DNA of 47,451 bases from Candidatus Micrarchaeota archaeon (lineage in GTDB: Archaea > Micrarchaeota > Micrarchaeia > Norongarragalinales > SBBD01), in NCBI GenBank assembly GCA_038046605.1, contig JBBSVW010000089.1, forward strand, positions 1-47,451, given 5' to 3'. A model generated the notes under the pieces. The model was given only the letters and a program-made list of their open reading frames with translations, was not told the DNA's origin and ran no database searches. A program made the translations under genes and the position numbers. Below are positions 1 through 47,451 of this stretch, piece after piece (the stretch's first letter is position 1; each line of letters opens with the position of its first letter).

Positions 1-2
1 GG

Positions 3-233
3 AACATCCTCAAGCAGGAGATGCTCTCGATTGGCGGGGAAGTTGTTGTTTCCAAATACACTGTCAATTGCTCAAAGCCCCAAACCGATGTCCTCATAAT
101 GGGCACCCTTAGGCATTTCTACCGCCTAATCCAAAAGATGAAGGTGCAGGGATGGATTTTGGAAAAGGACAAGGAGCTGGAATACAAGGCGGTTGCGAAT
201 GAAATAGAAAAAGCTTTAAAAGAAAGCGTGTAA
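3..233 (+). CDS. 3' part of a gene truncated by the window edge; resembles the N-terminal extension domain of long-form dihydropteroate synthases
   Basis: Frame is open from position 3: NILKQEMLSIGGEVVV...TDVLIMGTLRHF...LIQKMKVQ matches the recalled NILKQEMLSxGG..TDVLLMGT pattern of long FolP N-termini. The ORF stops at 233 with no TIM barrel after it. Confidence 0.55.
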   Translation, partial: NILKQEMLSIGGEVVVSKYTVNCSKPQTDVLIMGTLRHFYRLIQKMKVQGWILEKDKELEYKAVANEIEKALKESV

Positions 234-296
234 TGTAATTGCAAGTTTGTTTTTTTATAGCAGGGGAATTTTTTCAAATGGGGTGCAACCAATAAT

Positions 297-1037
297 ATGG
301 GCGATTTTTCCAAGTGGCTATGTGGCAAGGGCATTTTTTTCGTTGCGATATTTGCGGCAGCCGTGCTGATTGCCGACCAGTTCAAGGTTGCGGCGGTTTG
401 GGGCGCAACGAATCAATATTTTACGCTATTCCAATTCATGGGCCCAATTGCAGGGGGGATCCTTGGGCCATTTGCGGGAGTGGCATCCGTTTTGTTCGCC
501 CAGCTTTTGAGCTTCCTATATTTGGGCAAGGCATTTGATGCCCTAAATATCCTGCGCCTAGCGCCAATGCTCTTTGCAACCTATTATTTTGCAAAATTCG
601 GCCTGAAGAAGGGCCTGAATGGCAATTATGCAATTCTTGCTCCCGTTGCCGCAATCCTTCTTTTCATTACCAACCCCATTGGTTCGCAGGTTTGGTATTA
701 CTCCCTCTTCTGGACAATACCGGTGATTGCCGCCCTCTTTTTTGCAAACAATCTCTTTGCCCGCTCGCTTGGCGCCTCATTCACAGCGCATGCGATTGGA
801 GGCATCATATGGCTATTCTTGGTCCCAACAACCCCCGCTTTCTGGGCGGCGCTCATCCCTGTTGTGATAATTGAGCGGCTGGTTTTTGCATCTGGAATAT
901 CCGTTTCCTTCATCGCATTCAACACGGTGCTTGGTAGGGTGGAGTCGATTATTCCTTCAAACCTGGTCCAAATCGACCGCAGGTACGCCCTTTTTGCAAC
1001 TCCGGTTCCCGCGAGGATTAGGGGAAGGCGCAGGTAG
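297..1037 (+). CDS. Polytopic membrane protein, possible ECF-transporter S-component-like substrate-binding subunit
   Basis: 246 aa with about 7 hydrophobic segments. GPIAGGILGPFAG resembles the PxxxxGxLxGPxxG helix of S-components. Confidence 0.5.
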   Translation: MGDFSKWLCGKGIFFVAIFAAAVLIADQFKVAAVWGATNQYFTLFQFMGPIAGGILGPFAGVASVLFAQLLSFLYLGKAFDALNILRLAPMLFATYYFAKFGLKKGLNGNYAILAPVAAILLFITNPIGSQVWYYSLFWTIPVIAALFFANNLFARSLGASFTAHAIGGIIWLFLVPTTPAFWAALIPVVIIERLVFASGISVSFIAFNTVLGRVESIIPSNLVQIDRRYALFATPVPARIRGRRR

Positions 1038-1104
1038 GTTTTTTTTATTTTTTCCTTTCCTTCTTCCTTTTAAACATCAAATTTCAAAACGCATAGCGAT
1101 ATTC

Positions 1105-2826
1105 ATGCCCGAAAGATACCTCATAACAGCCGCCTTGCCGTATGTGAACAATGTGCCCCATATAGGAAATATCGTAGGGAGCCACCTTCCGGCGGATATT
1201 TTTGCAAGATACTGCCGGCTAAAGGGCAGGGAAACCCTATTCATAGGCGGAACCGACGAGCACGGCTCCCCATCCGAAATAGCGGCGCAAAAGGCGGGCA
1301 TGCCCGTCCAGAAGCTTTGCGACACTTTTTATGAAATCCACAGCAAAATTTACAAGTGGTTTGGCATCTCATATGATAATTTTTCCCGCACTAGCAGGCC
1401 CATTCATCACGAGATGACCAAATCCTTCTTCCTTGAATTGCATAAAAACGGCTTCATTTCCGAGCAGGCAATGAAGATGCCTTACTGTGAGCGGGATATG
1501 CGCTTCCTTGCGGATAGGTATGTTGAGGGCATTTGCCCAAAGTGCGCAAATAAGGCCGCGCGCGGGGACCAATGCGAGCAGTGCGGTTCAATGCTCACCC
1601 CTTCGGAACTTTTGAACCCCTACTGCGTGCTTTGCAAATCAAAGCCGGTCACCCGGGAAACAACGCACCTTTTTTTGAATCTGGATAAATTGCAGCCCAA
1701 ATTGGAGGAGTGGCTGAATGCAAACAATCACTGGAAGCCGCAGGTCAGGAATCTTGCCCTTGGATGGATCAAGGAAGGCCTAAGGAGGAGGGCAATAACG
1801 CGCGACCTGAAATGGGGCGTTAAGGTCCCAATCGAGGGCTACTCCGAAAAGGTATTGTATGTTTGGTTTGATGCGCCAATTGGCTATATCTCCTCTACAA
1901 AGGAATGGATTGCAAAAAAAGGCGATCCCGAAAAGAAGGATTATGAGCTAAAAAAATGGTGGGTCGATAAAAAAACCAAGCTTTACCATTTCATAGGGAA
2001 GGACAACATCCCATTCCACACTATATTTTTCCCGGCGATGCTTATTGGCGAAGGGCATTACATCCTTCCCTATCAGGTCGCCGGCTACCAATTCCTCAAC
2101 TATGAGGGTGGTAAAATCTCCAAAAGCAAGAAGCATGGCATTTTCTGCGAGGCATTCATCGAGGACGCGGCGGATTCCCTGCCTTCGGATGTGTGGCGCT
2201 TTTTCCTGGCGCTCAAGCTGCCGGAGGTGCGTGACACCGAATTCACCTGGAGCGAATTTGAAAGCCGGATCAATACCGAGCTCATGGGCAATTTGTCCAA
2301 TTTTGTAAACCGTGTCACAAATTTCATCGAAAATAAGAGGAATTCGCAGATAAAGCGCCCCGGAAAATTGACCGCGCAGGACGAGGAGCTCATGAAGGAA
2401 ATAAAAAATTACGTTGACAAGGTGGATGGGCTCTACGATAATGTGGAAATCGTTTCCGCCCTAACCACAATTCTTGAGCTATCCGCAAAAGGCAACCAGT
2501 ATTTCCAGGCAAACGAGCCCTGGAAGCGCCAGGAGCGGCAGGAGGCCGTGCTTTGGGTTTGCGCAAACATCTGCAAGGCGCTTGGCGTGATGCTCTTCCC
2601 GATAATTCCGCAAGCCTCGATAAAAATAAGGCACATTTTGAATATCAAGGAGGATTTTGATTGGGATGATGCCGGTAAGCCCCTTCCAAATGCCCACAAA
2701 TTAGGCAAAAGCGAAATCCTTTTCTACCGGATCGAACCGATAAAGATGAAGGAGCTTAAGGAAACCACCACCAAATTAGGGAAGGTGGAGGAAAAGATCG
2801 GAAAGCACAAGGTGCATGCGGACTAG
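1105..2826 (+). CDS. metG: Methionine--tRNA ligase (no C-terminal Trbp111 domain)
   Basis: ITAALPYVNNVPHIGN (HIGH motif), GTDEHG, Zn knuckle CPKC..GDQCEQC, YVWFDAPIGY, GKDNIPFH, KISKS. Start moved to ATG 1105. Confidence 0.97.
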   Translation: MPERYLITAALPYVNNVPHIGNIVGSHLPADIFARYCRLKGRETLFIGGTDEHGSPSEIAAQKAGMPVQKLCDTFYEIHSKIYKWFGISYDNFSRTSRPIHHEMTKSFFLELHKNGFISEQAMKMPYCERDMRFLADRYVEGICPKCANKAARGDQCEQCGSMLTPSELLNPYCVLCKSKPVTRETTHLFLNLDKLQPKLEEWLNANNHWKPQVRNLALGWIKEGLRRRAITRDLKWGVKVPIEGYSEKVLYVWFDAPIGYISSTKEWIAKKGDPEKKDYELKKWWVDKKTKLYHFIGKDNIPFHTIFFPAMLIGEGHYILPYQVAGYQFLNYEGGKISKSKKHGIFCEAFIEDAADSLPSDVWRFFLALKLPEVRDTEFTWSEFESRINTELMGNLSNFVNRVTNFIENKRNSQIKRPGKLTAQDEELMKEIKNYVDKVDGLYDNVEIVSALTTILELSAKGNQYFQANEPWKRQERQEAVLWVCANICKALGVMLFPIIPQASIKIRHILNIKEDFDWDDAGKPLPNAHKLGKSEILFYRIEPIKMKELKETTTKLGKVEEKIGKHKVHAD

Positions 2827-2834
2827 TGGTTATT

Positions 2835-3227
2835 ATGCTTAGCAGGAAACGAATAATTGAAATTAAACGGGATTTTAAGATAGTGACGCCTTCTCGAGAG
2901 GAAACAAGAAGCTTCATCGACCATTTTTACCAGGCCCATTTAAAATTCACTTCCGATCCGTCCTACGGGGCGATTTTCAAACCGCCAAAGGGCTTGCCAT
3001 TGCACGTGCAAATATACCCATATAAAACCCGCCAATCCACTGGAAGGATGAGCAATTTTGAAGCATCGCTGCATGCAATGTTCGAGGGATCTGGCGTCCC
3101 AACATTTCGGGGTTCCCATGCTAGGGGATTTGGGGTTAGGATCAGCCATATCCGAAATGATCTGGGCGGCCAAGACCTTTGCATGCGGCTAGTGCTCAAA
3201 GCCAAGGTTCCAAGGGCAAAAAAATAA
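2835..3227 (+). CDS. Hypothetical basic protein (orphan-like)
   Basis: About 130-aa R/K/H-rich ORF directly after the metG stop; no recognised motif. Confidence 0.6.
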   Translation: MLSRKRIIEIKRDFKIVTPSREETRSFIDHFYQAHLKFTSDPSYGAIFKPPKGLPLHVQIYPYKTRQSTGRMSNFEASLHAMFEGSGVPTFRGSHARGFGVRISHIRNDLGGQDLCMRLVLKAKVPRAKK

Positions 3228-3305
3228 AATAACCTTTAAATACCACCTCTGATTACACATTCTAAAGTTGGTTATTTTCAAAAATTGGATGCAACGTGAT
3301 GCCCT

Positions 3306-4622
3306 ATGGCCGAGAAGGCGGATGACAAGAAGGCTGATTTGAAAAAGGGTGCTGATTCCCAAAAAAGCCCGCGCGTTGTATCGATAGATGATAAAAAATC
3401 GAGGCAAAAGGATGTGATTTCAAAGCTTGCTTCCGAGCAGCCAAATTCCATTTCTCCCGAAAAATCCCCCCTTAATGCGCCCGGAGCGGCAAAGGTCCAA
3501 TTCAATATCAGCTTCGAGCTGGACAAGGCTGCCAGGGCAAAAATCCCATTCATGATTGCATCAATTGTTTTCCTGGCGGTTTCTTTCATCATGCTGGAAA
3601 AAGTGGGCTTTTCATTCGCGGACATCTTCGATTTTGCGCGGATATCCAATAATTTTGATAAGCTCTTTAGCATCTCGTTCATCCTCTTTTTCATCCTCTA
3701 TTGCCTATCCCTTGCGCTTGGCGCGTTCTTTGGCTTTAATGTGCGCTCTTCAAATGCGTTCATCTTTTCGATGCTTGTTGTGATACCCATCTTCATAGGC
3801 TTTTTGCTGGATCCGGGGCATAGGTATTTCCTTGCATACATTTGGCTTGCATTCGGCGTCATCTTGAGCGTTCTTTTCGCAACCCTTTACGATAACCTTA
3901 ATTTCAGCTCAATATACAAGGGCATGGGAAGCGCCCTTTTCATCCTCGTACTGGTTGCGGTCCTATTTTCGGCGGTGAAGGTCAATTCGGAGAAGGATTT
4001 CTATTTTTCAATGTTCATTAGCAATGTTGCAAAGCTTACCCCCCAGCTTCAGGGCCAGGTGCAAGGTTCGCTTGGTGATGTAATTGAGAACATAAAGCTC
4101 TCGGATGCACAGATTACCGATCTTGCAGCTGACGATTCAACCACCTATATGACCGATGAATCGATCAAATCCCTCGTTTCATTGCAATATGGCGCATTCC
4201 GGGAGGCCGTTGCCGGCTCATTCAAAAAGCCCGACGATCAAAAATACGTCCGCGACAACACCGCCAAAACCTATGCGCTTCTTGACGCCGCTTCCCAAAA
4301 CAAGCTTTTTGAGGAAACCAAAACAGCATTGAAAAACCCATCCACTTCCAAGGTTTCCGGTGGCGCCATGCTCGCGGTTTGGCCAAAGATGAGGAAGGCG
4401 CTTGCCGACCATGTGCGGAATGCGGAGGCGAAAACCGAGCTGGAGGAGGGCGACCTGGCTGCAATAAAATCCAACCTGGATAGGATACCGTTTGTGAAGC
4501 AGTTCAAGGACTATTTTGAGTTCTTCATTGCGCTGCTGCTATTTTCCATGCTATCCGCTGCGGTTTGGGTCATGCGCTTGCTTTCAAGTGCATTTTGCTT
4601 TGCGATTACTAAAATAATTTGA
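3306..4622 (+). CDS. Hypothetical multi-pass membrane protein with large extramembrane loop
   Basis: 438 aa: charged N-terminus, about 5 TM segments, a helical soluble region and a C-terminal TM segment. Confidence 0.8.
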   Translation: MAEKADDKKADLKKGADSQKSPRVVSIDDKKSRQKDVISKLASEQPNSISPEKSPLNAPGAAKVQFNISFELDKAARAKIPFMIASIVFLAVSFIMLEKVGFSFADIFDFARISNNFDKLFSISFILFFILYCLSLALGAFFGFNVRSSNAFIFSMLVVIPIFIGFLLDPGHRYFLAYIWLAFGVILSVLFATLYDNLNFSSIYKGMGSALFILVLVAVLFSAVKVNSEKDFYFSMFISNVAKLTPQLQGQVQGSLGDVIENIKLSDAQITDLAADDSTTYMTDESIKSLVSLQYGAFREAVAGSFKKPDDQKYVRDNTAKTYALLDAASQNKLFEETKTALKNPSTSKVSGGAMLAVWPKMRKALADHVRNAEAKTELEEGDLAAIKSNLDRIPFVKQFKDYFEFFIALLLFSMLSAAVWVMRLLSSAFCFAITKII

Positions 4623-4693
4623 AGCAAATAAGCGACTTTTTAAATGCGGATTTCTACTCCTATTAAAATTAATTGCATTCTGGATGATACCAA

Positions 4694-5908
4694 ATGAAAG
4701 CAGTCCTCCTTGCTGGCGGCTATGGAACTCGCATGTTCCCCCTGACCTTACGGACCCCAAAGCCCCTGCTTCCAATTGCGGGAATACCGGTTTTGGAGCA
4801 TTCCATACGCCTATTGGTATCCGCCGGGATTTTGGATATAGTTATTTCAGCAAAGGAAAACCAAAAAAAGCTCGAATCATATTTTGGCTCGGGAAGTGAA
4901 TTTGGCGCAAAAATCACCTACCTTTACGAGCCGGAAGTTCCCGAAGAAGCCAAGATGGGGTCCGTTGGCGCCATGGATTTCATCTTCAGGAATTTAAGCG
5001 TGGATGATGATTTCATTGTGATTGGCGGGGACAATTATGTGTATGGCCTCAACCTTGCAGAATTCCATGCCTCCCATTCAAATAGGCGCGCCCATGCCTC
5101 AATTGCCCTCTTCAACCTTCAAAACCGGGACGATGTGAAACTTTTCGGGGTGGCAAAGCTCGATAAGGCCGGGCGAATAACAAAATTCCAGGAAAAGCCC
5201 ACTCCGGATAGGGCGCTTTCAACCCTGGCATCCACGGCCATTTACGCGCTTGATAGGGCTTTTATTAAAAAACACCTCCCAGAATACGTCAAAAGAAGGC
5301 ATCAGGCAGGGGAAAAGGCCGACAAGATTGGCGATCTTTGGGAGCATTTCGTATCCGACCTTCACATCGCAGGCCATCCCTTTGAGGGAATCTGGGGGGA
5401 TATTGGAAGCTGCGAGGGCTACCTTGAAACTAACAAGAAGGCTTTTGATGTGATGATGAAAAATCCCCCAAGCATTCTTGGAAAAATCTCCCAAAATTCA
5501 AAAATCGCAAAAACCGCCCAGCTGATCCCGCCAATTATTATCGACGACAATTGCATCGTTGAGGAAGGCGCGATAATTGGGCCGTACGTCCATTTGATGC
5601 ACGATTCGCAGGTAGGGAAAAACTGCGCAATTTCCAATTCAGTTGTTTTCGAACGTTGCAAAATCGGGGAAAATTCTAAAATCCAAAATTCCATTATTGA
5701 TGGCGAGGCGGTTATTGGGAAAAATTCACTTATTTCCGATGGCTCGGTTGTTGGCTATAAGGTGGCAATTGGCGGCAAATGCCATGTAATAGGCTCCAAA
5801 ATTTACCCCGGAATACGCATAGATGCGCTCTCTGATATCCGCGGCGATCTCAAAAACGACCTCTCGCCATCCTCCAAGCAGATGATTAGCTCGTGCTACT
5901 GGCTTTGA
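4694..5908 (+). CDS. NDP-sugar synthase (sugar-phosphate nucleotidyltransferase with left-handed beta-helix; mannose-1-P guanylyltransferase-like)
   Basis: AVLLAGGYGTRMFPLT..PKPLLPI, FQEKP, WGDIG, and C-terminal hexapeptide repeats. Confidence 0.93.
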   Translation: MKAVLLAGGYGTRMFPLTLRTPKPLLPIAGIPVLEHSIRLLVSAGILDIVISAKENQKKLESYFGSGSEFGAKITYLYEPEVPEEAKMGSVGAMDFIFRNLSVDDDFIVIGGDNYVYGLNLAEFHASHSNRRAHASIALFNLQNRDDVKLFGVAKLDKAGRITKFQEKPTPDRALSTLASTAIYALDRAFIKKHLPEYVKRRHQAGEKADKIGDLWEHFVSDLHIAGHPFEGIWGDIGSCEGYLETNKKAFDVMMKNPPSILGKISQNSKIAKTAQLIPPIIIDDNCIVEEGAIIGPYVHLMHDSQVGKNCAISNSVVFERCKIGENSKIQNSIIDGEAVIGKNSLISDGSVVGYKVAIGGKCHVIGSKIYPGIRIDALSDIRGDLKNDLSPSSKQMISSCYWL

Positions 5909-5976
5909 TATTTTGGAAAAATGCTTGCCTTATGCCGTTTTTATATTATTTCCCCCTAACTTTCCAAAGGATAGTT

Positions 5977-7578
5977 ATGCACTGGGCCGATCAATTAGCG
6001 GAAAAGATAATCGAGCGCTCACAGAAAGAGGGCGTCATTGCCAATGTGAAATGCCAGCAAACGCCATCCGGCGCAAAGCACATAGGCAATCTCAATGATG
6101 TTGCGCGCGCCTATTTCCCCTACAAATCCGTGCTTGAAAAGGGCCATAAGGCAACATTTGTGCACACAACCGATGATCGCGATCCCCTAAAGGATATTCC
6201 CCTGAAATTGCCCGATCTAGAGGGAAAATGGCATTACACAAAGGATTTGCCCGATCTTACCCCCCATTTGGGCAAGCCCTTATTTACCGTACCCGACCCC
6301 TTTGGCTGCTGCAAGAGCTGGAGCGTGCATTTCACAAAAGTTTGGATGGATGGGGTGAACCTGCTAGGGATGCATCCGGAGCTTCATTCCGTTGACGCCC
6401 TATACCGCGAAGGCAAATTCGAGCCGTATATAAAAACGATATTCGAAAAGAGGGAAATTGCAGGGAAGCTGATTGCTTCATTCCAGGCAACCAAATCGCA
6501 GGATTACATCCCATTTGATGCGATCTGCCAGAATTGCGGCGTCCTTGCTAATGTTGATTCGTTCAATGTCAATGCGCATACGGTGCACTATGTTTGCGGA
6601 GGGAAGGCAATCAAGAAGAAGATGAGCGAAGGGTGCGGCTTTGAGGGGGAAACCGATTGGAAAAACGGCAAATTGCAATGGCGCTTCGAATGGCCCGCGC
6701 TTTGGGGCATCTTCCACACAACTTATGAGCCATTTGGAAAGGACCATTTCGAGGGCAGCTGGAAGAGCGGCATTGAAATCATGAAGCAAATTTACAATGT
6801 TGAACCCCCAATCCCATTCGTTTACGAATTTTTCCTAGTCAATGGCCAGAAAATGAGCGCCAGCAAGGGAAATGTGTATGTTGTTCAGGACATGCTCAAA
6901 ATAATGGAGCCGGAGGCGTTCCTATTCTATTATGTGAAGCGGCCCGAAAAGCAGCGGGATTTGGAGCTCTCGCGCATATGGGCCCTCCTTGATGAATTTG
7001 ACGCCGCAGAGCGCGTATATTTTGGAAAGGAGCAGGAGCGCACAGAAAACCGCGAGGAAAATACCATTAGGATGTATGAGATGGCCGTTGGCAAAAAGCC
7101 AGTTGAATATGCAAGGCGAATTTCCTATTCTTTTGGCGCATACATCATCCAGCTCTTCAACGAGGACCAGTGCATCTCAATTCTAAGGCGCCTTTCGCAT
7201 GTTGAATCCGATGCGGAAATATCCCTAGCTAAAATGCGCCTCGCGCTTGCAAGGAACTGGATCAACCTATATGCGCCGGATGATGCCAAAGTGCACATCC
7301 TGAATGAGGGTGAAGCAAACGATAAGCACGCCTCCCTTGCCGCGCCCCTAAGGGATGCCCTTCGCGAATTTGGCGATTACTTTGATAAAGAGGGGAATTC
7401 CGATAAGCAGCAGGGGCAAATAAATGCGATATGCCAAAAGAACGGGATTTCCGTCCAGGATTTCTTCAAGGCGGCGTACCTGGTTTTCATAGGCAGGGAG
7501 CGTGGGCCTAAGCTTTTGCCTTTCTTGGAAGTGCAAAAGAAGGACTTTGTGGTAAAAAGATTGAATGGCGCAGGTTGA
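5977..7578 (+). CDS. lysS: Lysine--tRNA ligase, class I
   Basis: MHWAD start, TPSGAKHIGN, PDPFGC, GKLQWRFEWP, EPFGKDH, KMSASKGN, GPKL. Confidence 0.97.
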   Translation: MHWADQLAEKIIERSQKEGVIANVKCQQTPSGAKHIGNLNDVARAYFPYKSVLEKGHKATFVHTTDDRDPLKDIPLKLPDLEGKWHYTKDLPDLTPHLGKPLFTVPDPFGCCKSWSVHFTKVWMDGVNLLGMHPELHSVDALYREGKFEPYIKTIFEKREIAGKLIASFQATKSQDYIPFDAICQNCGVLANVDSFNVNAHTVHYVCGGKAIKKKMSEGCGFEGETDWKNGKLQWRFEWPALWGIFHTTYEPFGKDHFEGSWKSGIEIMKQIYNVEPPIPFVYEFFLVNGQKMSASKGNVYVVQDMLKIMEPEAFLFYYVKRPEKQRDLELSRIWALLDEFDAAERVYFGKEQERTENREENTIRMYEMAVGKKPVEYARRISYSFGAYIIQLFNEDQCISILRRLSHVESDAEISLAKMRLALARNWINLYAPDDAKVHILNEGEANDKHASLAAPLRDALREFGDYFDKEGNSDKQQGQINAICQKNGISVQDFFKAAYLVFIGRERGPKLLPFLEVQKKDFVVKRLNGAG

Positions 7579-7629
7579 ATTCGCCATATCGGGGATTTGG
7601 GGAACGCTTCAGGAAAATAATTAACTTAA

Positions 7630-7941
7630 TCAAAATCCCCTCAAGTATTTTATCATCTCGTGGCCTTCGGGGGTCATCATCTTCTCATTCCAGGCAGGCT
7701 CCCACACAAGCTCTGCAATGATTTGCTTAACCCCCTTGATTTTCCCAATTTCCGCCATGATTTGCCCGCGGATTTCCGGCTCAAGCGGGCAGCCGGGAAA
7801 TGTAAGGGAAAATTTAATATGGACCTTATCCTTATCCGGCACCATTACCTCATACACCAGCCCCAGATCATATATATTGATGCCAATTTCCGGATCAAAG
7901 CAGTTCTTGAGCGCTTCGATAACGTCTTTTTCAGTTGCCAT
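7630..7941 (-). CDS. DUF59/SufT-like metal-sulfur cluster assembly factor
   Basis: DPEIGINIYDLGLVY, LTFPGCP, LVWEPAW..M signature. Confidence 0.92.
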   Translation of the reverse strand: MATEKDVIEALKNCFDPEIGINIYDLGLVYEVMVPDKDKVHIKFSLTFPGCPLEPEIRGQIMAEIGKIKGVKQIIAELVWEPAWNEKMMTPEGHEMIKYLRGF

Positions 7942-7946
7942 ATGAA

Positions 7947-8702
7947 TTACCTCCTTTGGCTGAATATGCTTGCGCCGGCAAATAGGAACAGCGCGCAGAA
8001 AAACACCATCGCAATTAAATCGACAAAAAGCCCCATTGAACTAATGCCGAGCAATACCCCGCGAAAGGCATCAACCGCATAAGTCATGGGATTAATCCAG
8101 CTAAGGGCGCGAAGGATTATTGGCAGGTTTGCTAGGGGGAATAATGCGCCGCTAAGGAAGAACATTGGCATGTTGATGAATGTCATAACCAGATTGAACC
8201 CTTCGAAACTTTCCATTTTGGATCCGATAATGAGCCCGATGCTGACAATTGTGAGGGATGAAATGAACATTAACGCCAGCATTATTAGGAAAGTTGAAGG
8301 TGTGATGTTTACATTCAGGAATATTCCAATCAACAGGATCAATGTTCCCTGGATCATGGATGTTGTTGTCCCCCCAAGCGCCTTCCCAAGGAAAATTGAT
8401 ATCCTGGATAGCGGCGCAACCAAAATTTCCTTCAAAAAGCCAAACTGCCTATCCCAAATAATGGAAACCCCAAAGAAAATGGATGTAAAGAGTATTGTTA
8501 TCCCGATGATTCCGGGGAAAAGGAACGATTGGTAATTTGCAGCTCCAAAGCCCACCATCGAACCAAATCCCGAGCCGAAAATGAAAAGCCAAAGCAGCGG
8601 AGAAATGATGGAGGTCAAGATCCGCGATTTTTGCCTCTTGAACCTGATGAATTCCCTAAGCCAAATGGCCTTTATCCCGTTGAATTCGCGATTGTATTCC
8701 AT
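7947..8702 (-). CDS. ABC-2 type exporter permease (DrrB-like)
   Basis: YQSFLFPGI, DRQFGFLKEILVAP, FFLSGALFP, NPMTYAVDAFR; 6 TM segments. Confidence 0.93.
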   Translation of the reverse strand: MEYNREFNGIKAIWLREFIRFKRQKSRILTSIISPLLWLFIFGSGFGSMVGFGAANYQSFLFPGIIGITILFTSIFFGVSIIWDRQFGFLKEILVAPLSRISIFLGKALGGTTTSMIQGTLILLIGIFLNVNITPSTFLIMLALMFISSLTIVSIGLIIGSKMESFEGFNLVMTFINMPMFFLSGALFPLANLPIILRALSWINPMTYAVDAFRGVLLGISSMGLFVDLIAMVFFCALFLFAGASIFSQRR

Positions 8703-8821
8703 ATTGATCAAATCAGTTTATTCGTTAAAAAATATTCGTACTCATCAATGAAAATTTCCAATTCATTTATTTCTAAACAACAATTTATACGTTCGAGAGC
8801 CAATATCCATTTCCGAAATTA

Positions 8822-9808
8822 TTACCTCCTAAATGCCATTCTTTTCATCCCAGATGGTGCATCCTCCCTTCTGATATCCCTTCCGGTGAAATGGATGAAC
8901 ACATCGTTTAGCGAGGGTTTGTGTATTTCAATGCTTTCGATTGCGACCTTCATTTTTGTTGCAAGAGCCAAAATTTTCGGGAACGCGGCCTTTTCATCAG
9001 TTACTGTAATGTTGATTTGCCCTTCCAATGCCTGCGCCTTTTTAACGTAGGCAAGCCCTTTCAATGCCTCCTCCAGTTTCCCAAGATCCGCTTTTGATGC
9101 CTTGATTGCAATTACGCCCTTGCCATTGAGTTTTGCCTTCAATTCATCCGGAGATCCCAGAAGGACGATTTTTGCGTGATCGACAATTGCTATTCGGCTG
9201 CAAAGCTTCTCCGCCTCTTCCATGTAATGCGTTGTTAGGACGATAGTCACGCCATGCTCCTTATTGAGCTTTTCAACATATTCCCATATATGGATCCTTG
9301 TCTGGGGGTCAAGGCCAATTGTTGGCTCATCCAGGAACAATATTTTTGGGAAATGCATAAGGCCCCTTCCTATCTCAAGCCTCCTTTTCATGCCGCCTGA
9401 AAAAGTTTTCACAACATCGTTTTTCCTATCGGTAAGCTCAACTATGCCCAAAACCTCCTGCGCCCTTTTGGCTATCATTGCCTTTCCCATCCCATAAAGC
9501 CTCCCATGCATCTCAAGATTTTCCATTGCCGTCAATTCCTCATCCAAGCTCCCATCCTGAAATACTATTCCAATTGATTTCCGAACATCATCTTGTTGAG
9601 TATCGACATCAAAGCCATTTACCTTTGCATTCCCTGAAGTTGGCCTCAATATTGTGCACAGCATCGAAATCGTTGTGGTTTTGCCCGCTCCATTTGGCCC
9701 AAGGAGCCCAAAAATCTCTCCTTCCTTTATGCTAAGGCTAACCCCATCAACTGCCCTAAGCTTCCCAAAATCCTTGGTCAGATTTTCCGTTTCAATTATG
9801 GTTTTCAT
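8822..9808 (-). CDS. ABC exporter ATP-binding protein (DrrA-like)
   Basis: Walker A GPNGAGKTT, signature FSGGMKRR, Walker B LFLDEPT, TTHYMEEA, C-terminal PSLNDVFIHFTG. Confidence 0.95.
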   Translation of the reverse strand: MKTIIETENLTKDFGKLRAVDGVSLSIKEGEIFGLLGPNGAGKTTTISMLCTILRPTSGNAKVNGFDVDTQQDDVRKSIGIVFQDGSLDEELTAMENLEMHGRLYGMGKAMIAKRAQEVLGIVELTDRKNDVVKTFSGGMKRRLEIGRGLMHFPKILFLDEPTIGLDPQTRIHIWEYVEKLNKEHGVTIVLTTHYMEEAEKLCSRIAIVDHAKIVLLGSPDELKAKLNGKGVIAIKASKADLGKLEEALKGLAYVKKAQALEGQINITVTDEKAAFPKILALATKMKVAIESIEIHKPSLNDVFIHFTGRDIRREDAPSGMKRMAFRR

Positions 9809-9950
9809 GAAAAATCACAAGCCTAAAAAGTTTTAAATCCATCTGGCATATGTCCCTAAAACTTTGAACGGGTTCCTTCCATTTGTTTCGCGCCTGCTCC
9901 ATTTATACCTTTGTTTGATTATGAAATATTTAAGGTGTATATTCGTAGAC

Positions 9951-10048
9951 AAATTAAGGGGGTAGGGGCGACCTATTGAAGGGGTAGGGCAACCCGGTAG
10001 GGGAATGCTTTCCCCTTGGGGTTGGGGGATTATCCCCCTTGGGGTGTC
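9951..10048 (-). repeat. ~98-bp multi-hairpin repeat, copy 1 (begins at the stop of the MacB-like permease)
   Basis: The reverse complement aligns by eye with 16770-16866, with 16 differences in 98 columns. Confidence 0.9.
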
Positions 10049-11243
10049 ATTCATACGCAAGCGCCTGCACCGGCTCGAGTTGCGCGGCCTTCTTTGCCGG
10101 AAAATACCCCGCAAGCAACCCGACTATTACCGATATGACGATGCCTGCAATTACAAGCTCAATTGAAACAGCCGACGGCGCCCCAAACTGGATAAAAAGC
10201 CATGATACCGATAGGCCAAGTGCCACCCCCCCAATCCCGCCCACCAGGCCAATGATTGCCGCCTCGGAGAGGAAAATCTGGATAATTATTTTTTCTTTTG
10301 CCCCAATTGCCTTGAGGATCCCAATTTCCCGCGTCCTTTCAAGCACGGATGTATACATTGAATTTGCAATCCCGATGCTCCCAACAACCAGTGATATCCC
10401 GGCAACCAACCCCAGGAAAATCGAGAGCAAACCAAAAATCGCCCCAATTGTTGCAAGGATGCTCTCCGCAGTCATCAGGGAAAAGTCCTTATCCTCTAGC
10501 TTTACCCTGTGGTTCCTGGCAATTGTCCTCTCAACTTGATCCGCAATTGGCTTAACCTCCCTTCCTTGCTCGGTAATTATGAAAATCCAAAAAATCCTGT
10601 CCGGATCCTCTGTATCCGCAATGAACTGCCTTGCCGCATGCTTATCGATATAAACATCATCGTCAAAGGATGCCGCCGGATTGATGATCCCCCTTACCTT
10701 GAAAGGCACATCATTGATGTAAACCGTTTTTCCGGTTTCTACCTCATCCTTGAAGGCGGTTTTTGCGACCCGATTTCCAAGCACCACGCCGGTATGGTCC
10801 GTCCCTTTGAGGAATTGCCCGGATTCCATTCCTGTTGTTTTAACGTATTCATCGAACGCTTCTGGCTCTATCCCAGTGACAAGTGCTCCATAGGAGCTGT
10901 TCTTAAATTGAAAATTGACAAAACCCGGAGAAACTAGGGATGATATGCCAATTATCCCCGGCACACGCCGTACGGAATCTGTATCCTGCTCGAAAAGCGC
11001 GCCCTTGAATACGGGCGGGCCAAATGAGCCGGATGCAAATGGATTTCCCGGAAGCACCTGGATGAAATTTGTCCCAAACCCCTCTATCTGCGCCCGGACC
11101 GACCTGTCAAGCCCCTGGGCAAGGGCAATTAGGATTACAATTGATGCAATGCCAATCACGACCCCAAGGATGGTGAGCCAGCTCCTTAGCTTCCTGTATT
11201 TGAGGCCCTCCAAGCCGTATTTTATTACCTCGATTTCGTTCAT
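10047..11243 (-). CDS. MacB/FtsX-like ABC transporter permease
   Basis: RKLRSWLTILGVVIGIAS, SVLERTREIGILKAIGA, GYFPAKKAAQLEPVQAL. Confidence 0.95.
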   Translation of the reverse strand: MNEIEVIKYGLEGLKYRKLRSWLTILGVVIGIASIVILIALAQGLDRSVRAQIEGFGTNFIQVLPGNPFASGSFGPPVFKGALFEQDTDSVRRVPGIIGISSLVSPGFVNFQFKNSSYGALVTGIEPEAFDEYVKTTGMESGQFLKGTDHTGVVLGNRVAKTAFKDEVETGKTVYINDVPFKVRGIINPAASFDDDVYIDKHAARQFIADTEDPDRIFWIFIITEQGREVKPIADQVERTIARNHRVKLEDKDFSLMTAESILATIGAIFGLLSIFLGLVAGISLVVGSIGIANSMYTSVLERTREIGILKAIGAKEKIIIQIFLSEAAIIGLVGGIGGVALGLSVSWLFIQFGAPSAVSIELVIAGIVISVIVGLLAGYFPAKKAAQLEPVQALAYE

Positions 11244-11340
11244 TTCAATTACCGCGAAAAAAAATATTCATTTTAAACGCGCAATAAGCATCCATAAAAA
11301 AATCCTATTTCAATCCTGCAAATGTTAATTTATTTTGATT

Positions 11341-12546
11341 TCACTCGAACCTCAATGCTTCGACTGGTGTTAGCCTTGCCGCATCCCTTGATGGGAAATA
11401 TCCCGATAGCGTTCCGACCACAATTGAAAGCAATAGGCAAAATGCCACAAACTCAACACTCGTATAGGATGGTGCCCCAAGCGCGCCCAAAAGAATGGAA
11501 ATCCCCCACCCAATGGCCGCCCCAACGCTGCCTCCAACCAGGCCGATTAGGGCCGCCTCAAAGAGGAATATCCGGGTTATGGCCTTTTCATTTGCGCCAA
11601 CCGCCTTAAGGATCCCAATTTCCCTTGTCCTTTCAAGCACGGATGTGAACATGGCATTGGCAATCCCAACCATTCCTACGATTAGGGAAATCCCTGCAAT
11701 CAGCCCCAGGAATACCGAAAGCAGGTCGGTTATTTGCCCGACAGTTTTGGAAATGCTCTCCGCCGTATTGGTGGAAAAATCCCTTTCCTCAAGAGGGACT
11801 TTGTGCCGCCTTGATATTTCCCGTTGTATTGCCAATTCCGCCTCCTTTACGTCCTCAGGAGAATTTGCAATCACAAAAATCCGATCAATGCGCTTGCTTC
11901 CTACTGTTTTCCCAATTTCCCTAGCAACGCCCATATCTATGAATATGAAATTATCAAATGAACTGAACGATCCCCCCTTCTTAAGGATACCCTTGACGCG
12001 GAAATCCCTGCCATTGATGTTTATTGTTTTTCCGTATGTGATCTCCTCCTTGAATAGCGTTTTGGCGGCGTTGTTTCCAAGCACAGCGCCACTGGTGTCG
12101 CCCTCGGAGAGGAATTTTCCCTTTTCAAAGCCCACGGTCAGGAAATCATCCATCGCATATGGTTCCGCGCCCACTACCGCACTGCTTAGTTTTTCATCCT
12201 TGAATTGTATGTTGGCAACGCCAATGACAACGGCAGCGGATACTGATTTCACTCCCGGAAGCCTTCTTATCGCATCCGCATCGCCCTGGAAAAGGGCGCC
12301 CTTGAAGGCCGGAGGGCCGAACCTAAACCCCCCCTCAAATGGGCTGCCTGGGGTAAGTATGATGTAGCTTGTCCCAATCGAGCTCAACTGATTCTTGATT
12401 TCCCTATCGAGCCCCTGCCCCACCGAAACAAGGAGCACGATGGAGGCAATGCCAATTACGATCCCAAGTATGGTAAGCCAGCTCCTAAGCTTCCTATGGC
12501 GCATATTGTTCAGGGCGTAGTTTAGGATCTCGACATTTGATGCCAT
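11341..12546 (-). CDS. MacB/FtsX-like ABC transporter permease (paralogue of 10047-11243)
   Basis: Same motifs: RKLRSWLTILG, SVLERTREIGILKAVGA, PSRDAARLTPVEALRFE. Start moved to ATG 12546. Confidence 0.95.
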   Translation of the reverse strand: MASNVEILNYALNNMRHRKLRSWLTILGIVIGIASIVLLVSVGQGLDREIKNQLSSIGTSYIILTPGSPFEGGFRFGPPAFKGALFQGDADAIRRLPGVKSVSAAVVIGVANIQFKDEKLSSAVVGAEPYAMDDFLTVGFEKGKFLSEGDTSGAVLGNNAAKTLFKEEITYGKTININGRDFRVKGILKKGGSFSSFDNFIFIDMGVAREIGKTVGSKRIDRIFVIANSPEDVKEAELAIQREISRRHKVPLEERDFSTNTAESISKTVGQITDLLSVFLGLIAGISLIVGMVGIANAMFTSVLERTREIGILKAVGANEKAITRIFLFEAALIGLVGGSVGAAIGWGISILLGALGAPSYTSVEFVAFCLLLSIVVGTLSGYFPSRDAARLTPVEALRFE

Positions 12547-12673
12547 GCGCTTAAGCCCACCTAATTGAATGTTGCCTTGGGATGGGAGTTGGAGCGTGAA
12601 ATGATCCAATCTCCCAATTAAAAAATATTAATAATAAAATAAAAGGGCAGTCTGCGTCCTATTGTATTTTCCC

Positions 12674-14233
12674 TTACTTGAGTTTCAATTTCTGGCTCAT
12701 ATTGCTCTTGAAAAAGCGCCTGTAGCCAAAATACCCAACAACAATCACCGCAAGCACAATGATGATTGTCACCATCGGATTGCTGCCATTTTGCTTTCCG
12801 GCAATTGCGGCAATGTCCCCCGGGAATATCTCAAATTGCACGAGCTTATCTTCCACATGGGGTTCGTTGTAGGAATCCTTGTAGGAAAGCGAAACATCGA
12901 TGTTGTACTTTCCAGGCTCAACCCCCTTTTTTACAAGTGCGTCGTATTGGACCGTGGAATAATCGTCCAGGTTCAATGTTCCAACAAATGAATCCGCCGG
13001 GCTTAGTATTTCAAGCTCCTTTGAAGCGACCTTAACCGTAAGCGCGCGAACCGCCGTGTTGCCCGTATTCGACACCTGGATGGAAATGGAATAAGGCCGG
13101 TTGTCGTTTGTCATGACCGCCGGATTTGAGCTTATGTATGCCGAAAGTGCTGGTGCGCCCCCGATTTTGACCCCCACTGTTTTCGTTACCGAATCCGCTC
13201 CGCTTTTTGTTTGATAAGTTATTGATAGCGGAAGTGAGTACACCTGGGCCGCAATGTTTGTCCCAATGCCAACGGTAAAATCCATCGTTTTTGTTTCCCC
13301 GACCTTTATCGAATCAATTGTTTTTTCGGTGAAATCCAGGGGGGTGAAGAATTTGCTGTCCTGTGGGAGGGTCACCTTGAAGCTTTTCAAGTCGCTAGAG
13401 CCGGTGTTTTTTATGATAATACTTATTGTCCCGCTCCCTCCCGGGGTTGCATCCTGCGTCTGGGCAAAAATCGAGAATTTCTCATATTCAGAAATGGCGC
13501 TAATCGGGCCAAAATAAATGGTTTCGGATAATCCCGCAGTAACGCCATCATCATAAGTTAATGTAAACGGAATGGAATAAGCCCCTCCGTCAATTCCGTT
13601 TCCGGCAAGTATGGGGATTGAAATGCGCTTCTTTTCGCTAGGGCCGATATTCCCGATATCAATTTTTGTTGTCCCATCGAAGGTGTAATCCGCGGATGCT
13701 AAATAGCTGAGCACGCCGTTTTTAATCGAACCTCCCGCGTTTTCTATTGATGCCTCAATAATGAATGTATCGCCGGGGTAAATTGTTTCCTTGCTTGACT
13801 GTATGTTGCTGATTTTGATTAGATTTGTTGCTGAAACCGTAATTGGAATTGAGAATGATTTGTAATTGCTTCCTCCCTGGATGCTGCTCGTATAGGTTAG
13901 TTCCAAAGTTACTGGAGCTGTTCCCGGTGCGGCCTCTTCCGAGATCCTAAATGGCAGGGCAACATTTGTTGTTCCAAGCGCGCCAAGATCGCCTATTTTT
14001 GTCGATGGCACGAAAAAAATGTTGGAAGCTTTTGCATCAAGGTAAGCGCCGGTAATAAATTCTGTTGAGCTGGGATTATTCAAAATAAGGTTTAGAGTCC
14101 CTGCCATTCCCGGCTTTAGTGTGGTTGGGGTTACTGTATAGCCATCTATTTGCACCCCTGCGTGCGCTAAGGGAATTGTTAACATTAAAACCATTGCCGT
14201 AATCGCCAAATTGCTTTTCATTGCCATATGCAT
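12674..14233 (-). CDS. COG1361-type S-layer-domain / Ig-fold surface protein associated with archaeal MacB-like transporters
   Basis: Signal peptide, repeated beta-sandwich units (IKNTGS, IGNIGP, LSITY), C-terminal TM plus basic tail. AGGTGA RBS upstream; located between the ATPase and the permeases. Confidence 0.85.
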   Translation of the reverse strand: MHMAMKSNLAITAMVLMLTIPLAHAGVQIDGYTVTPTTLKPGMAGTLNLILNNPSSTEFITGAYLDAKASNIFFVPSTKIGDLGALGTTNVALPFRISEEAAPGTAPVTLELTYTSSIQGGSNYKSFSIPITVSATNLIKISNIQSSKETIYPGDTFIIEASIENAGGSIKNGVLSYLASADYTFDGTTKIDIGNIGPSEKKRISIPILAGNGIDGGAYSIPFTLTYDDGVTAGLSETIYFGPISAISEYEKFSIFAQTQDATPGGSGTISIIIKNTGSSDLKSFKVTLPQDSKFFTPLDFTEKTIDSIKVGETKTMDFTVGIGTNIAAQVYSLPLSITYQTKSGADSVTKTVGVKIGGAPALSAYISSNPAVMTNDNRPYSISIQVSNTGNTAVRALTVKVASKELEILSPADSFVGTLNLDDYSTVQYDALVKKGVEPGKYNIDVSLSYKDSYNEPHVEDKLVQFEIFPGDIAAIAGKQNGSNPMVTIIIVLAVIVVGYFGYRRFFKSNMSQKLKLK

Positions 14234-14243
14234 TTCACCTATT

Positions 14244-14972
14244 TTATTGCCAATATTTTGATTTATTGGATTTTTTTCCCCTTTCCATTTCATGCTCCTT
14301 TATCCCATCGCGAAGCCTAACTACGCGCTTAGTCCTTGAAACAAGGCTCGGATCATGCGTCACAAAAATAATTGTGCGCCCTTCCTTTTTATTCAAATCC
14401 TCAAACAAATCCAATATCTCCTTGCCCGTTTTTGAATCCAGGTTTCCAGTGGGCTCGTCTGCAAGAATGATTGCCGGGTCATTGGCAAGCGCGCGCGCTA
14501 TAGCCGTTCTCTGGCGCTGCCCTCCTGATAGTTCCGAGGGGAGGTGGCGCATCCTATCGGCAAGCCCAACCTTGGCCAACAGTTCCCTTGCCCTTCGTTC
14601 CCTATCAATATTGCTCATTCCAAGAAGCATCATTGGAAGCTCGACATTTTCCTGCACGGTAAGCGAGGGGATAAGGAAAAAGAACTGGAAAACAAAGCCG
14701 ATCTTTTTTCCCCGAATTTCCGCCAGCTCATCGTCATTTAGGGTGGAGGTTTCAATTCCATCCAGATACAGTTTCCCTTCCGTAGGCCTATCCAAAAGCC
14801 CAAGAATATGGAGCATGGTGCTCTTTCCGCTTCCGGAAGGCCCCATTATTGCAATTATTTCGCCCTTTTTCACCTCCAAATCTATAAGTTTTAAGGCCTC
14901 AACCTTTGCATCCCCCTCCCCATAGACCTTCCATACGTTTTCAAGCTTCATTACGGTTTTTCCATGCGCCAT
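14244..14972 (-). CDS. MacB/LolD-like ABC ATP-binding protein
   Basis: GPSGSGKST, LSGGQRQR, ILADEPTGNLD, VTHD. Confidence 0.95.
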   Translation of the reverse strand: MAHGKTVMKLENVWKVYGEGDAKVEALKLIDLEVKKGEIIAIMGPSGSGKSTMLHILGLLDRPTEGKLYLDGIETSTLNDDELAEIRGKKIGFVFQFFFLIPSLTVQENVELPMMLLGMSNIDRERRARELLAKVGLADRMRHLPSELSGGQRQRTAIARALANDPAIILADEPTGNLDSKTGKEILDLFEDLNKKEGRTIIFVTHDPSLVSRTKRVVRLRDGIKEHEMERGKKSNKSKYWQ

Positions 14973-15050
14973 AGTTTTTTGCACTTTTGAATTAATCCTT
15001 GATTGAATATAATTATTGGCAAATTGCCTTTATTTCTTCTTGCAGGCATG

Positions 15051-15569
15051 CTATTTTTTTATTCCCATCTCCCGCCTCATGAGTTTAATTTGCCTCCCGG
15101 CAATATCGAACATTTTTAGTTCCATCCTCCTGCGCTTTTCCTTGGGCTGTGAAAGGATGGATCTTCGCATTTCCATCATTGCTCTCCAGAATTTCCTGGC
15201 CTCCGCAACTTCCTGCTCATCAAATCCCTGGGCGATCCTGATGAAAATTGGGTTGACCGTGCTCATCAGGGAGTTGAGGCCCTCTTCCATATGGCTTTTT
15301 CCCTCCTCCAATGTCTTTTTGCCTTTTGAGGAAACCGCATATGATATTTCGCGCCTTCCCCTGCCTCTTGCCTGAAGCCTTCCTTTTATGAGCCCTTGTT
15401 TTTCCATCTTTTGAAGGAGGGGATATACGCTTCCGGCCGAAGGCGACCAATTGCCATCTGTCAGCCTGGCCGCCGTATTGGTTATTACCTTGCCAGAACT
15501 TGGCCTTCGTTCACACTCCCCTAGTATGAAAAGCTCAAGCATCCCCCTAATTCCGCATTCACCCAGCAT
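15051..15569 (-). CDS. PadR-family transcriptional regulator
   Basis: WSPSAGSVYPLLQKMEKQGLI...Y.VSSKGKK winged-helix signature; first gene of the transporter operon. Confidence 0.9.
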   Translation of the reverse strand: MLGECGIRGMLELFILGECERRPSSGKVITNTAARLTDGNWSPSAGSVYPLLQKMEKQGLIKGRLQARGRGRREISYAVSSKGKKTLEEGKSHMEEGLNSLMSTVNPIFIRIAQGFDEQEVAEARKFWRAMMEMRRSILSQPKEKRRRMELKMFDIAGRQIKLMRREMGIKK

Positions 15570-15578
15570 AAGATCACA

Positions 15579-15615
15579 ATATCGTTACCGATATAGCTTT
15601 GGTCAGATATATAAA
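15579..15615 (-). promoter_or_regulatory. TATA box and palindromic operator upstream of padR
   Basis: Minus-strand TTTATATA (15608-15615) and inverted repeat ATATCG-TTAC-CGATAT (15579-15594) between TATA and ATG. Confidence 0.65.
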
Positions 15616-15621
15616 GGTAAT

Positions 15622-15765
15622 GTTGATTTGGGCTTTGTCTCACGTCTGGAATACCTCTGAAGCTGGAGACGGTTTTTCCCTCTGCAGCACCCGAAGTTGC
15701 CAGTCCAGCCTTCCCCTCGCAGGGTTCGCCCTTCGCTTTCGCTCTTGGGACAAAGCCCAATCAAC
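15622..15765 (-). ncRNA. Candidate structured non-coding RNA or MITE-like element
   Basis: ~20-bp terminal stem (15622-15642 with 15746-15765). On the minus strand the internal hairpins carry GAAA, GCGA and c(UUCG)g loops. Confidence 0.45.
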
Positions 15766-15853
15766 CAAAAGGATTATATCCGATCAACCGGAGCCTTCCG
15801 GAGGCGCTTCAAGATGAGGAATAGAACCTTCAAGCTAAATTCGGCATTTTGGG

Positions 15854-16121
15854 ATGCCCTTCTTAGCCACGATTATCGTTTGGGTGGTGGCAGCAATGCT
15901 TATTCTAAAGCTGACCGGCTACAGTCCGACGGATGTAGAGATTTTATCGGCATTAATTGTTGGGGTCAGCATTGATGCGGGTTGAAGGGCAGCTTGGCAG
16001 CCTTGATGAATTTAGGAGAAACACCACATTCGAATTGCGCAGGATTAACGCCAAGTTGGAGAAGCTTGATAAAATGGAGTATGAATTAAAGCTGATTAGA
16101 AGAGGGTTGTCTGCGTCCTAA
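15854..16121 (+). pseudogene. Frameshifted small membrane/coiled-coil protein gene
   Basis: Frame from 15854 reads MPFLATIIVWVVAAMLILKLTGYSPTDVEILSALIVGVSI (2 TM). An overlapping frame from 15975 reads MRVEGQLGSLDEFRRNTTFELRRINAKLEKLDKMEYELKLI (heptads). This could alternatively be two tiny ORFs. Confidence 0.5.
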
Positions 16122-16349
16122 TTAGCATATTGCATCCCCAGTTGCTTCAATATAGTAACTTCGTTTATAAAACGCCAAATTTTCACTTATTTTAGCGAAC
16201 AAAGCCTAATTTTAGCTTCTTTTGAGCCATAACGCCAATAATTTGCTTCCTCAATAGAATTTCCGATTTCTAGCTGATTGCGACTGGTAAACGCTGTTAC
16301 TGACAGGCAACTTAGCCTTCTATTAGGTTTGAATGTTACTACCAACAAG

Positions 16350-16360
16350 TTTATATATAA
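16350..16360 (+). promoter_or_regulatory. TATA box for the small-membrane-protein operon
   Basis: TTTATATATAA about 30 nt before ATG 16388, preceded by an A-rich BRE-like segment. Confidence 0.65.
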
Positions 16361-16387
16361 GCTATATCATAATAATAGCAGTTGGTT

Positions 16388-16768
16388 ATGGTACACAAAA
16401 TCTCTTACTCACAGTTAAGGCAGATGGGGCCTAGCTTACAGGCTAAAGAGCAGGTGCCGGAAAAGAACTATCAGGTTACTCCGATGTTCCTTCCCGCTGA
16501 TATCAGCTCAAAGAGGGGAACTGGAGTAGTCAAGGTTGTTACCAGGCAGGAGTTCATGAATACCAGCATCACCAACTGGGTGCTTTACAATTCTACAAGG
16601 GCGGCTACATACGTCCTTGCGGTTGCAACACTTGTCCTTTTGAATGTCAATATCGTGCTTGCGGGAGTGGCAGGCCTTGCCGCAGGATATTTCTACGGAA
16701 AATACAAATTTTACACTTTCATGGCAATTGCGCAGCCGCGCCACAGGTGGCTCTTGGAAGGTACCTAA
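16388..16768 (+). CDS. Small two-TM membrane protein, TRx(D/E) paralogue A
   Basis: PMFLP..VVTRQEFMN..hydrophobic hairpin..LAGVAGLAAGYFYGKYKF. Confidence 0.8.
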   Translation: MVHKISYSQLRQMGPSLQAKEQVPEKNYQVTPMFLPADISSKRGTGVVKVVTRQEFMNTSITNWVLYNSTRAATYVLAVATLVLLNVNIVLAGVAGLAAGYFYGKYKFYTFMAIAQPRHRWLLEGT

Positions 16769-16769
16769 G

Positions 16770-16866
16770 GACACCGCTAGGGGGATAATCCCCAACACCA
16801 AGGGGAATGTTTTCCCCTAATGTGTTGCCTTACCCCTTCTGGAGGTCGCCTCTGCCCCCTTAATTT
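16770..16866 (+). repeat. ~97-bp multi-hairpin repeat, copy 2
   Basis: Homologous to the reverse complement of 9951-10048; starts just after the TAA at 16768. Confidence 0.9.
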
Positions 16867-16903
16867 GATTGGAAAATTATTTAGGAAAAAGCAAGAAAAA
16901 AAG

Positions 16904-17293
16904 ATGAAAATTATGCCAGAAACAATAATGCCGGGGCATCAACAGGATGTGATTGGGCTCCATAGGAGCGATGCCGCGGGCAAAAAGGATGGCGTGAATT
17001 TGCCTATGAAGACCTTCTCATATGTTGAGCTCGACCCGAAAGTTCGGGCGAATATGAGGGCGGCAACCCGTTGGGATTATGTCAACGAATACATTGGGTA
17101 CTGGTCGGACAACAAGAGGTTTTGGATCTTTGCAATTTCACTTGTAGCAGGCGGAATAATGATGCTTAGTGTGTTTGCGCCAGTTGGGCTTTTGATGATC
17201 ATGCTTGGCGCCAAATACCGCAACGTTGCCTGGATGGATAAGTTCGTATATGGCCGGTTCGGAAAATTCAGGTCGCTTGTTTTGGTGGACTAG
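16904..17293 (+). CDS. Small two-TM membrane protein, TRx(D/E) paralogue B
   Basis: LPMKT..AATRWDYVNEYIGYW..RFWIFAISLVAGG..APVGLLMIMLGAKY. Start moved to ATG 16904 because the upstream frame runs through the repeat. Confidence 0.8.
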   Translation: MKIMPETIMPGHQQDVIGLHRSDAAGKKDGVNLPMKTFSYVELDPKVRANMRAATRWDYVNEYIGYWSDNKRFWIFAISLVAGGIMMLSVFAPVGLLMIMLGAKYRNVAWMDKFVYGRFGKFRSLVLVD

Positions 17294-17393
17294 AATTGAA
17301 AAAACTATTGGGACAATTGCAGAAAATCAACTCGTCCTTCCTTTATTCTTTAAATCGGAAATATTAGTAAAAAAGAAAAAAAGTGAAAAAAAC

Positions 17394-17621
17394 ATGAGCG
17401 GTGGACCAAAACTTCGCGGAAACAGCCTTATAGTGCAGGGAATGGCACTATTGGAAGAGGTAACCCCAATCAAGCCGGTGAAAGGCCACGAGCCGGACTC
17501 ATATGAAAATGGGATGGGAGGCAGGGCTTCAATGCTTGGGCTTTCCCATAGGCAGGTTTATACCCTTTTGGCAATTGGGCTCATATATGCGTTCTTTTTG
17601 GTAATGACGGGCCAGGCTTAG
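17394..17621 (+). CDS. Small tail-anchored membrane protein (75 aa)
   Basis: ATG 17394 after an A-rich GTGA RBS; soluble N-terminus and a single C-terminal TM (VYTLLAIGLIYAFFLVMT). Confidence 0.7.
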   Translation: MSGGPKLRGNSLIVQGMALLEEVTPIKPVKGHEPDSYENGMGGRASMLGLSHRQVYTLLAIGLIYAFFLVMTGQA

Positions 17622-17650
17622 ATAATTTATATGATAAAAAGGAGAAAAAA

Positions 17651-18181
17651 ATGAGGAAACCAATTCACGTCCGGAATTTGGATGAGATAAAGCAGATCAT
17701 CCATAGCGGCGAGCAGGGGCATGGGCATGGCCATGCACACACCGGCGAACCGTACATGACGCACCAGATAGAGGGGCTTTCGCCATACAATGCGGATAAC
17801 CTTCGGCCCTGGTCAACACAGCATCAGACCCACCTGCCAGAGGAAGAAGGAAAGCGCTTGCTTCCAATGTACATGCCAATGACTGCCAATGACACCCAGG
17901 GGGATGGCAAGGGCGTCAATTCAATGATGGTCAAAACCAGGCTTGAAATAATGAATGACATGTTTGATGAGAATTACAAGAACGGCGCTCCTGGAGCGGT
18001 TTACCGCGCGTATTTCATGGCGTGGCTTTGCTTTGCGATCATGCTTTTTGCGCTTACGATTAACGTTTACCTTGCGGGTTTGTTCGCATACCTTGTGGGT
18101 TACTATTGGAGCGAAAAGGAGCTTGCAAGGACATGGTCGGTTGATTGGTGGAAGAGCAAGGCGCTTATCTCGACAAACTAG
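17651..18181 (+). CDS. Small two-TM membrane protein, TRx(D/E) paralogue C, with His-rich N-terminus
   Basis: GHGHGHAH tract; PMYMP..VKTRLEIMND..YRAYF..INVYLAGLFAYLVGYYW. GGAG RBS. Confidence 0.82.
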   Translation: MRKPIHVRNLDEIKQIIHSGEQGHGHGHAHTGEPYMTHQIEGLSPYNADNLRPWSTQHQTHLPEEEGKRLLPMYMPMTANDTQGDGKGVNSMMVKTRLEIMNDMFDENYKNGAPGAVYRAYFMAWLCFAIMLFALTINVYLAGLFAYLVGYYWSEKELARTWSVDWWKSKALISTN

Positions 18182-18203
18182 AAAAAAGCAAAAAGTGATA
18201 AAA

Positions 18204-18320
18204 ATGACACAAAAAAAGGATCAGAAAAACGTTGAAGCTTTCAATCCCCTGAAAGATTCCGGGGAAAAGGAGCGTGTATTCTACAGCAGGTATTCAAACA
18301 GCGCTGCAAAATTCAGGTGA
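18204..18320 (+). CDS. 38-aa soluble peptide within the operon
   Basis: GTGA RBS then ATG 18204; MTQKKDQKNVEAFNPLKDSGEKERVFYSRYSNSAAKFR fills the gap between paralogues. Confidence 0.5.
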   Translation: MTQKKDQKNVEAFNPLKDSGEKERVFYSRYSNSAAKFR

Positions 18321-18376
18321 ATTGAGAAATTAGGTGAATGTATTAGTTTTGTGGATTGTTGAATTAGGTGATTGAT

Positions 18377-18670
18377 ATGGACGATAACATGCCTCCGGTG
18401 CAAATGACTTCGGTGCTAGCGGATGCCAAAAAGCCGTTCCTGAAGATGAGCACCAGGTGGGATTACCTCTCAAAATTCCTTGACATATGGAAGGAGGCCA
18501 TCAAGTTCCGTGGCTATGCCGTCATTTCAGCGATTGCAGGCCTTTACTTGCTCTTCGTAGTTCCGGTTGCCGGCGTAGTCGCCCTTGGCGCTGCGACATA
18601 TTTCTGGGAGCTCTACAAGTTCCGGCTGCATAGGCTTGAGTCGCAAAGGTCGGTCATGATAGGTCACTGA
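18377..18670 (+). CDS. Small two-TM membrane protein, TRx(D/E) paralogue D
   Basis: AGGTGA RBS; MPPVQM..MSTRWDYLSKFLDIW..FRGYAVISAIAG..PVAGVVALGAATYFWELYKF. Confidence 0.8.
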   Translation: MDDNMPPVQMTSVLADAKKPFLKMSTRWDYLSKFLDIWKEAIKFRGYAVISAIAGLYLLFVVPVAGVVALGAATYFWELYKFRLHRLESQRSVMIGH

Positions 18671-18703
18671 GCTTGAGGAGGTGGGTAGTGCCGCCTCTAT
18701 TTT

Positions 18704-19705
18704 TTACTTTTTTCCTTTTTCTATGCCATTTTTCGCCATTACGGCATCAATGAATTCGGCTTTAACTGGTCTAACTTCTTCTACAGAATCCTGCCAAATT
18801 TTTACATATCCTCCGAAAGTATCCTTATAGGGCCTCGTTTTAAGTGTTGTTGTCCTGCCCCCATGATACATGTAATTTGGCGTGAAATATGTTTTATGCG
18901 GGCGAGTAGTATAGTTTGCATCTTCATCGCCTACTGTTTGGTAATAAATCATATCCGCAGGGTATTGATGCCTAACAATGAACCTAGAAAATGTCCCTTG
19001 ATTTGGGCGAACCCTCACGCCTTTGTTATCATTATATCCGTTATATTTGCCACTTATATTCTGTGATTTTCGACCTTCAATATGATCCTTCATGTCAAGG
19101 AAAAAATTCCTATTTCCATAGGATTTACGTAATGAGGGGTATGTATCATCGCCAACCCGAAGGAAATACGCCCTTCCTTTGTACCTTGTGGGATGATATG
19201 TTCTAATGTACGAAAGCGCGATATTAGTCGCCGCCCCTGGTGATGTTTTCACGTTGCCTTTTGTATCCGCATGAAATAGAGGATGTCGCCTTGATAAAAT
19301 TTCCTTTTTTGGGGGCATTATCATCTCCATTTCCGCAGGTGTAATAATATGCACGAATATGCCATGACTATTGCCAATATTGTTCAGCAAATTGGACAAT
19401 TGTACTGCGTTAGGAGTGTGAGTTTCAGCAATGGGTTTTTCATGAAAATAAGCTGAATTATCTGCAATGACAAAGTGAATATCTGCGTTAAAATCTTCAC
19501 TTGCACTAGCGCTTCCTCTTTCTTTCAAATGGCTGGCTATTTTTTTTAGCTGCCTCCCAAGCAATGGTTCTTTTTGAGTTCTTATTATTTGGTTAAACCC
19601 GGATTCTCCTATCCCCTTTGCCTCTGCTGCATGTACAAACCATTTTGATAGAGTCGGGATTATTTCTGCCCTTACGGAAGGTATATGGATGTAGAACGGA
19701 TCCAT
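18704..19705 (-). CDS. Divergent GT-A-fold (GT2-like) glycosyltransferase candidate
   Basis: Ordered motifs IHIPSVR, IHFVIADNS, GAATNIAL, YFLRVGDDTYP, GDEDANY parallel the GT2 motifs IIPxxR, IIVVDDGS, GxAxARN, FLDxDD and GED. More AT-rich than its neighbours. Confidence 0.55.
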   Translation of the reverse strand: MDPFYIHIPSVRAEIIPTLSKWFVHAAEAKGIGESGFNQIIRTQKEPLLGRQLKKIASHLKERGSASASEDFNADIHFVIADNSAYFHEKPIAETHTPNAVQLSNLLNNIGNSHGIFVHIITPAEMEMIMPPKKEILSRRHPLFHADTKGNVKTSPGAATNIALSYIRTYHPTRYKGRAYFLRVGDDTYPSLRKSYGNRNFFLDMKDHIEGRKSQNISGKYNGYNDNKGVRVRPNQGTFSRFIVRHQYPADMIYYQTVGDEDANYTTRPHKTYFTPNYMYHGGRTTTLKTRPYKDTFGGYVKIWQDSVEEVRPVKAEFIDAVMAKNGIEKGKK

Positions 19706-19789
19706 GCTAATCCCTGATTTATAACGGATAACTGATTAATATTAGCTCTTCCCTGGGTTTACTAGGTAAAGATTGAGAAATAGAATAAC

Positions 19790-19838
19790 TTTCGCATGAC
19801 ACAACTCTTCAAAAAGAGCATGATGATAGGTCATTGAG
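19790..19838 (+). repeat. Decayed copy of the 3' end of paralogue D
   Basis: ATGATAGGTCATTGAG (19823-19838) versus ATGATAGGTCACTGAG (18656-18671). Translates FRMTQLFKKSMMIGH* versus FRLHRLESQRSVMIGH*. Confidence 0.75.
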
Positions 19839-19860
19839 AAAATGGCTTTTTTTATTTTTT

Positions 19861-20218
19861 TTATGAGCACATTTGCCCCCTTATTTTACCGTTCTCCCAT
19901 ATGTACGCGCAGCCTGAAAAAGGATAATTTGAGTCGCAGTGCCCTACTTTTTCGTTTTCATAATTGCTTATACATTGTGTTTGGCATTGATTGGAATCCG
20001 TGCATTCCTTCCCTCCATCTGTTGTTTTAATGTAGCATCTGAAATTTCCGAATTCGTCCTGCATCCAACTTCCACTCGCCGATTTGCATTCCTTCTGTTT
20101 CCGGCACCAAGATTTTTTGTTTTATTGCCGTAGGAATTGGCGAAGGATTTGTCTGGCTGGTGCAACCTATCAGAATCAGCGAAACCACCAAAACCGCAAT
20201 CAGCAGCAATCTTTTCAT
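19861..20218 (-). pseudogene. Frameshifted secreted/lipoprotein with Cys-rich domain
   Basis: MKRLLLIAVLVVSLILIGC (signal plus lipobox-like) from 20218 joins, via a frameshift near 20090, ECKSASGSW..CYIKTTDGGKECTDSNQCQTQC..C..C..C, ending at 19861. Confidence 0.7.
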
Positions 20219-20287
20219 ATCTCAAATCTACCCTTTAATCCTTCAAAAGGCTTTCCCTTCCTAGTTCCGATGCACCCTTCAGAAGGC

Positions 20288-20337
20288 GCTAATTAGTAAT
20301 TAGCACTTTTGCCCGTTTCTGCTAACTGGCAATTAGC
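20288..20337. promoter_or_regulatory. Tandem palindromic sites GCTAA-N7-TTAGC
   Basis: GCTAATTAGTAATTAGC (20288-20304) and GCTAACTGGCAATTAGC (20321-20337). Confidence 0.5.
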
Positions 20338-20382
20338 CCATAACTATGGCTTAATGCATATATTCTGGTCATAATCAAAAGG

Positions 20383-20426
20383 TTTAAATAGTATAATTTG
20401 AATTATACTAATCTCAATTATACAAA
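20383..20426 (+). promoter_or_regulatory. TATA box with overlapping perfect inverted-repeat operator
   Basis: TTTAAATA (20383-20390), TAGTATAATT-TG-AATTATACTA (20389-20410) and an extra half-site AATTATACAA (20417-20426). Confidence 0.7.
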
Positions 20427-20436
20427 AGTGATTGGC

Positions 20437-21765
20437 ATGGCGTTTTACGACAGAAAGAAGGAAAAGGAGGAGATAGGAAAACTGCTGGATAGCCCTAAGT
20501 TTGAACTCCTTATCCTTTATGGCCGGCGCAGGGTAGGCAAAACGGAGCTTGTGCTTCATACGACTAAGGACAGGAAAAGGCTTTACTACCTTGCCACAAC
20601 CGAAAAGAACCTCGAGCGCTTTTATTCCACATGCATCGAATTTGACCCGGCGATGGCGAAATTGAGGCCTGATTTCGAGGTATTGCTGGATTACTTGAAG
20701 GATAAAGCCGAAGTCGTCATAATTGATGAATTTCAGAATATGATTAAGGAGAACAAGAATATTGTAAGCACTCTTCAGGCGGTAGTGGACACGAAACTGA
20801 AACACTCGAAACTTAAGCTGATTTTGCTTGGCTCGTCGGTTTCGCTGATGAACTCCCGGGTTTTAAGCTACCAAAGCCCCCTTTATGGCAGGAGAACCGC
20901 CTCAATCAAGCTTAAAGCGGTCTCATTTTTTGATTTGGGCGAATTTTTTCCAAAAGCTACGAAAACCGAACTAATTGAAATTTTCAGCTTCGCAGACGGC
21001 ATCCCCTACTATTTGGTGAAAATCGACCAAAGCTTTTGGAAGTGGCTGGAAAACGAGGCAAAATCGGAAGGCACTTTTTTGAGGGACGAAGTAGATTTCC
21101 TGATGAAATACGAATTTGACAATCCAAGCACCTATAAGCTGATATTGGAGGCGATTGCTAACGGCAAAACGGCAGTGAACGAAATCAAGGACTTCATCAA
21201 GGTGCAACGGACGGATTTAAGCCCCTATTTGAAAAATCTGCTTGAAGTGGATTTGATTAAGCGGGAAATTCCCATAACCGAGAATCAGAAGTCCCGTTTG
21301 GGCCGCTATTATCTTAAGGACAATTTCCTCAAATTCTGGTTCAAATTCATTTATCCGAACTTGAGCAGCATTGAATCGGGGATATTTGACACCAATCAGG
21401 TCAAAAAGGAGTATTCCGCATACCTTGGATTTATTTTCGAGGAGGTTGCAAAGCAGTATCTAATCAGGAATAATGGCACTTTCAAATTCACAAAAATAGG
21501 CAAATGGTGGGATAAAGGCGAGGAAATTGATATTGTCGCAATCAACGAGCCGGAAATGAAATTCCTGTTTGCGGAGTGCAAATGGAAGGATAATGTTGAT
21601 GCGATGGAAGTTTGCAAACGGTTAAGGGAGAAAACGGCCGAATTCCATTGGACTAAGCAAAAAAGGACGGATAGTTATGCTGTTTTCGCAAAATCATTCT
21701 CGAAGAAAATAACCGGGTTCGAAGGAATTGAAGTTAAGTGCTTTGATTTGGGGGATTTGGAGTAA
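20437..21765 (+). CDS. Archaeal ATPase (ATPase_2 / winged helix / DUF234 PD-(D/E)xK-like C-terminus)
   Basis: FYDRKKE, YGRRRVGKT, IIDEFQ, LILLGSS, SPLYGRRT, GIPYYL, DNFLKFWF, GKWW..EEIDIVA..FAECKW. Confidence 0.93.
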   Translation: MAFYDRKKEKEEIGKLLDSPKFELLILYGRRRVGKTELVLHTTKDRKRLYYLATTEKNLERFYSTCIEFDPAMAKLRPDFEVLLDYLKDKAEVVIIDEFQNMIKENKNIVSTLQAVVDTKLKHSKLKLILLGSSVSLMNSRVLSYQSPLYGRRTASIKLKAVSFFDLGEFFPKATKTELIEIFSFADGIPYYLVKIDQSFWKWLENEAKSEGTFLRDEVDFLMKYEFDNPSTYKLILEAIANGKTAVNEIKDFIKVQRTDLSPYLKNLLEVDLIKREIPITENQKSRLGRYYLKDNFLKFWFKFIYPNLSSIESGIFDTNQVKKEYSAYLGFIFEEVAKQYLIRNNGTFKFTKIGKWWDKGEEIDIVAINEPEMKFLFAECKWKDNVDAMEVCKRLREKTAEFHWTKQKRTDSYAVFAKSFSKKITGFEGIEVKCFDLGDLE

Positions 21766-21773
21766 TCGACCCG

Positions 21774-21818
21774 TTTTCCATTACCCACCTCCTCAAACGA
21801 TTTGTCATGATAGGCCAT
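21774..21818 (+). repeat. Second decayed copy of the 3' end of paralogue D
   Basis: Translates FSITHLLKRFVMIGH; 30 of 45 nt identical to 19790-19834 without gaps; lies just after the ATPase stop. Confidence 0.65.
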
Positions 21819-21917
21819 CATAAGAAGAATAATATTGCCATATTTTTTACCTTTTTTCCAAGCAATCTGGTTTGTGAATTGAATTTCGGGCGGCAGGAAA
21901 ACCCATTATCCTTGGGC

Positions 21918-22913
21918 TTAAGCAGCGCACTTTATCCTGCAAACCCAGCAGTAGCCTCCAGGCACGGTTTCAGGTACGCCGATATCGGATGTGCATTTTT
22001 CCGGGTTGAATTTGGATTTCATTATCCTTTGGCATCCTGTATTCGGATTGTATTCCTGGCTATAGGATGCGCAGATTTTCTCCTCATATCCAGTTACGAA
22101 CATTCCATAGCAATACCCCCTATATGTTTCAATTGGCACTTTTGCGCAAAGCGCTGAGTTGTTTGTGGCATTTGCCATATTGGAATAGCATAGCGATTTG
22201 CCTTCGGGCGGCTCTTGGATCCCCTCGCAGATGGATGTGTCATTTCGCAAAGTTGCGATCCTGATGTAGCAGTTGCTCGTCCGGTCGGCGTTTTCAATTT
22301 CATCACATATCGATAGGTAATTCATCCTTATGGCAATATCCTGCCTGCAGCGGTCGCGATCGATTTGGCCTTCCATCCTGGAACAAACCGTGGGCTGGCT
22401 TAGCCTTAGCGCCATTTCAAGGAGGCAGGAGTTTTTCTTTGCGGCCGGGATTATGGCTTCACATTTTGACGCATCCCTGGAAGGATCGGCAAATTTTGCA
22501 AGGCAGGCGTTTTTTGCATTGGTTTCCGGTATCTTATAGCAGATTGCAGCATCCTCCTTTGCAACTGCAACTTCGGTGATGCATTCGAATTTGGGGTAAT
22601 CAAAGGGGATGCCTTCGCAGATGTCGTAAATTTTGCTATACTTGGCGATATAGGCAAAGCACTCCGAAGCAATTTTGGCATTTTGGATTTTATTGCAGCC
22701 ATTGGCGTTCTTCAAATCCTGGGCATCCTGGAGGTAGCATGAATCCCTCATAGCCAAATCGCGCTGGGCGCAAGGCAGATCGTTTTCGTTTATTGGGGCG
22801 ATGGAGGATGTTGGGGTTTGCGACGCCGCTAAAGTTGGCGACGGATTATTTTTGACGCACCCGATGCCCAATAATATGAATGCGAAAAGCAGAAGGGGAA
22901 GAATTTTGGCCAT
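21918..22913 (-). CDS. Secreted/lipoprotein with Cys-rich helical repeats
   Basis: Signal ending LLGIGC; about 9 repeats of CxxI-x5-6-(R/K)xxC(Y/L)xxxA-x7-C. Confidence 0.85.
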   Translation of the reverse strand: MAKILPLLLFAFILLGIGCVKNNPSPTLAASQTPTSSIAPINENDLPCAQRDLAMRDSCYLQDAQDLKNANGCNKIQNAKIASECFAYIAKYSKIYDICEGIPFDYPKFECITEVAVAKEDAAICYKIPETNAKNACLAKFADPSRDASKCEAIIPAAKKNSCLLEMALRLSQPTVCSRMEGQIDRDRCRQDIAIRMNYLSICDEIENADRTSNCYIRIATLRNDTSICEGIQEPPEGKSLCYSNMANATNNSALCAKVPIETYRGYCYGMFVTGYEEKICASYSQEYNPNTGCQRIMKSKFNPEKCTSDIGVPETVPGGYCWVCRIKCAA

Positions 22914-23047
22914 GGAAATCTAAGGAACCTCCCGTTGAATAATCTTTCGCATTGGCAATTGCTGGTTTCGCCCATTTTATTAAGTAAAATTGCCAATCGC
23001 CCACGTATATAATGCGGTTTTCCGTATGGTTTTTGGTGAAATTGTCA

Positions 23048-24052
23048 ATGCGCCTCCTTTGGATTGCCATGATCGGGGTTTTACTTCTCCTAAGCTGCAT
23101 CGCAGTTTCCCCCAAAATCAAGATTTCGGATGCAGTGGCGGCAATTCCTTCCGTAGTTGCCAAACTGCCTAATCTATTCAATGCTCCCGATCCTTGCAGG
23201 ATGCATATGGATGGCTCCGGCGGGAAGGACAATTGCTATCTAAACATATCGATTTCCACCAGGAATCCATCCACATGTTTCAAAATCAGGGATGATGATG
23301 TTAGGGACAATTGCTATTATTTGAATGCACGTGATTCGAAAAACGTAGCAACATGCGAAAGGATCCGTTCAATCGAATTGAAGGGGTATTGCCGCAAGGA
23401 TAGTGCGGTAAATTCCTCCATGGCAAATGGCTGCGACCTATCTGCGCCAACAAAAAGATCAGCATGTTTCCTCAACGAAGCGCTTGCAACAAATAGCTCA
23501 TTCCCATGCAATTTGATTCCCGTGGATGGCAATCGGCAAAAATGCATTGCGGCAGTAGCAGGAAAAACCCTGGACCCATACCTTTGCCAAAGGGCATCAA
23601 ATGAGTTGCAAACGGATTGCATCTTCGATATTGCCAACCGGACCAAAAAGTTGGATTATTGCGATTTGATTGGTGGCAAGGCCAGGGATGATTGCTATTC
23701 TTTGATGGCGGTCAATTTTCATGATCAAGCGCTTTGCGCAAGGATAGCAAATTCCATTTCGAAGGATGAATGCAACTATTTTTTCATTCCCACCTATTCC
23801 CTCCCTACTCGGTGCTTTTATTTCGAGGAACCAACCGTACGGGATTCGTGCTACGCCGATTTTGCGCGCATTAACCGTACGCTTTCCGTTTGCGAAAATG
23901 TCACTACTGCAAATCTGATCGGAAAGGAAACCTGCATCCGTGATGTGGCATTGGCACTTGGCAATAGTACCCTTTGCCAATTCCTGAATATAACCGGCAT
24001 CAGGGATGGCTGCATTGCAAACATCTACATCCTGAACAAGACATCGCCATAA
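23048..24052 (+). CDS. Secreted/lipoprotein with Cys-rich helical repeats (same repeat type, divergently transcribed)
   Basis: GGTGA RBS, signal ending LLLSC, repeats such as CFKIRDDDVRDNCYYLNA, many NxS/T sequons. Confidence 0.85.
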   Translation: MRLLWIAMIGVLLLLSCIAVSPKIKISDAVAAIPSVVAKLPNLFNAPDPCRMHMDGSGGKDNCYLNISISTRNPSTCFKIRDDDVRDNCYYLNARDSKNVATCERIRSIELKGYCRKDSAVNSSMANGCDLSAPTKRSACFLNEALATNSSFPCNLIPVDGNRQKCIAAVAGKTLDPYLCQRASNELQTDCIFDIANRTKKLDYCDLIGGKARDDCYSLMAVNFHDQALCARIANSISKDECNYFFIPTYSLPTRCFYFEEPTVRDSCYADFARINRTLSVCENVTTANLIGKETCIRDVALALGNSTLCQFLNITGIRDGCIANIYILNKTSP

Positions 24053-24119
24053 AAATAATTGCGGATTGGAATCAATGGCGGGCCAGTTTCATTAATTTTT
24101 TCCTATGCCTTCCTATCGG

Positions 24120-24905
24120 TTAACCCGCCCTCTTCCTTTTTTCCATTATTTTCTTTACCGCTTTCAAAACAATGCCTTCGGGCATAATGCGTACGAGTTT
24201 AGCCCCGATTTTGTTCCTCAATCCCGGAATTACCACTCTTTTTCCTGCAAATAGCCCATCGACGCCGATTTTTGCGGCCCAATCCGGCTCCATCATTGCG
24301 TTTTCCGTAACCCTTGATTTTCCAAGGCCCGCCCGTGCATTGAAGAGGGTGTTTGTGACTCCCGGGCAAAGGGCGCTAATAGTTACTCCCGATCCTTCAA
24401 GCTCGCAGGAAAGTGCCTGCGAAAATGAAAGCACGAATGCCTTTGTGGCATAGTAAACCGCCATCAAGGGCCCCGGCTGGAAGGCTGCAGTCGACGAGAG
24501 ATTAAGTATTTTTCCCGATTTGCGTGCAAGCATTTCGGGCAGGAATAATTTCACCATGTGCACAAGCGCAACATTATTGAGTTCCATTTCGCCCTCGAGC
24601 TTTTCCCATGGGATCTCGCCAAATTTCCCATAATCCCCATAACCCGCGTTGTTCACCAGGATTTCCACATTAATTTTCATTTTATTTATTTGGGAATGTA
24701 TTCCTGCAACCGCATTCCTTTTGGAAAGATCCTTCGGGATGATTGTTGCCTTTGTCCCAAATTCAGCCTCTATGCCTTTTTTTGCCTTTTCCAAATCCGC
24801 CCCGTTTCTGGCAATTAAAATCAGGTCAAATCCCCTGCCGGCTAGCTGTTTTGCAATCTCCAGGCCAATTCCCCTCGAGCCTCCGGTTACAATTGCATAT
24901 GCCAT
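24120..24905 (-). CDS. Short-chain dehydrogenase/reductase (DltE-like)
   Basis: TGGSRGIG, LVNNAGYG, S..YYATK, LCPG. Confidence 0.95.
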   Translation of the reverse strand: MAYAIVTGGSRGIGLEIAKQLAGRGFDLILIARNGADLEKAKKGIEAEFGTKATIIPKDLSKRNAVAGIHSQINKMKINVEILVNNAGYGDYGKFGEIPWEKLEGEMELNNVALVHMVKLFLPEMLARKSGKILNLSSTAAFQPGPLMAVYYATKAFVLSFSQALSCELEGSGVTISALCPGVTNTLFNARAGLGKSRVTENAMMEPDWAAKIGVDGLFAGKRVVIPGLRNKIGAKLVRIMPEGIVLKAVKKIMEKRKRAG

Positions 24906-25044
24906 GCTATTCGAATGGAAGCAAGTAATATAATCCGTTACAAAGGATGGGAAAATATGCGGGAATGGAACGATCAAAAATGGGCGGGGTTTTTCTGTTT
25001 CCATTATGGCTCAAGCTAAATTGGCATCAAAGGCATACCCCCCA

Positions 25045-25227
25045 TTATTTTACAATTGTGGTTCCCGCAATAACAACCAGCAAAAACAGCACTGCCGGAT
25101 TCACCATAGCCTGCGCAAGGCCGCCTGCCACCCCTTCCCCTCCAAGTGCCAGCAATGCAAACAGCACTGCAACTGCCGGCGCTCCCTGATGCCACGTGGG
25201 TGTGTTCACATCCTCGAAAAGGCTCAT
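25045..25227 (-). CDS. Small two-TM hydrophobic protein (~60 aa)
   Basis: GGTGA RBS; MSLFEDVNTPTWHQGAPAVAVLFALLALGGEGVAGGLAQAMVNPAVLFLLVVIAGTTIVK. Confidence 0.6.
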   Translation of the reverse strand: MSLFEDVNTPTWHQGAPAVAVLFALLALGGEGVAGGLAQAMVNPAVLFLLVVIAGTTIVK

Positions 25228-25387
25228 GCATATCACCCGTTTTTGACGCGCTATCCATCTATTTTACCTCCAATAGGGTTATGGCTAAGCCCCTTAATAC
25301 TAATTTGTCGTTCTATTGGCGACAACAAAAAATTAGACACTTGGCGAAATTGGGCTCAAATATTGTACCCGTGCGGAATATCCAAAT

Positions 25388-26428
25388 TTAATTGGTTAAT
25401 TTGAAATCAACCACAACTTCATCCACATGCGGCGCATACGTCTTGACCACGCGCCTTGAAATTATGCGGAATTTCCTTCCAGCTTTTTTGCATGCCGCAA
25501 AAACCTTTTTCCCAGCATCCCCAAACGCATCGGGCATTTCGCCTTTTGGTATGTGATAGAAATGGATGATTCCGTTTTTCGCAGTGGAATTGATCGCATC
25601 CCCTAGGAATTCGTGAGCGAGGTGGGGAAGCGGCATTATCGCCCTGCTTGCCCATCCTTTGAATTTTGGTTTTAAAAGCACTTTTTTTACATCCCCTTCA
25701 ATAACTTTAATTTGATTTTCCACTTTATTTGACCGGACATTCTTTTCCATGAATTTTACACCGATGGGATTTAGCTCGATTGCAACGATTTTGCATTTTG
25801 GCTGTTTTTTGGCAATAATTACCGGGTAAAAGCCAGCGCCGGCAAAAAGGGCCAAAACATTTTCCCCCTTCCTTACTTGCGAGGCGATCCGTTCCCGCTC
25901 AAAACTAAGCCTTGGGGAAAAATACACCTTTCCAAGGTCGATTTCAAAAGAGCCGCCGCTTTCCTTATATGTTGTAACGAGCGATTTTTTACCTGCGATG
26001 ACCTTCAAACCCTTCACGCGGAATTCCCCCTTTACTGCGGAGGTTTTCTTTGCAACCGTTTTGAAATTTGGGTGGCATTCCAGGAAAATGGCGCCTATTT
26101 TGCGTTCCTTATGCGTTAGCCCATCGGGAATTTCCATGACCGCAATTCCTCCCATGGAATCAAATGAGGATGCCATCTCCTGCGATTCCTTTTTTGTTAG
26201 AATCTTCCTTTCAATTAAAATTCCCTTCCAATCCTTTTTTCCTTCCCTAAGCGCAAGGGCCTTGCTGACGATTATCGACCCTTCGGGAATGGCAAACTTT
26301 TTCACTATTGGAAAATAGATGGAATCAGTATCCTTTGCAATTTCAAATTTTGAATCGAAAAGCGCTTTTTCAATGAGCAATCTTCGCATCTTTTCCGCAT
26401 CCTTGAATGACACTTTCAGCGCAAGCAT
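25388..26428 (-). CDS. trm5: Trm5/Met-10+ family SAM-dependent tRNA methyltransferase
   Basis: N-terminal D1 domain, SFDSMGGIAV, VYFSPRLSFERERI, LFAGAGFY, AIELNP, IMPLP. Confidence 0.85.
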   Translation of the reverse strand: MLALKVSFKDAEKMRRLLIEKALFDSKFEIAKDTDSIYFPIVKKFAIPEGSIIVSKALALREGKKDWKGILIERKILTKKESQEMASSFDSMGGIAVMEIPDGLTHKERKIGAIFLECHPNFKTVAKKTSAVKGEFRVKGLKVIAGKKSLVTTYKESGGSFEIDLGKVYFSPRLSFERERIASQVRKGENVLALFAGAGFYPVIIAKKQPKCKIVAIELNPIGVKFMEKNVRSNKVENQIKVIEGDVKKVLLKPKFKGWASRAIMPLPHLAHEFLGDAINSTAKNGIIHFYHIPKGEMPDAFGDAGKKVFAACKKAGRKFRIISRRVVKTYAPHVDEVVVDFKLTN

Positions 26429-26571
26429 CCATATCCCTCCAATAAAGCGGCCTTTTGAATTCCTCCCCCCCCCAATGCCGTCTATTTCGCCCTAATTTGG
26501 CCAATCAAATCTATCCCGAGAGCAAATTAACAGGAATACTCTTTTAAATCTGCCTTGCCTTTTCATGCCAT

Positions 26572-27435
26572 ATGGTTGACATTATAGATGAATTTTTCGT
26601 AAAGCCAATGCAATTCCCCGACCTTTACCCGCCATACAATACCTATAACACCGCTGCTTACGCGGCAATTGCACTTATTGTCGCTTTCCTTGCCTACAAA
26701 TACATCCGTTCAAGGAAAATTGCAATCGACCCAAAATTCTACTGGGCCGTTTTGCCCTTTATTTTCATGGGCGCGATAATGCGCGTGATTCAGGATGCGG
26801 AAATATTGCCACGCAGCCTGAATGTTGCAGGGATCACATTTTACCCCTTCATAACGCCGGGAATTTACATCCTGATGTTCCTGATCCTTGGAGTAATCTA
26901 TTTGGTTGCCAAATCATCCTCAAAAGAAAACCACGAAGTGATGATGAAAAAAATACGAAATTCCGGAATTGGCCTATCCGCAGTACTGTTTGCAATTCTG
27001 GCGCTTTGGGGCCTTTCCCGCATCACCTTAGAAAAAGTCACGTTCATGGCCGCAATTTTGCTCCTTGCCAGCCTTGGCCTTCTCGCATTCGAGCTTATCA
27101 AATCCAAAATTTACAATAAGCGGGAAAATGCCCTCTACAAAAACCTTGAGCGCACAACCCTTTTCTCCCAGGTTTTGGATGGCGCGGCAACATTTGTCGG
27201 GGTTGGCATGGGGGGATATTCGGAGCAGCATGTTGTTGCAAATGCAATATTTGGGATTTTCGGAACGCCCCTTTCCTTCTTTTTCGTAAAGCTTATTTTT
27301 GCCCTCGCAATCATTTACGCTTTAAGGAAGGAGGCTGAAAGCGCAGATGAACATGTTTACGTGTTGGTGCTGATAACGGTATTCGGCCTAGCTCCGGGGG
27401 TCCGGGACGCCCTAAGGCTTTTCTTTGCGGTTTAA
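26572..27435 (+). CDS. DUF63 family membrane protein
   Basis: YNTYNTAAYA, PFIFMGAIMRV, TPGIY, LDGAATFVG..YSEQHV, GLAPGVRD. Confidence 0.85.
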   Translation: MVDIIDEFFVKPMQFPDLYPPYNTYNTAAYAAIALIVAFLAYKYIRSRKIAIDPKFYWAVLPFIFMGAIMRVIQDAEILPRSLNVAGITFYPFITPGIYILMFLILGVIYLVAKSSSKENHEVMMKKIRNSGIGLSAVLFAILALWGLSRITLEKVTFMAAILLLASLGLLAFELIKSKIYNKRENALYKNLERTTLFSQVLDGAATFVGVGMGGYSEQHVVANAIFGIFGTPLSFFFVKLIFALAIIYALRKEAESADEHVYVLVLITVFGLAPGVRDALRLFFAV

Positions 27436-27449
27436 GGTGACGTCAAATA

Positions 27450-27917
27450 ATGGATGGAAAAGGTCAGGCGGATATTGCAAAGGCATCGTCGCCTCAGGCT
27501 GATTCCGCCCAAAGCACAACAAAGCCCAAAAGAAGCGGCAAAACCCGCGAGCACTACAACAAGCAGAAGTCACAGGCATTTTCCTATTTCCGAATTGATG
27601 CTAAGGATTCGGAAAAGATTTTGGCAAACCAATTCACAATCTATAATTTCATTACCAGCTCATTTGCGTTCTCGCAGACAAAAAAAGAATTGACGATCCA
27701 GGTGCTTGAGGAGTTGAAAAAGGGTGAAACCACCTTTATCCAGATGCAAAAAAAGCTCGGCGCCAAGAAGAGCACGCTTTACATGCTTGTCCTTTCACTT
27801 CAAAAATCGGGCCTAATCGAGCCATCCGAAAAGAATGCGCCCCTACGCCTTTCGGGCTCTTTTTCGAAGATGCTTTCCCTCTATTCGCAGTGGTGGGAGA
27901 AGTGGCTTAAGGAGTAG
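27450..27917 (+). CDS. Winged-helix DNA-binding protein
   Basis: TFIQMQKKLGAKKSTLYMLVLSLQKSGLI HTH pattern. Confidence 0.7.
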   Translation: MDGKGQADIAKASSPQADSAQSTTKPKRSGKTREHYNKQKSQAFSYFRIDAKDSEKILANQFTIYNFITSSFAFSQTKKELTIQVLEELKKGETTFIQMQKKLGAKKSTLYMLVLSLQKSGLIEPSEKNAPLRLSGSFSKMLSLYSQWWEKWLKE

Positions 27918-27920
27918 CGC

Positions 27921-28331
27921 TCATTTCGGATAAATTTTTCTCAGAGCTTCCATAGCTTTAGATTTCGAAAGTGCCCCTTCAACATTCTGAACGAACGGAT
28001 GGTTAACATCTCTAATCGAATCCCCAACCTTTATTATTATGCGCAGCTTATCGCCGAAGGTGTGCTGTTGAATCGTATCCGCCAACCCAAATATTCGGAA
28101 ATCCCTTTGGGCTGCATTGCCAACGCCGATAATTTGCCTGCCGCCCTTTCCCTCAAACCTACTAATCTGCTGGCCATCTGCCTTTGGGCCCATTTGATGC
28201 ATTGCTTCATCGATCGCTATAGCTAGTTCGAGCTTGGCTCCTTCAACCTGATGGGCTAAAATTTCATGGGGCAGTCTTAATGCCAGGTGCTGCTCTCCTT
28301 TATGCCTGACCAACTCTAGCTCAAAAGTCAT
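27921..28331 (-). CDS. Hypothetical protein (orphan-like)
   Basis: 136-aa ORF filling the gap between conserved genes; no motif recognised. Confidence 0.6.
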   Translation of the reverse strand: MTFELELVRHKGEQHLALRLPHEILAHQVEGAKLELAIAIDEAMHQMGPKADGQQISRFEGKGGRQIIGVGNAAQRDFRIFGLADTIQQHTFGDKLRIIIKVGDSIRDVNHPFVQNVEGALSKSKAMEALRKIYPK

Positions 28332-28383
28332 ATTTTATTTTAATGAGGGCTATTATTTTAATTGCAGCACCTTAACTGATACC

Positions 28384-30396
28384 ATGCAATTCCTAGAACT
28401 TGCGCAGGTCTTTGAGATTATGGAAAAGACGGCCTCCAGGCTGCAGCTGACATCCCAGCTTGCAAAAGTCTACTTCAATTCTAATGCGGCTGACGCTAGG
28501 CATCTGACATACCTTTGCCAAGGGATACTAGTGCCGGAATCGCAGGGAATCCAGCTTGGCATTGGTGATAAGCTAGCGCAGAATGCAATTTCAAGGGTTT
28601 CGGGCAGCAGCATTAAGCAAATCGAAGAGCTTTACCGCAAGGAGGGCGATCTTGGGGCAAGCGCCCAAATCCTTCTTTCAAAAAAAGCCCAATCATCCTT
28701 ATTGCATGAGGATTTGACCACTAGGAAGGTATATGATAATTTCCTTCGGATTGCAACTGCATCGGGCGAGGGCTCGCAGGACCAGAAAATAAACCTCCTA
28801 TCCGAGCTTTTGACCAATGCCTCACCAATTGAGGCAAAGCACGTCATCCGTTTTGTCCAGGGAAGCCTTCGATTGGGCGTTGGCGAATCCACGATAATTG
28901 ATTCGCTTGCAATTTATTGGATACTGAGGGCTGCAGCTATCGGGACCCACCTGAATTTCGATGGAAAAAGCATCCCGATTTCCGGTATCTCGCCGGAATT
29001 TCGAAGCGATAGGGATGCAAAAAAAGGAGAGGCTTCGACCATTTGTTTTTTGGCAAATGGAGAATTGGAGGGGATTTTTCCACTAAAGAAGGGGGTGGAG
29101 GTAATTATCGCCTCAAAACTGGGGAATGTTGCCGGTGATTTTCTTGCAGCCTCAGTTAAAGGAGCAAAAACGGAAATAACACTCGAGATCCTGGAGGAAA
29201 AAAAGAAATACAAGGCGATCATTGAGCGCGCTTTCAACATGCGCTGCGACCTTGGGGAGGTGGCTGAAAATGTCCTTGAAGGAAAAATTGCCTTGCTGGA
29301 AAAAATTTCCCCGAGGCTTTTTTCACCAATAAGGCCGGCGCTTGCCGAGCGGCTATTGACGCCCGAGCAGATAATTGAAAAATTAGGCGATTGCTCGGTT
29401 GAAGGCAAATATGACGGTTTCCGCCTCCAAATACACAAATCAGGATCGAAGGTAATGATATTTTCCCGCAAGCAAGAGCCCATGACGCACATGTTCCCGG
29501 ATTTGGTCAAGGCAATCCAAAAGGAATTCTTAGCAAAGGATGCGATATTGGAAGGGGAAGCAATAGCATTTGATGCCAAGCAGAATAAATTCCTCCCATT
29601 CCAGGTAACCATCCAAAGGAAAAGGAAGCATGATATTTCGCAGATGGCCTTAAGCGTCCCTTTGCGCCTTTTCGCATTCGAGCTGCTCTTTGCCCAAGGA
29701 ATTGACTACACAAATGTACCCTATGAAAATAGGAGAAAAATGCTCGAATCCTTGATCGCAAAGGATGCCAAAGTTATCCAAATGGCAAGCCGCATCATCG
29801 CAAAAAAGCCTGTTGAACTCCGGAATTTCTTCGAGCTAAGCCTTAGGGAGGGGCTTGAGGGGATCATTGCCAAAGACCTGCATGCCCCCTACACTGCGGG
29901 CGCTAGGAAGTTTGCCTGGATCAAGATGAAGAAAAGCTACGGGAAGGTTGCGGACACGTTCGATGTTGTGATCATCGGTTATTACTACGGGAAGGGGAAA
30001 CGGGCGCAATTTGAGTTTGGGGGCGTGCTTACCGCAATATATGACCCCGGATCCCAAAAATACAAGAGCATCGCAAAAGTGGGGACGGGATTTTCAGAAG
30101 AGGAGATGGGGCAGTTCAAAAAGGAGCTTGAGGGGATTTCACTTAAAGAAAAGCCCGCATCCGTGGAATCGGAAATCACCCCCGATGTTTGGGTCAAGCC
30201 AAAAATAGTAATAGAAGTAAATGCGGATGAGATTTCCAGGTCCCCGACCCATTCCGCAGGAAAGGGACTTGTAGGTGATGAGGGCTTTGCGCTAAGGTTC
30301 CCAAGGCTAGTTTCCGTTAGGAAAGACAAGGGTCCTAAGGATGCGACAACGGAATCTGAGATTTTTGAACTTTTTGAACTTCAGGGGCAAAAATGA
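28384..30396 (+). CDS. lig: ATP-dependent DNA ligase with ~90-aa insertion in the N-terminal DNA-binding domain
   Basis: EGKYDGFR (adenylation Lys), LEGE, EGIIAK, WIKMK, DVVIIG, VGTGFS, LRFPR. Confidence 0.97.
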   Translation: MQFLELAQVFEIMEKTASRLQLTSQLAKVYFNSNAADARHLTYLCQGILVPESQGIQLGIGDKLAQNAISRVSGSSIKQIEELYRKEGDLGASAQILLSKKAQSSLLHEDLTTRKVYDNFLRIATASGEGSQDQKINLLSELLTNASPIEAKHVIRFVQGSLRLGVGESTIIDSLAIYWILRAAAIGTHLNFDGKSIPISGISPEFRSDRDAKKGEASTICFLANGELEGIFPLKKGVEVIIASKLGNVAGDFLAASVKGAKTEITLEILEEKKKYKAIIERAFNMRCDLGEVAENVLEGKIALLEKISPRLFSPIRPALAERLLTPEQIIEKLGDCSVEGKYDGFRLQIHKSGSKVMIFSRKQEPMTHMFPDLVKAIQKEFLAKDAILEGEAIAFDAKQNKFLPFQVTIQRKRKHDISQMALSVPLRLFAFELLFAQGIDYTNVPYENRRKMLESLIAKDAKVIQMASRIIAKKPVELRNFFELSLREGLEGIIAKDLHAPYTAGARKFAWIKMKKSYGKVADTFDVVIIGYYYGKGKRAQFEFGGVLTAIYDPGSQKYKSIAKVGTGFSEEEMGQFKKELEGISLKEKPASVESEITPDVWVKPKIVIEVNADEISRSPTHSAGKGLVGDEGFALRFPRLVSVRKDKGPKDATTESEIFELFELQGQK

Positions 30397-30409
30397 GGTC
30401 AATTGAAAT

Positions 30410-31135
30410 TCATTCTGTCATTAGTGCAAAACCCTCCGAAAAATTTCCCGCCTCGATAATTTTAATTCCAGCCGGGGCGGATGTTATTTTTTCACCCATG
30501 GGAACAATTAGCGTCGTGTAGTTTGTCCCATTCAGGGAAGTTGCCTTCTCCTCGATGAAGCCAACCCTCCCAATTGACCCATCCTCGTTGATGGCTCCCG
30601 TAATCAGGATGTTGTTTTTGAGTTTATTTCCCTCAAGGCCTGCCAGCGTCAGAACCGCAATTGCAGCTCCGGCACTCCTTCCTGTAACGATCTCCGATCC
30701 GCCTATTATCTTGAATGAAATGTCCGTGCTTGCGCCGCCTCCCTTACGGGCGTTTTTCCTTGCTAAATTAACCGCTGTAATCAGGGATTTTTGGGTTTCG
30801 GGGCTGATTAGGGGAAGGCCAGTACTTACCTCGATTGATGTTATTCCAGATCCGGGGTTGAAATCCGCTATGATTTCCGCAAGCGCCCCGTTGCCATCCT
30901 TATCTACTGCGGGAATTGCAATTGACAGAACTGTGGATTTTTTTGGGGCAGCGGGATCATTAGATGGAAATGTTTTTTCAGTTGCAGATTCGCCTTTTTC
31001 CAAATCCGAATTATCCCCTTCCTTTTGACGGGGCAGGTTTATCCCAAGCAATATGCCAATTGCCAGGATTGCAATGAATGCAAGGGGGATTGCCCCTTCT
31101 AATGGCGCCCTTTTCGCCTTAATCCTATCTCGCAT
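30410..31135 (-). CDS. Membrane-anchored Lon-C (S16 family) serine protease
   Basis: N-terminal TM; GRSAGAA (Ser), TGAINEDGSIGRVG, EEKA (Lys) dyad; no AAA domain. Confidence 0.85.
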   Translation of the reverse strand: MRDRIKAKRAPLEGAIPLAFIAILAIGILLGINLPRQKEGDNSDLEKGESATEKTFPSNDPAAPKKSTVLSIAIPAVDKDGNGALAEIIADFNPGSGITSIEVSTGLPLISPETQKSLITAVNLARKNARKGGGASTDISFKIIGGSEIVTGRSAGAAIAVLTLAGLEGNKLKNNILITGAINEDGSIGRVGFIEEKATSLNGTNYTTLIVPMGEKITSAPAGIKIIEAGNFSEGFALMTE

Positions 31136-31156
31136 TTTGACTGATCCCTCAATTAT

Positions 31157-31669
31157 TTAGTTCCCCGATTTTTTTTGGCGCACCAGCTCTTTTAGCCCAA
31201 TTCCCTGAGCCCTCATCCAAATCGCTAGCACAATTGCCGAATCCAGGAACCATAGGAATACGTGTATCGGCGTAAACCAGGCGGGCGCAATTGCAAGCGG
31301 CAGTATTGTAATGTATAGCCTCGCCAAATTGAATAAGAATAAGGGCGGCGAAAATGCCAGCAAATACTTAACCCTCCTCGAGTTGCTTATTTTTGTCGAC
31401 CACAAAAGCGCTGCCAGGAGGATTGGCATGAATAGGCCTGAGCATTCGGCGACAATTTCAATTGTGACACTTCCGATAATTATGGCATTGCCATTAAGCG
31501 CCCCACTTATTCCCCACATTTTCAAAAGCCCAAATTCGAATCCAGCAATCCATTCCAAAAGCGGCTGCATGGGGGTTATTTTCAGGAGCAAAAATAGGCA
31601 GGAGAATATGGATAGGAATTTTAGGAGGAATGAAGCTTCGGCCGCTCTTAGGGGCATTTTCCATTCCAT
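31157..31669 (-). CDS. Archaeosortase/exosortase family protein
   Basis: IVAECSG (Cys), FNLARL (Arg), PIHVF (His) triad in a multi-TM protein. Confidence 0.82.
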   Translation of the reverse strand: MEWKMPLRAAEASFLLKFLSIFSCLFLLLKITPMQPLLEWIAGFEFGLLKMWGISGALNGNAIIIGSVTIEIVAECSGLFMPILLAALLWSTKISNSRRVKYLLAFSPPLFLFNLARLYITILPLAIAPAWFTPIHVFLWFLDSAIVLAIWMRAQGIGLKELVRQKKSGN

Positions 31670-31674
31670 CGATT

Positions 31675-32193
31675 TTACCACGGGACCTTTTTCAAATTAA
31701 GCCTATGGGCAATCACATTGGCTAGTATGTGCATCACAAGTGTGATGATGATTACCGTCCCCAGATCGCCAATCGAGAGGTAAAATCCTTTTGCAATGTA
31801 TGTGAAAAGTATTGCCGTGAGGATGAATAGCAATTGGTCGGTTACAAATAGGGGTTCTCCAGGCGCAATATTCAGCCTTCGCTTGAAAAAGCTCCCAAGC
31901 AAATCGCCAAATATTGCCCCGACAACCATTAATGCGGTTATGAGGAGCTTTTGGCTTGGATCCATGATTTGCGTCAAATAGCTTTGCATGGTATATGTGA
32001 GAATTGCGCCAACCGCAAACCCGGCTATTATTCCCCCGATTGTCCCCCTAATCGTCTTGCTATTGCCAAGTATTCGCCGCTTATCCGGGAAATTTGCGCC
32101 AAAATCAAGCGGCCCCATTCCCGAGAGCAAAACCGGCGCGGAATTAGCTATGTATGCGGGCAGGATGAATAGGATCAGCTCGAAGAGTTCCAT
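31675..32193 (-). CDS. carS: CDP-archaeol synthase
   Basis: PAYIANSAPV, PLDFG, GNSKT, GDLLGSFFKRR, DQLLF, KKVPW. Confidence 0.93.
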   Translation of the reverse strand: MELFELILFILPAYIANSAPVLLSGMGPLDFGANFPDKRRILGNSKTIRGTIGGIIAGFAVGAILTYTMQSYLTQIMDPSQKLLITALMVVGAIFGDLLGSFFKRRLNIAPGEPLFVTDQLLFILTAILFTYIAKGFYLSIGDLGTVIIITLVMHILANVIAHRLNLKKVPW

Positions 32194-32468
32194 AAAACCA
32201 ACTTTTTAGCTACTAAAACGTTTACTCTTTTATAAACCCTTTGGGCAGGATGGCGGTTTATGGAAAAAATAGGGCAAACATTTATCCGACGGGTTTGTCA
32301 ATATTTTTATCAGCCCTTCTGCAAATACTTTCCATCCCAATTTGAATTTTATCCATCTGTAAAAGAAGGTGCGTTCCCAAATTCGGGCATTTACGTTACT
32401 TTCCTTGCATCTTGCGCTTCATTTGGCTATAAAGAATGATTTTAAATATGGGGCGGCATAATGAAACC

Positions 32469-34562
32469 ATGAAATATTGGCTATTTTTGGCAACTTTAGG
32501 GCTGCTGCTAAACCCGGTTTTAGCCGAATGCCCTTTTCTCCAAATTGAGCCCATAACTTCCGCCAAGGTCACGGAAGGCACGCAGGCAATATTTGCGATT
32601 GCAATTAAGAACAATGCCCCCGGCATCCAAAACGTTTACATCTCCTCAACCAATAATTACCTTGGCATTGCCGAAACTTATTTTGATTCCAGCTTTGTTG
32701 CGCTTGCACCCAATGAGGATGCCGTATTCAATTTTTTTGCATCGGCAAAAGCCGGCAGTTATGATTTTCCAATCGAGGCAAGTTCGGATTTGGGTTCTTC
32801 CGGCTGCTTTGAATCCTACGTTTTGCATCTTGATGTGGGAAACGGCGAGCCCACAGTGAGTGCCGAAACCGGCATTTCCGCCTCCATTTCACCCCCCGGG
32901 CTAAGGCAGGTATTTCCGGGGACAAAAACCACTTACGAAATCACAATAAGGAATGATCTTGGCGAGGAAATTGTAGGGAGCCTTGATGCGCCATCCAATC
33001 CATTTGGGAACGGGGTATCATTTTCCGAGTCCGATTTCAAGGTTTTGAAGGGGCAAACAAAAATAGTGAAGGCGGGCATAACTTTGCCTCCTGGAACCCC
33101 CGCAGGTGATTTTGAGGTTGTGATCCGCCTTTCAGCCACATCCTCTTGCTGCACAAAGGAATTCATTTTCCCTATAACTTTGCGCTCGATTTCCAAAACC
33201 GCGGATTTGCGCCTCATAAACCCGCCTCTCGAATGCATATTCGTCAAGCACTCCCAAAGAGGGCAATTCGAGCTTGGCGTTCGAAACGATGGAGAATTAA
33301 GGGGCCCCTTTACCCTCTCAATGGCCGGGGATGCGGATGCGCTAAGTTCCACCCGGCTTCCTCTTCGCCAATTCGAGCTTGCGCCCGGCGAGCGCGATTA
33401 TTTCAACCTGACCATTTTCCCGCCGCAAACAACGCCCCTTGGAATTTATCGCTTCATTTTGGAGGCAAAGTACCTGGGGTTCTTATTGTTCCAAAAGGAA
33501 TTTTGCTATGAGGTGGAGGGGTTAAGCAATGTTGCGGTGGAAAAGCCCGTTGATGCATCCGTTACTAGGTGTGAAACAGATTCATTCAAATTCAAGGTTA
33601 GGAACATCGGCACCCTCAAGGATGAATATGCAATCGAGGCAAAACCCCTTGTGAAGGCAAATTCGTTCATCGAGCCGGAAACCTTTTCCCTTGCGCCCGG
33701 TGAAATCCAGATTGTGAATTACATTGTCCAAACATCCTGCGCAACCCCCGTAGGAAGGCAGGTTGCGAATGTGATTATCCGGCCAAAAACCGCCTCCTCA
33801 ATTTCCGCAAGCATGCCCTTTGAGGTTTTGGCAAGGGATGGGCAGGGCATCCTTGAAATCGACGCTCCAAGCAAGATTAATGCAATAGTTGGCGCCGATA
33901 AAATCCTCATAATAAATGCGAATAATCCAGGGGAGACGGATGCGGCTGATTCCGAAATTGGGATAACCGGCATTTCCTCCTCGTGGGTGAAAATTGCAAC
34001 CGGCAAGGCAACAATCAAGGCCGGCAAAAGCGCGCCATATTATGTTACAATAAAACCCCTAAGCGTTGGAAGCTACAAATTGAAAATTACTGCAAAATCC
34101 GGATCCGAGATCACAACAAAGGAAGTAGATTTGGTTGTTGAAGAGGCAAGGCGCGGAATTGATTATTCCTATACCTTGCAGCCATTAAAGGAAGGGACGA
34201 TTACCAAATCCGCAATCATCACGCTTACAATCAGGAACACCGGAAATTCCCCCCTCACCAATATTGGCGCAAAAGCCGATGAAAGCGATTTGAATATAGT
34301 TCCCCTCGATACCATTTCGCAAATCCAGCCCGGGGCTAGCGCCACATACCGGCTTGAGGTTAAACCCCTAAAGGATGTCCTTCCGCAGGATGTTATGCTG
34401 AAAATATTCTCAAGCGAAGGCGCGGCAACTGGAAAGCCCATTTCCCTTCCCGCAATGAATATCGAAGAGCCCCAAAAGCCTGAGGAGTTCCCCTGGAGAA
34501 TTCTCATTATTGGGTTCCTTTTGATAGTTGTATTTTGGCTTCTTTCGAAGCAGACAATTTGA
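32469..34562 (+). CDS. Cell-surface protein with NEW3/Ig-like repeats and C-terminal membrane anchor
   Basis: Signal peptide; repeated units with IRNxG and L(A)PGE; C-terminal PEEFPW followed by a TM segment. Confidence 0.85.
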   Translation: MKYWLFLATLGLLLNPVLAECPFLQIEPITSAKVTEGTQAIFAIAIKNNAPGIQNVYISSTNNYLGIAETYFDSSFVALAPNEDAVFNFFASAKAGSYDFPIEASSDLGSSGCFESYVLHLDVGNGEPTVSAETGISASISPPGLRQVFPGTKTTYEITIRNDLGEEIVGSLDAPSNPFGNGVSFSESDFKVLKGQTKIVKAGITLPPGTPAGDFEVVIRLSATSSCCTKEFIFPITLRSISKTADLRLINPPLECIFVKHSQRGQFELGVRNDGELRGPFTLSMAGDADALSSTRLPLRQFELAPGERDYFNLTIFPPQTTPLGIYRFILEAKYLGFLLFQKEFCYEVEGLSNVAVEKPVDASVTRCETDSFKFKVRNIGTLKDEYAIEAKPLVKANSFIEPETFSLAPGEIQIVNYIVQTSCATPVGRQVANVIIRPKTASSISASMPFEVLARDGQGILEIDAPSKINAIVGADKILIINANNPGETDAADSEIGITGISSSWVKIATGKATIKAGKSAPYYVTIKPLSVGSYKLKITAKSGSEITTKEVDLVVEEARRGIDYSYTLQPLKEGTITKSAIITLTIRNTGNSPLTNIGAKADESDLNIVPLDTISQIQPGASATYRLEVKPLKDVLPQDVMLKIFSSEGAATGKPISLPAMNIEEPQKPEEFPWRILIIGFLLIVVFWLLSKQTI

Positions 34563-34649
34563 GATTTATCCTAAAAGCTAATTAATATATTTAGATTTAG
34601 CAAGATTATATTTTCTATCCAACCCCAATTTTCGAAGGTAATAATAATT

Positions 34650-35207
34650 ATGGTCAAACGCGCATTCCTAATCCACGGCTGGAACGGAAGGCCTGAGGGT
34701 GGATGGAGGCCATGGTTGAAAAGCAATCTCGAAAAAAGGGGTTTTGAGGTATGCTCAATTGCGATGCCAAATCCTTCCAGGCCAAAATCTAATGCATGGA
34801 TAAGGGCAATTGCTAAAGCAGTTGGCTCTCCAGACTCAAGCACTTATCTTATCGGCCATAGCCTTGGCTGCATCGCAATTTTGAGATATCTCGAATCGCT
34901 TCCACCAAAAACCAGGGTTGGAGGGGCAGTTCTGGTAGCCGGCCTTGTTCAAAACATAGGGATGTTCCTGTTCGACTCATTTTTTTCAAAACCAATCGAT
35001 TGGAAGGCAATCAATTCCCATTGCAAAAAATTCATATCAATTAATTCCGACAACGACCGGTATGTCCCTCTTGAGCACGGCTATGGGATGAAGGAAAAAT
35101 TGGGCGCAGAACTAATCATAAAAAAAGGCATGGGCCATTTTTCAGGGGATGAGGGATGCGTGGAACTGCCAATTGCGCTTGATGCTGTGTTAAAATTGGC
35201 AAAATAA
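34650..35207 (+). CDS. RBBP9/YdeN family alpha/beta hydrolase
   Basis: IHGW, GHSLG nucleophile, SDNDRYVP, GHF. Confidence 0.92.
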   Translation: MVKRAFLIHGWNGRPEGGWRPWLKSNLEKRGFEVCSIAMPNPSRPKSNAWIRAIAKAVGSPDSSTYLIGHSLGCIAILRYLESLPPKTRVGGAVLVAGLVQNIGMFLFDSFFSKPIDWKAINSHCKKFISINSDNDRYVPLEHGYGMKEKLGAELIIKKGMGHFSGDEGCVELPIALDAVLKLAK

Positions 35208-35218
35208 CAGCGTGCTCC

Positions 35219-35488
35219 CTATTTCCTATAAATATGCTTAATCCACAGTTTCTTGATAAATGGAAGGGTTAGGGTGGAGAGCATGAACGCAGCCGTGGGA
35301 ACAAGTGCATTCAGCCATGGTTCGGGTATCGAAACAGCCTGCAGATAAGCGCCAATAGCCAGATAGGTAAAGGCCATAAGAAGTGCCCGTCTTGAATGGC
35401 TTGTTTCCCATGCCTTCTCCGTCTCAACACTAGCATTCCTTTCCTTGATCTTTTTTACCTCCTTTTCCAGCATTTCGATTCTTGGCAT
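35219..35488 (-). CDS. Small conserved-looking two-TM protein
   Basis: IKERNASVETEKAWETSHSRR followed by two hydrophobic helices. Confidence 0.75.
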   Translation of the reverse strand: MPRIEMLEKEVKKIKERNASVETEKAWETSHSRRALLMAFTYLAIGAYLQAVSIPEPWLNALVPTAAFMLSTLTLPFIKKLWIKHIYRK

Positions 35489-35497
35489 TTTACGCCC

Positions 35498-36574
35498 TCA
35501 ATACTTTTTTAAAATAATTTTTTTTACCTCCCCCGTATGCGAGTCCACTTCTGCCAGGTCGCCATCATCAAGCAATTTGGTTGCATTCCTAGTTCCAATG
35601 ATGCAGGGGATTTTCAGCTCCCTTGCAACAATTGCCGCATGGCATGTAATTCCGCCCTCATCCGTGACAATTGCGCAGGCCTTTTTCATTGCAGGCAGGA
35701 AATCCGGAATTGTCATTGGAGTCACAAGCACACTTCCGGGCTTGAATTTGGGGATCTCATCAATGGCAAAAAGTTTGCTCACCTTTCCGCTGACCTTTCC
35801 ACCATCGTAGGCAACACTTCCCCTAATTGCCCCCCATGCGGTTTTTTCCTCCTCGTAGGAATAGCCGCATTCCTTGAAAATCCCCAAGTGATTTTTCGTT
35901 GGGAATAATTTGCCTTTGCAACGGACATATCCCCTTGACCTTCCGGCCAATATTTCAAAATTAATTTTTTTCCCATCCATAAGCGGAATCAATTCACTTT
36001 CTGAAAGGTATTTTGCATAATGGTTGGATTTTCCTAGCATGCGCAGCTTTTTGCCCGCCAATTCCCTTAGGAGGTAATCTATTGCCTCAAAGACGCCATC
36101 ACTGTATTTCCTACTTGCATAGGCATCTGAAATTATGCCCTTGCCGATTTTTCCACCAACTTTTTTCTTGATTCCTTCCGCCAGGACGGCCGGAATAAGG
36201 ATGGATAGGCGAAGCATTGGGAAAAGGAGCAGGTGCCTATCCTTTAGGAGCCTCGCATCAGCCCCGCTTGTTTTCTTCTTCCTCTTTATTTTTTCAAGTA
36301 TTGCCCTTGTCCGGTCTATGTCGTCCCTGAATTTCCTGCTGATTGAATAATACCACTTTGGTGCTTTTGCAAGCTTGTCCAGAAGGGCTTTTTTCATCAA
36401 CTCGAAATCTGCAGTTATGTAATAGGATGTGACGCTTTTTCCATCCGATACTATGATGTAGTCCCTGTTGCCCCTCCCTACCTCCTTTTCAAATTTTTCA
36501 CAAAGCCCGTATGCCCACCACTCGCATGCATAAAGCGAAAAATCCCGCGTAAACTGTTTTGTTAGCTGTTGCAT
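35498..36574 (-). CDS. Protein with C-terminal PEP-utilising phosphohistidine swivelling domain
   Basis: VLVTPMT.PDF..MKKA.AIVTDEGGITCHAAIVARELKIPCIIGT; no ATP-grasp domain. Confidence 0.88.
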   Translation of the reverse strand: MQQLTKQFTRDFSLYACEWWAYGLCEKFEKEVGRGNRDYIIVSDGKSVTSYYITADFELMKKALLDKLAKAPKWYYSISRKFRDDIDRTRAILEKIKRKKKTSGADARLLKDRHLLLFPMLRLSILIPAVLAEGIKKKVGGKIGKGIISDAYASRKYSDGVFEAIDYLLRELAGKKLRMLGKSNHYAKYLSESELIPLMDGKKINFEILAGRSRGYVRCKGKLFPTKNHLGIFKECGYSYEEEKTAWGAIRGSVAYDGGKVSGKVSKLFAIDEIPKFKPGSVLVTPMTIPDFLPAMKKACAIVTDEGGITCHAAIVARELKIPCIIGTRNATKLLDDGDLAEVDSHTGEVKKIILKKY

Positions 36575-36686
36575 AATGACCGTTGCAAGATAGTGAAGGA
36601 GCCGATATAAAATGCTGATCCCCAAGAATCAGAATATCAAATGGGGTATGTGTAAAATGGGCACCCTGCATTCTGGAGGCGTCAAA

Positions 36687-36704
36687 TGGGCCCATAGGGA
36701 ATTG
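36687..36704 (-). repeat. 18-bp direct repeat of the tRNA-Val 3' end (att-like)
   Basis: TGGGCCCATAGGGAATTG is identical at 36687-36704 and 36888-36905. Confidence 0.9.
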
Positions 36705-36786
36705 CAACGCCTTGCCCCCTTCTTTACCAAAGAAGGTGGCGATGGCTCCGCCGCCAAGAAACCCATTTGGTTTGCAATCTAAACTG

Positions 36787-36885
36787 TTTCTTTTTGTACC
36801 GACACTACTTTTTCTCCGCAAAGAGCGAAGCTCTTTGGGGCCGCGCAGACTTTGTCTGCACGGTTCAAAAGAAAAAGCCGTGTCG
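36787..36885. repeat. Palindromic REP-like element, copy 1, with 50-bp nested hairpin insert
   Basis: 36787-36815 is identical to 47197-47225; 36866-36885 matches 47230-47249 at 19 of 20 nt. Confidence 0.9.
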
Positions 36886-36887
36886 AG

Positions 36888-37013
36888 TGGGCCCATAGGG
36901 AATTGTTCCTCGCCATTTTCTGGTCGAGCTCTTTTTCTAAAAGAGGTCGAGGCGAATTGAACCCCACGTCTTTCGCACGTCAAGCGAACGTCTTACCGAC
37001 CGACTCTGGGCCC
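36888..37013 (-). tRNA. tRNA-Val(GAC) with 54-nt intron in the T-loop (58/59)
   Basis: Acceptor GGGCCCA/TGGGCCC, anticodon arm TTCGC-TTGACGT-GCGAA, T-stem TGGGG/CCCTA. Removing 36903-36956 at a relaxed BHB restores the TTCAATT loop; mature length 72 nt. Confidence 0.8.
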
Positions 37014-37076
37014 GAAGCAGAGAAGATTTTATTTGTTAAACATTAAAAAGCATTGGCAACCAAATAAAACGTCCCT

Positions 37077-37148
37077 GGGCTCGTAGTGGACTGGTAACAC
37101 GCCTGCATGGCATGCAGGAGACAGCGGGTTCGATTCCCGCCGAGTCCA
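37077..37148 (+). tRNA. tRNA-Ala(GGC)
   Basis: GGGCTCG/CGAGTCC acceptor with G3:U70, CCTGC-ATGGCAT-GCAGG anticodon arm, GCGGG-TTCGATT-CCCGC T-arm. Confidence 0.95.
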
Positions 37149-37150
37149 CT

Positions 37151-37789
37151 TTAAAGGATTTTTGCCCTCTTGATGATTTCAAGCGCTTTTGGCAATAGTC
37201 TTACCGTATATTGGCGCGCACGTCCCAACGTTTTGCTTGCCTGCTCATGCGTCAAATCCATGTAATTTATTAGCAGAACAGAAAGGACATGGTCTTCTGT
37301 TAATTTACTCGGGTTCGAGCGATGGAAGGATATGATTTTCCCTAGCACATCCTCCAATTCGATGCTTGTTTCCATCTTGCTGGCGGCTTTGCCCCTATCT
37401 CCAAGGCTCCGTTCTGGAAGGTCATACGTACGTTCTATCCTTTTTCTTGTATCCCTTTTTATATAATTGAGCAAAGCGTTCGTAATCACCCCGAAAGCAT
37501 ATGTATTGATTGGAACTCCCTGTTCCGTGAAAGTATGTATGGCCCTCCAAAGGTACTCTTGGCTAACGCTATGTATTTGGTGATGGTCTAAATTCGGGTT
37601 TCTAAAAATATAATATGCTGCCATTCTTTTTGCCAAAGGTTGGAATTCTGAAAAATACCTTTCGCGTTCCCCCAGTGGCGGAAATCCATATATCCCTTTT
37701 TCCCCCAAAATTAGCGGAGTATGCTTAGTGCGTGCCTTGAATCCTGCGCCTAACGATTCGGCATAGGCTAGTAATTTGGAAGGTGTCAT
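37151..37789 (-). CDS. Sigma-70-like protein (regions 2 and 4)
   Basis: Region 2: PLAKRMA..QEYLWRAIHTF..GVPINTYAFGVITNALLNYIKR. Region 4: LTEDH..V.L..YMDLTHEQASKTLG..RQ..VRLL.KALEIIK. Confidence 0.72.
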   Translation of the reverse strand: MTPSKLLAYAESLGAGFKARTKHTPLILGEKGIYGFPPLGERERYFSEFQPLAKRMAAYYIFRNPNLDHHQIHSVSQEYLWRAIHTFTEQGVPINTYAFGVITNALLNYIKRDTRKRIERTYDLPERSLGDRGKAASKMETSIELEDVLGKIISFHRSNPSKLTEDHVLSVLLINYMDLTHEQASKTLGRARQYTVRLLPKALEIIKRAKIL

Positions 37790-37874
37790 TCCCCGATATT
37801 ATGCGCTAACGGCTTTTTTCTTGCAGGCATAATGATTACCGGTCGGGGAAAAATAAAAAACTAATATGCATATA

Positions 37875-38111
37875 TCACAGATTCGCCGGCGATATGTAAA
37901 CAACAGTGTCCCCGCGAAGCAAAACCGTGTTGAGCTTCCTTTTCATCTCGCCATTCTTGAGCTCCTCGCCGTTTTCAATGACAAGGTTCATGTGCACATC
38001 GAAGCTGGCAAGCGTTCCGCGGATCTCAACATCCCCCTTGAGCTTGACAAGCACGCTTTGGTTTAGCGCATTGTTCAACACATCAAAAGGCCTTTTTTCC
38101 ACCATTTTCAT
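37875..38111 (-). CDS. Lsm/Sm-like archaeal protein (SmAP1)
   Basis: RPFDVL, GTLASFDVHMNLVI (Sm1), LLRGDTVVYISP (Sm2). Confidence 0.95.
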   Translation of the reverse strand: MKMVEKRPFDVLNNALNQSVLVKLKGDVEIRGTLASFDVHMNLVIENGEELKNGEMKRKLNTVLLRGDTVVYISPANL

Positions 38112-38231
38112 CCCCTCTTTTTTTTAAAAAATATAATAAATGAATAATGCAACCTGGGCGCAGCATTACGGTATGGCGTATCGCCCCCATTGCCGATCAA
38201 TCCATCCCTTTCTCCCTCCAATTAACTATTT

Positions 38232-39014
38232 TTATTTGTTTTTCCTGCCAAATATCAAATCCAGAATAGATGCCAAGAATCCCTTTTTAACCTTTGTTTC
38301 GATCACAACCTTTTCCCCCGTCAATTTGCCCGCAAGGTAGCGGATCTCCCTGGCGGCCGGTGAATTGGGATTTCGAATGACAAAAGGGACCTGCACTGAT
38401 GTAGCCCTCCTGACTTCCACATCATCCGGTATCTGGTGCAAAAGCTTTGCCGAAAGCAAGGTTTCTATTTCCTCCTTTTTGACTTCCGTTTTGTCCCCCA
38501 AAACCATATTCTCAATAATGCCGGTAATTGTCATCCCCTTCTTCCCCGCGTAATTTATCACCTTTAGCGCATCCGCAAGGCTCGCCGGATTTGGCGTGAC
38601 CACGACAATCATTTCATTTGAGGAGGCAATCACATTCTCCACGACCTTATCCATTCCCGGCGGGCAATCAATGAGGACGATATCCGCAATCGGCTCCAAA
38701 TCCTTTATCGCATCGGGCAGCTTTTCCAAAACCAGCCTTTTAACCCTTTCAAGCGAAAGGCTCGAGGGCACATATTTGAGCTTTCCGGGCCCCTCATAAA
38801 CCGCGTCCCTGATGTTGGTTTCACCAAGAAGCACGTTGTGGAGGCTGATTGGCGCCCTATCAATTCCAAGCATTATGCCTACATTAGCCATGGAAATATC
38901 CGTGTCAACTACGACTACCCGCTTTCCAAGCTGCACTAGGGCAATTCCCAAATTGACGGCAATCGATGTCTTTCCAACGCCCCCTTTGCCCGAAGCAATT
39001 GCAATAATCCTCAT
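38232..39014 (-). CDS. minD: MinD-family ATPase
   Basis: IAIASGKGGVGKT, DTDISMAN, IDCPPG, C-terminal amphipathic GFLASILDLIFG. Confidence 0.92.
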   Translation of the reverse strand: MRIIAIASGKGGVGKTSIAVNLGIALVQLGKRVVVVDTDISMANVGIMLGIDRAPISLHNVLLGETNIRDAVYEGPGKLKYVPSSLSLERVKRLVLEKLPDAIKDLEPIADIVLIDCPPGMDKVVENVIASSNEMIVVVTPNPASLADALKVINYAGKKGMTITGIIENMVLGDKTEVKKEEIETLLSAKLLHQIPDDVEVRRATSVQVPFVIRNPNSPAAREIRYLAGKLTGEKVVIETKVKKGFLASILDLIFGRKNK

Positions 39015-39020
39015 AAAATA

Positions 39021-39581
39021 TCACTGGCCCTTTCCCTTGAATAGATCGCGCAGGAAATCATCGGCATCATCCGTTTCCCCCTGCGGCTTTTCCTTCTTTT
39101 CGACATCGCCCAATTTGAATTTTTTCATGATCTCAATTTTTGACCCGCTGCCATCCCCCTCCTTTACCTGCTCCTCAAAAAGTGCGGAAAAAGTTTCGGA
39201 TTTGAGCTTTTTGATGTCTGCATCGCTTGGAAGGCAAATTGCCTGCTCGTTGAATGCAAGTATCAGCTGCACCTGATCGTTGGTGAGCTGGAATATGTCT
39301 GAAATGCCATGCCTTGCGGCTGCCGCGTTCATTACCCTCTGGAATGCCAAATCGCCCATGATCTGCTTTGCGTATTTGAAATAATCATAAAAGCTCGCGA
39401 CAATTTTGCCATTGTCGAATACCACAATGCCCTCCTCGATGCCTGATGACCCTTCGATTGTGATTGCAAGGTAGCCGTTGAAAACCTTGTCCTTCAATTC
39501 CTTTAAAAGGGAGGGGAAATCTATTGCCGCGGTATCGATCCCTACTTTTACGGGTATTCCCGGAGGAAGATTCATATTCAT
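39021..39581 (-). CDS. DUF2226-like protein (MinD-associated)
   Basis: MNLPPG, FNGYLAIT, EEGIVVFDNGKIVA; adjacent to minD. Confidence 0.7.
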   Translation of the reverse strand: MNMNLPPGIPVKVGIDTAAIDFPSLLKELKDKVFNGYLAITIEGSSGIEEGIVVFDNGKIVASFYDYFKYAKQIMGDLAFQRVMNAAAARHGISDIFQLTNDQVQLILAFNEQAICLPSDADIKKLKSETFSALFEEQVKEGDGSGSKIEIMKKFKLGDVEKKEKPQGETDDADDFLRDLFKGKGQ

Positions 39582-39734
39582 CAAGCTTTGAAAAAATTAC
39601 TCTTTCCGATTTATTAAGGACACCTATATGGCGCAAGGAAATGGCAAAATATTGCCCGCCAATCTATTTGTCCTTAAACAATAAAAATAATCGATATGGA
39701 AAAGATATGGCTTCCCAGAATAAACAAATTCAAA

Positions 39735-41006
39735 TCACTCGCCAATATCCTCGGGCTTCCTTTTCATGTAGCCGTTTAGGTAATATGCGGCAAGGACAAG
39801 GATGATGAGGAGTGAGGCTGGCATCAAAAGTCCCTTGTAATCAAAGCCCTCCGGCGCGGGGGTGGTCGGCCTTGGCGTTGCATTTATGCAGCTTTTGAGC
39901 CTATCATTTAGATTGGCCGCCACCTCCTCCGCCTTTGCCACTTTTTCGGGAACCTGCAGATATGCCGATGTGTCCCTTGGGAATGACGGGTCCATGACGG
40001 CCTCGATTGCGTCCCATCTTTTCAACAGGTCGGCATTGCTAAGCCTGCACGAATTTAGCGCGGGCTCGTTTTGCTGCGCCAGAAGGGAATCGATGACTTT
40101 GGCGTTTTTAGCGCGGGTGTATGCATATTGGGCATTTGTCCTGGCCTTCCTATATTGCAGGCTGTAGATGGTATCGTTTACAAAGCGCTCGCGCTTCATT
40201 TTCCGATCGGAAAACTCCTTCTTTTTCAGCGCAAGGGAGGCGTTGTATGAGCGCAAAACGGAATCCTTCACCTTGAAGTTGGCAAGTTTTGCAAGCTCGG
40301 TGGCAACTGCGGGGTCGCCAATGGTTTTTTGCCTATCCTGCACGGCCTTTTGGTATTTATCGGCGGCACCGACAAAATCATGGAAATAATTGACGCTCCC
40401 GTCATACCGCTCCATTATCAACTCAAGATCGGATGGCACAAGGTCCTGGTAGGCTATGTTTGATATGAATGTCTCATATGAGTCAATGCCCTCCATGATC
40501 CGGGATAGGGCATCATCGGCGGCATTTTGCACACGGAAAAGTGAATCGTCAATTTCCGTCAAATCCTCATCGCTTTGCCTTTTGATGTTGTCAATAATTG
40601 GCGTTTCAACGCTATCCAGCTGGAATTTGAGCGAATCCATGATGTTCCTCAAATCCTGGAATGAAATCCCCCTATCCCTAAGGATTTGGAGAGATTCCAA
40701 ATCGTAATCCAAGGAGTATAGTTCGCGCAATGTGCCCTCGTTTTCCTCCAATATCCCCTCATCGCCCTCCTGCCTAACAATGATGATTAGGTTTTTCACC
40801 TTCGAATCCTGGGGCTGGATGTATGCGTGCCAGTATGTTTTCCCATCGTAGATAATCGGGTTCAAATCCTTTGGGACCTCCACCGCCTCGTCCTTGTTGC
40901 CGTAGACAAATGCGATTGTCTGCACATTTTCAGAGGAGAAGAGCGCGCTTGCAAAATTAAATAGGTAAATCAGGCCAAACAAAACAAATGCATGCTTTAA
41001 GCGCAT
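39735..41006 (-). CDS. Secreted helical protein with C-terminal membrane anchor
   Basis: Signal peptide, coiled-coil-rich body, PT linker, TM plus basic tail. Confidence 0.8.
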   Translation of the reverse strand: MRLKHAFVLFGLIYLFNFASALFSSENVQTIAFVYGNKDEAVEVPKDLNPIIYDGKTYWHAYIQPQDSKVKNLIIIVRQEGDEGILEENEGTLRELYSLDYDLESLQILRDRGISFQDLRNIMDSLKFQLDSVETPIIDNIKRQSDEDLTEIDDSLFRVQNAADDALSRIMEGIDSYETFISNIAYQDLVPSDLELIMERYDGSVNYFHDFVGAADKYQKAVQDRQKTIGDPAVATELAKLANFKVKDSVLRSYNASLALKKKEFSDRKMKRERFVNDTIYSLQYRKARTNAQYAYTRAKNAKVIDSLLAQQNEPALNSCRLSNADLLKRWDAIEAVMDPSFPRDTSAYLQVPEKVAKAEEVAANLNDRLKSCINATPRPTTPAPEGFDYKGLLMPASLLIILVLAAYYLNGYMKRKPEDIGE

Positions 41007-41135
41007 CAATATCCCTTCATGCCCAGCCTTAGAAAAATTAAATACGCTACTTTCCTTTAAAAGCGTAATCTTCCGATAATAAAACTTATAATAGGCTGGA
41101 CGGTAAAGTTGTATTCTTTAAAAAAATAATAAAGA

Positions 41136-41855
41136 ATGGTGAATTATTTGATCCGTGTAATCCTCGTTGACCCGATGTACCCCGTTAACATCGGCTCGGT
41201 TTGCCGCGTCATGAAGAATTTTGGCGCAAAGGAGCTATACCTGGTCAGGCCCCAGACCAAAATCACCGGCGAATCGGTCAAATATGCCAAGCACGCCTTG
41301 GATATTTTGAACAAGGCAAATATTGTGCCTACTTTTGATGCTGCGCTTTTGGGAATGGACTATATTATCGGAACAACCGGCGTTGTGCCCCGTTTTGGCT
41401 ATGCACTGAAAAGCTGCGTTTCTCCAAAGGACATGGCTGGAAGGTTTTCAAAGAGGGATAAAATCGCAGTTGTGCTTGGAAACGAGGGGGTAGGCCTAAC
41501 TCTTGCGGATCTGCAAAAGTGCGATCTTTTGGTTTCCATACCTGCAACTAGAAAATATGGGGTCCTAAACCTATCCCACGCATGCGCAATTGTGCTCTAT
41601 GAAATTTTCCTTGCCAAAAAAACCTGGAGCCACTACCGCCACGCCAATAAGAAACAGGTAAAATTCCTGGAAAAGATGTTTGGGGAAACCGTTTCCATGC
41701 TGGGGGAAATCCGTGACAAGAAGAAAGTGGAAACGGCATTCAAGAATGTCCTTGGAAGGGCCCGCCCTTCGGATGAGGAGCTGCAGGCCCTCTTTGTTGC
41801 CTTCGGAGGGATAAGCAAGAGGTTCAAGCCAAAAAAAGTAGGCGCGGTTCCGTGA
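41136..41855 (+). CDS. SPOUT RNA methyltransferase, TrmJ/TrmH family
   Basis: NIGSVCRVMKNFG, IGTTG, LGNEGVGL, LNLSHA. Confidence 0.92.
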   Translation: MVNYLIRVILVDPMYPVNIGSVCRVMKNFGAKELYLVRPQTKITGESVKYAKHALDILNKANIVPTFDAALLGMDYIIGTTGVVPRFGYALKSCVSPKDMAGRFSKRDKIAVVLGNEGVGLTLADLQKCDLLVSIPATRKYGVLNLSHACAIVLYEIFLAKKTWSHYRHANKKQVKFLEKMFGETVSMLGEIRDKKKVETAFKNVLGRARPSDEELQALFVAFGGISKRFKPKKVGAVP

Positions 41856-42077
41856 TTTTCTCTAGGAGATGCACAATTCAATATGCTTAATTTGCTATTT
41901 GCCCGCTTTACCCTCCTTCGTTGGGGGTGTCCATGTCTCCATGATATCTTTTCCAACCAACCCGTTCTCAAAGTTACGTTTATATACTTTTAGTTAGAAA
42001 CTAATATCGCTTTTCCTGCTATTTGCAATGAGCCTTTAGGGCTGATTTTGTTTGCAGGAAAGGAATAGGTATAATCA

Positions 42078-42530
42078 ATGGCCAGAATGCATACTCGAAG
42101 GCGGGGGGCAAGCAAGTCCCACAAGCCCAAGCGCTCAAATGCGCTGATGTGGGTTGCCGTCCCAAAGGAGGAAGTCGAATCAATAGTTGAAAAACTTGCC
42201 AAGGAGGGCCACAAGGAAGCCGAGATTGGTACAATCCTTCGCGACCAGCATGGCGTCCCATCCGCTAAATTAATTGCCGGCAAGACAATTTCACAAATCC
42301 TAAAGGAAAAGAATTTGACGCCCAAGTATCCATCGGATCTTTTGGACCTAATCAAGAAGGCAGTTAGGATGCGGAAGCATATGTCATTAAACAAGAAGGA
42401 TAAACTTAACAATAAGCAATTGATACACGTCGAGGCAAAAATCAAGCGCCTTGCGAAATATTACCGCGGCAAGAAACTGCCAAAGAACTGGAAGTACGAT
42501 CCCGTGCAGGCTGCGCTTTTAGTCAAGTGA
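42078..42530 (+). CDS. rps15: 30S ribosomal protein uS15 (S15P/S13e)
   Basis: MARMHTRRRG.S.S, IGTILRDQHG, P.DLLDLIKKAV, EAKIKRLAKYY. Confidence 0.97.
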   Translation: MARMHTRRRGASKSHKPKRSNALMWVAVPKEEVESIVEKLAKEGHKEAEIGTILRDQHGVPSAKLIAGKTISQILKEKNLTPKYPSDLLDLIKKAVRMRKHMSLNKKDKLNNKQLIHVEAKIKRLAKYYRGKKLPKNWKYDPVQAALLVK

Positions 42531-42577
42531 TGGCGTGGCTGCGATTGTGAAGTTATAATAATCATCTGAGTGGGAAA

Positions 42578-43264
42578 ATGGCACAAAAAAAAATAGTTGA
42601 CAACTGGAAGGCAAAGAGCTGGTATGCAGTCCGCGCCCCAAAATTCCTTGGCGAGGTCGAGGTGGCCCAGGTCATTGCGGTTGATGATGAGCACCTTATG
42701 GATCGCATCATCATAATCCCCCTGAAGGATGTCACAAGGGATATTTCGCACACATATGTCAACATCAAGCTTCGGATCACCGAAATCAAGGGCAAAACCG
42801 CTTTCACCAAATTCATCGGCCATGAGGTATCCCGCGAATTCATACATGCAATGGTGCGCCGGATGAACGATGCGCTCAATGTTGTTTTTGAGGCAAAATC
42901 GCGCGACGGGGTTGATTTCACAATCAAGGCTGTTGCGGTCACCGGGATTTCTTGCAGCGATCGCCAAAAAACAATCCTGCGCAATTTGATTGTAAAAGAG
43001 CTCAAGGAGAAAGTTGCCGGAAAGGATTTTGGCCAATTCATTTATGATACCCTTTATGGAAAAAGCGCCGCTGAACTTTTCAAAATACTCAAGAAAATCG
43101 TCCCAATCAAGAGGGTCGAGCTCCGGAAGACCGTCCTGACGGAAGTGTTCGACGTTCAAAATGCCTCCGAAATCGACAAGGGCGATTCAGTGCCGGCGCC
43201 AACAGAAGAGGAAGGGGGCAAGCCCGCTCCGGCGGAAATGACCTCTGCATCCGGTTCGCACTAA
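42578..43264 (+). CDS. rps3ae: 30S ribosomal protein eS1 (S3Ae)
   Basis: DNWKAKSWY.V.APKF, TKFIGHE.SREFI..MVRR, KIVPIKRVELRK. Confidence 0.96.
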   Translation: MAQKKIVDNWKAKSWYAVRAPKFLGEVEVAQVIAVDDEHLMDRIIIIPLKDVTRDISHTYVNIKLRITEIKGKTAFTKFIGHEVSREFIHAMVRRMNDALNVVFEAKSRDGVDFTIKAVAVTGISCSDRQKTILRNLIVKELKEKVAGKDFGQFIYDTLYGKSAAELFKILKKIVPIKRVELRKTVLTEVFDVQNASEIDKGDSVPAPTEEEGGKPAPAEMTSASGSH

Positions 43265-43271
43265 TTGACCA

Positions 43272-43360
43272 ACCCAAGGGGGAGATGCGTCAGAACCTTA
43301 GGGTTCTTAGCATGCCCAGAAACTACGGGTTTCTGGAAGCATGCCCAAACCCCCCTATTA
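43272..43360 (+). repeat. Multi-hairpin repeat after the rps3ae stop (related family member)
   Basis: ACCCAAGGGGG start and TGCCCAAACCCCC(C)TATT end shared with 47033-47086; internal hairpins AGAACC/GGTTCT and CCAGAAAC/GTTTCTGG. Confidence 0.7.
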
Positions 43361-43456
43361 TTTTGTTTTTATAATTTTCATAATTGTAGGGGAAGAAAAT
43401 ATAATTTGAAGCTAATTGCACCCTGTTCATAATTTTTCCCAATGCGCAATTGCCGA

Positions 43457-44686
43457 TCATTTTTTCATCTGCGTTGAAGCCGATGATGCCCTTGCCGCAA
43501 GCTTAGTCTCAAAGTAATACGCCGCAATTGTCCCGAAAATGTCCGTAAATATCATGAACAGGAGGGTTATTTCAAGTATTGCCCCCAGGTTGATGCCATA
43601 GGTGATTGGGATTGTTGCAAGCACGGCTGTTGCAAGGCCCCTTGGGAGCATTGCGGTTATTATGAAATCCGAGCCACGAAGCGATTTGTTCATTGACGTC
43701 AATAGGCGGACTGCAGCAAACCTGGCTATAAGCGATGCAACAAACATCAGGAAAGCGATTATGATGATATCCTGCGTCAAATCCTCAAAACTAATGACCA
43801 CGCCAACATACACAAAAAACATTGTCCGCACAAAAAAACTGACCTCAGAGTTGAAATTGCGGATTGCCGGGTCCAAATCGAAATCTTCCTTTATGCTGAA
43901 TAGTTTTGCCAGCGCTGGCGCATTGCCAAGGATCAGCCCAAAAAGCATGACTGATGTAATGCCATTGCCCTGCAATGCCTCCGAGCCGGAGTAGAGGAGG
44001 AAAACAAAACCCAGGGTTAGCAGATATTCAAATTGCTTTCCCTTGAAGTTCTCAAGAACCTTGAGCCAAACCGCTCCTGCAATGGCGCCAAGGAGGATTG
44101 CAATAGCAAATGTGCTTATGAAAAGCTGTATTGGAAAAATGGGCTCCCCTGCATGCGTGAAGAGCTGGATCATTATGACCATTCCGATGATTGTAACCAC
44201 ATCATTGAGCGCCGATTCGAGGTTAAGCAGCGTTTTTACCTTTTCGGTCACAGTCAGCTTGGCAACCAGGGGCGCAATTATCTCATAACTTGTGCCGGCA
44301 ACAATTATCCCCGCAAGAAGCGACCTGATCCAATCGAACCCGGCCCCGAATAGGAATACAAGCATGACTGCAATAGCCGTAAAGCCGCTGACCGCAACAG
44401 TAAACCAGATGCTTTCCGGAAGCTCTTCAATAACCTCGAAGAAATTGAGCTTGGTTCCGCCCTCGAACACGATGATGATCAAGGCTATTGAGCCAATTAG
44501 CGGGGCAAGGTCGATTAAAACCGATCCATCGAGCACATGGAATATGGGGCCCAGCAAAACGCCAAGCAAAATAAGGAAAAGCACATCCGGGATCTTTGTC
44601 CTGTCGAAAAAACGCGAGGCCAAATAGCCAACAAAAATAATCAGCCCTATGAGTGATATCAGCACCGGTATTGAGTTTTCGAGCAT
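43457..44686 (-). CDS. Cation:proton antiporter (CPA1/NhaP-like)
   Basis: About 12 TM segments; IPDVLFLILLG, LESALND, FFVRTMFFVYVG, PRGLATAVLA. Confidence 0.92.
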   Translation of the reverse strand: MLENSIPVLISLIGLIIFVGYLASRFFDRTKIPDVLFLILLGVLLGPIFHVLDGSVLIDLAPLIGSIALIIIVFEGGTKLNFFEVIEELPESIWFTVAVSGFTAIAVMLVFLFGAGFDWIRSLLAGIIVAGTSYEIIAPLVAKLTVTEKVKTLLNLESALNDVVTIIGMVIMIQLFTHAGEPIFPIQLFISTFAIAILLGAIAGAVWLKVLENFKGKQFEYLLTLGFVFLLYSGSEALQGNGITSVMLFGLILGNAPALAKLFSIKEDFDLDPAIRNFNSEVSFFVRTMFFVYVGVVISFEDLTQDIIIIAFLMFVASLIARFAAVRLLTSMNKSLRGSDFIITAMLPRGLATAVLATIPITYGINLGAILEITLLFMIFTDIFGTIAAYYFETKLAARASSASTQMKK

Positions 44687-44798
44687 ATAGTGGTAAGGGC
44701 GCCTTCCTATATAAATTATTTCTTCCCTCTTTGCAAAAAACAGGTGGGGTGTACGGGCTTGGCCTTATTGTGGCGCCAAAATGACAATAGCCGAATAA

Positions 44799-45767
44799 TT
44801 ACAAAACCGCTTTTCCAATAACCCTTAGCCCCTTTGCATCCAACCTTACAATCAATGCTGGGTAATCCGGATGCAGTGCGAACGGTTTTTCAAGCGTAAG
44901 TTTTCCCTTCCCCTCCTTCCCGCCTGCGATTTCATCCCCCTGCCATCTGCATGGTGCGTCCCCAAGGAATTGGAAAACATGGATCTGCTCGTTTTGCTTG
45001 AGGGAATCCCTTGTGAATTTGCTCATCGTAACCTTTACCTCGGGCTCTTTTGACACCTTCACTTGCGAATCCTTTGATGTCAGGAAATCGCCCCTTTCAA
45101 CATCCTTGCTTGCCAATAGTTTGATCGCAAGCCCGAACCTATCGCCACCATTGGTTTCCTTCACATCCTGGTCGTGCATCTGGATGGAGCGCACCTCGAG
45201 TTCCTTCCCGGATGGATGCACTGATAGCTTGTCATGCACGGAAATTTTGCCGGAGTGCAAAAAGCCAAGGACTATGCTCCCAACCCCCTTTACCTCGAAG
45301 GAATGGTCGACAGATGAAAGCACTTCATTTTGGGCAGCAGGGGATCCGTTTAGGCCCATCCACTCATGCCTTTGCGCTGCCAATATTTTTTCCTTTGCCT
45401 CATCGAATGAGCTGAAAATATCGTATTTTTCAAGCGCAGTCCCCCTGATCAGGCCCCCCAAATCCAGGTTTGTTATGAGGCACCCATCCTTTTTTCCAAG
45501 CAAATCAAGGGTCACAATGATTTCCCCAAGCTGGGCATTTAGTTGCTCGCCTATCACGACGCAATAATCGCTTAGGTATGCGCAGTAGGCAAGGGTCGGC
45601 ACCTTATCCGGATACTTTGTTGGTTCGATTACGGTGATTATCTTCCCCGAATAGACCGTCTGGTATTGCGTGATATCCTCCGCACTGCCCTTTTTTGCAA
45701 TTGCTGAAGCTATCTGCTGGCGTTTTTCCATATTGTCGCCAAATATGCCTATTGTCAAGCTTGCCAT
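44799..45767 (-). CDS. Archaeal SelB-like / EF-Tu domain II-III protein with degenerate GTPase domain
   Basis: VDHSFEVKGVGSIVLG, VRSIQMHD, GDRFGLAIK, DVERG; no Walker A. Confidence 0.85.
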   Translation of the reverse strand: MASLTIGIFGDNMEKRQQIASAIAKKGSAEDITQYQTVYSGKIITVIEPTKYPDKVPTLAYCAYLSDYCVVIGEQLNAQLGEIIVTLDLLGKKDGCLITNLDLGGLIRGTALEKYDIFSSFDEAKEKILAAQRHEWMGLNGSPAAQNEVLSSVDHSFEVKGVGSIVLGFLHSGKISVHDKLSVHPSGKELEVRSIQMHDQDVKETNGGDRFGLAIKLLASKDVERGDFLTSKDSQVKVSKEPEVKVTMSKFTRDSLKQNEQIHVFQFLGDAPCRWQGDEIAGGKEGKGKLTLEKPFALHPDYPALIVRLDAKGLRVIGKAVL

Positions 45768-45930
45768 GTTCTTGAAATGCCCCCAATATTTTTAACATCG
45801 ATCCGAGCTATTGGAATCAAACCATCCCAAATGCAACAAATCCAACCTGAATAAAAAAACATCCAATATTATATATCAGTCATCCCTTCCCATTAAAACA
45901 AGGAAAATAATTTTAGGGCGAGAACTTAAT

Positions 45931-47031
45931 ATGCGCTTCCTTCCGGTTTCAATTGGGGAAATTGAGGAAAAAATGGGCCGCTCGGTTGCATTTTCGAAAA
46001 AGCAGCTCTTGCGCCTCAATGCATTCCAGAAAACCACCGGCAAGCGCGCTTTGAGCATCCTTTCAAGCAATTTCAATAGCCTCTCAAAATTCATGGGATT
46101 TGAGAAATATTCCGCGGCCGACCAGTTCTTCTTCGATTTTGTGAGCCTCCCCCCGCTGGGCAAGGAATACTGGTTTTTGCATTTCACCGATCCCAATTCC
46201 AAAAAGCAGCTCGTTGTCACTTTTGGGAGGGCGCAATCGCAAATGGACATCAACCGCCTCAAAATAAAGGGGAATGTGGATCTTAAGGGGATGGAATGCG
46301 CAGCGGTAATCTGGCTCTTTGATGGCAAGAAAAAGGTCCTCCTGAATTCCCGCGAATACATAAAATTGGAGAAGGGAAGCGAACAGAATTCCCTTGGCTT
46401 TTCCTCAAAAAGCACAAATTTCGATTTCCATGGGAAGTACCCGTCATATGAAATGGATTTCAAGGGCGGAAAAAACCAGTTTGCGCTAAAAATCACCAAA
46501 TCAAGGAAGGGCAAGCCCTTTGAGATCCTCAACTCCTTTTCCCCGACAATTGGCATGGGCCTTGTCAACCTCTTCTTTGATTTCGAGGGCAAAATGCTTG
46601 GGAAGCCCTTTTCCGGAAAGTGCTATGTGCAAAAGGTGATCTTGACCTCCCCATTCATCCCCTGGAACTGGGGGCGCTTTTATTTCGAGGATGGCGGCAT
46701 CTTCGAATTCTTCGCAGTTTACACGCCAATCCTTCCTGGAAAGCTCAAATTGTTCACCCATGCGCACTATTTTGACTACCACACCAATAAGACGCACAAT
46801 TACCCTGATGTGAACATCGAAAAGACCCCAGATGGCCTCCATTGGCACGTTTTTGGCGATAAGTATTCGCTTTACGCAAAAAGCTACTCCTCCCATCCCT
46901 TCACATTCAAGGGCCATGGTGAATTCAAATACCTTGAATATTTTGCCGAGGCGGTTGATTTGATGGTGAATGGAAAGGTAAGGGGCAAGGGCGCAGGGAT
47001 CCTCGAGGATGCGGTTGGTTTTGTCGTGTAA
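45931..47031 (+). CDS. Hypothetical beta-rich protein, possibly lipocalin/tocopherol-cyclase-like fold
   Basis: KEYWFLHF and PWNWGRF motifs; aromatic-rich beta strands in two halves. Confidence 0.6.
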   Translation: MRFLPVSIGEIEEKMGRSVAFSKKQLLRLNAFQKTTGKRALSILSSNFNSLSKFMGFEKYSAADQFFFDFVSLPPLGKEYWFLHFTDPNSKKQLVVTFGRAQSQMDINRLKIKGNVDLKGMECAAVIWLFDGKKKVLLNSREYIKLEKGSEQNSLGFSSKSTNFDFHGKYPSYEMDFKGGKNQFALKITKSRKGKPFEILNSFSPTIGMGLVNLFFDFEGKMLGKPFSGKCYVQKVILTSPFIPWNWGRFYFEDGGIFEFFAVYTPILPGKLKLFTHAHYFDYHTNKTHNYPDVNIEKTPDGLHWHVFGDKYSLYAKSYSSHPFTFKGHGEFKYLEYFAEAVDLMVNGKVRGKGAGILEDAVGFVV

Positions 47032-47032
47032 G

Positions 47033-47086
47033 ACCCAAGGGGGCACATCCCCCTTAGTTCTCACCCATTGCCCAAACCCCCTATTT
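47033..47086 (+). repeat. Short member of the stop-codon-associated hairpin repeat family
   Basis: ACCCAAGGGGGCACATCCCCCTT hairpin, then TGCCCAAACCCCCTATTT; starts just after the TAA at 47031. Confidence 0.7.
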
Positions 47087-47196
47087 GATTTGCGAATTTT
47101 TGGGCTGCACTTTTTTCGCGTAGCAACTAGCATATTTTTGGCATCTTCCGCCTCCTGCAACAAAAGGGTCCCGTTTTTGTACAAAATTAGATTCCT

Positions 47197-47249
47197 TTTC
47201 TTTTTGTACCGACACTACTTTTTCTTTTCCAAAAGAAAAAGCTGTGTCG
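47197..47249. repeat. Palindromic REP-like element, copy 2
   Basis: CGACAC-TA-CTTTTTCTTTT-CC-AAAAGAAAAAG-CT-GTGTCG hairpin; matches 36787-36885. Confidence 0.9.
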
Positions 47250-47306
47250 TCAGTAGCTACCTTTCTCGTCATCGCATGCGCTCAGGCTGGGACAGTTTCA
47301 TCATGT
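47250..47306 (-). ncRNA. Box C/D 2'-O-methylation guide sRNA
   Basis: Minus strand: C box ATGATGA (47304-47298), 12-nt guide, D' CTGA (47285-47282), C' ATGACGA (47272-47266), 12-nt guide, D CTGA (47253-47250). TATA-like TTATATTTAAA about 25-30 nt upstream. Confidence 0.85.
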
Positions 47307-47451
47307 GTTTACATTTGGGCGGAAAAGGTTTAAATATAATCAAATCATGGCCCAATCATGCAAATCCCCGCTTCATTTTTTATTCAGGCCTTCCTGACCA
47401 ATTTATAAATATTTACAAATGCAAAGGTTGCGGGGTTTTAGTGGGTTATAG

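Follow-up and report, generated by a model that had tools for sequence, protein, structure and literature searches.

Reticulon and REEP proteins have hydrophobic stretches of about 30 to 35 residues. Excerpts of two published reports describe these proteins, Yop1 among them, as short hydrophobic hairpins followed by an amphipathic helix that face the cytoplasm and are oligomeric in the membrane (PMC7835363, PMC10162974). The archaeal operon analyzed here encodes proteins that recall them in the combination of a short hairpin with amphipathic flanks, a resemblance of design only. Reticulon and REEP proteins are eukaryotic and contain two hairpins per protein, while this operon encodes four distinct one-hairpin subunits (A, B, D, and F) plus a tail-anchored protein (C). 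Mic10 of MICOS and subunits e and g of ATP synthase are small, Gly-rich proteins of the hairpin or single-pass type, with a membrane-bending role in mitochondria. The proteins described here are comparable to them in small size, in Gly/Ala-rich helix packing motifs and, if the reading that we propose below is correct, in forming membrane-shaping oligomers. However, Mic10 and subunits e and g are mitochondrial, their GxGxGxG motif is not in the hairpin family consensus, and no profile match to them was present among those listed. The PspA/Vipp1 and ESCRT-III proteins share the long antiparallel helical hairpin, but they are soluble proteins that polymerize on membranes, and they had no sequence match among the Pfam matches listed. 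Finally, CTR1 has three TMs, with an MxxxM filter in TM2, GxxxG in TM3, and an extracellular Met/His-rich N terminus; its TM2-TM3 segment resembles the hairpins of this operon in that its tight in-out-in turn carries an Asn and basic residues come after an AGxGxGYF-like second helix.

In the excerpted text of Castelle et al., most DPANN lineage-specific families are without a function prediction, and many are membrane-bound or extracellular (PMC8204110). The operon is an instance of this function-less lineage-specific class; the modules in that excerpt are defined at the phylum level, and it contains no mention of the operon, its paralogy, or its promoter element (PMC8204110). Among the many uninterpreted lineage-specific membrane proteins of DPANN archaea, this operon is unusually well defined, with a closed family of four orthogroups and one partner, a fixed gene order, a clear history of duplication, strong purifying selection, and a private promoter element that is better conserved than the proteins. 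Thus, it offers a tractable entry point, consisting of five small proteins and a 24-nt element that serves as a lead to a regulator.

Gene content of the locus

The window, by which we mean the whole 47,451-nucleotide stretch of DNA that was analyzed, contains six small ORFs at 16388-18670, all of which are on the + strand, as an earlier note on this DNA had described. The features of the locus are as follows.

16334..16357, + strand: promoter-proximal element TGTTACTACC-N5-GTTTATATA, upstream block plus BRE/TATA; 24 nt
16388..16768, + strand: gene A, 126 aa; A/D-type predicted hairpin protein
16904..17293, + strand: gene B, 129 aa; B/F-type predicted hairpin protein
17394..17621, + strand: gene C, 75 aa; tail-anchored, single C-terminal hydrophobic segment
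17651..18181, + strand: gene D, 176 aa; A/D-type predicted hairpin protein with a long N-terminal extension and GHGHGHAH
18204..18320, + strand: ORF E, 38 aa; hydrophilic
18377..18670, + strand: gene F, 97 aa; B/F-type predicted hairpin protein
18700..18720, + strand: T-tracts T6, T6, and T5 after F, common to a convergent 333-aa gene; read from the sequence

The best explanation for this arrangement is that the locus is one transcription unit with its own, deeply conserved promoter and that the five small membrane proteins it encodes function together. All of the motifs that had been reported for the four larger membrane proteins were present, including the linkers PMFLP, LPMKT, PMYMP, and PPVQM, the segments TRQEFM, TRWDYV, TRLEIM, and TRWDYL, and the second-helix ends AAGYFY, LGAKY, LVGYYW, and AATYFW. 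Protein A has an N-terminal S/T-L-x-E-L-K helix motif, PMFLP, TRQxF, an Asn at the hairpin turn, AGxxYG, and a C-terminal KKRxLLEGT, and protein B has PPxMR..TRWxYLxEYI, a FAPGALLM turn, AWW, and a C-terminal FGxxRSLVLVD. In protein C, a MSLLEDxGxxK helix with an invariant Glu is followed by FExAM and a C-terminal TM. Protein D has an N-terminal helix motif, a His/Gly tract, PMYMPM, GDGxPV, TR, NVYxAAVFAYLxGYxWSE, and AWxxxWxKGK, while protein F has VxADxKxPxL...TRWxY, WKxxxRxRxY, a Pro at the turn, AxAxAxYF, and a C-terminal SxRxVxxGH. The genes flanking the operon are housekeeping genes (pyrG, radA, hjc, and dnaG-like), and we saw no functional hints in them.

Paralogy and duplication history

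Sequence comparisons indicate that A, B, D, and F are true, ancient, diverged paralogues of one novel family. Within the small ORF set, phmmer produced cross-matches between A and D (E value, 7e-5), A and F (3e-4), and B and F (7e-7 to 3e-6). When orthogroup alignments were compared by hhalign, we obtained probabilities of 99.2% for B-F, 99.1% for A-D, 98.0% for A-F, 96.9% for A-B, 94.5% for D-F, and 89.6% for B-D; the negative control, the membrane-containing C family, gave 0.9% against the hairpin family. Thus, the profile-profile similarity among the four is significant and, together with the tree, bears out the earlier view that these are old and strongly diverged paralogues. In the tree, (A,D) is separated from (B,F) with an SH-aLRT value of 96; there is a single clade for each of A, B, and D (SH-aLRT values of 86, 94, and 90, respectively), and F requires two changes. 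The split between (A,D) and (B,F) implies duplication of an ancestral pair of genes ahead of the radiation of the order. We propose that an A/D-type and a B/F-type gene would have made up this pair and that the tandem duplication would have occurred around gene C, before the order diversified.

The family alignment contained 94 of the 106 group members, with 12 near-identical rows of L002, L004, L005, and L006 omitted, and the D alignment contained 21 of 26 locus D rows plus 36 of 38 D-class representatives. The Arg of the TR motif is nearly invariant across the family (at least 90% of the 94 rows), so that the TRx(D/E) signature first proposed for these proteins survives in its Arg, but the x(D/E) that follows is not conserved.

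Predicted hairpin architecture

We infer that A, B, D, and F share a four-part plan that begins with a cytoplasmic N-terminal segment ending in the conserved Thr-Arg. The remaining parts are predicted to be an aromatic amphipathic helix continuing directly into a short, Gly/Ala-rich hydrophobic helical hairpin, a second amphipathic stretch, and a short conserved C-terminal tail. The AF2 model of F (pLDDT, 84.9) has helices at residues 27-61 and 63-88, and that of D (pLDDT, 75.3) has helices at residues 114-137 and 139-168. The turn of the hairpin consists of 1 to 3 uncharged residues, marked by Asn in A/D and by Pro in B/F, and the flanking segments range from neutral to a net positive charge. 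These proteins had been described as having two TMs; a hydrophobic helical hairpin is indeed predicted in each of them, but its two arms together comprise merely 29 to 35 uncharged residues in all four, without a polar loop (median uncharged core of 35 residues for A, 29 for B, 35 for D, and 32.5 for F). Hairpin arms of 13 to 16 residues might just span a thin diether bilayer, in which case the proteins would be two-pass proteins instead of wedges. In all four of these proteins, both the N and the C terminus are predicted to lie in the cytoplasm. A complex prediction for A, B, D (residues 66-176), and F, run without controls, gave scores of 0.00 and 0.01 and is uninformative both ways.

Distribution, gene order, and selection

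Across the genomes sampled, the five-gene operon appears to be limited to one order of Micrarchaeota (Norongarragalinales-like), which are tiny groundwater archaea, and related loci are titled Micrarchaeota/Norongarragalinales. The profile of the four-paralogue family matched 24 of the 25 sampled genomes of this order, with 4 to 5 clustered matches in each, and it produced 3 weak, unrelated matches in 176 other genomes of the phylum. None of these three has a TR motif in the printed sequence, and none is in a paralogue cluster; two are Gly/Ala-rich membrane proteins, and the third match covers an N-terminal hairpin in a protein of 256 aa that adjoins a HerA/VirB4-like ATPase. Gene C was found in the same 24 of 25 genomes, as one copy within the operon, with 1 weak match in the 176 others. 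The remaining genome of the order, G019 (89% complete), lacks all five genes and also has no match to the usual neighbor pyrG, so its missing operon can be read neither way. Wherever genomes of the order possess the genes, these form a single operon.

A search of 1.84 billion representative proteins identified 150 family members (53 to 235 aa), each with a single matched stretch, and all of them fall in the four orthogroups (35 in A, 26 in B, 38 in D, and 51 in F, the last including later extra copies). The gene order A-B-C-D-F was seen in 27 of 27 loci, so the operon recurs elsewhere with its homologues together. Sixteen of these loci are complete, 5 have an additional F copy, 3 are cut at the locus edge, and 3 have one member that is mislabelled or below threshold; L001 and L008, which are duplicates of the window and L027, were left out of the counts, and orthogroup A comprised 21 loci. 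The median intergenic gap was 11 nt, with 85 of 110 gaps being 30 nt or shorter. Within the genus, dN/dS values of 0.08 for B, 0.16 for C, 0.10 for D, and 0.085 for F point to purifying selection.

Promoter element and expression signals

The TATA box that had been noted ahead of the operon is TTTATATA, at 16350-16357, upstream of gene A. The window contains 6 TTTATATA-type TATA matches compared to 1.43 expected, and none of 100 shuffles gave as many. We found the longer element, TGTTACTACC-N5-GTTTATATA, 5' of gene A in 29 of the 29 loci holding that DNA and in 39 of 41 genomes of the order, mostly as one copy per genome, while the reversed pattern, used as a control, gave 1 match in the 41 genomes. 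An exact 10-mer of the element has a single occurrence in genome G000, and the median distance from the end of the element to the first in-frame start of gene A is 31 nt. When the element was used for a regulon search of the 41 genomes, there were 6 non-operon matches, all of them before unrelated genes, and no second gene recurrently carries it. The presence of this dedicated, strongly conserved operator-like element ahead of gene A suggests that expression of the operon is regulated.

Partial Shine-Dalgarno motifs (GGAG, GGTGA, and GTGA) lie 6 to 10 nt 5' of C, D, E, and F, and the T-tracts downstream of F form a terminator-like region with a putative function as a terminator. The stem-loops between A and B were not significant (folding z, -1.74; 9 of 200 shuffles fold too), and a search of positions 15500-19000 against Rfam gave 0 matches at E values up to 0.1. 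The sequencing runs listed for the locus comprise 9 DNA runs from 3 studies, 2 of which are possibly from the source sample, and 0 RNA runs.

Comparison with known families and folds

The A/B/D/F hairpin family matches no described family, in agreement with the earlier note, which had recognized none; we consider none of the matches in Pfam, NCBIfam, PHROG, PADLOC, or the PDB, or by fold, to be meaningful. Searches of the six proteins against Pfam and NCBIfam gave nothing over the cut-off. In a Pfam search with the 94 family members (E values up to 1), nothing was recurrent among the matches listed, which cover 25 of 31 families, and each of the other 6 families was matched by at most 1 of the 94 members. 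The best of these, DUF1634 (PF07843), was rejected, with a top score of 17.6 bits (E value of 0.0041, for F) against a gathering threshold of 27.5 and matches to 3 of the 94 members. Reticulon and TB2-DP1-HVA22 (REEP) were absent among the Pfam matches listed for the 94 members (25 of 31 families), as was the F/V/A-ATPase proteolipid c subunit (PF00137), which has a conserved carboxylate in its second hairpin helix; the hairpin core of the present family carries no charged residues over a median length of 29 to 35 residues. None of the six proteins matched a PHROG at E values up to 0.01, and PADLOC gave a single weak match, of B to PDC-M56B (E value, 0.0077; 14.2 bits). A mobile, viral, or defense origin of the operon has no support.

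Foldseek found 0 matches for the F model in the PDB at E values up to 0.001. Comparison of the D model with 48,161 chains by VIA-align retrieved generic helical hairpins, with 737 chains having a Z score of at least 5 and none a Z score of at least 8. The top rows included PspA/Vipp1 and ESCRT-III (Snf7) proteins (4whe, Z of 7.9 and rmsd of 1.9 over 62 residues; 8wb7, Z of 7.6), at scores that are tied with those of rubrerythrin, chemoreceptor, and BAR-domain hairpins and that are under the level informative for helical folds. In the ESM Atlas, values of 0.82 to 0.85 to unnamed bacterial clusters were in the chance range, and the structural rows were generic, e.g., chemoreceptor signalling domains. 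The C profile had 1 match among PDB sequences, at an E value of 0.84.

Proposed role and alternatives

The operon probably encodes an undescribed cytoplasm-facing membrane complex. Hetero-oligomer formation by A, B, C, D, and F is plausible in view of how strictly they are inherited together, their fixed order, and the close spacing of their genes. In the reading that we favor, with a probability of about 0.5, the complex would be a hetero-oligomeric membrane scaffold or wedge, with its topology, assembly, and role all inferred. The five proteins, in fixed proportions, would form a pseudo-symmetric hetero-oligomer, (A-B)/(D-F) plus C, in the cytoplasmic membrane, with all of its soluble portions on the cytoplasmic side. 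The membrane would be organized or bent by the short hairpins together with the amphipathic helices that flank them, serving as a wedge or scaffold, and the acidic helix of C and the N-terminal peptide motifs of A and D could tether a cytoplasmic partner. Against this reading, co-operonic paralogues could act separately instead of assembling, and the tie to membrane shaping is one of architecture. If these proteins do shape or organize the membrane, they would represent a rare prokaryotic hairpin-wedge membrane architecture, which might relate to the gap between this metabolically rich, possibly free-living order and its reduced relatives. We consider it possible, though doubtful, that (A-B)/(D-F) plus C is a so far unknown prokaryotic membrane machine that shapes or partitions the membrane from the inside, analogous to reticulons and MICOS and under its own invariant operator. 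The hairpins of such a machine would be monotopic or barely spanning, and its origin would lie in the ancestor of a single Micrarchaeota order.

It is unlikely that the operon encodes a small hetero-oligomeric ion or solute channel, in which the four hairpins would surround a pore and C would be an auxiliary single-pass subunit. Such a channel would have precedents in the 2-TM hairpin channels CorA and MCU, the latter with a single-pass partner, and in the TM2-TM3 hairpin of CTR. The conserved Asn at the turn of A and D and the Gly/Ala-rich helix 2 are consistent with this idea, but a hairpin without charge has almost no polar residue for lining a pore. His-rich tracts in the cytoplasmic N terminus of D also fit a channel and occur in 14 of 64 D sequences, compared to 2 of 56 for A, 1 of 52 for B, and 1 of 84 for F, but the tract is missing in 50 of the 64 D sequences. 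The sole PDB sequence match of the family below an E value of 0.01 is a CTR1-BRIL chimera (6m97; E value, 0.0018; 21.3 bits), over CTR1 TM2-TM3. We rejected membership in CTR1 because the BRIL end, TTRNAYIQKYL, aligns with the TR motif and inflates this score; other BRIL fusions are also in the family's PDB match list, at 9 to 13 bits. The Pfam Ctr model (PF04145) had no match in genome G000 at E values up to 10 and was absent among the matches listed for the 94 members. Of the Ctr pattern (three TMs, MxxxM, and GxxxG), the family has one hairpin per protein and no conserved MxxxM in any orthogroup consensus, and its helix 2 shows a small-xxx-small pattern.

We likewise regard it as unlikely that the operon supplies lineage-specific accessory or assembly subunits to a larger known membrane machine whose genes lie elsewhere in the genome; candidates would be a respiratory complex, ATP synthase, or a secretion or pilus system. 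Respiratory complexes often contain supernumerary subunits of the small hairpin or single-pass kind, and we found weak fold matches to subunits of complex I, complex IV, and a supercomplex (E values above 1 or Z scores of 7 to 8). However, these matches are no better than chance for helical hairpins, the operon has no catalytic or core subunit next to it in any of 21 loci, and the promoter element is unique to the operon, its 6 other matches preceding unrelated genes. The excerpt of a study of Norongarragalinales-type archaea reports a TCA cycle and menaquinone and heme synthesis in the order, which would suit a respiratory role (PMC12892359). If the operon encodes a channel or accessory subunits of a known machine instead of a scaffold, this would provide a function for a gene set that is universally kept in the order.

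A set of co-regulated small membrane proteins that act independently, without a stable complex (e.g., in membrane stress or envelope homeostasis), seems improbable to us. The dedicated operator-like element would fit such a set, as would a copy number that is not fixed, with an additional F in 5 of 27 loci, but four orthogroups have been kept under purifying selection and in fixed order since the ancestor of the order, and no genome has a subset of them. In addition, each orthogroup has conserved termini of its own, which fit specific partner contacts better than redundancy.

The least probable reading is the one that the earlier note had raised, an outward-facing ring, pore, or coat through which a reduced archaeon dependent on a host would contact that host or exchange nutrients. 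The lineage is within DPANN and an S-layer-like gene (PF05124) lies divergently beside the operon in 6 of 21 loci, but no signal peptide is apparent in the sequences, and long hydrophilic N termini (in D, as long as about 115 aa) and basic tails, predicted to be cytoplasmic, around a turn of 1 to 3 uncharged residues would leave almost nothing facing outward, which makes a role in host contact unlikely. The available excerpt on the order also describes it as metabolically rich and possibly free-living and describes other orders of the phylum, in whose sampled genomes the family was not found, as partly highly reduced (PMC12892359).

The locus had been described as containing two accessory small proteins, and of these, C is co-distributed with the four paralogues. 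ORF E was detected in 4 of the 7 loci of the genus, and in the other three the gap between D and F is too short to hold it; its dN/dS of 0.23 comes from 2 usable pairs alone. Thus, ORF E appears to be a genus-restricted accessory peptide or a young ORF and not a conserved member of the operon.

Organization of the locus and its promoter

We found that the locus is a real, order-specific, vertically inherited, and strongly constrained five-gene operon under a private promoter, and that it encodes a new hairpin membrane family in four ancient paralogous forms (A, B, D, and F) together with a tail-anchored partner (C). The six small plus-strand ORFs that the earlier note placed at 16388-18670 are all present, and every sequence motif quoted there occurs in the predicted proteins. 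The features are as follows.

16334-16357, +, TGTTACTAC(C/T)-N5-GT(T/A)TA(T/A)A(T/A)A block, conserved DNA upstream of A (the element)
16388-16768, +, ORF A, 126 aa
16904-17293, +, ORF B, 129 aa
17394-17621, +, ORF C, 75 aa
17651-18181, +, ORF D, 176 aa
18204-18320, +, ORF E, 38 aa
18377-18670, +, ORF F, 97 aa
18700-18720, 3' of F, T-tracts, read from sequence
18704-19705, -, downstream gene convergent with the operon, 333 aa, without Pfam domains

Conservation supports 16388 as the start of A: the N-terminal ISYSQLRQM aligns with an (S/T)-L-x-E-L-K motif present at the N termini of A and D orthologues. The proposed TATA box is found as TTTATATA at 16350-16357 (6 TATA-type matches were observed in the window versus 1.43 expected), and the ribosome-binding motifs ascribed to most of the genes appear as partial Shine-Dalgarno sequences before C, D, E, and F. 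The 135-nt spacer between A and B has two G/C-rich stem-loops, GGGGGATAATCCCC and AGGGGAATGTTTTCCCCT, at 16776-16820 (+); its fold was not significantly better than that of shuffled sequences (z = -1.74).

Conservation of the DNA directly 5' of A exceeds that of the proteins. The 24-nt element precedes A in 29/29 loci containing this DNA, and six loci are cut before it. The median distance from the end of the element to the first in-frame start codon of A is 31 nt, indicating a very short leader, with outliers of 203 and 350 nt. A whole-genome pattern search of 41 genomes from the order (the Norongarragalinales-like order of Micrarchaeota) located the element in 39, normally exactly once and at the operon, compared to 1 occurrence across all 41 genomes for a reversed-pattern control. 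An exact 10-mer of the element occurs once in the 1.64-Mb assembly that contains the window. The six matches away from the operon lie before unrelated genes and thus show no regulon. We infer that the element is a BRE/TATA flanked by a site, operator or activator, at which a conserved regulator would act. The 350-nt distance is in locus L015 (genome G012, 4099-4449) and the 203-nt distance in L023, where two tandem copies of the element lie 46 nt apart; in these two loci a small ORF may have been inserted between the element and A, or the leader may be long.

Conservation, range, and selection

Clustered matches to F were present in 40 of the 41 related genomes searched, and 20 further loci were taken for comparison. 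Synteny, which the earlier note had proposed to examine, is kept throughout, with gene order A-B-C-D-F in 27/27 loci: 16 are complete, 5 have an additional copy of F, 3 run off the edge of the locus, and the remaining 3 have one member that is below the detection threshold or mislabelled. Intergenic gaps have a median of 11 nt and are ≤30 nt in 85 of 110 cases, values that are biased downwards because longest-ORF starts were used.

When 201 genomes sampled from the phylum were searched with the family profile, 24 of 25 order genomes had 4 to 5 matches each, while the weak single matches (E between 4e-5 and 9e-4) in 3 of 176 genomes outside the order proved on inspection to be unrelated proteins. 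The one order genome lacking all five genes, G019 (89% complete), also has no match to pyrG, a common neighbour, so the absence there is not interpretable. Among 1.84 billion representative proteins, exactly 150 matched the family profile at E ≤0.001, each with one matched stretch (53-235 aa). All 150 were assigned to an orthogroup (A, 35; B, 26; D, 38; F, 51), and neither fused forms nor an outlying branch was found among them. The named members (7 named of 13 listed, 8 clusters) all come from MAGs of Candidatus Micrarchaeota or Micrarchaeia and are annotated as "hypothetical protein"; close relatives are labelled Candidatus Norongarragalinales archaeon in 1/8 cases, Candidatus Micrarchaeota archaeon in 6/8, and simply archaeon in 1/8.

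Within the window's genus, dN/dS is 0.084 for B, 0.155 for C, 0.103 for D, and 0.085 for F, ratios that are rough because dS is high (1.2-1.7); these values cover B, C, D, and F, since most genus loci are cut inside A.

Two genomes of the order, G025 (L011 and L012) and G002 (contigs C63 and C81), carry the whole operon plus element on two different contigs, which could be a real duplication or a strain mixture in the bins. Locus L039, from another order of the phylum, has a HerA/VirB4/TraG-like P-loop ATPase clustered with three membrane proteins (2376-5676, -). Directly upstream of the ATPase, a 256-aa protein has an N-terminal hairpin that is weakly family-like (18 bits), followed by a coiled coil; this likeness is probably due to chance.

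Paralogy and accessory genes

Pairwise identity among A, B, D, and F is 17-27%. In the local ORF set, phmmer linked A to D (7e-5), A to F (3e-4), and B to F (~1e-6). Profile-profile comparison of the orthogroup alignments gave 99.1% for A-D (E 1e-18), 99.2% for B-F (E 1e-19), 98.0% for A-F, 96.9% for A-B, 94.5% for D-F, and 89.6% for B-D, compared to 0.9% when the C family, likewise with a membrane helix, was set against the hairpin family as a negative control. The four diverged paralogues recognized in the earlier note are thus statistically solid, at 89.6-99.2% between orthogroups.

In a maximum-likelihood tree of 94 members, (A,D) and (B,F) lie on opposite sides of a split with SH-aLRT 96; A, B, and D are each a single clade (support of 86, 94, and 90), and the main F clade is supported at 92. 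One L025 protein called F by phmmer is sister to the B clade and sits at B's operon position; the second F protein of that locus falls outside the main F clade on a long branch. Within F, the extra F-like copies found in five loci group together, which indicates later duplication. This fifth, F-derived paralogue lies between C and D in L013, L014, L015, and L024 and after D in L011, and its presence in a subset of the order means that the subunit set is not absolutely fixed. In the simplest history, an A/D-type plus B/F-type gene pair would have duplicated in tandem around C before the order radiated.

Of the two accessory proteins described in the earlier note, C is kept with the operon, but E is not. 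In the same 201 genomes, the C profile found the same 24 of 25 order genomes as the family, with a single copy per genome that always lies between B and D, and matched in 1 of 176 genomes outside the order. In distant loci C goes undetected by phmmer yet is present in the B-D gap. Its conserved parts are an MSLLEDxGxxK helix (the Glu is invariant in 20/20 rows), an FExAM motif, and a membrane helix at the C terminus. E could be detected in 4 of 7 loci of the genus, the D-F gap being too short for it in the others, and its dN/dS of 0.23 comes from 2 usable pairs.

Comparison with known families

As the earlier note had recognized no family, so Pfam, NCBIfam, PHROGs, and PADLOC gave no assignment. 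Among PDB sequences, the only match below E 0.01 was a CTR1-BRIL chimera (E 0.0018), with the end of BRIL aligned on the TR motif and CTR1 TM2-TM3 on the hairpin. Other BRIL fusions scored 9-13 bits in the same search, and the Pfam Ctr model matched nothing in the genome with an E cutoff of 10. Because BRIL contributes to the alignment and the Pfam Ctr model finds nothing, we rejected Ctr membership. Fold searches and the ESM Atlas returned only generic helical hairpins. Reticulons and REEPs, membrane shapers that combine a hairpin with an amphipathic helix, are alike in design, not descent (PMC7835363 and PMC10162974). That DPANN lineages have membrane families of their own to which no function is assigned is already known (PMC8204110). 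The operon is undescribed in the accessible portions of the literature found on Norongarragalinales and Micrarchaeota protein families; supplementary tables of PMC8204110 and PMC12892359 may list these families.

Architecture and proposed role

AlphaFold2 models of F (pLDDT 84.9; helices 27-61 and 63-88) and D (pLDDT 75.3; helices 114-137 and 139-168) each show one long helical hairpin, and the D model adds a short helix at the N terminus, a small beta-turn at GDGxPV, and a helix at the TR motif. Helix 1 is predicted to run from the TR motif through an aromatic amphipathic stretch into the membrane, and helix 2 to leave it into a second amphipathic segment. The C-terminal 6-9 residues, unstructured in the monomer model, are conserved per orthogroup: KKRxLLEGT (A), RSLVLVD (B), KGKxLxxT (D), and SxRxVxxGH (F). 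The uncharged core, both arms plus turn, has a median of 35 residues in A, 29 in B, 35 in D, and 32.5 in F, or ~13-16 residues per arm, fewer than the roughly 20 that are usually needed for an arm to cross a bilayer. The hairpin would either just span a thin diether membrane or be re-entrant.

The turn is uncharged (Asn in A and D, Pro in B and F), the flanks have a neutral to net positive charge, hydrophilic N-terminal extensions reach ~115 residues, and no signal peptide is apparent; these features predict that both termini are cytoplasmic, with essentially zero outside exposure. The host-contact role suggested in the earlier note misfits this predicted topology, and it misfits the biology of the order, which PMC12892359 describes as rich in metabolism and perhaps free-living.

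That the five proteins assemble together is suggested by their co-inheritance, constant gene order, close spacing, and the conserved termini specific to each orthogroup; a rival explanation has them acting independently as stress proteins. Such an assembly would face the cytoplasm and may be a scaffold or wedge in the membrane or a platform for docking, rather than an enzyme or outward-facing device; alternatively, the proteins could be accessory subunits of a larger machine or form a small channel.

Genomic surroundings

Across 21 loci, the neighbouring genes are housekeeping genes and gave no functional link. CTP synthase is downstream in 11/21, RadA is nearby in 8/21, and Hjc in 4/21. An S-layer-like gene is divergently upstream in 6/21 (L010, L012, L016, L021, L022, and L023), sharing the intergenic region with the promoter element; the sole copy scanned, from L016, matches Pfam S_layer_C at E 8e-14.

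In the window, the 5' side of the operon has a divergent PadR-family gene, followed by genes for a MacB/FtsX-type ABC transporter and a CARDB-domain protein. Pfam gave no match for three proteins of 331-346 aa (18704-19705, -; 21918-22913, -; 23012-24052, +). The 818-nt gap between the PadR gene and A is unusually long and contains, at 15854-16121 (+), two overlapping small ORFs, one of 43 aa with a membrane helix and one of 54 aa that is coiled-coil-like. The pair looks like a single gene split by a frameshift; both parts match one frame in the relative L035 (41% over 41 aa, E 1.5e-6, and 34% over 44 aa, E 1.4e-4).
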